The notes below the pieces were generated by a model that did not search any database, was not told where the DNA came from, and saw only the letters and a list, made by a program, of their open reading frames with translations. A program made the position numbers and the translations under genes. From Thalia democratica (taxonomy: Eukaryota), in assembly GCA_965202585.1 (NCBI GenBank), contig OZ241833.1:42408001-42472000 (forward strand): DNA of 64,000 bases, given 5' to 3'. This document shows positions 1-64,000 of the stretch, piece by piece (position 1 is the first letter of the stretch; each line of letters starts with the position of its first letter).

Positions 1-163
1 TAAAGTGCAAAAACAGCACAGCCTCAATATCTCCCTCAGTCTCTAGCAAACCGTTCAAGAGTAAATAAAACGCGAAATTTTCGATTCCACACAAGTTGTA
101 ATGGAGTGTTCAAAAAACAGTGTAAAAGAACAGTGTCTCACTTGTTTTTTTTTCAAACTACAG

Positions 164-3100
164 AGGAGGTACTCATAAAAGACGAACACCATCGGAATAT
201 TTCAAAGATTTTCGACTAGAGGACAAAAAGTTGAAGACAATATTAAAAGAGTAATCGAAATTGTGTTTGTTTGTATTGAAAACACAATTAGGTGTATCAT
301 TTTTGTTTTAAACAGTGTAACCTGTAAACGACAATTTTTTTTTTTGTTTTTTTTCAAACTAACAGAAACAAGAAAATAATTAAAACTAAAGGAGATTTTT
401 TAAAAGAGCTTCAAGTTGAATACGAAAATTTGGAGAAAGAAACTGAAAAGTAAATTAAATTGTGTTTGTTTTTTTTATATAAACAATCAAATATAATTTT
501 TCATTTAATGTTTTTATCTCCAAATTATAGAGAAAACGAAGTACCTAAAACTACAGGAGAATCTTCCAAACCGCTTCAAGTTGCATTTGAAAATTTAGTG
601 AAAAAAACTGAAAAGTAATTAAAATTGTGTTTGTTTTCTTTGTGAACACAATTAGATTAATTTTTCTTTCTTGTTTTTTTTTTCCAAATAATAGGGAGAA
701 TGAAGTACCTAAAACTACAGGAGAACCTTTTAAACAGCTTCAAGTTGAATTTGAAAATTTGGAGAAAGAGACTGAAAAGTAAATGAAATTGTGTTTTTTT
801 GTTTGTTTTTAATAAACACAATTTAATATAATTTTTCTTTCTTGTTTTTTTCCAATTAATAGAGAAAAAGAAGTACCTAAAACTACAGCAGAACCTTTTA
901 AACAGCTTCAAGTTGAATTTGAAAATTTGGAGAAAGAGACTGAAAAGTAAATGAAATTGTGTTTTTTTTGTTTGTTTTTTATAAACACAATTTAATATAA
1001 TTTTTCTTTCTTGTTTTTTTCCAAATAATAGAGAAAAAGAAGTACCTAAAACTACAGCAGAACCTTTTAAGCAGCTTCAAGTTGAATTTGAAAATTTGGA
1101 GAAAGAGACTGAAAAGTATTTGAAATTGTGTTTTTTTTGTTTGTTTTTTATAAACACAATTTAGTATAATTTTTCTTTTTTTTGTTTTTTTTTTAAATAA
1201 TAGGGAGAATGAAGTACCTAAAACTACAGGAGAATTTTTCAAAGCAAATCAAGTTGAATTTGAAAATTTGGAGAAAGAGACTGAAAAGTAAATGAAATTG
1301 TGTTTTTTTTTATAAACACAATTTAATATAAATTTTCTTTCTTGTTTTTTATCCAAATAATAGGGAAAATGAAGTACCTAAAACTACAGGAGAATCTTTC
1401 AAACCGCTTCAAGTTGAATTTGAAAATTCGGAGAAAGAAACTGAAAAGTAATTGAAATTGTGTTTGATTTCATATAAACACAATTAAATTTAATATTTCT
1501 TTCAACACAATTAAATATAATTTTTTTTATGCACTTTTTGTTGCAAACTTTCAACAGTTAAACATCGGTTATAGGAATTAAAAATTAAAAACATTTTTGC
1601 ATGAAATTTCAATTTGTTAAGGTTAAAAACAATTAAATGTATACTTTTTTCTAATATTAGATGAGCTAGAGGGTATGATAGTAATTGTATAACACAGTAT
1701 ACATGAATTTTAATTATATTTGTTGTATAGGGTCTTAGTAAATCACTCAGTGCATGTTTTAGAACTGGAAAGTTATAGTTATGAAGCGTATTTGGTATCT
1801 GGTAAACAGCAAAGAAACTTGAATAATAATTTTTCTAAAGTTGCTTACCAATTTTGATATAATTTTTAATATAAACCAATTAAAATCATTTAGGTGATTT
1901 TTTCTTGCTTGTAATAGCAATGGTCAACAATAAACAGAAAATCGTATCTTAAACCCGTACCATCAGTACTAGACTTGTGCTTTCCATCTTTTCAAAGTTG
2001 ATTTTTCTTTTTTGCTGACATCAGCATTATTTCAATATGAACCATAAATTTTTGCTCTCATCAGCATTATTCAAACATGAATCCATACATTTTCGCTGAC
2101 ATCAGCATTACTCCAACATGAACCCATACATTTTTGCTGACATCAGCAATCTCCACATATTTTTGCTGACATCAGCAGTCTCCACATATTTTTGCTGACA
2201 TCAGCAATTTAATTTCAGGAAGCAGCAGATCAACAAGACGGTGATCCAGCAGCAGGAGGCGGCCAAGCTGCAGGCGGCCATCACCGCGTTCAAGGAAGAA
2301 GAAGAGGAGGAAGACGACCGCCAGGGAGCACAAACGAAGCAGGGTGAGGAGGTTGCGGGCGGGAAGGCGGAAGAGAAGGAGGAGAAGTCGCCGCAGAGCA
2401 GGAAGGAGAGGAAGGTGGAGAGGAAGAAGGAAAAGCCCGCGCCTTTCAAACCGGTGAGGAATTTTTGTTGTTTGTTATTTAAATAACTTCAATTTAGGCT
2501 TTGTTCCTGCCAAAAATATCTAGACAACAAAAAATTCAGCAAAAAATTAATTGATGTTTTAATGGAACTTTTATGTTTTGATTTAAAAAGTTTTTGTTTG
2601 AAACAATTGATAATGGTAATCGTTTGATCAATATTGATTGTATTAATATGTCTTAACCGTATTATTATGTCTAAATATGACATGTTTATTTTGAAATTGT
2701 CATCTTGATTTAGTGTTTGAATTTGGTTAAGGTGATCGGTACTTTAGTAGTAAAGTAGGGGTTAGCATAGTCAAAGGTAAAATAAAAACAGGTATTGTTC
2801 ACAACCATTTCTAGTTTAGTTTTTGTTATTAAAATCAATGTTTTAAAAAATACTTCCAATAAAAAATGCATTAGTTAATTCTTAACTTTAATAAATAAAA
2901 GTTACTCCTCAGTTTTAAGCCCGACAATAAAGATAAAGTTTTTTCGTTAACCTATACTTATTAACTACAATGTTTAATCTATGTATCCTAAGTCAATCCC
3001 TTTACACAGTTTCCACTAAACACCAACCTCAAGTTCTCAGTTTTAGAAATAAATGTTGACCTTAACTACCATGACAACAATTACCTTAACAACCAACTGA

Positions 3101-3208
3101 TATTAACCATGACAACAGTCGGAGCTGAAGATCACCCACAACGGAGTAACGGTCACCTTCATAGACCTGCCGCCGGTGAAGAAGAGGAAAAGGCCCTACC
3201 ATTACTAG
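164..3208 (+). CDS. 3' part of a spliced gene of unknown function: 28-aa acidic tandem repeats (one per exon), Q/E/K-rich helical region, C-terminal NLS-like PPVKKRKRP
   Basis: Exons with AG/GT ends and matching phases: 164(or 166)-250 (GGTHKRRTPSEYFKDFRLEDKKLKTILK); seven 84-bp phase 2-2 exons at 366-449, 531-614, 695-778, 863-946, 1032-1115, 1204-1287, 1364-1447; 2219-2453 (phase 2 to 0; KQQINKTVIQQQEAAKLQAAITAFKEEEEEEDD...KPAPFKP); 3119-3208 (SELKITHNGVTVTFIDLPPVKKRKRPYHY*). A further exon probably ends at 60 (GTAAAT donor; frame KCKNSTASISPSVSSKPFK) and joins in frame if the AG at 164-165 is the acceptor. The 5' end lies outside the window. Confidence 0.75.
366..1447 (+). repeat. Tandem array of 7 exon+intron units (period about 160-172 bp)
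   Basis: GTACCTAAAACTACAG recurs at 541, 705, 873, 1042, 1214 and 1374, with a diverged first copy near 380. Each unit is an 84-bp exon plus a T-rich intron of about 80 bp. Confidence 0.95.
2008..2206. repeat. Six-copy array of the near-palindrome TGCTGACATCAGCA just upstream of a 3' splice site
   Basis: Four exact TGCTGACATCAGCA copies (first 2013-2026, last 2193-2206) and two variants, spaced about 30-42 bp. The array ends 12 nt before the acceptor AG at 2217-2218. Confidence 0.9.
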
Positions 3209-4290
3209 GAAGGGCGCCACCTAACCAACGCTACCACGCCACGAGATTGTAAACTTTTTTAATCGCCTGGAGTTGAAAAAAAGTTGTTTCTTTTGAATTG
3301 TGCTGAAAATTTGTTTGTTTAAGGTTTCAGTTGAAGTTTTCCAAAAATTTAAAAGTATAAAAGTAAAGGTTATAAATAATTTTATTTAGTCTATGTTTGG
3401 TTTGTCTATGAACTGATGTTATAAAATTTCAAAGTATAATTTTAGAAATAAAGAAATTAAAAAAGTTAAACAAATAGTTCCATTTTTGCTGAACTTAATG
3501 TATTAATAAAAATGTAAAACAAATATTTATTTTGATGTTTAGATGTAGTTAGTAGTTGTCCGTCTAGTTTTTATATATTTTATTGGACTATTTATATTCG
3601 TTTTTTATATTACTTTAAAAAAAAACATCCACCTCTAATGTCAAGTTGTGCTTATAAAAAATGTATGTACATTTAAAAAAAGTAAGAAATAAATATTTTA
3701 AACTTAAGTCTGGCCTTTTATTGAGATTATAAGTAAAATTTTGAGTCGAAAAATTATTTTTGTTTAATTGACTTTCTTTAATATGATAATAACTTAAATA
3801 TTTCTCAAAAAACTCTCGAACAATTATTATTTTTTTGTTTCAGTAAAATATCTTTAAATTTTAAAAAAGTATAAGTACATCAGATTGATAGTTTTTATTT
3901 TAATTGTACATTACATACTACCTTGCTTTATTACTAATAAATTATAAAATTAATTTGTTTTTGTGTTTTTTTTGTTTTAAGTATATACAGTACATATAAA
4001 ATTAGGTTACATAAATTTAAGCTAAGTTTACTGAGTTAAAGCAACTCAAAAAGTTATTAAATACTTCAAAAAAAAAAAGAAACAAGTTTATTTAAGCTGA
4101 TGAACTTTTGAAATCGTTCCCAACAAAACATGTTAAAAAAGCTGTTTTGAAAATTTGAAGGTTTGTTTAAATAATTAACATGAAAATTATATTTGTATTT
4201 TTTTTGCCTCAAAAGTACTAACAAGCTTGTGCATATCTGTTTCATTGCCGTCAAATAAGTTAAAATTAAGTGTTAAGTCTTTATTATTAC

Positions 4291-4663
4291 CAGGGTTGCC
4301 ACTTTACCTGGAAACCTGGAAAGCTCTTGAAAAACCTGGAATTCGAGAATTTAGGCAAAAATAACCTGGAAAAACCTGGAGTTTTTAATAATTTTAACAT
4401 TTTCAGTACTAAAATTTCAATTTGACACAAAAAATCAACAAATAAATAAGATTTTTTTGTCATCATCAAAAAATTTTTTTATTAAAAAACACAATTAAAG
4501 TAACTTTACAGTATGTTTTAAATATTTTTATACTATTTAACACAGTTTCTTTTATAGAAATTAACTTAAAACTAAAAATAGACCCAAAAATGTTTACTTT
4601 TAAAAACCTGGAAGAAATTTAGATAACCTGGAAAAAATTTTGAAAAAACGAGTGGCAACCCTG
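4291..4663. mobile_element. Non-autonomous TIR DNA transposon (MITE), hAT-like termini
   Basis: Perfect 13-bp TIRs: CAGGGTTGCCACT (4291-4303) and AGTGGCAACCCTG (4651-4663). Seven subterminal ACCTGGA motifs. Flanks TTATTAC/TTCTTAC match only imperfectly, so there is no clean 8-bp TSD. Confidence 0.8.
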
Positions 4664-6393
4664 TTCTTACTCACCACAAGTGGTATCGCTCACAGCTTGA
4701 AAAATTTCATTTAAAACATTTTAAGATTAAATTTTATAGCAGCCCCATATCAGGCACTACCAATGGCAGTTACGCACAAAAGTTCAGGTGGTACGAAATG
4801 ACCTCGGCTTTATAAAACTCATAAAGTGTTTCTCAAAACATTTAACCGTTCGTAGTTGTTCTTTTTAGTATTTTTATATAAAGAAGTTTGATAATCTTTT
4901 ATATACGGCTAAAAACTCTTTGTAGTTTACTTGAAATAATAACCTTGTCTAAATACTTAAATCTTTCACTTTGTTTAATTTGTATACTTTTGTTTTTGCT
5001 TTTATTATATTAATTTCCCGACATTTTAGCCATGCTACGCCCTTGACGTTTTATAACTATTAATATTTATAATAAAAAAAACTCTGTTAAGTTTTTCAGT
5101 ACCAATCAACATTTATTTTTCCATTATTTACAATATATTTATACACATTCATTAAATGCAATTGAGTAAAAAAAATAAAATTTATTTAGATGTATACTTA
5201 AAGTACAATTTTTATAGTTTTAATTTTTTCTTAAGTTTTTTTTAGTTTGAAAACACTACAGGTTTTATGAAACTGAATAAACTTTGAAGTTATTTTTCTG
5301 TACTGGAAATATACATAAATTTTGAGTTTATTTGTAGCATGAAGTATTTTTTATTTTAGAAACTTTATTTTAATGATTGCGTAGGGAAGTTTCAGTTATG
5401 CAATTACCATTTTGTGACAACAAAAAGCGTAGTTGTTTAACTTGATAAAAATGCTATGTTTTTAATAATATTATTACATGTATTTTTGTTCGGCTAACCA
5501 AAAGCTCAAAAATTTCTTTTTTATTGTAAGCTTTTATTTTTACAAACCTGAACTGTGATAAGACTTGTAAACTATCTAATGTTTCGGTGTGAAAGTACAG
5601 TACTATAAAAAACACTGCATACATCATTTTGAATTACATATTTTTTATTATCTCAACTACAATCGTTAGTCACAGTTACTTGCAGTTGTAATAGAAAATG
5701 GCGACTATGGCGACCTGAGAAAATGTAGCCTGATAATGTTTTAAAAGGTAAAACCATCAAGTTTCTTCTTGAGAACTCTCCAATTTAAATTTGTAACAGA
5801 GTTTGCTAATGTTGCAAAGCGTTTGTTTGTTTTTAATCGTGCTCAACTCTGATTGAATTCTGACAAATGTGACTCTATAAACTCTACGTTGTCTTCGTGC
5901 AAGCATATTTGCCAACTCTTAGTGTTCTACTTGACCCTGATCTGTTGAAAAAAACTATTAATTTTACACTGTGCACTTACTTAATTTTTTTTTTGTTATT
6001 CTTTACAATAGGTATACACATTTAATTTGAATTTGATTATAATGTCTTGCATTATCATATAATTTTAGTTATCCATCGTCTTATTTTTATTTTATTTTGC
6101 AGGCCTGAAGATCCCTTAGGAGTGAAACGTCGTTGCCTTTGTGTAAATAAATTTAATATTATTCTTTACAATAGAAGTTAAAACCTTCTCAGTCAACGGG
6201 CTTGATTTATCTGAAAATTCTTTTTGGAATTTTGCAGGCGTGTTATAAAACGAATTTTGTTTTAGAAGTTTTCGAAAATACAACGATTTTATTTCAAACC
6301 CTGACACGCACGGTTGTAATAAAATGAAAGTTTAATAAGTAATACTGGTACGTAAAACTTAATTAATAAAAAACAAAAGCTAATTTGAAAGTT

Positions 6394-6520
6394 TAAAGCT
6401 CAGTGTTTGTTGTCATCAAGCTGAAAAGTTCTTCGCGCACCAGAGCTTTTTGCTTGGCCTCTGACCATGTTAACCCAGCGGTCTGTACGTTTCCCATCCG
6501 TAACCAATGGTTATGTTCCA
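6394..6520 (-). mobile_element. 3' remnant of an RTE-like non-LTR retrotransposon ORF
   Basis: The minus frame reads HNHWLRMGNVQTAGLTWSEAKQKALVREELFSL, resembling the ...glTW.ea...A.dR..W C-terminal motif of RTE-clade reverse transcriptases. Confidence 0.5.
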
Positions 6521-7944
6521 GATAATGACCAAACAAAGTTAGATAAACAATTTCACTTTTATTAACTTTAAGTTCAACTAACTTTGTTATAGAAAAGGGG
6601 TGTGAAACTTAGGGCATGTAGGTAAAACCCGCTTAATAACTATTAATAATAAAAGTTTGTATTAAACAAATTAAATGAAAAATTGCCAAGTAAAAGTTTC
6701 AAGTAAGTTTTAAACTAATTTGTTTTTTGAACAACAAAAAAAAAATTAAAAGTTAAATCACACAGTTTAACTGAAATCTTATGATAAGAATCAGAATTTC
6801 TACTTTATGCATTTAATAAACCAGAAAATTTAAAGGTTTTTTAGTAAGGTACTATATTACTAAAGAAAGTTTATTAAGAATTTAAAGACCTAAGTAAAAA
6901 TATTTTCAAATGCTTCTCTTTATTGATCAAAAAATAAGTTAACAAATACCAATAAAAAGCAAGTAAAGGTTTACATTTGGGTCTTTATTAGCTTTTTGTA
7001 AATTTTATAGCAACAAAAAATACTTATAAATGTTTATACACCCACATTATAAACAAGTTTAAAAACAAACCGAAACTGTAGATTTGTTTTTGCTGGATGA
7101 CCAACTTGTGTCTTTTTCAAGAAACTTATGTTATAAGTCAAATATGTTGTTGTTTTATAAAAAAAACTTTTTTTAAACATAAACTATTTTTGCTATTTTA
7201 AATTAATTTGATCAGGATCTATATTTGAAATCAAAATCAGGCCTAACTTTGGTCTTTAAGCTAGGATCCGGCCGGAAGCGTGTCCTTGTTGAAAATGCCG
7301 GATTTAGCTAGATTCGTATTACGTATCCTAAATATGACAAATTTTATCAAGAAATTTAACTTTTTAACAAGGTGAAACAACTTTTGTTAATATTGTGTTA
7401 TAAAAAACTGTTTTTCTTTTTTAATTTGTTACTCAATTTAACTAAAATCCTAAGACAACGATCAGAATTTTTAGTTCAAACATTTAATAAACTAAAAATT
7501 TGTTAATGATATATTTTTAAGTAGGGCTATATATTCAAAGTAAGTTTATTAACTTTAGGATTTAAAGAAAAAAAAAAATTAAAATTATATTATCAAAAGT
7601 ATCAGTAAAAAGATTCGAACAAACTAAGAGCTTGGGTTTGTACAAAAAATTCAGCCTGTTTTGTTAGTCTTGGACAAAGAACCTTAATAATTCTTTATAA
7701 ATTTAAATCGTTCCGTAGCTTATTAATAGTTCTTCTTGTTGAGCATGTCTTGTTATTTCAAACTGGCTGTTAAAACTTGAAAAATTTTGGTGGTGGTTGA
7801 GTTTTTTGATACGATTAAGTGCATCGCTGTTTTTGTTAGTCATTTGTGCTTTAGTGCGTGATTGAAGCATCGCCTTTTGGTTGCTACTTGTAATCAACTT
7901 TGAGCACAACATTTTAAGTTAAACGAAGAAACGTTTGTTGAGTA

Positions 7945-8145
7945 CTCAACGTTAACAATTCTCAATGTCTGGCAACCCTACTCCCAAGAACAATGAGTAT
8001 GGCTGACAGTTTTAATATACATTTTATTTTTGATTTTATTTTTGAAAGTTTGTTAAGTACTCAGCGTTAATAATTCTTAATGTATGGCAACCCTATTCCC
8101 AAGAACAATGAAAATGCTATATGGCTGACAGTTTTAATATACAAC
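7945..8145. repeat. Two-copy tandem duplication (about 115 bp period)
   Basis: GTACTCA(A/G)CGTTAA..AATTCT.AATGT.TGGCAACCCTA.TCCCAAGAACAATGA...TATGGCTGACAGTTTTAATATACA occurs twice. Confidence 0.85.
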
Positions 8146-8866
8146 CTTACTTTTTGATTTAAAGTTGTAGCTTGAGATTGAAACTTTTAGTTTTAAACAA
8201 ACAAACGTTTGCCAAATACTCAGTATTTAGTTAGCAAATCAATCTTTTTTCAATGAAAAAGTTAAATTGATAAGAATATACATAGATTTTTGGAGTATAA
8301 ATTAGTTTTTCACAGAAACTTAAGAAGTCTTATAAAACTAGTTTTAATTATAAAAGCATTATGTAAAGATCAAGTTAGTTTTATAACTTTACTAAGAGTT
8401 TTATTCATTAGTTTAATAAATAATTAAAACATATATTGGTCAGAAGTGCCCTCACCTGTTATGTACAAGAGCATCTAGTAACTTTAAAAAAAATCCAACC
8501 AGTCAAATTCGAGAACCACTTACCGATCGAGGGTAAGGGTTAGTGGTAACAGTGACAGTGAAGGAACAAAATAAAATAAATGCAAAAGTATATAAAATGA
8601 ATTAACAAATAAAGAAAAAAACTGGTGGATTTTAATTGGGTGAATTTTGATAGTTTACCGCTTTCGAGAATTGTCTAGCTGCTGTGATCAATGTTCGTTC
8701 AAGATAAGATGTTAAACAAGTCTTAGAAAGCTAGTTTAGAAGTACTTAACTTAACCTTTCATTGGAACTTTCATTTCAAAATGCTCCTTGTTTTGTACGA
8801 GTTTATTTTCAGCTAACTTTTTAAACACATATTTTAATTTCAGAATCAAATAACAACAAACTATTA

Positions 8867-9598
8867 CAGTAGACTACAGCTTAAGTACTCACTTTTTTTG
8901 GTACACACCCCACCTTAAGTACGCACTTATCCAAAACGACAAAAAAAAATTATAACTTTTTTATATAATTTTTTTATAAATTTTTAGACATTTATACGAA
9001 ATTTAAATAAACAAATAACCTGAATAATTACTTTCACAGATTTTTTGTGAGAAAACAGTCCTGAAACGTTTTTCTTTCAAATAAAAAAAATCAAACACTT
9101 TTTAGCTAATGGAAAATTATAATAAATGTGTTCTACTTTCTAAATTAAATGTTTAATAAAAATCTCAACTGTAAATAACAAAACTAGGTATATTCTAAAC
9201 CGAAACAATTTAGCAAATAACAGAAAAATGGTTTTAAGAATAAATAAAACTAAACTTAGCTTGACTAGCAGTCTATTCAGAATAAAAAAAAATCTTAGCT
9301 CTACTTCATCATATCAAAAAGTGTGAGTTGCTTGGTTTTCTTTCTGTGCGAGCCCTGCTCAGATAATGCTGCTTTGTTTAGCAAACGTTAATACTTTTCA
9401 TGGGTGCTTTTTAGCTTGTGATAGAGCTCAGGATTTAAAATAATAAGACTTGTTTATTTGGCTTAATTATTTGGTGGCTAGTTGTAAGAAAGAAAACAAA
9501 CAACTAAGTATCATAATATACTATGTCATCAAAGAGTACGCACTAAGTATGCACTTTTTGCTCGGGTTCAATTTGCGTACTTAAGCGGTAGTCTACTG
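8867..9598. mobile_element. pogo/Tigger-type (Tc1/mariner superfamily) non-autonomous element with TA TSD
   Basis: TA|CAGTAGACTACAGCTTAAGTAC at 8867 and GTACTTAAGCGGTAGTCTACTG|TA ending 9598: 22-bp TIRs with 1 mismatch and TA on both sides. An internal minus frame ends ...RKKTKQLTLFDMMK* at 9301. Confidence 0.85.
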
Positions 9599-9708
9599 TA
9601 GTTTTATTTTCATCATTAAACTAAAAGTCTACTTTAAACTACATTTGATATTAAATTAAATATATCCAAGTTTTTAATAAAACAAATAAAAACGACTACT
9701 CCTTAGTT

Positions 9709-10044
9709 CACAGGGGTCGGTAAACTGCGGCCCGCGGGCAAAACGCCCTCATAGTCCAAATCTGCGGCCTGCGAAGTTCTTTCAGCACAGAACACATATA
9801 TAAAAAAGTAATAAGAAAAAAACTATAACAAAAAATTATAATTAGTGTCACAGTTTAGTAGTTATTCATTACTAACACTCTACTAATGCTTATTTTATCA
9901 CATTTCTTATTCAAAAAAGTATTTCTATGCCAATTCTTACAACTATTTTGAAAATACTTACAAGCATACAGAAAATATTTTTTTTAAGTGCGGCCCGCGA
10001 GTAGAAAAATTTCCCCGCGACTACTAAAAGGCTGCTGTCCCCTG
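9709..10044. mobile_element. hAT (Charlie-like) MITE with 8-bp TSD
   Basis: Left end CAGGGGTCGGTAAACTGCGGCCCGCGGGC (9711), right end GTCCCCTG (10044), internal TGCGGCCCGCG repeated. CCTTAGTT is duplicated at 9701-9708 and 10045-10052, with an extra CA at the left junction. Confidence 0.85.
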
Positions 10045-11406
10045 CCTTAGTTTATAATATAATAACTAATTTGGTTTTGACAAAGCAAACAAATAATATA
10101 ATTTAAAATTGGCAGGTGTCTAGCTAGTGATATTTAATCTAAATATTTACAAATATTCTAGAAATATTACAACGCGATATAAAGTAGTACAAAGTACTTT
10201 AAACTCGATAACGTTTAATCATTACGAATACAAAGAATTATTTTTTACCAACTAATATATAAAAATATTGTAACATTTAATTTATCAAGTTAAATTTGGA
10301 GTCTGTTGTTTAAACTTTTTCGATATTTAATGTTTTGTCAATCGTTTTAAATAAACTGTTTTAAGACCTGATGATGTTTTCAGAAATTCGCAATAAATTA
10401 AAGTCAGTAATTAAAGAGTCGAGTAATTGATTACAACAACTTGGAAGTTTTTATAAACCAAATTTATCTGATTTAAGTTTTAATGTGCGATAATTCTTTA
10501 TTATTACTTTTTAGTAAGTATTATTTTTTTAATAAAACTATGTATTTTTAAGAACTTTTATTTGTAGTTGATCTTTTGTAAGTAAGAAGGTAAACATAAT
10601 TGAAAAAAAAGTATTTTACAAAAAATCTACAAAATTAATTCAAAGAAATTTACTTGTTGTAAGCTTATTGATCTACATTAAAGTGAAAGTTGAGTAATGG
10701 TTTTAAAAGTTAATTCGTTTCATTAACTTCTTAGTTGTAGTAAGTACCATTTCATTGCAACTATCACGTATTTTTACTGTATAGAGTCTAAACTACTTCA
10801 AGCTTATTTAAAGTTAAAAACACATATACCTTTTTAAACTTTTATAGTTCTAACGAGGTAGAAGTTTAAAAAAAATTTATTTATAATAAAAGAAAGAAAC
10901 ACAAACTAAACAATTGCAAAAAGAATAGGCTAAAATTTCAAGGCCAGCTTAAAATTTTACAATTAAATATACAGTGTAAAATTTTGAATCTAATTTAGAT
11001 AAATACAACACTACAAATTATAAAAATGCGTGATTAAAAAAGTTTGTTTATATAGCTTTTATAAAAATAAACAATACTTTAGCTAAAGAAATACTTTTGT
11101 CCAAGTTAAGACAATTCATTTAGGTAAAATAATCTTAGATTATTTATTAAGAAAACACATATATATATTCGAAATCTACAAGTATTTAATTTTATAATAA
11201 AAATCGTAATCGCACAATCTAATTATTAATTTTTATAGTTCAAGTAAGAAGTTATATAACTTCCTTAACTTTTAACAATTGGTTTACGATGTGAGAATTT
11301 TAGTGAAAAGCTTATTTTTCTTAACAAAATAAATTAAGTTAAATAGATTGAGAAACGTTGTTTTTCTGATTACTTCAATTTGCACAGACCACTTTGTCAA
11401 TTTACT

Positions 11407-11525
11407 ATTCAGAAAAAAAAAAGATTTAATTTGATCTCAATCTTCGGTCGAGCAAATAAAATCAAATAACTTCAAAATCGAATCAAACGAAATCAAACGA
11501 GATTAAATCTTTTTCTTTCTGTAAT
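11407..11525. repeat. Short imperfect inverted repeat (possible mini-MITE)
   Basis: ATTCAGAAAAAAAAAAGATTTAAT ... ATTAAATCTTTTTCTTTCTGTAAT, with internal AAATC(G)AA repeats. Confidence 0.5.
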
Positions 11526-11718
11526 CTCCCTACTGCAACCCTGATAAGTGCCTTTGAAATTGAATTTGTAGCCGAATTTATCAGAAAAAGGGGGCAGAAA
11601 AGCAACTGTTTCTGTCCACTTTAAGCTCATTTTGCTGTCTATTTCAAGCTAAATTTATCTTACTCACCGTTCTTACAATCAGTCAGGGTTCACTGAAAGT
11701 GGGGTCCGTTTTTAAGGG

Positions 11719-11741
11719 TAATCCCATGGGGATTAGGATTA
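11719..11741. promoter_or_regulatory. Cluster of three K50-homeodomain (Otx/Pitx-type) TAATCC/GGATTA sites; candidate enhancer
   Basis: TAATCC 11719-11724, GGATTA 11730-11735 and GGATTA 11736-11741, inside a locally GC-richer non-coding patch (about 11530-11830) that also has GATA-type motifs. Confidence 0.35.
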
Positions 11742-12136
11742 GCAACAAGCAGGTCTTGTGGGAACGTGACACTATCAGCTGTCAGGATTTGTTTCTCGGT
11801 GTGGCGAAAATGGCTTTTTTATCTGACGGAGTTTGAAGCACTAGAGATGCGCTTTCGCTGACTTACGTGTTTCTCGGTATGTTCTTTTTAGATCTCGCCG
11901 CTTTTTCGTATGAGTCACCGAAGAAATCCGAACCGCTTTGTCGAACATCAGTCAAAAAAATCTTCTTTTCTGTAACATTGACAAACGTTTCATTCTTTTG
12001 TTTCGTTAAAAAAGTAATTATTTCTCATCTCAAAAAAATCTTCTATGTTTTTTTTACGAATTCTCTGCATTTTTGTATAAAAAATGTGTCTCATCGATCA
12101 GTTTGCAAACTCGTCATTACAAATTGTTTTATGACG

Positions 12137-14849
12137 TCACAATGCGCTCTTAGCATGCTTCTTGTTCTTAGGCTTCCTGGTGAAGAATATGAGTATCTTG
12201 GACCCCTTCCTGACGTGGGGATGCACCTTCCGGTACCACTTCTTGGGCGTGCTCTCCAGCAGGTGGCGTATCTCGTCCCTGAGCAGCCGGACGCGACGGA
12301 CGTACTCGAAGTAGCCTATGGGCTGCGGTTTCTTTCGCTGCATGTGCCTTCGGACTCCTAAAATTTTTATAAATATTGAGTTTTTAAATCGTTACAAAAA
12401 GACTTTGTTTTCTAATAACTTTAACAAACTTTACTGAATTTTCTTTTGTTGTTTTCTATCGAGAAGGTTAGCGATTTTTTGCCTTAGTTAAAAATAGAAG
12501 AGCAATAATTAAATTCAATTTTACCTTATTAACCTTAAGATTTTCATTTAAAACCATTAAAAGAATCACAAAAGTATTAAACGTTAAGTTTGTGCTATGT
12601 TTTTTATTTTATTTACTCTGTAGTTATTTGTATTAACTAAAAAAGATTATTCAATTTACTGAAATGTAAAGAGATTATTAAAATAAAGATGTGCAAATCA
12701 AATATTTTGTTTACTACAAAGTTTCGGTGGCAAAAAAAATGCGACCTTTTCAGGTTTAATAATATAATAATATAATGTTATAACAAGTTTACTATTTTAC
12801 TATAATTGAAAATGTCGCATTTTTTTTGCCACCGAGACCTGGTAGTAAATAAAACATTTAACTTTCACATCTTTATTTATATTTTATTTAATTAGAAAAA
12901 ACGATCAACCAACCAAACACTGATTTCTTCTCTCTTTGCTCCTTCTTCTTATTTTTCTCCTTCCTCCGCTTTTTCCCCTTCTTCCCCTTCCTCCGCTTCC
13001 TCCTCTTGCCTCCCTTCTCCCTCCGCCTGGTCATCCTCGTCCTCAGCAACAGGTTGAAGGGGGTGGGGCTGCGCGGGTCGTGGGAGAAGATGAGCATGTT
13101 CTGCATGTCCCTGGTGCGGTTCACGAAAACGCCCAGTTTCGTCTCCACGCTGCGCTGGCAACCGTGATGCTTGACACGCATGAGCGATTTCGGTGATGAT
13201 GTTCCGTGCTTCTCGATCTTTGTGGATCTTCTGTTCGGATAAATAAATGTTTAATAAATAAGAACTCTTGTAGCAACTAGTATTTCTGTCCTGTACCTAA
13301 TTTTTGCAAGAACAAACTTGTCTTTTTATATTGATTTTTACGAAATAAAATTAAGGTTTTTGCGAAGCCCTTGAACTGCATGCACTGCTTTGAATATTAG
13401 CTTTATTTGTTTAACAACTTTTAGACTACCCAGAACAAAATTGTATGCGGCTGCTGTTTATTTTACTTATATGCTGTATTTACTTGTTAAGAAAAACTTA
13501 TTGCCATCAAAGATCTCCTGTTTGGAAATATTTTGTTGGTATTCGATAAAAATATTGTTGAAGTGTTATATTGTGAAAGGGTTCGTCAAACCGCGGCTCG
13601 CAAAGCGAAAACCTGCTCGAAGTAGTTTTTTGGATTAGTACAAATTTTTAGTTACTTTAATTTTACTTATTTGTGGGTGCCTCACCTTTCTCTAGATTTT
13701 TTGATCGTATTGTTTTTTTTGAACCAGAGCAAAAATTATAAAAATAAATTTTGACAGAAGAGGGCTGTAACGTCTTCCACGATTTAAAAAAGGTAATAAT
13801 GCTGCATAAAGATCTAGGTTTATTTATTTTGTTGTATACGTAATAAAGTTGTTAGGTATACAAAAAAAATATAAATAAAATTAACAGTTTCCCGATCTGA
13901 GGTTACAAACAAGTTAAATTAAAAGGCGTCCATAGGTTTTGATTATTAAAAGAGAACTGTTCTACTAACTTTTATTTCAACAGTACGTTTATTTTCATAA
14001 AAAACTAGAGCCATTAACCTAATGAAAAATACTTGACGGCTTCAGCGAAAGCATTAAAACCGCTAATACTGTTTTTGATTTAATTTTTTTTCATAAGATT
14101 TTTAACTAATGTAAAAAAATCATAGCTAAATGAAACTTGATGTAACTGTCACTTATGCTAGTCGTTTACAATTATCCAGAAAACTAATTGTAAAAGAAGT
14201 TATTGATACTCTACTTTTATTGTTTTATAATTTTGCAGCTTTTAAAAAACTAAAAATTTAGAGTCAAGTAGTCGTATAACTCAAAACCGTTGATCCACTA
14301 AACTTTATACAAAATTTAACTCTATACTTTAAACTTATTCAAAGTTCAAATAACGTTTGTATGTTCTTTTTGTTCACCGTAGCTTATATGTTCATAATTA
14401 ACTGTAAAACTTCTATTTCTTACTAATGCCGTTATATATCTGAAAAATAAACTTTTGTCAGCATTAAGAAAGTACTAATCACTTTTGTATGAGTTTTCCT
14501 TTTTAATATTCACTTTGCTTCGAGTTATGGATTTTTAAAAATGTTAAAATTTGATAAAATACTGTAAAAATTTATAACTTGAACTAAATGATCACGTTCA
14601 AAGCACTTAGTGAGCAAGTTTTACTAGTGAAAAGAATTATATCGAGAAAATATAAACTAACGTTGGTCTATCGGAAGGAAATGTTGTACCAGTGACATTT
14701 TCCAAACTATTTGCTTTATTCAGGTTTGTTATTTTGATTGTTCCAACTAAACTCACCGGTTTCTTTGACTTAGTTGTGTTCTTTAAAGCTACACAGTTGC
14801 TAGCAACTAGTGTTAAAGTCACAACTATAAGAAATGTTAGCTGTGCCAT
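12137..14849 (-). CDS. 241-aa predicted secreted, highly basic (Lys/Arg-rich) protein of unknown family
   Basis: Exons 14849-14662 (MAQLTFLIVVTLTLVASNCVA... hydrophobic signal peptide; donor GTTAGT, phase 2), 13230-12914 (phase 2 to 1, GC3-rich; ...TRRREKGGKRRKRRKGKKGKKRRKEKNKKKEQREKKSVF; donor GTTGGT) and 12357-12137 (GVRRHMQRKKPQPIGYFEYVRRVRLLRDEIRHLLE...KHAKSAL*). Total 726 nt, open throughout. Confidence 0.8.
12680..12880. repeat. Foldback inverted repeat (arms about 70 bp) in intron 2 of the basic-protein gene
   Basis: AAATAAAGATGTG..AAATATTTTGTTTACTACAAAGTTTCGGTGGCAAAAAAAATGCGAC is mirrored by GTCGCATTTTTTTTGCCACCGAGACCTGGTAGTAAATAAAACATTT..CACATCTTTATTT. Confidence 0.8.
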
Positions 14850-15669
14850 TTTACTCTTCTGTAAAATATAGTTTGTTCAAGTGAATTTCTTTGTTTTATA
14901 AAATTTACTAATATTTATAGTTTTTATGGGTTTATCTTATTAACATACTCAACTTATATTTTTAATGCTTAAAAGATATTGGTATATACGTAATAACTTT
15001 GATTTAAGAGTTAGTTGTATAATTGTAAAAATAGCGATATAACTGTATTCAAAAAAACAGTTAAAACATTAAAAAGTGTAGTATTGTACTCAAAACTCTC
15101 CCAAAGATTTATTCTAAATACGTATATTTTTATAAAACAAAATTCTGACACGTATTTTATTTATTATATATCATTTATTTTATAGTAAATGAAATTGTTA
15201 GAAAAAATATAAAATTTTAAGAAATACTCATTAGTATTTTTCGACTTGTAATTAAAAAGTATTCCGTACTATATAACTACTGATTTTTTTAATGAATCCT
15301 TGAATATTTAAACAAGCTTAAAGTTTTATCGAAACTGATTTTGTATAATTTTTTGATAATATATTTTTATTTACCAAGAGTTTGCGTTGAAGTTAAGTAG
15401 AATTTTATTGAGTTACAATCTAGTTATAACTGCTTCTACTTTAACTGCTTATAGTTTTATCATAAAAAAAAACAACTATTGAATGAAAATCCTACTCAAA
15501 AACTCTTTATAAAATTTACATCTTTACAACTAGTTATTTTAGAAGTTTCAACAATGAAACTTCAACCACAACTTTAAACAATTTTTATCCAAAAATTATT
15601 TTTTGTGCTAGCTGACTACCTCGGTCGATACCAAACGCGACTGAATCCAAAAACCAAAACATTCTTCTA

Positions 15670-15845
15670 ACATTTACTGTTACGTCACAGTGAAAAAAAA
15701 ATGGGGCGTAAAAAAAGGGGGCGGATTTGTATCTGATTACAGACGTCTCTTATCACTTGAGCGGCGGTTGCCTAGCAACTGAGGGGTGCGAAGTGATTTA
15801 GGTAACACCCCGACAACGGATTAACTCTCGTTGCTAAGCAACAGT
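15670..15845. promoter_or_regulatory. CpG-rich promoter-like region with two RFX X-box palindromes, GC-box-like motifs and a CRE-like site
   Basis: GTTGCCTAGCAAC (15767-15779), GTTGCTAAGCAAC (15830-15842), GGGGCG motifs near 15703 and 15717, TTACGTCA near 15680. It lies between the divergent 5' ends of the basic-protein gene and the MFS gene. Confidence 0.55.
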
Positions 15846-17520
15846 GGGAAACGGACCACCTCATTTTCACACTTCTTAATTTTTCTTGTTAATTGGTTTG
15901 AGCTTATTCTGTCATCGAAGCTTTAAACTACACGTTTCAAAACTTCGGAGAAAAGTAAACTTGGAACTTTTGTATAGAAATTTTTACATTGCTCGATGTG
16001 TTGTATAACATTTGTTTGAATTAAATAAATAAGTACTTTTTCAAATCAACAGCTTTTTATATGTTGTGACGTTTTTTTTTTTCAAAGAATGTTAAGTTAA
16101 GCCAGTTTTGTCCTCTTAAAACTGTTTGCTCTTGTAAATCTTTGTTTTTTTAAGAAACTTTTTTGTTGATCAACTAAGTTTTAATGAATATTACTTAGAA
16201 CTTTTGAAAACTGCTAAAAAAGTTACGTAAATTTATTCATTTCATCTTTTTTTAATAACTGTACAATGTTAATTGTTTTATATAACATTTCTTATAATTA
16301 AGTTTTTTTCTCAAATTTGTAATCTTGTAAACAACGTGACTATTTTATTTTTTCAAAGCTTTGAACGAACTTAAATTAAATTTAGGCAGTTTTATCCGCT
16401 AAACATTGTTTACAAACCTTAATTTTATCTTCTTCAAAGTAGCTTTAAATTTGCTTTACTAATTTATTACGAGTATTGAATATCTGCTTTAAATAGCATT
16501 ACAAAGCTCACTTGATTTTTTTTGTTGTTTGGTCCAAAAATATAAATGTATAAAAGCTTACATTGAATATAATAAAATATATTTTGAAAATGAGATGCTT
16601 CGCTGGGTAAAATAAAAATTTTTAAAGGTGTTTTGTAATACATTTTAGCCTACTAATTTAAACATGTATAAATTTATATAAAACATATTAAAATGTTTTT
16701 TTTTTTCAGTTTTACACGCTTACAACACTTAAAAGCGTTAGTTTGTAAAGGTTAGTTAAATTTACTAAAAAGTTCATATTTGACAATTGTTAGAAACTTG
16801 AAACTACTGCTTTCATTTTTTAGTATCATATCAACTATTGTTGAGTATAAAATAACCTTATTCAAATAAGTACAACATTTTATTTAGCATTGTTAGGTAG
16901 AGTTTGTGTGTATTAAAAAAAAATACTTTCGCTTTTTATTTTTAAGCACGTTTGTTTTAAAACAAACGTTTTGAGCTAATTAGTGCAAGTTGTCTTTATT
17001 GTTGTTGTAAGCACTTGTACGCGCCTGAGACACTTTGAAGGGATTATGTTTGCAAGCTTAAATAGTTTCAAGTTTTTCCATAGAAATAGAAAACGTCTTG
17101 CAATTGAAAACAAAATGTTTTTTAAGCCCTAAAAATTAAGTAAGTCTTCTTTAAAGTTTACATACCAATAAAATATTTACATTCAAGTTGATTTATATGT
17201 GTTAATGAGACTAAGTAAAACTATGTGATAAAAATAAATCAAGTTAGATTATTAAAATTCAAATAGCAATGCGTTAAAATTGCGTTTAATATTCGGAGAC
17301 TTTTTTCGAGTAAACATGTAAAAAAGTGTTATAGGTAATAATACAAAAACAATAGCTGTTGTTTGTTTATGCAAAAAAAAAAAACATTTAACGTTTTAGT
17401 TTAAAGCTTTTTTATCTTGTTAAAACATAAAAACGGTTTATGAGTTGTTAAGAATTTTATTGACTTGATAAAACTTGTGTACTAAGAATATATTCAAAGC
17501 TACTAAAAGGAACTGTTACA

Positions 17521-17571
17521 AAAACAGAATAAAAACTGAATAAAAACTGAATAAAAACCGAATAAAAATTG
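17521..17571. repeat. 11-bp minisatellite (AAAACTGAATA) x about 4.5
   Basis: Directly visible tandem copies. Confidence 0.85.
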
Positions 17572-20500
17572 ACCGCACGTAGTGACTTGTTAAATCACAA
17601 TTCAGCTGTTTTGTGGTTACCTTATATCAAATCGATTGTGCTTAATCGCATTACCGTAACTATTTAACCAGTTTTGTTTAATATTGTTTATTATTTGTTA
17701 TTTTGTAGTTCAGTTTTTTAATCTTAGAAAAAGTTTTAAAACTAAATATACAAAACAAGAAGCCTTTTTTATGTGTTTAGTTTAAGGTTAATAAAAGTAA
17801 GCTTTAATTTTACAAAACATTCTAGTACAGTAAACATACTTATTTAATCAATTAATTTAAAAGATAAACTGGTGCAAAATGTTGAGAAATTGTTAAACTT
17901 AACTTTTTTCACCAGATAAAAATAGAACTAAAATAAAAATTTTCTTTTTTTTTGTTTGCAAATATCACTTACAAATTCTTTATTTTGTTTTAAAATAAAA
18001 ATCTTTTTAACGTTTAACATAAGTATATGCATAAACAATCTATTGTGATGTTTATTTTAATAAATATAAAAATCTTGTATAGAAAATTTCATAAAGTCTA
18101 ATAATTATGCTTTCGTTTTTGTTTAAGATAGTTTTACTTTAGTCGAATAACTACATTTAAAATATTTAAGTGTAGTCAAAAATCGAACAAATTAGTACTT
18201 AAATTACTTTGTCAAGAATGTAAAACAAAGTAATTTTAGAAACACGAGCTAAACAACAAAACAATACAGAGTGACATTTTTTTAAGACAAAACTTTCAAA
18301 AAATTAAAGGGTCAACATTTAATTTAAAACTTCGTAAGCCAATATACAAAAAGAATGTAAAAGTAGCTGTAAAAATGTTTTGAAACCGTAAAAAAAAGTT
18401 TCGTATACGGAAGTGAAGATTTTTTAGAAGTACGAACATTTTTTTTTTATGAAAAAGTTTTTAAATATCAAAGTATGTTTACTTTCGCGTTTCTTAATTA
18501 ACATTTCAAGCATAAAATAAATTGTTTTACGTAATAAATTAACATAAAAAAAAATAAATTTTATTAATTATGGTCATAATTTATTTTGTTATTTTTTTTA
18601 CGGAAAAGTTGTTTTTATTTTTTTTTTCTCACAAAAAAATTACAATTTATAGCCAATAATACTTTTAAGTTGTAAAGTGAGATAGTTTTACTTTCACAGT
18701 TTACTCTTAACCCAAAAGTTTTTATAAATACTTGAAGAGGTTTGAGCTAGTTCTGATTTTATTGTATTAGTTACGTTTAAAACCAACACTTTTATTTTTA
18801 CATTTTTAGTGTTAACTTGTACAACTACTACAAAGTCTTTTGACACATGACACTTTACAAAATTAGGTGGTTTTTGTTGACAAATATAAAGTTTAAAAAG
18901 CACTAAAAAGAACAATTGATCGAGACTTAAAAAAGCTGTTTTTGGCTGAACTAGTAACTTTTTTGTATTAAAAGTTAAGTGAAAAGTTGTGAAAAACTTA
19001 TATAAGTTCTTTCAAGATGTTTTAAAAAATTAGTAAAAGTGATAAACTGAAGTTAGATTAAATAATTATTTCTTATTTTAAAACTAAAGTTTTTAAAACT
19101 AAATTTTGAACAAAAATTTAATGATTATAAAATTTAAAATTTGTGAACACAGCTTTGTAAGTAGTTTAGCCTATACTTGTAATTTATCAAAATTTATAGT
19201 GAAAATAGAAGATAATGTAGAAGCTACACTTTAATTAGAAAATTATGTCTAACGAAACTTTTTGCACACAATGAAATTGACATTTGATTTATTGAAAAAT
19301 TTCCGTTTTTACGAGGTTTGCGCATTCGATTAAAGTAAGATCAAACTTTTTATACAAAGTTAAGAAATACGTTACCAGTATAACTTGTATATAAATTAGT
19401 GAGTTTTTCATGTTAAAAGACATAACAGTACAATAGTAATAAACTATTTATACAAGTATTTATTAAAGTTATATGATAAACAAATATTGTATTTATAGTT
19501 GGTGTAGTATTATTAAATAATAAATATTAAGCTTAAAAAAAGTAATAACAATCGTAAGACAAACTTATTAGCTCAAAAACTATAACAACAAAATAACAAA
19601 TTGTTTATAATACTTTTAAATACTTTCCATTAATGAGTTTACAAGACAAGATAACGTTTAATTAGTTTAAGTTTTTATGATTATTGTAAATAACAGTTTT
19701 AAACAAGAATACTTGAATTACTTTGAAAAATAAATATAAGATGTGCTCGAATTTTATTAGTTTAACAAAAAGTTATAACCTTTTATTACCAAAATTGTTT
19801 AATATATAGAACAGCAATAAATAAAAATTACCATGACTGAGTTTGCTATTACATTTTACTTTGTTTTTAGTTTTCCTAAATAACCTTGTATTCTATATAC
19901 TTCGCAATTTCTGTTTTTCAATACTGCAGCAATAGAGTCAATGAATTTATATTAGTAGATGCAATGACAAACCAAATTAATTTAAATTAATATGCATTGT
20001 ACGTTTACAGCTTTGAAATTTTTATGTTAAATTGGATTACGTATATAGAGTTTAGGTTTGATTAAATTTTAGAGACATATTTCTTTTAAGTATATATGCT
20101 AAAATTTGAAAATTTGTAGTTAGATTTAATAGATAGACAGAGCTTGCTTCTACAATAAAAGATTTTGTTAAGTTTTTTGTTAAATTATTTTAATTTGAAT
20201 TTTTAGTAAAAGTTTATACAATCTGTTTTCGAAGTATTTAATTAAAGTTGTTAATTAAGTTTACTTTATTTTCAGTTCGTTTTTCTAATACGTAGATGAG
20301 TATCTGTAATTTTGTTAGGAAAATTTATCAATAGCTAATCTAATTAAATAGTTATAAGACTGAGTTAAACTTAAAGTTATTTAAAAGTATTGAAATTGTT
20401 TAAATAATTATAACATTTTAAACGAATACCTTTTTAATAATACCAGCAATCTAAAATGCTTTGTGAAAACAGTTGCAAAAAATCTGTTAAATTAACACAT

Positions 20501-23500
20501 TTGTGTTTCTACGTAAAAGTGTTGTTAAGCCTTATATAAGTTTAAGAAAAAATAATATTTAAAGTAGCTTTTTTGACAAATTTGTTTGGTTGTAAACAAT
20601 TTAATATGTAGAAAACATAACAGTAAGTAAAATTAAATCACATCTTTCAAACTTGACTTAAATAAATATCAATAAAGCTTATTATCAAAAGTATCAAACC
20701 ATTAGTACAGATTGAAAGTTATAAAATTTCGTTGGATATGAACATTTCTATTATTTTGTAACCAACGCCTTAACATTATTTATAAAAAATTATTACTCAT
20801 AATACGTCTTATATTTAAATTTTTTTTATCATTGTTATTGCAAGTTAAAAGTTTTAAAACGAGTTATTAATCAACGTTTAAAGCTAATCAACAATTTTTT
20901 TTCGCGTACATTTATTTCAACTTGTTTACATAATAATAGGATTATATATTCTTTAGATAAAAATTTAAAAGTCTTCTAAATTTCTAACAGACTAATAATA
21001 TATATTTATCTTATTATATATGTTTATACCAGATTAGCCAGATTTATATTAAGAAACAACAAGTACAAAATTTATGAGAGCTTTTTCCAAAATACATAAA
21101 AAACGTTGACAATTAAATGAGTTTGTATTATTTTTAGCTGGCTTTAGTTCTTTTTAAAACAAATTAAAACGAGTTGAGTTTTAGCTTAAAAACAGGAAAC
21201 AATACCAATATAAAAACAAACCAAACTTGTAGTTTATTTTACATCAAATCAGTTTTTCAAACGAACAGGCGACCAGCAAAAATGACCAATTAAAAAACCA
21301 ATTCAAATTTACTTTTAGCAAAATTTTCAAAACAAAAGCTATAAAAGTGATTTTCGTTACATATTTAATTTAAAATTTTTAACTTAGATCTTTTGATTCA
21401 TTTTAACAATAGTTTTATTTTTGTAAAAATGATAAACTTAAACATTTTTTGTTAAAAAATTATTATTCTGCCCCTTTTTTTTTAAACTTAAAATTTTGAA
21501 GTTAACTATTTAAAGTGTTTTTTTTTGTGTAACGTATGGTTAATTTATACTGTATGAATTTAATTGTTTGTTTTCTGAGATGTTTATATCAACACAACTT
21601 TGTTAAAAAAAAATTGCTGATTTGAAAACTTGTAAGTTATAATTTAGAAAAATTTGTTCATATAATATTTAAAAAAAATAAAATACAACAAATAGCACTT
21701 AAAACCTATTTTCAATTATTAGAAAGAAAAACTGTTGAGCTTTAAGTATTAGTTTTACATTTATTTTATTTAAAAAAATAATACTTTTCATTTATAATAG
21801 CTGCAAAAGACTTTATATAAATAAAACATAAAGAATTTCAAACTAATAATCATTATGTAACATTAGACAAAATACAAACTCAACAATTTAAGCGAGCATT
21901 TTAAACTTTACGCAAATGTTGGTAACATATCCTAGTATTAATTATTTGCTTGCCTTATTGATTTTAGTTGTCGATAAAAGTTTGAATTGTTGTTAGAAAG
22001 TACGTTGATCAAGATTTGTTAAAAATAATTTTCAGTCTAGAAATAGTAAGATATTTTAACGCACTAGAATAAAAGAAAAGTTGTTTAATTATGCTTGTTA
22101 AAAGAAATCAGTCTGAGAAAAACTTTACCTCAAAGAATTTTAAGTTTAAGATACATTTTAAGTTCCAAAAACAAATACTAAATATTAGTCCTTGTTAGTT
22201 TATTTTGTTATCAGTAGTATAACTAGTTTAGTTGTAATTAGCTTATTAGTTTTTTTTTATGTTTACTACTACGGTATCGATAACTAAACAAAACAATAAG
22301 GGTAGTAAGCAAAATTATTAATATTAAAATTATAATTTTTGTATCATTCAAATGCTTTTTTTTTGACAAGTTTAAAGCTTAAGTGCTTTGATGAAAAAAG
22401 TAACTTGGTATAAATTTGTTGCCAAAAGTAAATAAAACTATAAAAAAAAAAAAATAGACTAACAATAGAATTTTTTTAGTTATTAAAAAACTTTGAACTT
22501 TTATGTTTGTTAGTAATACTTTTAATACAATAATTTAATATTAAGTTTTAGAGATATCGATATAAATAACATAAGAAATAAGTTATGGATTGGTTTTTGT
22601 TAAAAATTTTTAATCGAATTAGTGATGTTTTGAAATTGAATTCAATTATTTTAGACTACTAAAAGTACTTTGTCAATGCTGTTATATGTTTTATCATCCT
22701 TAATAATCGGAAAACACTTTTGAATTGGTTGCTAAAGTTATAAACTACAAACAACTAAAGAAAAGTTTAAATAAATGCATAACTTTAAACCTAACACAAA
22801 ATTGGGTTTAAAGTGAAAGATAAAAGTATTTTCTTAAATTTTTTATAATATTTTTTTAAAATCATGCAGTGTTTGTTTTTTAGTTTGAAGTTTAGTAAAA
22901 AAAATTGCTTGGTTACAAGCTTGTTTAACAAAATGTGTTTTTAAAACTTTTATTGCACTTTGTTGTAGAGTTTTAAATGTTTTTAAAAGTTGAAATTTTA
23001 TTGTTTTGTTTTGGTTTTGTTGCAAAAGTTTAGTCAGTGTTAGTGTTTCAAGTTAAAGCCTTAAATTTTATATATAACTATTATGAAGTTTTTTGCTTAA
23101 AATGTATATAAAAAAATCTTCAAATTAAAATTTTACACTTGTTTTGTAAATATCTAAATTAGTTTGTTTTACAAAGCATCAAATGCTACTTTTATTTCAG
23201 GGTCTAAATGTAATTATTTTTTACATGGATTTTTATGCTATTAGTAACCGGTATACTTTGAGGTTTTAGGCAAAAAACATTTATTGGGTTGGCAAATACA
23301 CTCTGTAACCACATGTTCGAAATTTTAACTTCTATACATAAACAGTCAAGAGCTAAATATAATTGTTGAGTGTATAGGTGTGTGAGAAAAAAAAAAATAA
23401 ATTTTGCAAAACAAAAAAAAGCAAGCATTTGAAAACTTTAGCAAACAAACTTTTTTTTTTAACTTAGACCGCATATTTGTCGATTGACGTTTAACATTGT

Positions 23501-26500
23501 CTAAGTAATAATTCTTTGGTAAACAAATTTGTGTGATCTAAATTTTTCGCAATTTATTAGACGCCAAGGAAAGTTTAAAGCTGTTGTTTTCAATCAACTA
23601 TTGACAAAAAAATTGTGTTTGAACTTTTCAGTGTTTGTTGTTTTTGATCAGTAAGTCTGTCAAATTAACTCAAGCTATTTGTAGTTTTTAGTTGTTTTAA
23701 ATTTAAGAAATTTTGAAACGCTAAAAGTTGTTATTTGTAAAAATTATGTTTATAAACAAAAAAATTGTTAGTCTTTTTAATTACAAGTTTTATTGTTTAT
23801 AAAGTTAGTTGAGTTTGTGTTTCTTGACTTTCAATTTAATTAAACAAATTACATAAACCGCAAGGCAATTTTCTCAAAAAAAATCTTTCACAGTAACACA
23901 AAAAGGCTTATTCAAACTTTTTTTGTGTAACTGTATAATTTTTAATCATAAAAACTGTGAAACAATTCATGTCAGTTACTTTAAAGTTTATTAACGCTTA
24001 TAATAAACAAAGTTGTTCACTGTATGTCATACACTGACTTTTAAACACAAAAACATTGAAAAGACGTAATTAATTTTGAGAAATGTGATACATTTTAGCC
24101 TAGGTGGGAGATAAGATGTTTTCTAATTGGAAATTTAAATACGCCAAACCTAAGTACATTTGAGTTTTTATTAATTAAATTCGAAAAATATAAACATGTT
24201 TCTTTGTCGGTTTTAGTATAAATTAAATGAAATACAGTTCATATTTTTTTGTATTAAGTTAACTGTTGTAGATAAATTTCAAAAGTGTCTTTGTATAGAT
24301 AACTGTTAAAAAGAATTTAATTAAGCTAGTAATACAAAAAAACTACAAACTTATGTTTTTTTAATAGATAAAATTTTATTTATAAGTAATTGGTTCTAAA
24401 AAAAGCATAGAATATTTTACAAAAAATAGTTTAGCTGAGCTTATAACTAAATTAGTACAAGTTTTTTCAAACTTAATTAAGAAAAAAGGTAATTTGAAGC
24501 AAGGAAAGGTTTGATTTTGTTTCTTTTTCGCTTTTTTCATAAAAACACTTTTAAATTTGTTTAATTAAACTTGAGTAAAGAAGTTTTGAAGTGTTTTTTA
24601 TGACAATTATGAGGTTAAGTCAAACTTATAGCGTCCGGGTTAGAAACGATTAGTTTAGCTTTATGTTTCTAAAACTAAAACTTCGTTACAAACAGTCTTA
24701 AATTTTACTTTAGAAAGAAATGTTTTCACAAATAGCTGAGTGTTGATTGTTAGTATAATTTTTAAATATCAAACAAGTTAAACATCATAAGTGTTTAGCT
24801 TATCTTTACAGTGATTTCATAAAAATACTAAATATATGAAAAGAGTTTCAAATTTTAAAGTGAAATGTATAACAAGGAAATAAACCATATGTTAAACTTT
24901 TCTCCTAACGTTAATGATTAAGTTTGTAAAATTTAATAAAAAATGTAATAAGAAGCTGTAAAAATTAATTAAACTACCAATTAAAACTTATATAAGCGTG
25001 GATTTTTTCTGTGTATTGATTTAAGTTACATATTAACCAAAAATTGAAAGTAAACAGTTAAAGTAATAAAAACAAAACAGAGCAAACATCAATTAATTGC
25101 TAGTTTTCAAACAATAAAACGTTTTGTTTTACTTTGAAGTAGATAAAGTTTTTAGAAGTAAAAGACTTTTATTTTTCTGTGTAATAAGTTTGTTAATAAC
25201 TAAACTAATTGAATAAGTCTGTCAAAGTATTTTTTAGAAAGTTATTATTATTTTAAAATTGTTGCTAATTTACAGTTTAAGTTTAACTAAAATTTCAAAT
25301 ATTTTTTTTTGTAAAAACTCACAAATACAGATAAACTTACAAAGACACTTAAAAGATTCGTTTTAGATTTGTTTATATAACAAAGTAAAATAACCTTTGT
25401 AATGTATTTTTAATTTTCAAAAGCCACATTGTTGCTTGAAATACCTTTAAAGTTTTAAATTATTTTTTTTTTCAAGCATAACTATAGTTTAGAAATTAGA
25501 ATATATTTTAGAGCATGTGTTAGAATTTTTAGGTACAGTTGTTTATAGTATAATCAGTAATAGAGTTTTCAGTTAAGTAAAGTGCTTAATACAGCAGTGT
25601 AATAAAACTTTCAACTTTGTCAGTGTTTGATCAGTTTTCTGACGTTTATTCAACAATTAACTTGTTCTTGGCTTTAAACTTTTCGACTATCAGCCTTATG
25701 CGGTTGAGTTTATTTGGTCAATAAAAGTCTATTACCTTTTTCTGAGAATTTTTAGCTTATTTATAGTTGATTTTTTTTTAATTTCGTTAAATTCATAAAA
25801 CATAAGCTCAAGTTTGATAACTTTCTTTTAGATGGTTGCGAATGGTTTGTGAGAACAGCTGTTTTTTAAATTCAAGTTTTATTAAAACTTTACATAAATT
25901 AAGTGTTAAAATAGGTACGTTTTTATTTCGTTGCAATTTTTTTAAGGTCTAACTTTAAGTTGAGAAATTTTCGTGAACAGGCCGTTTGCCAAATTGATTT
26001 CAAGTAATAAGCTTTAAGCATATAATCAGTTTTATTTTAGAGTAATTTATTATTTCATTCGACTTAAATTATAGGTTGTATTATTTAAGTTTTATTTAGT
26101 TTCCATGTTTGCATATAAGATTATTTGTTAGTAAGTCAAAGTTATACTTATACGAAAATTAGCTGTTTATACAACAAATTGACATTATTTCATTTAATTC
26201 CTGTTTTACTTTAGACTAATTGGCTATTTCATTTAACTTAATTATTGGTTTTATTACTTAGTTTTTGTTTAGTTTTAATGTTTGCATTTAAAATCACTTG
26301 TTATTAAGTCAATGTTATTCTAATCCGAAAATTAACTGATTTTACAGTAAGTTTTCATTATGTAATGTAGTGAATACAGCCAGTTTTACTTTAGACTAAT
26401 TTGCTACTTTATTCCATTTAAATTATTGGTTGTATTATTTGATTTTTATTTATTTTCCATGTTTACTTATAAAATAATTTGTTATTATTATATAAAAAGT

Positions 26501-26996
26501 TATATCATTTTAAAAATTAGCCATTTCTTATAAAAAACAACATTATGTAATCGAGCAAGTGAAACAAATATATTTAAACAGCAGTTAAGAAAGGATTAAA
26601 AAATTAGTTTTAGTAATTATGGTGATTTGTGCTGAATAGCTCATTTAAGCTTTAAAAAGATTAACCAAGAGTTTTTGTTCACAGTTTAAAAAATAATTTT
26701 CAAAAAATTTTAGTCTAAAACTCAACTATTTTCAGCATTAATGATCAATCTGCCTTAAACAAATTGCTTCTATAAAATCATTTCTAATCATTTTTTAATA
26801 AAAATTTTCAATAGGATGTTTAAAGTCTTCATGAGATTTAATTTATTTTCCTATTCATGTTTTATTTTGTTAAGAACCAATTTTAATTTTATTTGCAGAA
26901 GTGAATTATACCAACCAAAACTCTTTGTTTTGTTTTTACTCAAACAAAAAAACTTATACTTTTTAATACAGAACATAAATACATAATATATAAACT

Positions 26997-29900
26997 ATGG
27001 ATGATATGGAAGTTAAATTCAAGATGGACTCGGACTCGGACACCGGAACGAAATCGGGTGCAGAAGTGAAGTCGGGTTTGGATTTGAAGGTGTACAAAAA
27101 AAGGTGGTGGGTTCTGTTTGGGTTGAGCCTGCTTAATTTCTGCGGGGCCTTAGTGAGTTTTGTTTGTTTCTACAAAATTTTTGTTGAGTTTAAAAAGTTG
27201 ATTAACAAGAAAGCAACGTTTAAATGTGTAATGACACTTTAAAGATTTAACTTTAAATATAAACTTTTAGATTTTAAATAAAGATTCTTAGACTTATAAA
27301 AATTAAGTTTAGTTATTTAGAATAAAAACTTAAAAATTGGCCGATTTTATACATATACATCTTTAGTAAAATAACTGCTAAAATATTTTTCAAAGTTGTT
27401 ATATGGTTCTAAAAAGTTGCTTAACTTAAATAAAGCATCTAATTGTTTGTGTGATTTATCTTGACAGCCTTTGAGAAAAAGACTCTTAACAACTGTTGGC
27501 TTTCTTAGTTTAATTTAGGATCGTATTTTCAAACTTATTCTTGATTTTTTCGTATGTTGTAACTATTCTTGTTTTATATTTAACCAATTTAAGTTTGTTT
27601 TGTAAATATAAGATAGTTATGTATAAGAAGTAAATGGTTTTATATACAAAAGATTTTTTAAATAAACTTAAGTTGACTATTTTTGTCAATGAAAGTTTCA
27701 AACTGTTTAAAAGACATCTCAAAACTTTACCTTTGATTATACATTACATTAGGTTATTATTTTTTGTGTCAGTAAGATTTTCGAATTAAACGTAGATATT
27801 TGTTTTAAACGCCTAAACTTTTTTAAAAGTTAAACAGTGTTAAAGCTTTAATAAAAGCAATGTTTTTGTATCATTTTTATATTTACACTATTAATCTTTT
27901 CATTTCAAACTAAGAATTTAAAATTTCATTAGTCGTTTAAAATCGTCAATCAGTTTGATTGGTTTTTAAGTTCAAGATTTTTTAGCAACTAAAAAATTTC
28001 AATTAAAATACTTGTTTTAAGTTTTTTAGTTACTAAAAAGATTTATTAAAAACAAATATTTGCCAATGTAACTAAAGTTAAACAACACTTTAGTTAAAAC
28101 TTCATTAATTTATTTTTAACACTTAGAAAAATTTTGAACACTCTGTTTTTAAATTTACATAACAAGTATAATTTCAAGTAATTGTTTTTTAGATAAAAAG
28201 ACTGCATTAATTTTTTGTTTACATAAAGTGTTCTAACAATTGTTTAAAAATAACTAGCTAATTTTATGTCCTAACTGCTTTAGAGGTCTATAATGTAAGA
28301 TCAAAACAAAATAATTTAGATTAGTCTATGTTAATCTGATTCAATTATTCAAAATTTCTATTTTTAATAGAAAAAATGGTTTTTTGAACAAAAACAACTT
28401 GAAATTTTTCAAAATATTTAGTTTGTAGTATTATGGGTTTTTTTTTTTGAAAAAACATTAACTAATAAATTAACACACTTTATTGTTTACTTTATAGCAA
28501 ATACGTTTAATTTCACATTTAAATTATTTAATTATTTTTTAAGCCAAAACATTCTCAAAAATAACAAGCAAACAAAGGTTATTTAATGCCTATTCATAAC
28601 TTTGAAATGTCACCAATGATTATGTCTATCTTAACGAAGATGTGCAATTTCTAAACAGAACTGGCTGACGTTTTCAACTGTGCCGTACAGCGCTGCCGAT
28701 TATTACGACACAGACGTCAACGCAATCAACTTGCTCTCACTGATATTCCTCTTCTCAGCTATTCCGATCGGAACTTTTGCAACTTTTCTCATTGAAAGGT
28801 TTGTTTACAACTACAACAATTTTGTAATCTTTTATAATGAAAGTTTGAGTTATTAAAAAAAAAACACAATTTGTTAGCTGTAAGTTTGCTTCATACTTTT
28901 GTTTAATCATATGTATAAGAATTTTAATATACTGTTGTTATTATATTAATTTTGTATGTTAAAAGCTAAAATTGTTCTGTAAAAGTAAACATCTTTGATT
29001 CATACAGTTTTTAAGGTTATTATTTTATTTATAAAACGAGTTAGGGTGTTTTGTAAATATTTATCCGTATAGTACTTGAAAAATGTTTTACGAAACAAAT
29101 ATTTCAATATACTAAACATACTGTAAGACGTAAAACAATTTTAAAGAAAAAGTAATAGAAGCATAAAATTATCAAAAACATTACTAGTATACAGTAATAT
29201 TCAGTATGTGCTATTTCTAAAAATATCTTTTAAACAAAATTGGAGCTTATACAAGTCTGTTCATAAGTTGCATAGCAATGACTAGTCTTTTTATAGTTGA
29301 ACATTATCACACAAAATTTAGCTTAAAACAAATGTTGTCCCTCTGTATAACTTACCTAACGTTAAAATATATCTCTTTATAGGTTTGGTTTAAGACCATC
29401 ATATTATTTCTGCGGATGGACATGTTGTGTTGGAAGTCTACTCAGAATTGTTAGGTTCGATATGTTTTATAAATATTAAACAAAGATTGAAAAAATTATT
29501 TGCAAAAAACTGAAAAACTTAACCGTTCTACTGTTCTACACGTTTTGTCTAAAGACGTTCACTTATTCAAATTTTTCGTTTTTATATATTTTTTGATTTG
29601 TATTTAACGATGGTGTCAGGAATTTAACACTGTTTAAAATTTAGGTAAAGTCTTTAATGTTTAAGACACACGTTTATCAGGGAATATTGATGGCAGTTTT
29701 AAACTTTTTTATTAGGTGTAAAATCTATAAAAAATAAATACATTAGCAAATCTCTTAAAGTTTAATCAAAAAAAGTTAGTATGCCAAAAACGTTTCTTCT
29801 AATTTCAAGTGCATTAATTAAGTTTAAGTATAGATCTACATAAATCTTTGTAAAAAAAAATATCTGCTATCATTTCCCCCTTAAACACACTATTAAACTG

Positions 29901-32900
29901 ACCAAAGGTTTTTGTTGAAAATTTTTCATGGAAAGACTTTTTTGCATGCGAACGAATTTGCAATTGTTACGTAAACTAATTAAATTAATAAAACAAATAT
30001 TGACTAAACAAACAACTAAGAACGTTAAAAAAACCTTTAAATCGTCAATTATTTTTATTAAAAAGTGTTTTTTAAAATAAATTTTGTTATTGTTTACTAA
30101 AAGTTTTTTTTTGAAATACTTTAAACAGTTATTTTTGTTATTAATGAAACTATTATAAAACATAAACATAATTAAATAAGACATTATACGTTAACCGACA
30201 CCAGTACATAAAAGTCTTTTTAAATTTTTATTTTTAAATCGATGTGTTGGTTGATTACACAAATAATAACAAAAGTTGAAAAACATTTGTTATAAAAATG
30301 TTAATTACTAACTATTTTTTACTTTATTTTGCTTTGAAATAGCTTATTTTTAACTTAAAACAGGTTATTTCATTTATTATTGTATATTTATTTTCAATTG
30401 TTTGTTTTAGAATCAACCAATATTTATGTTGTTAGATAAGGGTTGTTTGTTATTGTGGTTTTTGGAAAAATTAAATTGCATTTTTAATAAATACCAAAGT
30501 TTGTTTGAAATTTTACTAATATTAATCGTAACTAACACTCAACTTAATATAAGTTAATAAACTTCTTATCAAAGTATTTTTTTAAAGAAAGTGATTAAGA
30601 CAACTTTAACAAACATCGACTTAGGTTTAGTACAGTACTAGCTTTATTGTTTATTAGTCATAGAATAAGCATTTTTTTATTAATAAAAACCACAAAACTG
30701 GCCTTGTATTACTTTTTCCCTCACGGTAATTCTAAACTTTAACAATACAACTGGTCCTGTTCGGCTTAAGTATGCCAGATAAAACAGAACAAAAAAAAAA
30801 AAGCATAATTAAAATTTAAACCCAAAAAATCAAACATCAAACTAATATACTTTTAGAAATAAAAGTTTACAGTGTTGTAATGCATAAATAAAAAACATGT
30901 AACAATATAATAACATAAAATATAACAATCGATAAAATTAAACTGTTATGATAATTATTATACATACATTATTCTCTAAACAGCACAGTTGACAACTTAT
31001 GGTCGGGCACACAGTTAAAATCATTAAATTTTAGAAAGCTATCATTACTAAAACTTAAGTTAAAACAAGTAGCTGTAACTATGAAAAAGTTTGTAATTAT
31101 TTAAAGTTTATATTTTTCTTCCAAAACAGCACAATCGACAGCCTTGGGTCGGGGAGACTACTAAAGTTTATAAACTAAAAAAATATTATCTTTTCTAAAA
31201 AATATCTAAAAGATAAATATAATCTTTTTATTTTTTTCAAAACCAATAGCTGTAACTATGAATAAGTTTATAATTTTTTGAAGTTTATCTTTTTCCAAAA
31301 CAGCACAATCGACAGCCTTGGGTCGGGCAGACTCGCGGTCCTGTTCGTCGGCCAGGCCATAATCGCCATCGGGCAGCCATTTTCGACGTACTGTCCCGCC
31401 AAAACCGCCGAGGCGTGGTTCCCCGAACGCGAGAGGACGGTGGCCAACCTGATCGGTACCGTGGGTCGGTTTTTGTTTTTATTATAAAATAATAATTTAA
31501 CAAGAAAATTTAATGATGATTAGTTATAACAGTTGCAAGCTTTACTAGTTTGTTCGTACTTTTATGAAAATATTTTGTTTGTTTGTGTGAATATTGAGAT
31601 TGATAGTGGTCTGTAAAAAAATTTAGAGATTTGGGTTCGTTACTATATGTATTTATTAATAAAACACTTAGGAATAAAAGCATTCAAGCAAGAAATAACT
31701 CACATTTATTTTGTATTTAAATATACTTTTTAATTAGATTTATTATAAATTTAAAAAAATATTCAACATGTTTTAGAACTTGAGCATAGACAACTTATCA
31801 CTGTTAAACTAAGTTTATAAATTTAATTAGTATTGAAGATTAAACCTGTGTTTGCAAAATAAACCGTTATTACATAACTAAAAATGTAACCTAAAGTTAT
31901 TGAATTTTTGTATCACTTTATAGAAACCAACATATTTCGATAGCAACGTAACATTTTTTTTATACAAAGATGTTTATCTACGACCAAAACTGTGGTTTTG
32001 GTAATTTTATAATTGAGATTTCGATAGCGTGAAATTAGAAACTAAATTTTTGACTTCTAATCTCATCTACGTCTGTCACTGATACTCTTATATAGGATTA
32101 AATAATTTACAGCCAAACGTAATTACATCTCTAGCATGTGATTTAAAAATATTTAATATTTATGGTTCTTTTTTAATGTTAATATATTTTGATCGCAACA
32201 CTAATCTTTCAAAATGGTAAATAAATGTTATGGTTTATACAATTTCACAGTCGAAATCTAATGTAGAAACACTACTTTCGCAACTTAATCTTATTTACAA
32301 CTTGTCTTCTATTATATTAATTTAATTTACAGCCAACCCTTTCGGAGTAGTAGTAGTCGGTCTTCTGTCTCCGTTATTCGAAACCAATGACCAGCTTGAT
32401 GCTACTAACCTGGTTTGTTTAATTGTTTTTCGGTTTTTGATTAAGTTTATTTATTTTGTGACTTGCTTTTTTTTTGTACATTGAAAGTTGTGCTAGTAGA
32501 GTTAATACCAAAATAGTCTAAACAAAAAATATCATAAAAAATTTTTAAAGAATTTTAAATTAACTTTTAATTTAGTTTAAAAAAGCAGAGCCTTTAATTT
32601 ACAAGTATTCTCTTTCAACAATTTAAAAAACTTAAGTTTCAAAAGAAATAAGGAACATTTACCAAACAAACAAAAATGATATATTTAAACTTTGTGATTA
32701 AAAAGCATTACTTCTGCATCTATTTTCTAAATTTGATAGCGTGTACATTTACATTTAAAAAATAACCTTGGGTACTCTTCGAACTCTTAAACACTTCAGT
32801 TTTCTTACAACCCTTTACCGCAAACGTTTCTTTATGTAATAAATATAATCATACCAATAATAACTTACCTTCAGCTGATAATGACGGCGGTGCCATCAAC

Positions 32901-35900
32901 AGTAACCGCCATATTCGTCACATTCATGATGACGTCATCAAACCCGCCAACACCGCCGACAGTGGCCGCTTCCAATCCCACGCTGACCGGAAAAGAGATA
33001 CTGAAGAATGTCAAAGTTAGAAATTTGTTTTAAAATAAATAATTGATGAAAACAAAGTTTTGTTAAAGTATAAACTTGTGTTAGCAACTTTGCTTTGCTT
33101 TATAAGTTTTAATGATGAGTAGTAGTTAGTTGCTTCACAAAACCAATTCATTAGCATTCGAGCCTGAAAAATATTAATCGAACATTTCGTTTTTTTTTAC
33201 ATGGCTGAGCAAAATAAAAAGCTTAACTGTCAACAGTCACGATGCGTTTTTAAAAGTTGGTTTCAATAAAAACAAAAACTTCGAACTTTTTACTTAATAA
33301 TATTTGTTACTTTTTATGTATTGTAACGAAAATTTTATTTCCCATATAGAAAGTTTTGTGCAACCCGAAATACCTCATTTTACTTTTAACCGTTGGAGGG
33401 AGCCTCGGAGTTTACTCTGCCTTTGTTACGTTGATCGCCCAAATACTGTGCCCGTACGGTTACTCATCGGTCAGTTTGATGTTAATCTTATTCATAGATA
33501 ATATGAAGGTAGCTTTTTTATTTAATTACATATATGTTGTGAAAAACTGTTAATATTTAATATTTAAGTCATGTTGTAATAAAAAAGAAAATTGTGACAA
33601 TGATCGCACAAATATTTTGCCCCTTCGGATATTCATCGGTTTTGTTGAAGTTTTTAGAATTAAAAAAACATTACTTTTTTTGTGTTTTTAGTTACCTGAT
33701 TACAGATTTCAACAATCTAAAGTCATATTTTAAGTATTTAAAATAAAATTAAAAGTTTTATTTTTGTGATGTTGATCACACAAGTATTGTGCTGTAATGA
33801 GTACTCATCAGTTTGTTTTTTGTTAAAATAAATTTTGAATATACTTATTACATAAATAAGATATAAAGCCATTCTGTAAATTAGCATTAAAAACCTTTTA
33901 CCTTACGGGTACTCATCGGTCATTTAAACGTTATGGTTTTAATGGATCAGTTTATTTTTTTAAATATTAAAAACTATATAAATAAAAAATGTAAAAAAAA
34001 TGATGATTGTCAAAACAGTTTGCCCTTATAGATATTTTTCGGTAGGTTCGATATTTACAAAACCTTTCAACTTGTTTTTTAACGCTCATAACATACTATA
34101 ACTTTAGTAATATCACGTTGAAAGAAAGTTCTTGATCGTTCAAATATTGTGCCCGTACGAATATTTATCGGCACGTTCATATATTTTTATTATATAAAAG
34201 TGGTTACTCCTCAAATAACTGATGTACTTTATCGTATATTGTATAAGCATTGGCTCGTATGAAGTTGAAAAAGTTAAATTATATATTAAATAAAATATAA
34301 TAATCTTTTTTTGCTGCTTTGACTTGACACGTTTGTTAAGTAATATAAACAAGAACTTTCATTTCTTCCTAACCGCTACAAACGTTGTGCCTGTACAAAC
34401 CATCACGGTGAGAAGTACAAACAGTAACAAAGTTATTGTAAAAACAAAGAAGTGATTCGTGCTTACTTTGTAAAGTTTTCAAAGTGATTTGCCACTTTAT
34501 GAGGTTCATATAGTTGTCGTAAGGTTTAAAAGCGGAGAAATGTCATTAAATATAGAAATGTGTTTATAAGCTAAATATAGTTGTATAAATACAAAAAAGG
34601 CGTAAAATTAAAATTTTTAAATAACTAAAAAACTTGTTTTTTTTTCGAATCAAAGTAATTAAACATAGATTAAAAGTATAAGGGACATTAAGTTTGCTGA
34701 TATAAAAAAGTTTGATTTAATAAACGCGTTAAAATCACTTTTTGATCTACCTCTACATATACAAGAAAAATTTTGAATAATAAAAAAAGTCACTTATGTT
34801 TAACTACTTTAGTAAAAACTATTTTTATTAAACTTTATAATCTATTTAGGTATACCAAACTTTTAACCGTTGTTAATTTTTCGATAATATACTGCAATCG
34901 AAGTTAGTTGAATTAAAAGACCACTTGCTTCGAAGATTATTTATATTTTTGGTATTGTTGTTTTACCTTTTTAATCAAGCTAATTTTTTAATAAAAAACT
35001 AGTTTTTTTCAGTTTAAAGCACGACAAAAAACGAATATCAACCAACATAGACAGTATAATTTTTGTTTTGTTTATCAACTAGGGTCTTTGTATGAACTCA
35101 TTTTAGACCGTCGAATATGCTTTAAAGTTTTGAATTTAAAATAATAGACGAAAATTTGTAGCTAATCGAATTTTTAACTGAGCTAATATCATTACTTTTA
35201 AAGTGAAGTCGGAAACAGAAAACTGTCAGAAGTCATTGTTAACATAACACTATTAACGTGCGAAAATGTTCACTCCAAGACAAGTATAATTTGATTTGTC
35301 CGAGTAAAATTTTGAAGGGAGATTAAATGCTACTTAGTAATTTGAAACCCGATTTTTATTTTGTTTCAGACCACCTTTAAAATTATCTATATCGCACTGG
35401 TAATATGCTGTGGTACTTCCGAAGTTTAATGAAATAACATTATGAACAATGAAACTTGTGTAACTAATATTTGTATTTTTTGATATGAAAATTAATTTGT
35501 AATTGTTTTAGTCGAGAAAACTCATTATGATTGCGAGTAAAAAATGTATTAAGCTAGTTGTTGAAGCTTATATGTGTGTTACTACTTTAAATTACTTAAA
35601 GTCAAATTTGAATAAATTTTTTGGCTTAACTACCATTAATATAGTTGTTACTTTTGTTTTTGTTTCATTTTCATTAATTTTTTTTTTTAAAGTACTTAGT
35701 TGCTATCATTTAAAAACTTGTTCATGTATAATACTTTTAAAAGTTGTTTGTAAAGCACACTTTAATCAAACATTTTGTTATCTATAGTGTTTCCTCAATT
35801 TTTTACTTTGTTTATATTCGTTAATTATAGAGTTTAAAAGATATGTTTGTTTGCTAAAAGTGTTAGTTTTACATTGAAAAATTTGTAAAATTGTTCTTTT

Positions 35901-36127
35901 TGAACAAATGGTGTTTATCTTTTTTTAAAGATAAATTAAAATACTTCAATTTTGTAATTTATCGTGAATTTGTAAATAAAAGTGTTATTATTGACATGTT
36001 AAATTTAACCACATGATACTCTATATTAAACATTAAAAAAGAACTAACTTTTATTCTAAAATAGGCATCTATCACTATTGAGGATTTATTTCAACTCATT
36101 AACTCAATAGTTTAATATATATCTATA

Positions 36128-36160
<33 letters not shown>

Positions 36161-39100
36161 CTTCATTAAGGATTTGATAAAGTTATAATAACAAAACTAT
36201 AAGTTAAAAAAGTAGCTTAATATGTTCAAATTCAACTTTTGAAAAAAAAAATTAATTCATACAAACTAGTATTGCATTCGACATCTAAAAACCTGAGTTC
36301 CTCTAAAACAAACCCGAACAAAATTGAAACCTCATGCAGCAGATGATTGACACCAGACTCTGAAATAAAATCTCAATTGTTCATTTCCTCTGCAAGTGTC
36401 TGTAAAATCGAGGTGCCGTCTGCGAAATCGAATCGTGCGAAGCACAACTAAAATTAGCGCTAATGACATTAACGTCAATAAATGTGGTTACAAATCGGCT
36501 TGATTTTTTTTCATTGTGACGTCATAGTGTAATTTTATACAAATCTTGAAAAGGCTGACAATCGTGGCACTGTTGTATTTTCGTGAGAGTTTTCACTTTG
36601 AAAAAAAATTAAGCTTTTCTTTAAAGTTTTTTTTCATGTCGTTGTGTGGCATGTGTGTTTTAAGGAAGTTAGAATTCGATTTTACCACGCGACTTATTTT
36701 AAAAGATTGACACTTGTAATTTAACTAACTGTGTTTTTGTGAGAACTAGTCTTAAATTAAAAATTAAACTTTAATTTCATTCAATTTTGTCATTGTGTGG
36801 TATAAAAAAAGCTTATTAAAAAAATTTAAATTTCTTATTTAGCTTTGTTTTTTCATTTTGCTGTAAATAAACTAACTTTAAATTTACAAAACTTATTGGG
36901 AAGCAGTCTTGACTTAAAAATTTAAGCTTTTTGATGTTAATTTGTCGCTGTATGAAGTCAATAATTTATATTACGAGTGTAAAAAAAATTGCCGTTTTAT
37001 CAAATTTTACATTTAGTTTTATAAAGTTCTCTACTTATTATTTATATAAACTTCTTGGTTTTAGTTTGACTTTATAGTTTGTTTTCAATTTTCTAATATG
37101 TAATCTAAACGACATGAAGGTTTAGTTTTAGAATAATTTAAAAATTTACACATTGTTCTGTTTAAGTATTATGTTTCAAAGAAAACCAACAATGACTTTT
37201 TTTAACATATATAATTTTTTTAATTAGCAAATATTAACTATTTTTTATTGACTAATCTATCAGTTTTAATAATAAAAGCTTATGGTTTTCTCGAAACAAC
37301 TTTAACGAAAAAGATTAATATAAAGTAACATTGTTTTGTGTTTAGACGTACTTGCGCAGCAAAGGTAAACGAGACGTCAAATTTATTACGTCATAAAGCT
37401 ACGCATAAAAACCCGGTAGGACTTTTTATGTGTACTATTTTATGGGCACTATTTTATGTGTAGAATTGCTGCATTCAATTTTTGATGTGATGTCATCAAA
37501 ATTATGTGTAGTATTTAGATGTTGCTGCAATTAAGTTGCTGCAATTAAATGAAAAATAAATTACTGTCCATGCCTTATATAAATATTATGGATAAAATAA
37601 ATAGTACACATAAAAATAGTACACATAAAAAGAACTACCCATAAAAACCAATAACAATAAAGTTACCAAAAGTTTTCATAACATAGATAGTTTATGCTAA
37701 CTTGTGCAAATTTAATATAGATTATGAGCGGGTTATTTACGTCACATTTGTAAAATCAAGTTTCTAAAGAATAACGTGTAGAAACTGAATGAGTAAAAAA
37801 CAGTTGGTTATACAATTTAAAAATAAAAGAAATAACAAAAAATAAACTTTTAAACTCGGTTGATTTCAAAACAAAGCATATTTGTGACTTATCTTCCGCG
37901 GTTTTAAAGCATACTTTTAAGATTTATCTCTGCTTTTAAATTATTAAGACAAAAACGGATTTTATTTTGAAATAGCAGATTGATGCAGTGCGGTTAATAA
38001 AAGCATAAAATAAACGTAAATATTAAAGTTTCATAAACATATATAAAGTATTTACGATGAAATACCGTTTAATTTTCTTTAACAAAAATTCACCCTGCTT
38101 TTAATTTCAACCGACGAGTTTTAGTAAATACTAATAATTTTAATGATTATAAGAATAATTTTAATCAACTATCCCTGCTTTTGTATCTAACCGACGAAAA
38201 TGGCTTCTCATAGGAAATAGCGGGTTGGTGCAGCGCGGTGCTGACATTTATGGGGCTGATCGGGGGAATACCCATCGGCAATCACGTGGACAGGGGAAAG
38301 CAGTTTTCGTCGACGCTGAAGATTTGTTACGGAAGCGTCGTAGTTGGACTGGCAATAGTGGCCGGGGTTTGTTTGTTTGTTAAACTTATTATTTTATAAA
38401 AAAATATTTGTTTATTAAATTTATTATTTTATAAAAATTTGTTTGTTTGTTAAATTTATTATTTTATAAAAATTTGTTTGTTTGTTAAATTTATTATTTT
38501 ATAAAAATTTGTTTGTTAGTTAAATTTATTATCTTATAAAAATTTGTTTGTTTATTAAATTTATTATTTTATAAAAATTTGTTTGTTAAATTTATTTTTA
38601 TGTGTATTTGTATTTTTCGCCTTCGAATTTTTTTACGGTTGCGTTGTTAGAACTTTATACCAGTAAGTAGTTTGAAAATAACAAAAAAATGTTTTTAGTA
38701 AAATGTAAACTACCAAAAAGGACACCAGGGTTAAACCTACACCACCTTTGTAGCGAAAACTACAGTATTAATTATCAATTTAAAATTAAATTGAAATATC
38801 TAGGTTTACCAGTTTTACATGGATTACTACATCCTGATTTTTAATGCAGGAATTGGAACACTATAGTTTATCTAATGTAAACTTAAAATATGTAGGTTTA
38901 CCAGTTTTACATGGACTACTTCACCCTAATTTTTATAGCAGGAATTGAAATACTATAATTTATTTAATGTAAACTTAAAATGTCTAGGTTTACCAGTTTT
39001 ACATGGACTACTACATCCTGATCCTGATAGCAGGGATCGGTTTCTCTTCCTTCGCAATTCTACCGATTGGTATGGAGTTGGCGGCCGAATGCACTTATCC

Positions 39101-41793
39101 GGTTGGCATCGCCACAACCAGTGGGCTCATTGTTATATCGGGGTTTGTTTCATCTTGTTATTTATTATAATTAGAAAAGAAAACGTTGTGTTAGGATGAA
39201 TTGTTTGAAAAATTATCGCTAGAGAAATACAGCTGGTTACGAAAAGACCGCTGCTTATTACTTAATAAGCCGTTTCTTGTATGTATATTTTAAAACTTAT
39301 TCGGTGAATATCGCTGCAATTACTGGTTTTATTTTTATACCGGGGTTTGAAATAAGTTGTATTTGCAATTTTTTGGGTTTTACTACAATTTGCGGACTTA
39401 TTATTAGTTCGGAGTGAGTGTTATGTGTATTTTCAATCTTATATTATTAAAAACAAAATTAAATCGAGGTTTGTAGTTTTATTTTATCCGTTAGGCGCTT
39501 CTACTTAGACAGTAATTTTAGGATGATAAGTTGTTTCTAAAACATTTCGTTTGACTTATTTTTTTAATTTATCGGCTTAGCGTTGAGAAAACAAGTTGCC
39601 AAGTAAAATAAAATATTTACCAGTAAAATTTATAAGTGATTGATTAGTTTTGTTCATCTCTTTAGCCATTGATTTGGTGTGTGGTATGTAGTTTATTGGT
39701 AGTTTAATCTGTAAGCTACACCTTCCCCTTATAGATTTTAGGTACTTTTCAACTTTGATTTTTTGGAAGGGCTGTTGTTAATGTGCTTTGGGCTTTAGAT
39801 TTTGAAATTATTGGATATTCAGTTGATTACTAAGCTAGATTTGTGAACTGTTGCTGCAAAGTTTTTGAAGTGATTTTTGACTGAATTTGCCGTCATAACG
39901 AGTGGCAAATAGTAGCTGAGATGAAATTTCTGCAAGATGAAGACAGCTTCTGAAGATTTGACAGAAATGCTTGTTACAGGCATTTGTTGCTTTGGAACGT
40001 ATAATTGGAGATTGGTGACTTTGGAATTGTTGAATATTTGGTTGTGAAAGTTTTAATTTATTCAGTTTTTGCCTTGTATAAGTTTTATGTTTATGTTTAT
40101 TTAATCACTGTAATTTGTTTTTTCTTTTTATGTTAGTGTCTTTCAGTTTAACTGGCTTAGGTTTTAATGCCTAGGTCCTTCGTTGGACAATAAACTTAAT
40201 AATAATAATAATAATAATAAAACCAAGTATAGAAACAAACTTCAATAAAATTTTTGAAGTATTTTGTTTAAACTCTTTTCCGACTTCAGGTATTAGTTTT
40301 TATTGATAAATTGATATAATAAGTATTTTTACAACTTATCATATTAGCTTCTGTTGCTACCAGTAAGTTCAGCCGCATCAGGTTAGCAGTCGGTTCAATT
40401 TTTAAAAGTGTTGATTTTTGAGTTGTTTTTACCTGGTTGATATTTTCATTCGAACAACCCTACCAGGCAGAAACAAGATCACAAATCACGTGATCAAAAA
40501 TAAGTCGTAGCTGCATCAGACAGATTCAACTTTGTTGTTGATTAACAAATGTAATTAATAATTGAAAACAACAAAGTAATAAATTTATTTATATTTTTAA
40601 TACCAGACAGGTCCAGTCGCTCATCCTTGTCGTCGTCATGCAGTCGCTTTCCTTCCCCGTTTCCAAGCAACGAGCCTGCGAGCTCAACTCGGCCTGCTTC
40701 ACCAACAACTGCACGCTTGTGACGTCACAGTACGGTGACGACATGACGTCACGTTATACAGGTGACAATATGACGTCACTGTCGGTCACTGAGCCGCCGG
40801 TTGAAGACGACGACCAGACGACGTACGACCTCACGAGTGAGTTTTAGTTTTGTTTATAATATTATGTTTATTAATAAAAGCTAATTATATGAAGATTCCA
40901 ATTTTAAATAAGATGAAAAGCAAGAATTCATTGAGTTTTTGCTTGTTTCGTAAACCATAAATAATTTATCTTGTACAAAAGTATGAATATTTTTTCAAGT
41001 AAAAAGCTGTTTTTAGTTTTTGATTAAGAGTTCTCGTTTCAAATAAGATATAAAAAAAATTAGTTAATTTTTGGAATCTACAGCTATTTCTTTTTATTTA
41101 AAGTTCATTTAATGAACATGAAATAAACAAAATTTCAATGAAGAGCGTGCAAATTTTTATATTTGAAAAACTACAAAACTTCTTCAATTATACCTGCTAA
41201 TCTTACTTTTTACTATCACAACAAACATCAAAATATCTAGTGTAAAATTCTTATTGAAAAATCTACAACTATAAAAATTTTTAAATCACCCCGATGCTAG
41301 CTATTGTCCTAAAATTACTAATATAACTCACAACGAGCGATATCGTCTCCTTTGAGAAACCTTGTTTAAAAAAAAAACTTTTATAACAGAAAATAAAGCA
41401 AACTGTTTAAATTAAAAACACGTTTCTTCCACAGATTCAATGTACAATAAGTCAAATAAATATTTAATTGTAAGTAATCAAACTAAATTAATAATTTTGA
41501 AAATTTTATTAAACAAAATTTTGAAAACTATTTCTATTCACAAACTCACTATTTTTTTGCCTTAAAAATCTTAACCGTAAAAATAAATATGTTATTTTTT
41601 ATAAACTGTTTCAATCATATTCACAGACTCCATGTACTTTTGCTCGGCTTGGATCGGCGCGATATTCCTGGTGCTGGTGATTTTCTTCAAGCCCGAGTAC
41701 AAGAGGATGCGCGCAGAGGCTCAACATTCGAAACGCGCGGGAGGAGTTTCGAACGAGGGGAGTTTTTCCTCGGATGACGAAGCAAAGTTGTAG
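26997..41793 (+). CDS. SLC49A3: MFS transporter of the SLC49 (FLVCR-related) family, most similar to SLC49A3/MFSD7; 11 coding exons, 524 aa
   Basis: Exons 26997-27152, 28659-28798, 29383-29454, 31304-31464, 32333-32412, 32875-33015, 33350-33469, 38214-38366, 38988-39142, 40607-40836, 41627-41793. All are AG/GT with consistent phases; total 1575 nt. Motifs KVYKKRWWVL, NWLTF, PAKTAEAWFPERERTVAN, NPPTPP, QILCPYGYS, VDR, MELAAECTYPVG and FFKPEYKRMRAE parallel what I recall of MFSD7. Orthology versus SLC49A4/FLVCR needs a tree. Confidence 0.88.
30960..31335 (+). repeat. Three tandem copies of the acceptor plus 5' end of MFS exon 4
   Basis: AAACAG|CACA(G/A)T(T/C)GACA(A/G)C(T/C)T.(T/G)GGTCGGG begins at 30984, 31130 and 31304 (the full exon). 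Confidence 0.9.
33588..34413 (+). repeat. About seven degenerate tandem copies of the 3' end plus donor of MFS exon 7
   Basis: Variants of (L/M)IAQILCPYGYSS|GT end at 33638, 33810, 33918, 34041, 34170 (GC), about 34212 and 34407. Confidence 0.8.
36115..36159. repeat. (TA)n microsatellite
   Basis: Direct reading. Confidence 0.95.
37414..37640. mobile_element. Mutator-like (MULE) MITE with 9-bp TSD
   Basis: TIRs (C/G)GGTAG..CTTTTTATGTGTACTATTTT and its reverse complement. ATAAAAACC is duplicated exactly at 37405-37413 and 37641-37649. Confidence 0.8.
38367..38597. repeat. About 35-bp minisatellite starting at the donor of MFS exon 8
   Basis: GTTTGTTTGTTAAATTTATTATTTTATAAAAATTT x about 6; the first copy begins at the intron GT. 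Confidence 0.9.
38795..39035 (+). repeat. Three tandem 92-bp copies of the acceptor plus 5' end of MFS exon 9
   Basis: TAG|GTTTACCAGTTTTACATGGA(T/C)TACT starts at 38804, 38896 and 38988 (the full exon). Confidence 0.92.
39780..40222 (+). mobile_element. Degenerate 3' end of a CR1/L2-like non-LTR retrotransposon with (AAT)n tail
   Basis: Broken frames give LDIQLITKLDL.TVAAKFLK and LLWNV.LEI, resembling the C-terminal WN.LP.EI region. Ends GCCTAGGTCCTTCGTTGGACAATAAAC followed by (AAT)n. Confidence 0.55.
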
Positions 41794-44700
41794 TATAAGA
41801 TAAGTTATATATATTTTTTTTGTCATAAACTAACCTGCCTTTGTTTTTTTGATGAACAAGATATTTTAAATGAAAACATTTTTCTAGAAGTCTAGATAAC
41901 TTTTAAATTAATGTTAAGTTGAACTATTTTTAAGTTAAAAGGTTTTTTATGAACACAGTTTTAGTATTTTTATCATATTTTACAAGTTTTTTTTTTCACA
42001 AATTGATTCTTCATTTGGTTTGACTAACTGCTTCAAATAATTAGCTTCTTAACATAACTAAAATTATTGAATGCTTAAATGATAATACTTTATAACTTAT
42101 ACGAACGCAAAAGCTAGCCTGTCCTTATTTTTTAGATCATTTCGTCTTTTTGTTTAACCTTAAACTTTTTGAGAAAATAAAAAGTTTTTAGAAAATTATA
42201 AAGAAAAAAAATGTAAATGTTACGAATCGAAGTAAAGACTAGTTTATTTGATTTTTTATAAGTAGTTATAGTATTTAATTTCCATTTTTATATGAAAACA
42301 TAGCGTGTACTATTTTTAAATTGGTCGTGTTTCACTGACCCTTTTTAAACAAAAAATTTTTTGAAAAGTCTAAATAAGCTCGTTAATTGAGTTTCGTTTC
42401 CTTTTAAAAAAAACATTTAGCCTGTTTTGTATTAACTCGTATTTAACTATAAATAAAAAAATCTTAGAAGTACAAATTAAAGTTAAGTTTACAATGCTTA
42501 TTACAAAGTAAATAATAGCTTATTTTAACTCGAATCTTTAATTTTAATTTACTTGAAAATAATTTGTTAATTATTTTTTTAAACTTTTTTTTGTTCGGAA
42601 GTAAAAAAATGCTAGTACTTTTTTTAAAGTTTTTTGTTATCTGTGATTGAAAGTAGCATTTAAAAAAGTTACATTTATGAGTTTCTTTTATAAAAATTAA
42701 ATTCAATTATTAAAAAAAATACTTGTAAGTATTTATTTTAAATTCAAAAGTGTAAAAAAAAGGTTGAATGAACATTTCGAAGTTTTTTTTTTAAAGCAAT
42801 TTAAACTAAAAAACATGTTTAAACACTAATGTTTAAAACTGTGCTAATTAATAAAGTTGTGTAAAAACTGAACAAAATAAAAACTCTTATAAAAGAATGT
42901 GTATTCCTCCATGATAGAAATTTTTTTTCGGGTTATTTACTGAAAAAAACTGTATCTACTTTAATGCTATATTTATTTAAAAAACAATACTTAGCAAAAA
43001 AAAAACGTTTATATACAAGTTTAAAAATTTATTTATAAAAAAGCTATTTTTAAAAAAGAGTAGGCTTTTTAATGCTATATTTTAGTTAGTTATACATGCT
43101 TCACTGTCACAACAATGTTTTAGATTCTATTTGTATAAAAAAGTTGAAGACTTTTTTAGAAATTAATGAAAATAAAGCTGTTAAAACTTTAAAATTCAAT
43201 TGTTTTGATACATAACTTAAATAGTTTTGTTAGCAAAAATAGATTACCCAGCTATTAAATATTAGCAAGTTATAATGGAACAGTGAATATTTTACGTCAA
43301 GTGTTTTAAGCTAGTATTAAAAAAACAACTTAAAGCTTAAAAACTAACCAAGTTTTTGTGATGATAATATTTTTTAAAAGGCTTTATAACTCTATCACTT
43401 AAACAAACAGTTAAGTTTTTTGTTTAACTTTAGTATGTAAACTAGTTGTAAATATCCTTTTAATTGTTATCTGAATTTTTTTTTAAACATATGTTGATCC
43501 TTTACTTAAAAATATTTTAAGCATTTTGTTTTTAGTTAGCAACTTATAAACTGATCTAATTAAATGCTAGTAAACTTAAACTAGAGCCTAAACCATTGGT
43601 TTTGAGCATTTTAAAAGTTATGCTTACTAAATTATTGAAACTAAACATGTGCTCACTAGACTATTAAAAATGTTAACTAATATGTAAAGCTTCTACTTGA
43701 ACGCTTTCAATGTATTAAAATGTAAGCAACTTTATGAAACTTGGCATTTTTTTTCTTATTGAAAAAGATAGAACAAATGTCATAAAAAAGTCGAAAATGC
43801 CTGATCTTGGAAACCTTGTTTCAAACCAATAAAAAACTGAAAATCTTTATAATTACGCAGCCAAGGTAAAAAATGATATTTTACTTTGAAATAAGACTGT
43901 GTGTGATATGAAATGTGAAAGTTTAACAAAAATAATTTTTAGATGAAAAAAAATAAAATTAGAATAAACAAGTCACGTATTTTGTAGTTCTCGTTTCAAG
44001 TTGATTAAAAGTTTTTACTTAGTTAATAACAGTAATAAAAAACATAAACCAAAATAAGTTAATTTTAGAAAATGTTTTGATCTCACTCTCTAAATGTTTG
44101 TAATTTTCTATAAGTTTAAAAGTATACAGATTTTCGCTTAGTCCCTTAAAAAAACTTCAATTCTTTAGATAAATTTTTTTCCGAAATAGCATTAAAAGAT
44201 ATTACTAAGCAAATCAAAATAAAATGGAGACTAAAAGATAGTTATTTAGATTAAGTTTTCTAATTTTAGGTTGGTTTCAGTAGAGTTGTATTTAAGATAG
44301 CTTCAAAAAGTTATTGATATAAAATATTAGTAAGATTAAATAGACAATTAATAGCATGGTTTATTTCTTTGGTACGGAATACTTAAACAAGCAAAAAAAG
44401 TTGGAGTTTACTTGAAGGTTGTATTAAATGAAATAATATAAAAACATAAATTGTAAACGATTATCAATTTGCATGTTCTGTTTTTAATTTTTTTATTAGT
44501 TTATATTTAATACTGGTTATTTTTATAAAATTTAACATAAGGTATCAAAAATAGTGAAAAGTCACAAACAGTTTAACTTATTCATACAAATAAAGATCAA
44601 ACCGACTATTAAAAGCTGTTTGTTAAAACTGCATTAAAAATTGTTTCTTAATTTCACCATCCAATGGCTTGCAGACGGCGAAATATATTGAAATTGTCAC

Positions 44701-45929
44701 CACAGGCTGGTTAAACAGACCATTTGTTTATTCAAGTTGCAAAACATCCGTCTCACACGTTTACATTGAAGTATTTTTGTTTGTTTATTTGAAAAAAATA
44801 TAATTTTGAATTAACAGTAGCAGCAACTTGTTCGTCAACAAGAAGTAAATAAAAGCTTAAAATAAATATTTCAAAATTAAAATATAAAAAGTATAAGGAG
44901 GATGACAATTGCAAATAGTTGTTATTTAATTAAAGTTTAATGGATTGCAAACGACAATTTTTATGACAGTTGTTTTAAATAAGTGCACAATTTAAAATGG
45001 CGATTCTTATTTTTTTTATGTTTTAATCCGTTTTGGAAGGTTATTACCTAAATTACCCCCCTCCCCTTTTGGAAGGTTAACTGAAATTACTTCCAATATA
45101 CAAAATAATGTTGTATTTTGAAGAAAAAAAGTGTTTTGATTTTAAAGCTTTTTAAATACAAAAATTGTATATTGTAAAGAACTTATTTTATGTAATAACA
45201 AGGTTACAGATTTTAACTGTAATATAATTAATAAACATTATTTTACTTAACTTGTAATAACGAAAATTTACCCCAAGGGGTAAAGTTAGCCCAGGTAAAA
45301 ATCGCTGGTCTTAACTATTGACTATTTACTTTTGTTTCAACTTACAAACAAAATATTTGGATTGTTTAAAAACACTCAACTTTCAAAATTACTTTTTAAA
45401 ACAGGTTAAAGTTTATTGATTGTTTTTTTAAAACAAACGGCTAAGAGTAAAATTAGCTTCAAAGCTAACTAAAAGTACGACAAGTAAATATTAGTAGTAT
45501 TTTTTTACATAAAATTCAAAAAAAAATTAATAAGAAGTAAATGTAAGCTTGAAATAAACAGTTTTAACTTAGTATATAAAAGTTATAATTAGAAATACAT
45601 TGTCTACTATAGTAAGACCTACATTAGTAAACTAATTAGCTTGTCCAGTATTTATAAGTTACGATAAAATCTTGATTTTAAAGTCGACTAAAATCTTTAG
45701 GTTTTTAATTGTACATTTATTACTACACTTAAGATGAAACTTATTATAGAAATAGTTTTGTTATAGAACACTTGAAACTTTTCTGGATAATTCTAAAAAA
45801 TACCAGACCTTATTTATTTGTAAAAAAACGTAGCTTGGTTTACTTTTTATATCAACAGTCAAATATTTATTACTTTTTGCAACATTGGAAGTTTGTATTT
45901 ATGTATTCAAATATGATCATTTGAGTGAG

Positions 45930-46505
45930 AACAGGTCAGAATCGAACATCATGAATTTTTATGAAATATTAATTTTTCACAGAGTGTCACTTCAGCTGAA
46001 AGCATCGTTTATTCACAAAACTTCATTTTTGAACAGAGCGTCACTTTAGCACCACAAACTATGTATACGTCATATAATTGGACGTACTATCACAAAACAC
46101 TTTTCGTTTCTAAAATATACAGAACTTTAAACATAATATTACCTACAGATGTTAAGTACCTATTATTACTACATTCACGCGTCACGCAACGTTTTTTTTA
46201 TCTTGACCAAAACATTAAACTACATTTGTGGTGTATGACTCGATAACAGAAAGTTTTTTTTTTGTGGTCCAGACTTGTAGACCAAAGTTTTTGAGCGCTT
46301 TTATTGTCGTTCAATAGCCGATATTTGTGAATGCTTATTAAACTTAAAAGTGTGACTCAATGCTAAGATATCACTCCGTGCTAAAGTGAAGCCTCGTGCA
46401 AAAGTGACATACTGTGTTAAAGTGTCACTTCCTAATAAATGAACAATCTTTGCTAAAGTGACGACTAGTGCTAAAAAGTCGCTATGCGATTCTGACAGCT
46501 ACCCT
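45930..46505. mobile_element. Foldback-type element with inverted arms of 18-bp subterminal repeats
   Basis: GTCAGAATCG near 45933 and CGATTCTGAC near 46487. The right arm has about 7 tandem 18-bp GTGCTAAAGTGAC-like units; the left arm has reverse-complement units (GCGTCACTTTAGCAC, GTGTCACTTCAGC). Confidence 0.6.
46215..46305 (+). repeat. Dispersed repeat, second copy at about 55803-55890
   Basis: TTAAACT.....TGTGGTGTA(T/C)GACTCGATAAC(A/C)GAAAG.TTTT...CAAA.TTTTT..GCG.TTTT is present at both loci. Confidence 0.7.
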
Positions 46506-47044
46506 ACTTAAGTGCCTTAATAATACAAAATACTCAATTTAATGTTTCAGTACTAACATGTATATATTTTTTAACTTTTTTATAGAAAATTTACAAAACT
46601 GTGATCTTAATAATAGTTGATAAAAAGATTAAAATGCTACAACAAAAAATTACTTTCTTTTTTACAAAACGTTATCCGCTAGGAGAAACTTTATAACTTG
46701 CTTTGATATTATATAATTATGTGATATAATAATATAATCAATCACTATTAAGTTTACTAATACTTTGTAAAATATATTGTTAAAGTAAAGCTAAAAGAAA
46801 AGATTTTTACGAAAAGTTATAACATCTTATCATAAAAGGATATATAGAAACACTTTTAGTATAACTTCTAATTAAGTAATATTTAGATTAAACATCTTCA
46901 ATATAAGATTTACTAATAGTTTTAGTTTAAATTTTTTATAGGTAAACGTTAATTCAAAAAAAATTTATATACTAAGAAAAACATATGAAAAGTTTTTTTA
47001 TTGGAGTTTTCGATAAATATTTATACCAACGTTATGAAATGAAA

Positions 47045-47152
47045 TACCATGATAATGAAGTTAAATTTTATTTTACCATAATAATGAAGTTAAATTATAT
47101 TTTACCATAATAATGAAGTTAAATTATAATTATTATAATATTGAAGTTAAAT
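47045..47152. repeat. About 29-bp minisatellite x about 4
   Basis: TACCAT(G/A)ATAATGAAGTTAAATT(T/A)TATTT starts at 47045, 47074 and 47103, with a degenerate fourth copy. Confidence 0.85.
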
Positions 47153-47887
47153 AAAATTTTACAAAAAATTCTACACCGTACGGATAATTAATGGTTTCAA
47201 AGTTTTATTTAGGAAAAAAAAAACAAACTTTAAAATTTAGTTATTAATCTTTAAACTTAGTATTATACTTATAAATTAGTTATTAATAAATGTTCTTGAA
47301 CATTGAACATGCTTAAAAAAGCTACCTATATAACTTTTTGTTTGAGATAACCTATAAACACTTCAACAAATATCTATAAAAAGTTTAAGTACTCAAAGAA
47401 GTTTTAATTTCAATCGCTAAAAGTTAAGTAAATAAGTTGATAGTTTAAAAAAATGCTTAAATAATTTTAAGCTATTATATAAAACTTAGTTAAATACAAT
47501 CAAAATTTTATTACATATGCTGAACAGAATGTACTGAAAACAAACAAATTTCTTTAACTTTTACATAGTTAAAATAACGACGTTTCAATTTTTTACTTTA
47601 AAATGACTATTATTTTTTTTAACAAAAAGAACTTCAAAATATTCTTAATAATAACATTTTATATAAAACTGAAATTTAGTTCAAAGAAAGAAAAAATAAA
47701 TAACAAAATAACGCAAATATAAAAACTAAAAACGATAAAAAACACTGAAAGCTAATTAATCAAAGTTTAAAGACAAAAAAAAAAAAACAAACACAAGGTA
47801 CTATGTACTTAAAATACAATGCATTACAATAAACTCTACAAAGTTGTTTCCCTAAAACTTTAATACAGAGATTCCACTGCCGTAATA

Positions 47888-50800
47888 CTAGAACCACAAA
47901 GAACAAGCAGTGGACCCATAATGTTCAGCTATTGACTTAGGAAGTTCCGCACTTTCTCTGATTTCCAATGTTTCCAGGTTAAGAACCTCTGTAGAGTACG
48001 GACTAAGCACACCTCCGAACATGTAAAGGTCTGATTTCACTATGGCAACGGCAAACCGACACCGTGGATGTATGAGTTTGACGTCCAAAATTTCTACTTT
48101 CCCTACTGACATGTCAATTCTTTCAATTGTATGTGTAAAGGCTAAATCAAAGTTAAATTCAATGTAACCACCAAGCACGTAGATAAACTGTTTGTAAGCA
48201 ACAGCTCGATGGTGGCTCCTTCCTTCGATCAACTTTAAGTGGTGTGATGTTCTCCACTCTTCAGTGATCGGGTTGAACTTTTCAATTGAACTTAAACAAG
48301 TTTTAACGTAACAGTTGGTGCTGATTTTGGAACTGAACCCTCCAATGCAGAAAACTTCATCATCGAAGTTCACCAGAGCGTGACCGGCTCTTCCGTCGTT
48401 CAAACTTCCAACTTCCCTTACTGTTTGAGTTTTTGTGTCGAATATAAAGCAGCTTTTTGTTATTTCGTCATTGTTCAGACTGCCACTTGCTATTAACAGC
48501 GAGTGTTTTCTGTATACGCACATACCAAAGCTACTGCGAGATTCCGCAGCCGAGAGTGTTGGTTTATTCCCTATATTGATTCTAGTGACCTTTTCACTGA
48601 CAGTGTGGTATTTGTCAACGGTGTTGTTACTACAACCTCCAACCAAGAAGACGGAATTTCCTATCATTGCACTACCATGCAAGTATCTTCCACTCGGAAG
48701 ATCTTGTAGTTTTGTCCACTTTTGACTCAAAGTAGAGAATGAGTAGCATGATGATGGGTACCCTTGACCTCCAAACAACAAAATTGTATCTGTTCATAGT
48801 TTTTAGTTTTAAATTGACTGAATATATTTAATAAAAATGAAAACAATTTTGCAGAGATTTGTCGATATTATAAGTTTTTAAACTTGAAGTCATTTGTTCA
48901 AGCTTATTAAGAAGACTACTAAACGTTTGTTTTGACTAAACTGCTAATAACACTTAATTTGGAAGAAAGGTGTTTATAATTTTTATGGTGTTTTGAAAAA
49001 GTTTATAGACAAATTTTAAAGAAAAACTTGCCATTTAGTTCTTTGCGACTGTTAGATTTAATTTCAAGATTGAAAAACGGAACTGTTACTGTTTATTTTC
49101 GCACAAATTTCTAGTACATACTGTTACACATAACTCAAAAAACTAAATAAAACCCTCTTTTTTTAATTTTAGGCTATTGCACATTTAACAAGGTTTTGTA
49201 AGCGAAATTTTAAACAACTTATATTTTCTAATTTTGCTAAGAAAAGAAACTTTTTAAATTTACGAAATTTCTAAGGTTTTTAGTTTTCAAAAATTGTCTT
49301 ATTTTTCGACCACAGCTCCCTTTAGACATCTACATACTTGTATGACCAAAACGTTATTTTACTTTTGTAAACTATTAATTATGTTTTAAGGTTTAAATTA
49401 AGTTAAAAATTAAACTTATTTTTTGGTAACTTATTTATATAACGAATTGTAAAACTTACTCAAAAATTTTGTTTACAAAATATTAATATTAATTTATATA
49501 ATATTAGCTGAGCTAACGTTTTCTTGACTCTATCTTCATGTCTTCAATTTCTTTGTTGAGTTGTTCATTATTTTCAGCCAGTTTTCTTTTTTCTGTTTTT
49601 ATTAATTTCGTTTTAGTTTCATAATACTCGTCTATAACGTAAATAAAGCTTTATTTTGATAATATTGTTTAACTCTATTTTGTTTTTTAGAATAAAACGT
49701 TCTAATTAATTTTACAAAAAATCATAAACGCTTAGAAAAAATTATATATATTTAATCATAGTTTTGTTTAAACTTGCAATACAAGAAATTAAAATATAGT
49801 TTACATTTATATATTCAGCAACTATTTCTATGGTTTGAAATAACGCGTCGACTTTCTATTGTTATCTAATATTTTTAAATAAAATAACAAAGTAAGATGC
49901 TTACTGACTATGATTATTACTTTAGATAAATAAAGAGATAAAAAAATGTTTTAGCATAACAAGTTATGACTTTTTTTTGTTTAATAGTTAAAAACCTTAA
50001 ATTTGGCTTAGATTTAAGTTAACAAAGTTATTAATAATCTGATTTGTATATATTGTAACTATTACCTTTTTCATTTTCTGCATTTTTACTTTCTAACTTC
50101 TTTATTTGTTCTAACAATTCTGCGTTGCTTGTTTTCAGAGTTTCAATGTCTAAAGAGTTGAAACTTTATTAAAAATATCAAAAGTTTGAAATTCAGTTTG
50201 TTGTTTTAAACTAAATAAAATCAGAGCAACTGGTCTATAATTATTTCCTGTGTATTTCTTCATTTATTATAAAGAATATTTATAACATATTTTGTTTTAA
50301 ATTTAACTAAATGCGAATATGTATATACTTATACTTATTCAAAAACACTGTACTGCATTACGTCTTGTACTTAAAAACAAGTGACATTATTAAGTTTTAT
50401 AATTTATTTAAACAACATAGACATAAAACATTTAGTTATTAAAAGCAAAACTAAAAAATGTATGCTACATAATATTTTATAAAAATCAAAGTGATTATAG
50501 TTTTAAAAATAAAATTTAATTGGTTACAAAATCTTATCTTATTTTATGCATAAACAAATTGACAAGTCAATTCGATTTCACTGTTCAAGTATGAAAAAAA
50601 ATATTTTTTGAATCACAAGTATATTAGTTTTACTCACAAAACATTTTCAAGCGTAAACTCTTATAAAGTTTAGTGTTATAAATTTATAAAGTTTTTACAA
50701 CTTATAATATATTTATAGCTTTTTTAAAGAGTTAAAATGTTAATTTTAGATAAAAAAAAATCAAAGATTTTTTAATATTCCATATATAAAAGACTTGTTA

Positions 50801-53800
50801 AATATGCAAAAGTAAACATTTAAAACTAAAAAACATTTTTGTAACAAAACAAAAATCGATGCTAAATTAAAGTGATAAAATATTTATTTAAAATTTAAAG
50901 CAGAGTTCAAAGTACTTATTGTTAAAATCAACCTAGTTTTTAGTAAATACCAAAATATTTTTTCAAAAATATCTAGTAAACAAATTGTTTATAAAACTAA
51001 TTTAAGATATGTGATAACTTTTCAACACCAATTGTCTAATCTTTTAAACGAGTTTATGATAGGTTGAAAACTAAATACAACAATTAGTCCAGTTTTAAAA
51101 AGTATGGTAACAGTTCTATTAAACAGTACCTTTATTGAGACTATCTTTGAGTTTGTTTAACTTAGTTTTCAAATGATCATTTTGAGCTTTCAATAATTCG
51201 TTATTACTCTTCAAGACTTCCAAAAACTCATCATTGGCTCTGATACTTTGATTAGAATCTAAAAAATTATTATTTTGAACGAAAACATTTTTAACAATTG
51301 ATTTTCAATTATTAATGTTCAAACTACTGGCTATTTCAGTAATGATCAAGTTGAAATTATTTTTCACTCATGTAAAACTATCCTATTTTTCAATAATGAA
51401 TGCTGGATAAAAAAGAATTCTGCTCATGATCTTTTTGACATCCAAGTGGGAAGCTTTCATGGAGCAGAGATTTGTGAACTGGTTGGATTATTTATCCTAA
51501 AAGAGATTATTAATGATAAGAAGATCAAAATATCCAATTGCGGCCTTTATCGAGATGACGGTTTACTTATAGTAAAAAAACGATCACCAAGATTTATTGA
51601 TCAACTGAGAAAATCTCTAACGAAAGCATTTCAGCAACATAACTTAAAAGTGACAATTGAACTCAGCACACAGAGGGTGGATTTTTTGGACATAACTATG
51701 GACCTGGAAAAAGACGAATACCTTCCATTTAGAAAAGAAAATGCTAAGAATATTTATATGAACTTTAATTCAAACCATCCATACCCAATAAAAAAAGAAA
51801 TCCCATCAATGATACAAAAAAGGTTATCATCACTATCCAAAACTAAAGATATATTTGACAAGATAAAAGATCCGTATGAAAAAACCTTAGAAAACAGTGG
51901 CTTTAAAACAAAACTATCATATGTTCACAGTAATACTATTGGAAAAAGTAGAAGAAAATTAAGGAAAAAGAAAGTTTTTTACTTCAATCCTCCTTTTAGT
52001 AATTCTATAAAGACGGATTCTATATAGGGAAAGAATTCCTAAAATTAGTATCCAGACATTTTCCCAAATCAGGCTTTTATGGTTCTATATTTAATAGAAA
52101 CACAATTAAGATTTCATATTCTTGCATGTCCAACTTGGAAAAAGAATTGTCCAATCACAACCAGAAACTACTTCAAAACTCAAATGATACAACTGAAAAA
52201 AACCGCAAATTATGCAATTGTAGATCAAAAAACAATTGTCCAGTTAAAGGTGAATGTCTTACCAAAGGAGTTATTTACAAAGCAACAGTCATGTATAACA
52301 AAAAAGAACATATTTATATTGGTTCAACTGGGAGAAAATTTAAAAATAGATTTTACGAACATACACAATCCTTTAATGATGTAAAGAAGAAAGAAAGCAC
52401 AAGATTAAGTAGATTCATTCACAAAATAAAGAATAGTAACCCTGATTGGAAAAATATGATAAAATGGGAAATTGTTCATCGCAGTAACCAAAACAAGCCC
52501 AGTAAAATTTGCACCCTATGTAACTTAGAAAGACTCGAAATCGCATTTGCGGATAAAAACAAACTTTTAAACTTAAGATCAGAACTGGTGGGAGAATGTA
52601 GACATTTTACAAAATTTTATTTAAAGTCTTAATTTGCTAGATTTAAGTTTAATCTACCTTTGTTTTCATTATATAGTTTTGTTTTTATCGTTTGATTTTT
52701 GTTATGATTGTATTTACGTTAATTATAATTTATCTTGCTGAATAATACTAAAATTCAATTAGTTAACTAATCACCTAATCAACTAATTACTTATCTAAAA
52801 CTATATAAAATGTTTGTCCGTTGCAACTTATTAGTTTGTTTACTTTTACTTGTGATCATCGCACTAGCGTGAAACAATTGTTAAGTAATAAACTTTTTAA
52901 CAATTTAACTTTTGTCATAATTGTATTTTAAAAATAAACTGAAGCTTTTCAAAATTAATTGAATACGTTAAAAACAAGATATCAAAATAAATAAAGTTTA
53001 AGTTTAAAAACTATCGGATTCTAAAAAGGAAGAAAAGAGCAATAACTAGCAAGAAAACATTTGTAGTTAAAAAAAACATCATTGAAATGTTAGTTACTAA
53101 TTAAATTTAGAACTTACTTTCAGCAATAACGTTTTTTAAAATACTTCTAAGTTCTTCAACTGTAACTACACTGCAAGACGATTTGTTTGGTGTACTTTTT
53201 AACATTTTCAGTACTTTTTCTGAAGAAGTAGCAATTTCCTACAATTAAAAAAAAAAACTTACACGACTTTTTTATTTAATTTAAGTCTAATGTAAAATAT
53301 GTAGATGATGTAAGTTTAGATTTTTACTAGAGCAATGGTGCATTTTTATTATTATTTATTTAACTAAATTTTTGTTACTTAACCTGTGTTTTTTACGTGT
53401 TTTTTTGTTTTGATATTTTTAGTTTTTTCAATTAATCCAAACACAGTTTTTATCTTGTGAAGTTAAATTAATTTAACTTTTTAAATTTATAAACGTCCTT
53501 AGATTGGAATTAGTTAGTAAGATATAAAAACTTTAAAATATTAAAATTATCATAAGTAAAATATTTGTTTAACTTTATTAGACTCATTTTATTTTTGTTA
53601 TTGTTACCATGATTATCACTTGTTATTATCATAATTTTGTTTCTCCTTATTATTTACCAATAAAAAGTAATAGTTAATAATGAATTAGTGAAAAGTGTTT
53701 TTTGATTGAAAAATTTATAATAAAAAATACAAAGCTTAAGAACTACTACAAGATATTTTAAGCTAAATAAATTTAGTTTTAGATTCTATTTTTTTATAAG

Positions 53801-56800
53801 TTTGTTCATATAAAACTATTTTATTAAGTTGTTGTTAACTCTTGATTTTATTCATTTAATATTTTTTTTATTAAAAACAACCAAAACTATATTTTTTTAT
53901 CGGTTGTTAAGCTTTGACTACTAAAGGCAAATATAAGTTTTTAAGAAAACTCTTTTTCAAACGATAAAGTACCTCAATATTTGTCAATCTGCTTTCGTTT
54001 GCATTTTCATTCATTCTGTGAAAAAAAAAATTGTAAACATACTGCTCACTTATCAAAAATTAAAATTTAAAAAGACAAACAATAACGACTTCGATCAAGT
54101 TCAACAAACTGAAGTTTGTTTGTTTTGTTTTGTTTAATTAACGCTAAAACTTGGACTTTGCTGGTAAATAACAATTGTAGATAAAAAACTGACATGACAT
54201 GACAAATTGTATTTCAAAACCGACCAAGTAAATGAAATAATGTTTTGTAAGGTTTTGTACAGCGTAAGTTTAATATAACGTAATTTTAATGTATGTCTAA
54301 GTGTAAAGAAAACCAGTCAATGAAAACTTAAACTTTTACACATTTTTTTTGTATACTTATACAAATCTTAACAATAATAAAAAAATGCTTTTGTAAAGCT
54401 AAATAGGGTGTTATATTTGAAATAAATATTTTCTTATTGTTGTATTAACTGCTTACAGCGTGAACTAGTTAAGTACTGTATTGGTACAACTTCAGTTTCA
54501 GTATAACCGAAACTTAAATACATTCTTTTTCGGAGAACTTGTATTTTGCGTTTTAAATTAAAATTTTACTAATATAAAATGAAACTTATATTTCAAACTC
54601 AGAAATTTTAAAACTTTACTTTGCTAAGAAATATTTAATAAATAAATCAAGCAACAAATAGTTATATATTAAATAGAAAACTATATAAAAATATGTTTTA
54701 TATTACTTTCTACTAACGTAAATTGCCTTTAAACACTAATTTCAATTAATTATAGTAATCAACCTTTTAGTCCTAATGTTTTCTTTTCTCCTTTGTTTTG
54801 TTTCCTTTTGATTTTGAATGTTCAGGCTTTCAATGTATTTTTTCTGATCCTCAGCGGCTGAAAACAAACAGCTTTAAGACTAATGGTTAATAGACTAGCT
54901 AACAAAGATTAAATATCTTTTAAATTTTCAGAACTACCTACAGCAGTAAAGAAAAATAAAGTTTTAATTAAGCTCTTATTGATAAAAAAGCTCACAGTTA
55001 ATTTAAAAAAAAAGTTTAATCGACGCTTCATTATAAGTTTTTCAATCAAAAACAAATCTAACTTAGTTTGAGAAGTTCATAAAGATGGGACTGGTAAATT
55101 TCCGCCATAGCTTGCAGCACGAGTCTCGACCATCCGTGGTTGAGACAATTGTTCTCAGCTTTCGAAATAAATTCACGATTTGCATCTGCTGTTGATTCAC
55201 CCCTGTATTTGTGGAAAAGTTGCGTCTGTTTGGATATCATGACGTCATAAACAATGAAAAATGCTATATTAAGTTGTATAAAAAATAACTTGTTGATTAG
55301 ATTTATGTTTGCTTGTTATGTTAAAACTACGTTTTATTATGATGCCAAATGTGTATACGAAATAATCAGCGTCATAGACAATGGAAAATTACGTTGTGAC
55401 GTCAATAAGATTAACTTGATAACGATGCAACTTGGTTTGTGTGTGGTTGTTACGTAACAACCACAAATGTTATTATGACGTCATATACAGGTGTATATTA
55501 ATACGTCATATACAGGTGTGACGTACTAATTGGTTGAACGAGCTATTCAAAACAATTATTTTGTTATTACTATTACTAGTACTATTGTTAGTAAAATTCT
55601 GTTAGTAGTATTTTACTGTATGTTGAACAAAAAGTTCTTAAAAAAAACAATTATTTATAATTTTGTTGACGTTTAAAAGTTTACTTCTATTTATCAAATT
55701 ATTTGAGCGTGTTTTCATTAACTACACAATTTCTTTAAGCTTTAACAATAAACTTATGAGAATTTTTATTTAATTAACAAAATAACTGTCTTTTAAAAGA
55801 CGTTAAACTGTATCTGTGGTGTACGACTCGATAACCGAAAGGTTTTATCTTACATCAGGTCCTTTGATCAAACTTTTTCGGCGTTTTTTGTATTTCAATA
55901 AACAAAACGCGTAGACTATTAATAATAGCAGAAAATAGGCTTCTAATAAACCTAAAAAAGTTTTGGTTTTAGCAGGCTCTAATTAAAAACGTTTAACTTG
56001 AGCAAAAACATAAATTTAAAAATAAGTTTAGTTTAGTTTTATACAAAGTTTTATATTTTTACATAAATTTAGATTTTTTAATTTACTTGTATAACCAAAT
56101 ACACACTTAAACAATAAAAGCTTAAAGTTTTTTATATACAAAATAACGTTTTTTTATTAATAAAAATCTCCCTATCATTTAAACGGTATAAAAAAAATTG
56201 CTAATATTTCCAAAAGTTCAAAAAATTTCCTAAAAAATGAAATAATCAAATACAAAACAAACTTTAAGGTCCTCAGGCATTCCGATTGGGAACTCCTGTT
56301 TAAACAAGAGAAAGTTTTGAATAAATTTCATCTTCAGCTCCGATGATGACGTAAGCTTGAAGAGGAAGACACAATCATGCATTTCGTCAGACCTAATAAT
56401 ATTTTAAATTAAAACAACAAAATTGTTGAATTTTTATTCGATTTGAACACGGTTTAAAAATTTAAAAATTTTTTTTTAGTTAAGTGTGTGTAAAATTATT
56501 AACCATTTAAATAAGAAGTGAGCGGTAAACTTCAAAAGCCTGCTTATTATAAGTCTATGATCGATTCATTTTTTAATTGTTAAATTTTTGTAATCAAGTT
56601 TAAAACTATGTCTCTTACAAATTTAATAGTATTATATAGTATTTTTTTTATAAACGATAAATACAAAAGAGTTGTAAACAACATACATAACTTTTTAGTA
56701 TTACTACAAAAAGTATTTATAAAATTATATAAGTAACTACATTTAATACGTAGCTAGTATATTTTTCTGATAATTCAAGCACGCAACAATTGAAAAAAAA

Positions 56801-57789
56801 AATTAGCAAAAACAGATATCTTTAAGGAGTGAGATTCGTAATGACTTTAAAAAAAATCTTTAATTAGGAAAAAAATATAAAAGAGTTTACTTTTAATATT
56901 AAATTTTTATGTGGTATAAGTATACCGATTACAATATATGTTTGTAAGACAAAAGTTTAACTAGCAGTATTTGAAAAAAATTTCCCAAAAAATTGTTGTT
57001 TATTATAAAACATTCGTTGCGTGCTGTAGTTTTCTGAGCCCTACTTTAAATTTTGTTTTCTAAAATGCTTCTACACAGTATGCTAATTTGCAAAATAATC
57101 TCTAAGTACTGTATTAAACAAAATTTTGTACCTAAAAGAACTCTTGAAAAATGTTACATTTATGTGTAAAGTATAAGTAGCCTTTATTGAAGTTGTAATC
57201 AATTTTGAAGTAACCTAAATTTTACGGAAAAAAGTATATTTATATAATTACATGGTTACAAAAATATTTGGTGTGTAAAAGCGTATTTAACAAGCATAAA
57301 CTTTTCTTTTTTTAACCATTTTTGATACAAATATATTTATATTAGCTCTATTGCACGAAATAAGTGACAAAATTTTACTTTTTAAAAATAAACAGAAACT
57401 AAAAGTAAGAACATTATTTTGATTATTTTGATAAGAAATGTATATGAAAACTATCTGAGTTTTTTTTTAATTTTGAATATAAATATAAATAAAACATGCA
57501 TAATTATATATAAAGTTTCTTGACTACCAAATATTTCAGCATTATATGTTAAATAGTCTAACCAGTTTTGGTAGTTTACTGGTTTGTAACAATTTTAAAT
57601 TTGTTTTATTAGCAATTTAACATTTTTGTTTTTTGTATTTTCTGCTTTTCTTTATCTTAACACATACAGTTGTATTAACAAAAAAGTATACTTAATAAAG
57701 TTACACACTTAACGATTAAAAACATTAAAAAATTAAATATAAAAAGCTAACCAGGTTTGAATTTCATCTGTTGAAATTAAGGCAGACAT
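47888..57789 (-). CDS. 605-aa protein: CARD-like death-fold domain, coiled coil, six Kelch repeats; 10 coding exons
   Basis: Exons (minus) 57789-57752, 56392-56263, 55225-55063, 54857-54764, 54015-53973, 53238-53118, 51258-51130, 50149-50066, 49631-49518, 48789-47888. All are AG/GT, phases chain 2,0,1,2,0,1,1,1,1, and the 1818 nt are open. N-terminus ...FIQNFLLFKQEFPIGMPEDLK...STADANREFISKAE...LVLQAMAEIYQSHLYELL. Heptad-rich E/K/N/L middle. The last exon has Kelch GG blades (LFGG, FLVGG, FCIGG, IYVLGG, LYMFGG) with R..H and W motifs. Confidence 0.82.
51300..52893 (+). mobile_element. 5'-truncated Penelope-like element (RT C-terminal half plus GIY-YIG endonuclease), one frameshift, 12-bp TSD, antisense within an intron of the CARD-Kelch gene
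   Basis: RT motifs GSFHGAEICELVG, LYRDDG and VDFLD, thumb SNHP, then NPPFS...IGKEFL...NRNTIKISYSCM (frameshift near 52022), CNC..CPVKGEC and GVIYKA...IYIGST. TTTTTAACAATT is duplicated at 51288-51299 and 52894-52905. Confidence 0.92.
52846..52888 (+). ncRNA. Minimal type I hammerhead ribozyme (G3:C8 variant) in the 3' terminal region of the Penelope-like element
   Basis: Stem I TTACTT (52846-52851)/AAGTAA (52883-52888); core GTGATCA (52852-52858); stem II CGC-ACTA-GCG; GAAA (52871-52874); palindromic stem III AACAATTGTT; cleavage triplet GUU. Confidence 0.65.
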
Positions 57790-59649
57790 TTTGTTCTATA
57801 GTTTTGTAAATACTTAACTAACTACTAAAATCTAGAAGAAAATGTTTGGTGTTATTTTGTTAAATTGTAAATTTTAAATTAATAACTTTTTCAACTTTTT
57901 TAAAGTACGTTCAGTTTAAAAACACTTAAAAAAAAACTTTAAGAAGAGAAGGCAAACATGTTATATGTGAACTTATGAATGTGTAGCTTTTTAGTAATTT
58001 GAAGCAAGTAAGCTGTGTACTAACAGTCCAAGTTTAAAATATAACTATACTTATCTTTGAAACTAGATAAACAAGATCGCTGTGTTTAAGTCAAATAAAT
58101 TTTATGCTACTAAAACTTGTTTAAACATGCTTCTTCGCAAATGAAAGTCGCTTCTAATAAAGCAAACAATATAGGCCGATCTTCAGTACAAATTTAATCA
58201 TTAACTTTTTACACCAAATGGGATTGCTTGGTTTTGTGTAAGTTTTATTAACAAAAATTATAAAACAATCTAAGAACCAACATTTAAAAAATCTGATTTT
58301 TCTTTGCTTTTCACACATAACTTAATCACTTTGATACATAAAAAATAAACAAATACATTTTTTACTAGCTATCAAAAGCATTTGTTTTATAATAACTAGT
58401 TGTTTAAGCTTTAATGTTATAAAACTTAAATAGCCTATTAGTCTTAGCTTTAAAACAAAACTAAAGTTGATTATAAAAGTAATTGAAAAAAACAACTTAA
58501 AGCTTGTCATTTTTTTTTCTAAAAATTATGTAAACAGAACGTCTATTTAACTTTAAAAGTCATTATGCTACCAAAAAAAAAAACAACAATTCATTTATTT
58601 TTTCTTCATACTGTAGAGCTGCGCCAACAAGTGTCGAAAATTTAAATATTAGTCACGTGCTTAAATGGGAACTTACCAAAAATGAAAAAACTGATGGCAT
58701 TATAAAGCAAGGTTGTCGAATATTAGCAAAAATATCAGTTTAAAAGTTTTTATAAATTAATTGGTTGATTTTTATTTTATTTTAACTATTGTCTTACCTA
58801 AACTGCCAATCTTATATTTCAAAGAAGTATTTGTTAGAAATAACGTAACTACACATTTTAACAGGATAAAAAATTTGAAAACAAATAAATATTAGCATTC
58901 TTCTACAAGTAATAATTAAGAATATAAATATTAATATCGTCATGGAAACAATGTAAAAAAATTAAAATTGTTTGTAAGTCTTAAAGAAACATTTATTAAC
59001 AATTTAGATAAGCATCTTAAAACCAAATGCAATTTCTATAAAAAAAAATTTAGCCAATGGAAATAACCTTGTATGCAAAGTCTTATCGGACAAAAGTAAG
59101 CTTTCACAACTGCATTATTTATGTTTCATAATTTAGATCAAGTATTTTTTTGGTTTATTGCGAACATGATCAGCGAAGACTCTAGAGAAATAACCTTTTT
59201 TATCTCGTCATTAGCAACGTCAGGTGTGACTTTTGAAAAAGTAGTTAAAAAAACAGACAACAAAAAAAGACAATCAAAACGAATTGAAACTTTACTTTGT
59301 TTTGCGCATCCAGTAAAATAAAAGTTGCAAAATAAGTTTTTAGTGTCCGCTAAAAATATTTTAATATTGAAAAGTCGTTGCGTTGATACTTGACACTAGT
59401 GTTGTACAAGACAAGATTATATGATGCACAATGCCGTTCAAAAGCTAAGCCGTTTAAACTAAGTTTTTAAAGATAATTACTTTACTAGAAAGAAAAAATA
59501 ATATTTTCAAATTAAACAAATCTAAATTCGTTAACCTAAATTCCTGCCTCATAAAGCTAGCTTTCTTTCGGTTTTGCTTCGCAAAAAAGGCACGCTTCGC
59601 GCGCGATCTTGCTTTAACTTCCATGCCTCGAAAGTTTTGCTTTCTTTGT

Positions 59650-59967
59650 ACGTCATATTTGCCACCGTTGCCAACAGCTATTAACAGTGAGTCTCTTTAG
59701 TAAACACAAATACAAAATGAACTGTGAGATACTGCAGATGAAAAAAAAGACCTCTTCAATGCACTTAACATTTTAATGACGGGGTTGCACTCTTCAATAC
59801 AACTGTTGTGTAAGCCTCCCGCCAAGAGACGGAATTTCCAATCACTGCACTGCCATGATACCATCTTTCACTTGAAAGATCTTGTAATTTCGTCCACTGC
59901 TGACTTGAAATGGGGAAAGAGTAACATGATGTTGGGTTGTACTCACTTCCAAACAACAATACACTAT
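59650..59967 (-). pseudogene. Truncated, disabled paralog of the Kelch exon
   Basis: Same phase-1 acceptor ACAG|AT. DSVLLFGSEYNPTSCYSFPISSQQWTKLQDLSSERWYHGSAVIGNSV aligns with DTILLFGGQGYPSSCYSFSTLSQKWTKLQDLPSGRYLHGSAMIGNSV. A 1-nt frameshift and an in-frame TAA follow, and similarity is lost near 59650. Confidence 0.85.
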
Positions 59968-61250
59968 CTGTTGGGAATTGATATAATTTTAACTTCTTTT
60001 CATACGTAATCTGATGTTGTTTGGAAATTAGATAGAAATACGTGAAATTAAATTTTTTTGTTATATAGTGAGAGTAGCACTAAAATTGTCTATATATTTT
60101 TTTTTGTTAAAATTTAGTTTATGACAGAAGAGCCCTAAAAATTAAAAGTTTGTTTTGTTTTTAGAATCTGTCACTAGAAAGTCTTAATATTGATTTTCCT
60201 TTTTAGTATTAAAGTTGGGAACTTTTATTGCTTAACTTAGACCTAAAAGTAGAATATAATAATGTTTTTAGAGGTCATACGACAAGGATTTAAAATCTTT
60301 AGTTACAAATTAAAAAAAAGTAGGAACACCAAGTCTAGCTTTGTTATAAGAACAAAAAAATATATTAATTTACAACAATACTAGTATTGTAGTTTATTTA
60401 TTAAGCTATATAACACAACAATAAATAATAATCAAGTTTGCTAAGTTTGATTTTCGACTTTATTTTCAAGATATAAATTAATGTACTTTACCTTTACTAC
60501 TAACGAGTATGAAATAAAGCTAACATACTTAATTCTAGTATGTATTAAAAAAAAAATTTGTCAGAATATATATCTATTTTTTACTCTTTTAAGTTTAATC
60601 TTTTCATGGAAAAAAAACCGTTTTTATACCTATTTCGTTCATAACAAAATTGTTAAATTATCTAAAATTTGATAAAGCATTTTTTAGTTGCACGCAGTTT
60701 TTATAAAGTATGCTTAATGTAATTTTTTTTGAATAATCAATAAATTTTTTCTTTAAATTAACTTAAATCTATATTTTTAGTTTTGTATTTACAGCACTCA
60801 ACTAAACTCTACTTAACATTATAACTAAGCTTTAAAACTATGAAAATTGTAAACAAAAACAAGTTACTTTTAGCCAAGAAACAAACGTGATTATAAAATT
60901 TTTCATTCAATATACAAAAACAATATATTGTAATGAACAAGTGTATTTCGTGTAAAAAGTCCGTTTGTTACACGAAAAAACCACTATAAAAATAGATTAT
61001 AAATCCTAATTTTTCAATACAAAATATCATCATCAGTATTGTTACAGATCAGAGTTGTCAAAGCGCTCATAATTATTATACCATTTTAGCATTGAAGCGT
61101 ATAATTTTTTGTTAGTTGTAAGTTAACAAATTTAGCATTGCCTTTTAACAAGTGTTCTGCAGACATATTAGCATCAGTTGGTTGGTTTTAAACGGAGCAG
61201 AAACTGAGCAATGTGAGGTTGTTTTCAGTTAGAAAGGACAAAGTTTGTCA

Positions 61251-61375
61251 CTAAAGTGAGTTTGTTGTGATTCTGTTGTTTAGGCGCTGAAATATGAGCT
61301 GCTCAGTTTGTAGCTCCTGTTTCACAGTGTAGGTATGAACCATGGGCGGTATTTGACTAGGTTCCTGTGCGACCC
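61251..61375 (-). CDS. Candidate terminal exon of an unidentified minus-strand gene
   Basis: Acceptor TTCCAATGTATTCAG| followed by a GC-richer open frame (G)VAQEPSQIPPMVHTYTVKQELQTEQLIFQRLNNRITTNSL*. No upstream exon could be linked. Confidence 0.3.
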
Positions 61376-62924
61376 CTGAATACATTGGAATAAACATAAT
61401 AAAAAAAACAGTTGAATATGGTTTTCCTATAACACAGATTAGTAAAGTTATACATTTAACAGTTAATGTTTCAATGAGTAAATTTGTTTTATATTTCAGC
61501 AAAAACAAAGTATTTTTATAATTTTTTCTATAGAAACAAATAAACAATAACAACATTTTTATTTTGTACAAAGAAAGCGTAGGTTTATATTTTTTTTTGT
61601 AGATAAAAAGTACATACGAGCACATTAATAAAAAACGATTTATTAAAAATTAGCCAATAAAAAGTGTTTTTAAAAACAATTTTTGAATGTTTTTACACCT
61701 CAAACGGTTTCCTTTTTAGTAAAGAGAACCATTGACCAGTTATCGGGTTGTTTTACTTTTACAACATTAAACTTATTAATCTTTCATTAAGTTGTAAAAT
61801 AGTTGCGCACTTCTGATGTTTGTTATTTTTAACATATTTAACTTGTTTTTTGAACTAAATTTCGTTTTTATTTAAATAATTTCAAGTGGAGAAGTTTGAC
61901 ATTCTAGTTTGTTGGCACACCGTTAAATATTTTTTATTACTACTAGGACATATTTTTTAATTATTGCTTTGTTCTTAATTACTTATGTATAAAAGTGTTC
62001 GTTATACATGTTAACTTCACAATTTATGGCGAGTTTTTACATTGTCAACAACAACAGGACTGAAGTTTATATTACAATTATCTTACTAAAAATTAAAGAA
62101 CTAAAATGCTTATTAAAACTTTGCACTCTATTTTACTAATTTTTCAAGTTCAAATATTTTGATATGCCTGAGAAGATTTTAGACAGTAAGGTAGTTAAAA
62201 TAATGAAATTTTCTAAAATTCTTTATCAAAAGCTATCATACAAAATACACAACTATTTAACAAAGTAATTGTGATACCCTACTAAAATATTTCTAGACAC
62301 GGACACTGGTATACACAAAGAAGCTAATAGTGTAAGTCAGTCTTAGCTAAAAAGCTGAAAAAATCTTAGTCAGCAGGTTTTTCAAAGCTTTTTTTTTATA
62401 TCCATATCCATAACTTGCTTTACCCAAACAAATCAAAAATTAATCAAAAAGTAGATTTTAAATAACAAATAAAAATAACCTGAATAAAAGCTTCTTTTTT
62501 TTTTTTGCTTACTCAGCTTTTTGTCAGCTCAGACTGACCGCTAAGCATATAAGCCTTTTGAATCTGTTACTGACTTTTCGTTCGGGCAGAAGTATCAATT
62601 AAATTTATTTCTACATGATTCGCTTCTATTAATACTTGATTGCTACTTATTATAAACCCTTGGTACTCAGCTTTTAATCCAAATATTTTTAGTTTATATT
62701 AACTTTTTCAGTAACACTTTGCTAATCTAAGTTTTAGTTGACATTTTGTTTTCAATTATACTCGTGTCAATTTGTTGTGCTCTGTTTTACTCGCCTTGTT
62801 AAAATTAGTAGATTAATTTATATAAAGTGTTTTTTTTACTCCTATTTAAATGAGGTACAGTTTACTCACTCATAACATATTACAGACAAAGTCGATAAGT
62901 CTCCAAGCAGGGAAACTCCCAGGC

Positions 62925-63300
62925 CAAGACGGTCAGTCCAGACTAGGTAAAAGTCAGTTTTTTAGTGCTAAAAAATCCCCAACAGTAGGTAATTAATCAG
63001 GGTATCCCATACTTTTTTACAAATGGCCCCCTTTAAAAATTAAAAAAGTCATGGCCCACTTTTACCAAGATTACTCAAAAACTACCATAAAAAACCTAAC
63101 ATCTCTTTTTTTTTGCTCGTCATCAGCAACTCCAGAATATCTAGTGCAAGTTTCAAATTATGACCTCATGCCCCTCCTGTAACTCCCTTGCCGCTCTAAC
63201 CTCAATGGGGCCACTTAAAGAAACCCTGATTTGTATCCTACTGCCGGGGATTTTATAACGCTAATCTGCTTTTTACCAAGTCTGGGTCAGCCCGTGTGAT
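62925..63300. mobile_element. Foldback element with about 75-bp imperfect arms and a CAGGGT...ACCCTG-bounded core
   Basis: CCAGACTAGGTAAAAGTCAG...AAAATCCCCAACAGTAGG...AATCAGGGT on the left is mirrored by ACCCTGATT...CCTACTGCCGGGGATTTT...CTGCTTTTTACCAAGTCTGG on the right. Confidence 0.6.
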
Positions 63301-64000
63301 GGCGGACAACAGTATAAAGGGGAACAACCCTTCGTTTAAATTTTATCATAAAAATATTACCTTAATTTGTTATTTGAATGTTCATATTGTTTCATTTGGT
63401 TATATCTTACCTGAACTAAAACAAGTTGTCATCGTAAGAACGACTAGCTAAAACAATTTTTTAGAAGTTTGATATGTGAAATTATAAATGTGATTAATTT
63501 AACCAACGGTAGAAACACTTATTTATTTATCCGCTAGTTGGGAGCAAATATCCGACTGAGATTTTATATCAATGATTTACAACTAAACAAGCATAAATGA
63601 AAAACTTGATATTAACTGTTAAGTTAACTTTAAAAAATATATTTTAATTAATTTAATTAAAACCACTAGAAGCTAGTTCATATCCATAAAATTCAAAAAA
63701 GTTTGTATAACAAACAAATACTATTAAACCTAACACTTACCTATATACACTTAAAAAATATCCATTTAGTATTAAAAACGCATAAGCAATATTTTAATTA
63801 TTTTAATTTATTATGTAACATTTAAACGTTAGTTTTTAAATCTATTGTCACAAAATAAACTTGAACTACAACTTAGATTATAATTATGTTGAAGTATTTT
63901 TTCATGATTAAATTAGTAAAATTTTGTAATTAGCTTTTAAGCTTATTTTTTTATTAAAAATAATTAAGAAACAATCATAAACATGTTATGCACATCGCTT

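Follow-up and report, generated by a model that had tools for sequence, protein, structure and literature searches.

Three separated reading frames on the minus strand of a 64,000-nucleotide stretch of Thalia democratica DNA (contig OZ241833.1; hereafter the window) raise the question of whether they belong to one gene, and what kind of protein such a gene would encode. The initial annotation had joined them into a three-exon model for an orphan secreted protein of 241 aa with a polybasic core. The parts of this model are as follows.

14849-14662, minus strand: exon 1, 188 nt, ending in phase 2; start codon and predicted signal peptide, then a region rich in S/T/N that includes the sequons NTT and N[VI]T
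14661-13231, minus strand: intron 1, GT..AG
13230-12914, minus strand: exon 2, 317 nt; a His-rich part that varies, Cys87, a 40-aa core that is nearly invariant and contains NRT, and the polybasic tract
12913-12358, minus strand: intron 2, which carries a MITE-like hairpin insertion
12357-12137, minus strand: exon 3, 221 nt including the stop codon at 12139-12137; basic C-terminal domain

The model was reproduced exactly as a 726-nt coding sequence (241 aa plus stop), both peptide strings cited for it were found in its translation, and comparison with other sequences gave it strong support. On this comparative evidence, the locus is a real, single-copy gene of three exons; tblastn detected no paralogues within the window. 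Exon 2 ends at a weak donor, G/GTTGGT, in phase 1. A more canonical-looking donor at 12921 was rejected, since its use brings a stop codon into frame within exon 3, both in the window and in the orthologue L001, and the weaker donor originally chosen is therefore correct. Exon 2 was also considered as a terminal exon, with a stop at 12888 and AATAAA directly after it. This form is not conserved, because the orthologues diverge directly after G/GTTGG and exon 3 is conserved in the joined frame; it may be a minor isoform. A start at Met80, reached by trans-splicing onto exon 2, was likewise rejected: the orthologues have Asn in place of Met80, and conservation of the frame extends upstream of this position, with indels that are multiples of three. 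Exon 2 lacks a conserved start codon and so must be preceded by another coding exon; we infer that exon 1 is joined to it by splicing.

All three exons were found in collinear order on a 3.9-kb Tara Oceans contig (L002), with an intact 229-aa ORF, unchanged splice phases, and lengths that differ from those of the window by +3, -27 and -12 nt for exons 1, 2 and 3, respectively. The frame of exon 2 is open and conserved from the acceptor onward in L001 and L002, and its indels are multiples of three. The codon split between exons 1 and 2 encodes Thr in both the window (ACA) and L002 (ACG). The residues S-V-F before the exon 2 donor are kept despite three synonymous changes, as is VRRH in exon 3, upstream of an internal Met, through the synonymous changes GTC/GTG and CGA/AGG. 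For exon 1, five sequences representing four sequence types (the window, L009, the L002 group and L010/L011) were compared. The exon measures 188 or 191 nt in each type, its orthologous ORFs (P0002-P0005) are 74-83% identical, and in all four types similarity ends directly past the donor GTTAGTTTAT (donor GTTAGT). Outside this AT-rich marine animal, the gene has so far been found only in close relatives among the Tara Oceans samples.

The substitution pattern indicates that the gene is under purifying selection. Between the window and L002, dN/dS was 0.14 overall at a dS of 0.66, with values of 0.11 for the exon-2 core and 0.17 for exon 3 (dS ~0.5-0.6). Exon 1 gave 0.25-0.37, its variable sites being distributed 7:5:20 over the three codon positions; the signal-peptide segment reached 0.61 vs 0.27 downstream, and raised values are usual for signal peptides. 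Across exons 2 and 3, contigs from two DNA runs showed 11 allelic differences, of which 10 were synonymous and one was K>R: seven synonymous plus the K>R change in exon 2 (n = 8), and three of three synonymous in exon 3. Every other frame would make at most five of the 11 synonymous. The proportion expected by chance is ~22%, and the binomial tail is ~5e-5 even at a more generous p of 0.30.

Several non-coding features accompany the gene.

14850-15050, minus strand: conserved 5' flank, 75-80% identical to L002-L011 over ~200 nt
14860-14859, minus strand: AG acceptor, separated from the start codon by a 9-nt leader at 14858-14850
~13512-13405, minus strand: conserved non-coding block in intron 1, 82% over 114 nt to L002 and L003
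12681-12878: MITE-like hairpin insertion in intron 2, with 90-nt inverted arms that are 83% complementary
12132-12139, no strand: CRE-type palindrome TGACGTCA, overlapping the stop codon

In the 5' flank, all five sequences share the acceptor TTTTYCAG and the start context AAAATGG, with free variation in the 9 nt between them; this region could comprise a cis or a spliced-leader acceptor plus a promoter or outron. The block in intron 1 is the only intronic stretch that could be aligned to L002 and L003. By inspection it contains stops in all frames, and it matched no Rfam family. Word depth over the insertion in intron 2 is 3500-7400, vs ~80 in its flanks, and the insertion has a sub-threshold Rfam match resembling a miRNA precursor. 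The orthologous introns of L001 and L002 are shorter and lack it. The palindrome occurs in nine copies in the window, vs 0.2 expected, and lies over the stop codon at the equal position in L002 and L013. The locus is contained in two sequencing runs, both of genomic DNA from one sample, and odd joints in these data (13751 to 14991 and 16362 to 12358) coincide with short AT-rich repeats.

The following features of the encoded protein bear on its location and function.

14849-14787, minus strand: predicted signal peptide, aa 1-21, with n/h/c layout by inspection
13160-13158, minus strand: Cys87, encoded in exon 2
13121-13113, minus strand: sequon NRT of the exon-2 core
13031-12924, minus strand: polybasic tract, aa 130-165, 36 aa, 69% K/R
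13004-12990, minus strand: furin-type motif RRKRR (RRKR plus RKRR), aa 139-143, inside the tract
12313-12251, minus strand: predicted helix of the exon 3 domain, aa 184-204, AlphaFold2 pLDDT ~80

Inspection of the five sequences revealed a common N-terminus, consisting of M-A-x-[LF]-[TSR], 12-13 apolar residues, [SN]-[NK]-C-[VL]-A and then L-K-N-T-T; positions -3 and -1 are occupied by small residues in each of the four types. The 11-residue Kyte-Doolittle mean of the hydrophobic core peaks at 2.9. This arrangement agrees with that of a cleavable signal peptide (an n-region, an h-region of 7-15 residues and a polar c-region), but the charge around the core does not: zero or one basic residue precedes it and four Lys fall within the 10 residues after it. 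Three of the five sequences, from two of the four types, have the n-region MAQLR, and the n-region of the window itself (MAQ) contains no basic residue. All three proposed sequons, N24 (NTT), N51 (NVT) and N100 (NRT), are present and conserved, and the single mature Cys is Cys87. The second sequon is kept as N-V-T or N-I-T; in N-R-T all three codons differ between sequences (AAC CGC ACC vs AAT AGA ACG) and the residues are unchanged. Two of the three lie in an N/T/S-rich stretch, where chance sequons are expected. From these features, the protein is probably secreted.

The position of the positive charge, mostly after the core and with no basic residue in the n-region of the window, is the main support for an intracellular alternative, in which the N-terminus would be an uncleaved signal anchor. 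By the positive-inside rule, a strongly positive flank after the core could favour an N-out, C-in anchor; the basic bulk of the protein would then remain in the cytosol, as expected of a protein that binds RNA or ribosomes while tethered to the ER. In a variant of this alternative, the protein would escape the ER, and the tract would direct it to the nucleus or nucleolus and bind nucleic acids there, perhaps in addition to secretion. KRRKRRK fits a classical monopartite nuclear localisation signal by inspection, nucleic-acid binders typically have a pI as high as that of this protein (~11.8), and the nearest named feature matches in the ESM Atlas are viral capsid-type basic proteins, at low scores of 0.42-0.53. 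However, a core of just 12-13 residues followed by S/N/K and C-x-A, Lys included in the L010/L011 type, is easier to reconcile with a cleaved signal peptide than with a membrane span. Arg5 is found in three of the five sequences, the N-R-T sequon has been kept through three synonymous codon changes, and secreted proteins such as midkine also start with Lys clusters directly after the signal peptide. Intracellular residence is, on this balance, unlikely.

The K/R-dominated core described in the initial annotation corresponds to the 36-aa tract, and its many dibasic sites amount to 26 overlapping pairs in the 241-aa protein. Lys codons number 32 and Arg codons 29 in exons 2 and 3. The first 19 residues of the tract are identical in the window, L001 and L002 despite approximately eight synonymous changes, and the second half varies in length (the tract is 36 aa in the window vs 28 in L002). 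RRKR/RKRR and the sequence around it are invariant in the same three sequences and conform to the furin pattern R-X-[KR]-R; several BBXB or BBBXXB clusters of the Cardin-Weintraub type in aa 130-165 mark the tract as putatively glycosaminoglycan-binding. Because the conserved RRKRR sits inside the tract, a tract that would be both cleavable and retention-serving is favoured. Both the proprotein and the matrix- or polyanion-binding options are plausible. Strong selection acts on the exact basic sequence, rather than on composition alone, which suggests that the tract has a specific partner (a protease, a sulfated glycan or a receptor, for example).

We propose that the gene encodes a secreted, N-glycosylated, extremely basic protein of ~220 mature residues, whose tract would bind polyanions and be cut by a furin-type convertase, an explanation to which we give an even chance of being correct. 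The N-terminal 21 residues would direct entry into the ER and be cleaved off behind the conserved C-[VL]-A, glycans would be added at the three conserved sequons, and Cys87 may form an intermolecular disulfide. The tract would bind polyanions, namely sulfated glycans of matrix, mucus or cell surface and possibly nucleic acids or membranes, and this binding would keep the protein near its release site. Cleavage at the invariant RRKRR would then produce a glycosylated N-terminal and a basic helical C-terminal fragment, by which retention could be tuned.

The same arrangement could instead be that of a peptide-hormone or neuropeptide precursor, with the tract serving mainly as a stack of convertase sites and the active peptide derived from the exon-2 core or the C-terminal domain. 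A signal peptide followed by conserved blocks that are split by multibasic sites would fit such a precursor, G-G-K-R-R could give an amidated end, V-R-R precedes the C-terminal domain, and strong purifying selection fits a ligand with a specific receptor. The conserved blocks are, however, long (~45 and 70 aa), unrepeated and without clean dibasic sites on both sides, no Gly-basic amidation signal follows the C-terminal domain, and no likeness to known hormone families was detected in Pfam, PDB, ESM Atlas or HMMER searches. A hormone precursor is unlikely, at somewhat below one chance in five.

The description of the C-terminus as basic and amphipathic held in its first part. The C-terminal 76 residues contain 23 K/R vs 4 D/E, but the predicted helix is only modestly amphipathic (moment 0.40 vs 0.27 in shuffles, with 18% of shuffles reaching 0.40). 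AlphaFold2 models of pieces of the protein were of low confidence (pLDDT 68 and 58), and structural support is therefore absent. The charge of this domain and its predicted helix are also what would favour a cationic antimicrobial peptide precursor. Antimicrobial effector peptides are usually fast-evolving, but here dN/dS in exons 2 and 3 is only 0.11-0.17, and the tract is invariant over its first half. This option of the initial annotation is disfavoured on those grounds, the helix is not significantly amphipathic and there is no acidic pro-piece to offset the charge, leaving it very improbable. That the model is an artefact, such as chance ORFs or exons of different genes, is barely credible and largely refuted: GC3 is 0.27 in exon 1 but jumps to 0.8 in exons 2 and 3, and ORFs of at least 60 aa are common in the window (n = 109), but the orthologue has an equal jump, the exons are conserved, collinear and phase-compatible in L002 with a jointly intact ORF, each exon has a coding-type substitution pattern, and exon 2 requires an upstream coding exon.

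Relatives of the protein were sought exon by exon. With these single-exon queries, Pfam returned no match near its cut-offs, PDB sequences nothing below E = 1.5, and the ESM Atlas no family (best scores, 0.60 and 0.73). A phmmer search of the C-terminal domain against 1.84 billion representatives recovered its own cluster only, word-index searches recovered orthologues only, and JGI metagenome contigs yielded nothing by either DNA-pattern scan or protein-alignment scan. Resemblances to the hydrophilic domain of Sulf, PTH/PTHrP, CRH-type helices and FGF C-termini had no Pfam or PDB backing. The orphan status of the protein agrees with this exon-by-exon search of Pfam, PDB, the ESM Atlas and HMMER, in which no known-family membership was detected. 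As far as sequence can show, the original proposal (orphan, secreted, with a polybasic core) stands: the gene is real and under purifying selection, the signal-peptide layout is conserved, and no known family was detected; its antimicrobial option is disfavoured. Function can be approached only by inference, and the protein is best read as a lineage-restricted secreted glycoprotein, which may be a proprotein.

We further suggest, more tentatively and at rather less than even likelihood, that it represents an undescribed family of one gelatinous marine plankton group. Such a protein would be a secreted polycation on the sulfated glycans of a mucus filter, tunic or matrix, perhaps cross-linking or compacting them, with the convertase site as a release switch; alternatively, it would be a matrix-tethered signalling ligand. 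If this behaviour were true, it would be a lineage-specific secreted polycation in poorly studied, abundant ocean animals. Taken alone, the locus is one well-supported orphan gene and opens no long-standing question. The model was validated wholly by comparative genomics from metagenome contigs, and orphan calls in this genome can thus be checked without a transcriptome.

Secreted proteins with furin-cleavable basic retention tracts are well known, and the predicted protein can be compared with several systems. Protamines and other sperm nuclear basic proteins resemble the 36-aa tract in local composition. Protamines are small, Arg-dominated nuclear proteins without a secretory signal, whereas this protein has 241 aa, a signal-peptide-like N-terminus and sequons, its tract is Lys-rich and makes up 15% of the whole, and its conserved parts are not low-complexity. 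The mid-region of PTHrP is a polybasic, multibasic processing region that also carries a nuclear localisation signal, and PTHrP has secreted and nuclear fates. Both proteins combine a signal peptide with an internal stretch that is rich in K/R and contains multibasic cleavage sites, and both may be nuclear as well as secreted. No likeness to the N-terminal hormone region of PTH/PTHrP was detected, however, and the conserved helix follows the tract here but precedes it in PTHrP.

Matrix-retention or heparin-binding tails are found in PlGF-2, VEGF (exon 6), the long form of PDGF-A and CXCL12-gamma. In these proteins, as in SOD3, short clusters of basic residues tether the secreted factor to sulfated glycans, and proteolysis can remove them, much as proposed here. 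Their tails are attached to a known folded domain (cystine knot, chemokine fold or Cu/Zn SOD), whereas no known domain flanks the present tract. The heparin-binding domain of SOD3 is cut off by furin (PMC12774472). In class-3 semaphorins, the polybasic tract of Sema3A (residues 725-771) binds heparin and chondroitin sulfate E (PMC8465649). Like the tract described here, the C-terminal polybasic regions of these semaphorins are disordered and rich in K/R, belong to a secreted protein and contain furin-type sites. The present protein has no sequence homology to Sema3A and no Sema, PSI or Ig domains; its tract is internal and followed by a conserved 76-aa domain, and is denser than that of Sema3A, with 25 K/R in 36 aa vs 16 in 47.

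At 26% GC the window is strongly AT-rich. Its minus strand carries, from 14849 to 12137, one AT-rich open reading frame (ORF) and two GC-rich blocks of coding appearance. The initial annotation had joined these as three exons, and this joining was upheld, giving a 726-nt coding sequence for 241 amino acids:

14849-14662, minus strand: exon 1, the AT-rich ORF
13230-12914, minus strand: exon 2, a GC-rich block
12357-12137, minus strand: exon 3, a GC-rich block

Intron 1 is bounded by GTTAGT..CAG and intron 2 by GTTGGT..TAG, of which GTTGGT is a weak donor. A rival exon-2 donor, GT at 12920, is no worse in appearance, but exon 3 then stops after 13 codons. Exon 3 in the alternative frame starts GAG TGA in L001, an orthologous contig.

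In a protein word index, the exon-2 and exon-1 ORFs matched nothing but short, unnamed ORFs on marine metagenome contigs from Tara Oceans; the orthologues found come only from marine plankton metagenomes. One contig, L002 (3887 nt), is collinear with the window through the 5' flank, exon 1, a single intronic block, exon 2, exon 3 and the 3' flank. When spliced at homologous sites, its exons of 191, 290 and 209 nt yielded an intact 229-aa ORF, with every length difference from the window divisible by three. Comparison of the window with L002 gave an overall dS of 0.66 and dN/dS of 0.14; by segment, dN/dS was highest in the signal peptide (0.61), followed by the remainder of exon 1 (0.27), exon 3 (0.17) and the exon-2 core (0.11).

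Three details of the exon junctions support the gene model at the sequence level. Exons 1 and 2 share a split codon that reads AC|A in the window and AC|G in L002, encoding Thr in both; the S-V-F codons before the exon-2 donor have changed at all three third positions with the residues unchanged; and V-R-R-H, the first four codons of exon 3, which lie upstream of an internal Met, is kept despite GTC/GTG and CGA/AGG changes. Similarity ends a few bases past each donor in every sequence compared. Use of exon 2 as a first exon starting at Met80 was rejected: this position is Asn in both orthologues and the frame upstream stays open, with 3-nt and 6-nt indels, so an upstream coding exon is needed.

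Exon 1 was compared among five sequences of four types (the window, L009, the L002 group and the near-identical pair L010/L011), and measured 188 or 191 nt in all five. Variable sites in its mature part were distributed 7:5:20 by codon position, with pairwise dN/dS of 0.25-0.37. The AAAATGG start context was invariant, and a TTTTYCAG acceptor lay 9 nt 5' of the start in every sequence, the intervening 9 nt being freely variable. This arrangement would fit cis- or spliced-leader splicing that supplies a short leader at the 5' end.

Only two public runs contained the locus, both of genomic DNA from one sample, and read depth across the exons was that of a single-copy gene. Contigs from both runs revealed a second allele, with 8 differences from the window in exon 2 and 3 in exon 3. 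Read in the proposed frames, ten of the 11 substitutions were synonymous and the remaining one was K>R; other frames or the opposite strand made at most 5 of 11 synonymous (chance expectation, ~22%). The second-allele contig has 1-nt and 7-nt indels just 3' of the stop codon and none within exons. Collectively, the gene model can be regarded as established by comparison.

Several further elements were observed in and around the gene and elsewhere in the window:

14850-15050: ~200 nt 5' of the start codon, 75-80% conserved over the four types; contains the block GAATACAGTTATAT..CTATTTTTACAA
13405-13512, minus strand: non-coding block of ~110 nt in intron 1; counterparts at L002 2044-2157 and L003 (a further Tara contig) 1929-2042
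12681-12878: MITE-like hairpin in intron 2, with 90-nt arms, 83% complementary
12132-12139: CRE-type palindrome TGACGTCA, overlapping the stop codon of the gene
32930, 36517, 40720, 40744, 40771, 55240, 55397 and 55476: eight further TGACGTCA sites
L002 3536-3543 and 3558-3565, and L013 554-561: TGACGTCA in orthologous contigs
2199-2483, plus strand: second GC-rich exon (GC3 0.75) with a highly charged E/K-rich stretch

A promoter or outron role is possible for the conserved 5' flank. The intron-1 block is 82% identical to the L002/L003 type, the remainder of the intron being unalignable between them; every frame of the block contains stops and Rfam gave no match, and, judged from the two sequence types compared, it could represent a small RNA or a regulatory element of the intron. 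The hairpin belongs to a very abundant repeat family, since its word depth in the DNA runs was 3500-7400 versus ~80 nearby; its insertion is recent, because it is absent from the orthologous introns. It had sub-threshold matches to MITE-derived miRNA precursor families. The palindrome occurs 9 times in the window versus 0.2 expected, and its placement over the stop codon is conserved in orthologues. The 2199-2483 exon, downstream of 84-bp exon cassettes (366-1447) recorded in the initial annotation, showed no relation to the gene under study. GC3 jumps from 0.27 in exon 1 to 0.79-0.80 in exons 2 and 3, and ranges from 0.41 to 0.75 in other window exons. Because L002 repeats this jump (0.29 versus 0.74-0.80) despite a dS of ~0.6, the GC-rich third positions are seemingly maintained, which suggests that they are not a relic.

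The encoded protein opens with a signal-peptide layout: a short n-region (three of five sequences have Arg5 here), 12-13 apolar residues and a polar stretch to C-V/L-A, then L-K-N-T-T. The first mature stretch comprises ~60 S/T/N/K-rich residues with two conserved sequons, one surviving a V/I change, and a variable His-rich patch adjoins Cys87. As had been proposed, Cys87 is the sole mature cysteine, the sequons NTT, NVT and NRT are all present, and a polybasic tract (69% K/R) spans residues 130-165. A 40-residue core, GCQR to NLLL, has only two variable positions among three sequences, and its N-R-T sequon is retained though all three codons changed synonymously. Residues 1-19 of the tract, including G-G-K-R-R-K-R-R-K-G-K-K with overlapping furin motifs RRKR and RKRR, are invariant despite ~8 synonymous differences, while its second half varies in length (tract of 36 aa in the window versus 28 in L002). 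The 76-residue C-terminal domain has 23 K/R versus 4 D/E, and L002 shares 88% of the window's residues there. AlphaFold2 models from three-sequence alignments were of low confidence (mean pLDDT 68 and 58), a predicted helix at residues 184-204 being the only reasonably confident element. Its hydrophobic moment was not significantly higher than in shuffles; the C-terminus is basic, as proposed, and its helix only modestly amphipathic.

No match near cut-offs was found in Pfam with each exon product, and none in PDB sequences or JGI metagenome contigs; no paralogue was found within the window. ESM Atlas features scored at most 0.60 and 0.73, both to unnamed clusters, and a phmmer search of 1.84 billion cluster representatives, with the C-terminal domain as query, recovered nothing beyond that domain's own 68-aa ORF cluster. 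Distant relatives could be missed, because queries were single exons and the exhaustive HMMER search covered the C-terminal domain alone. Every family test run was negative, in agreement with the proposed orphan status. To the extent that sequence analysis allows, the label of orphan secreted polybasic protein is borne out.

Passage through the secretory pathway would most simply explain the conserved signal-peptide layout, the conserved sequons and the fixed convertase motif. An intracellular anchor or nuclear protein is an improbable but real contender, as the positive charge lies mostly downstream of the hydrophobic core and the tract also matches a textbook nuclear localisation signal. The suggested peptide-hormone precursor is doubtful, and the antimicrobial precursor offered beside it is very unlikely given the low dN/dS. 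That the gene model is an artefact is hardly credible.

The favoured reading, at about even odds, is a secreted glycoprotein or proprotein tethered to matrix or mucus. With 25 K/R in 36 residues, the tract would bind polyanions. The precise order of its basic residues is strongly constrained, suggesting a specific partner rather than charge alone. The reading follows from known furin-trimmed tracts: in secreted animal proteins such basic tracts are known to hold the protein on sulfated glycans and to be trimmed by furin, as in the C-terminal region of Sema3A (PMC8465649) and the heparin-binding domain of SOD3 (PMC12774472), which furin removes. The gene encodes a new protein, restricted to its lineage, with parts that resemble known kinds in their behaviour.
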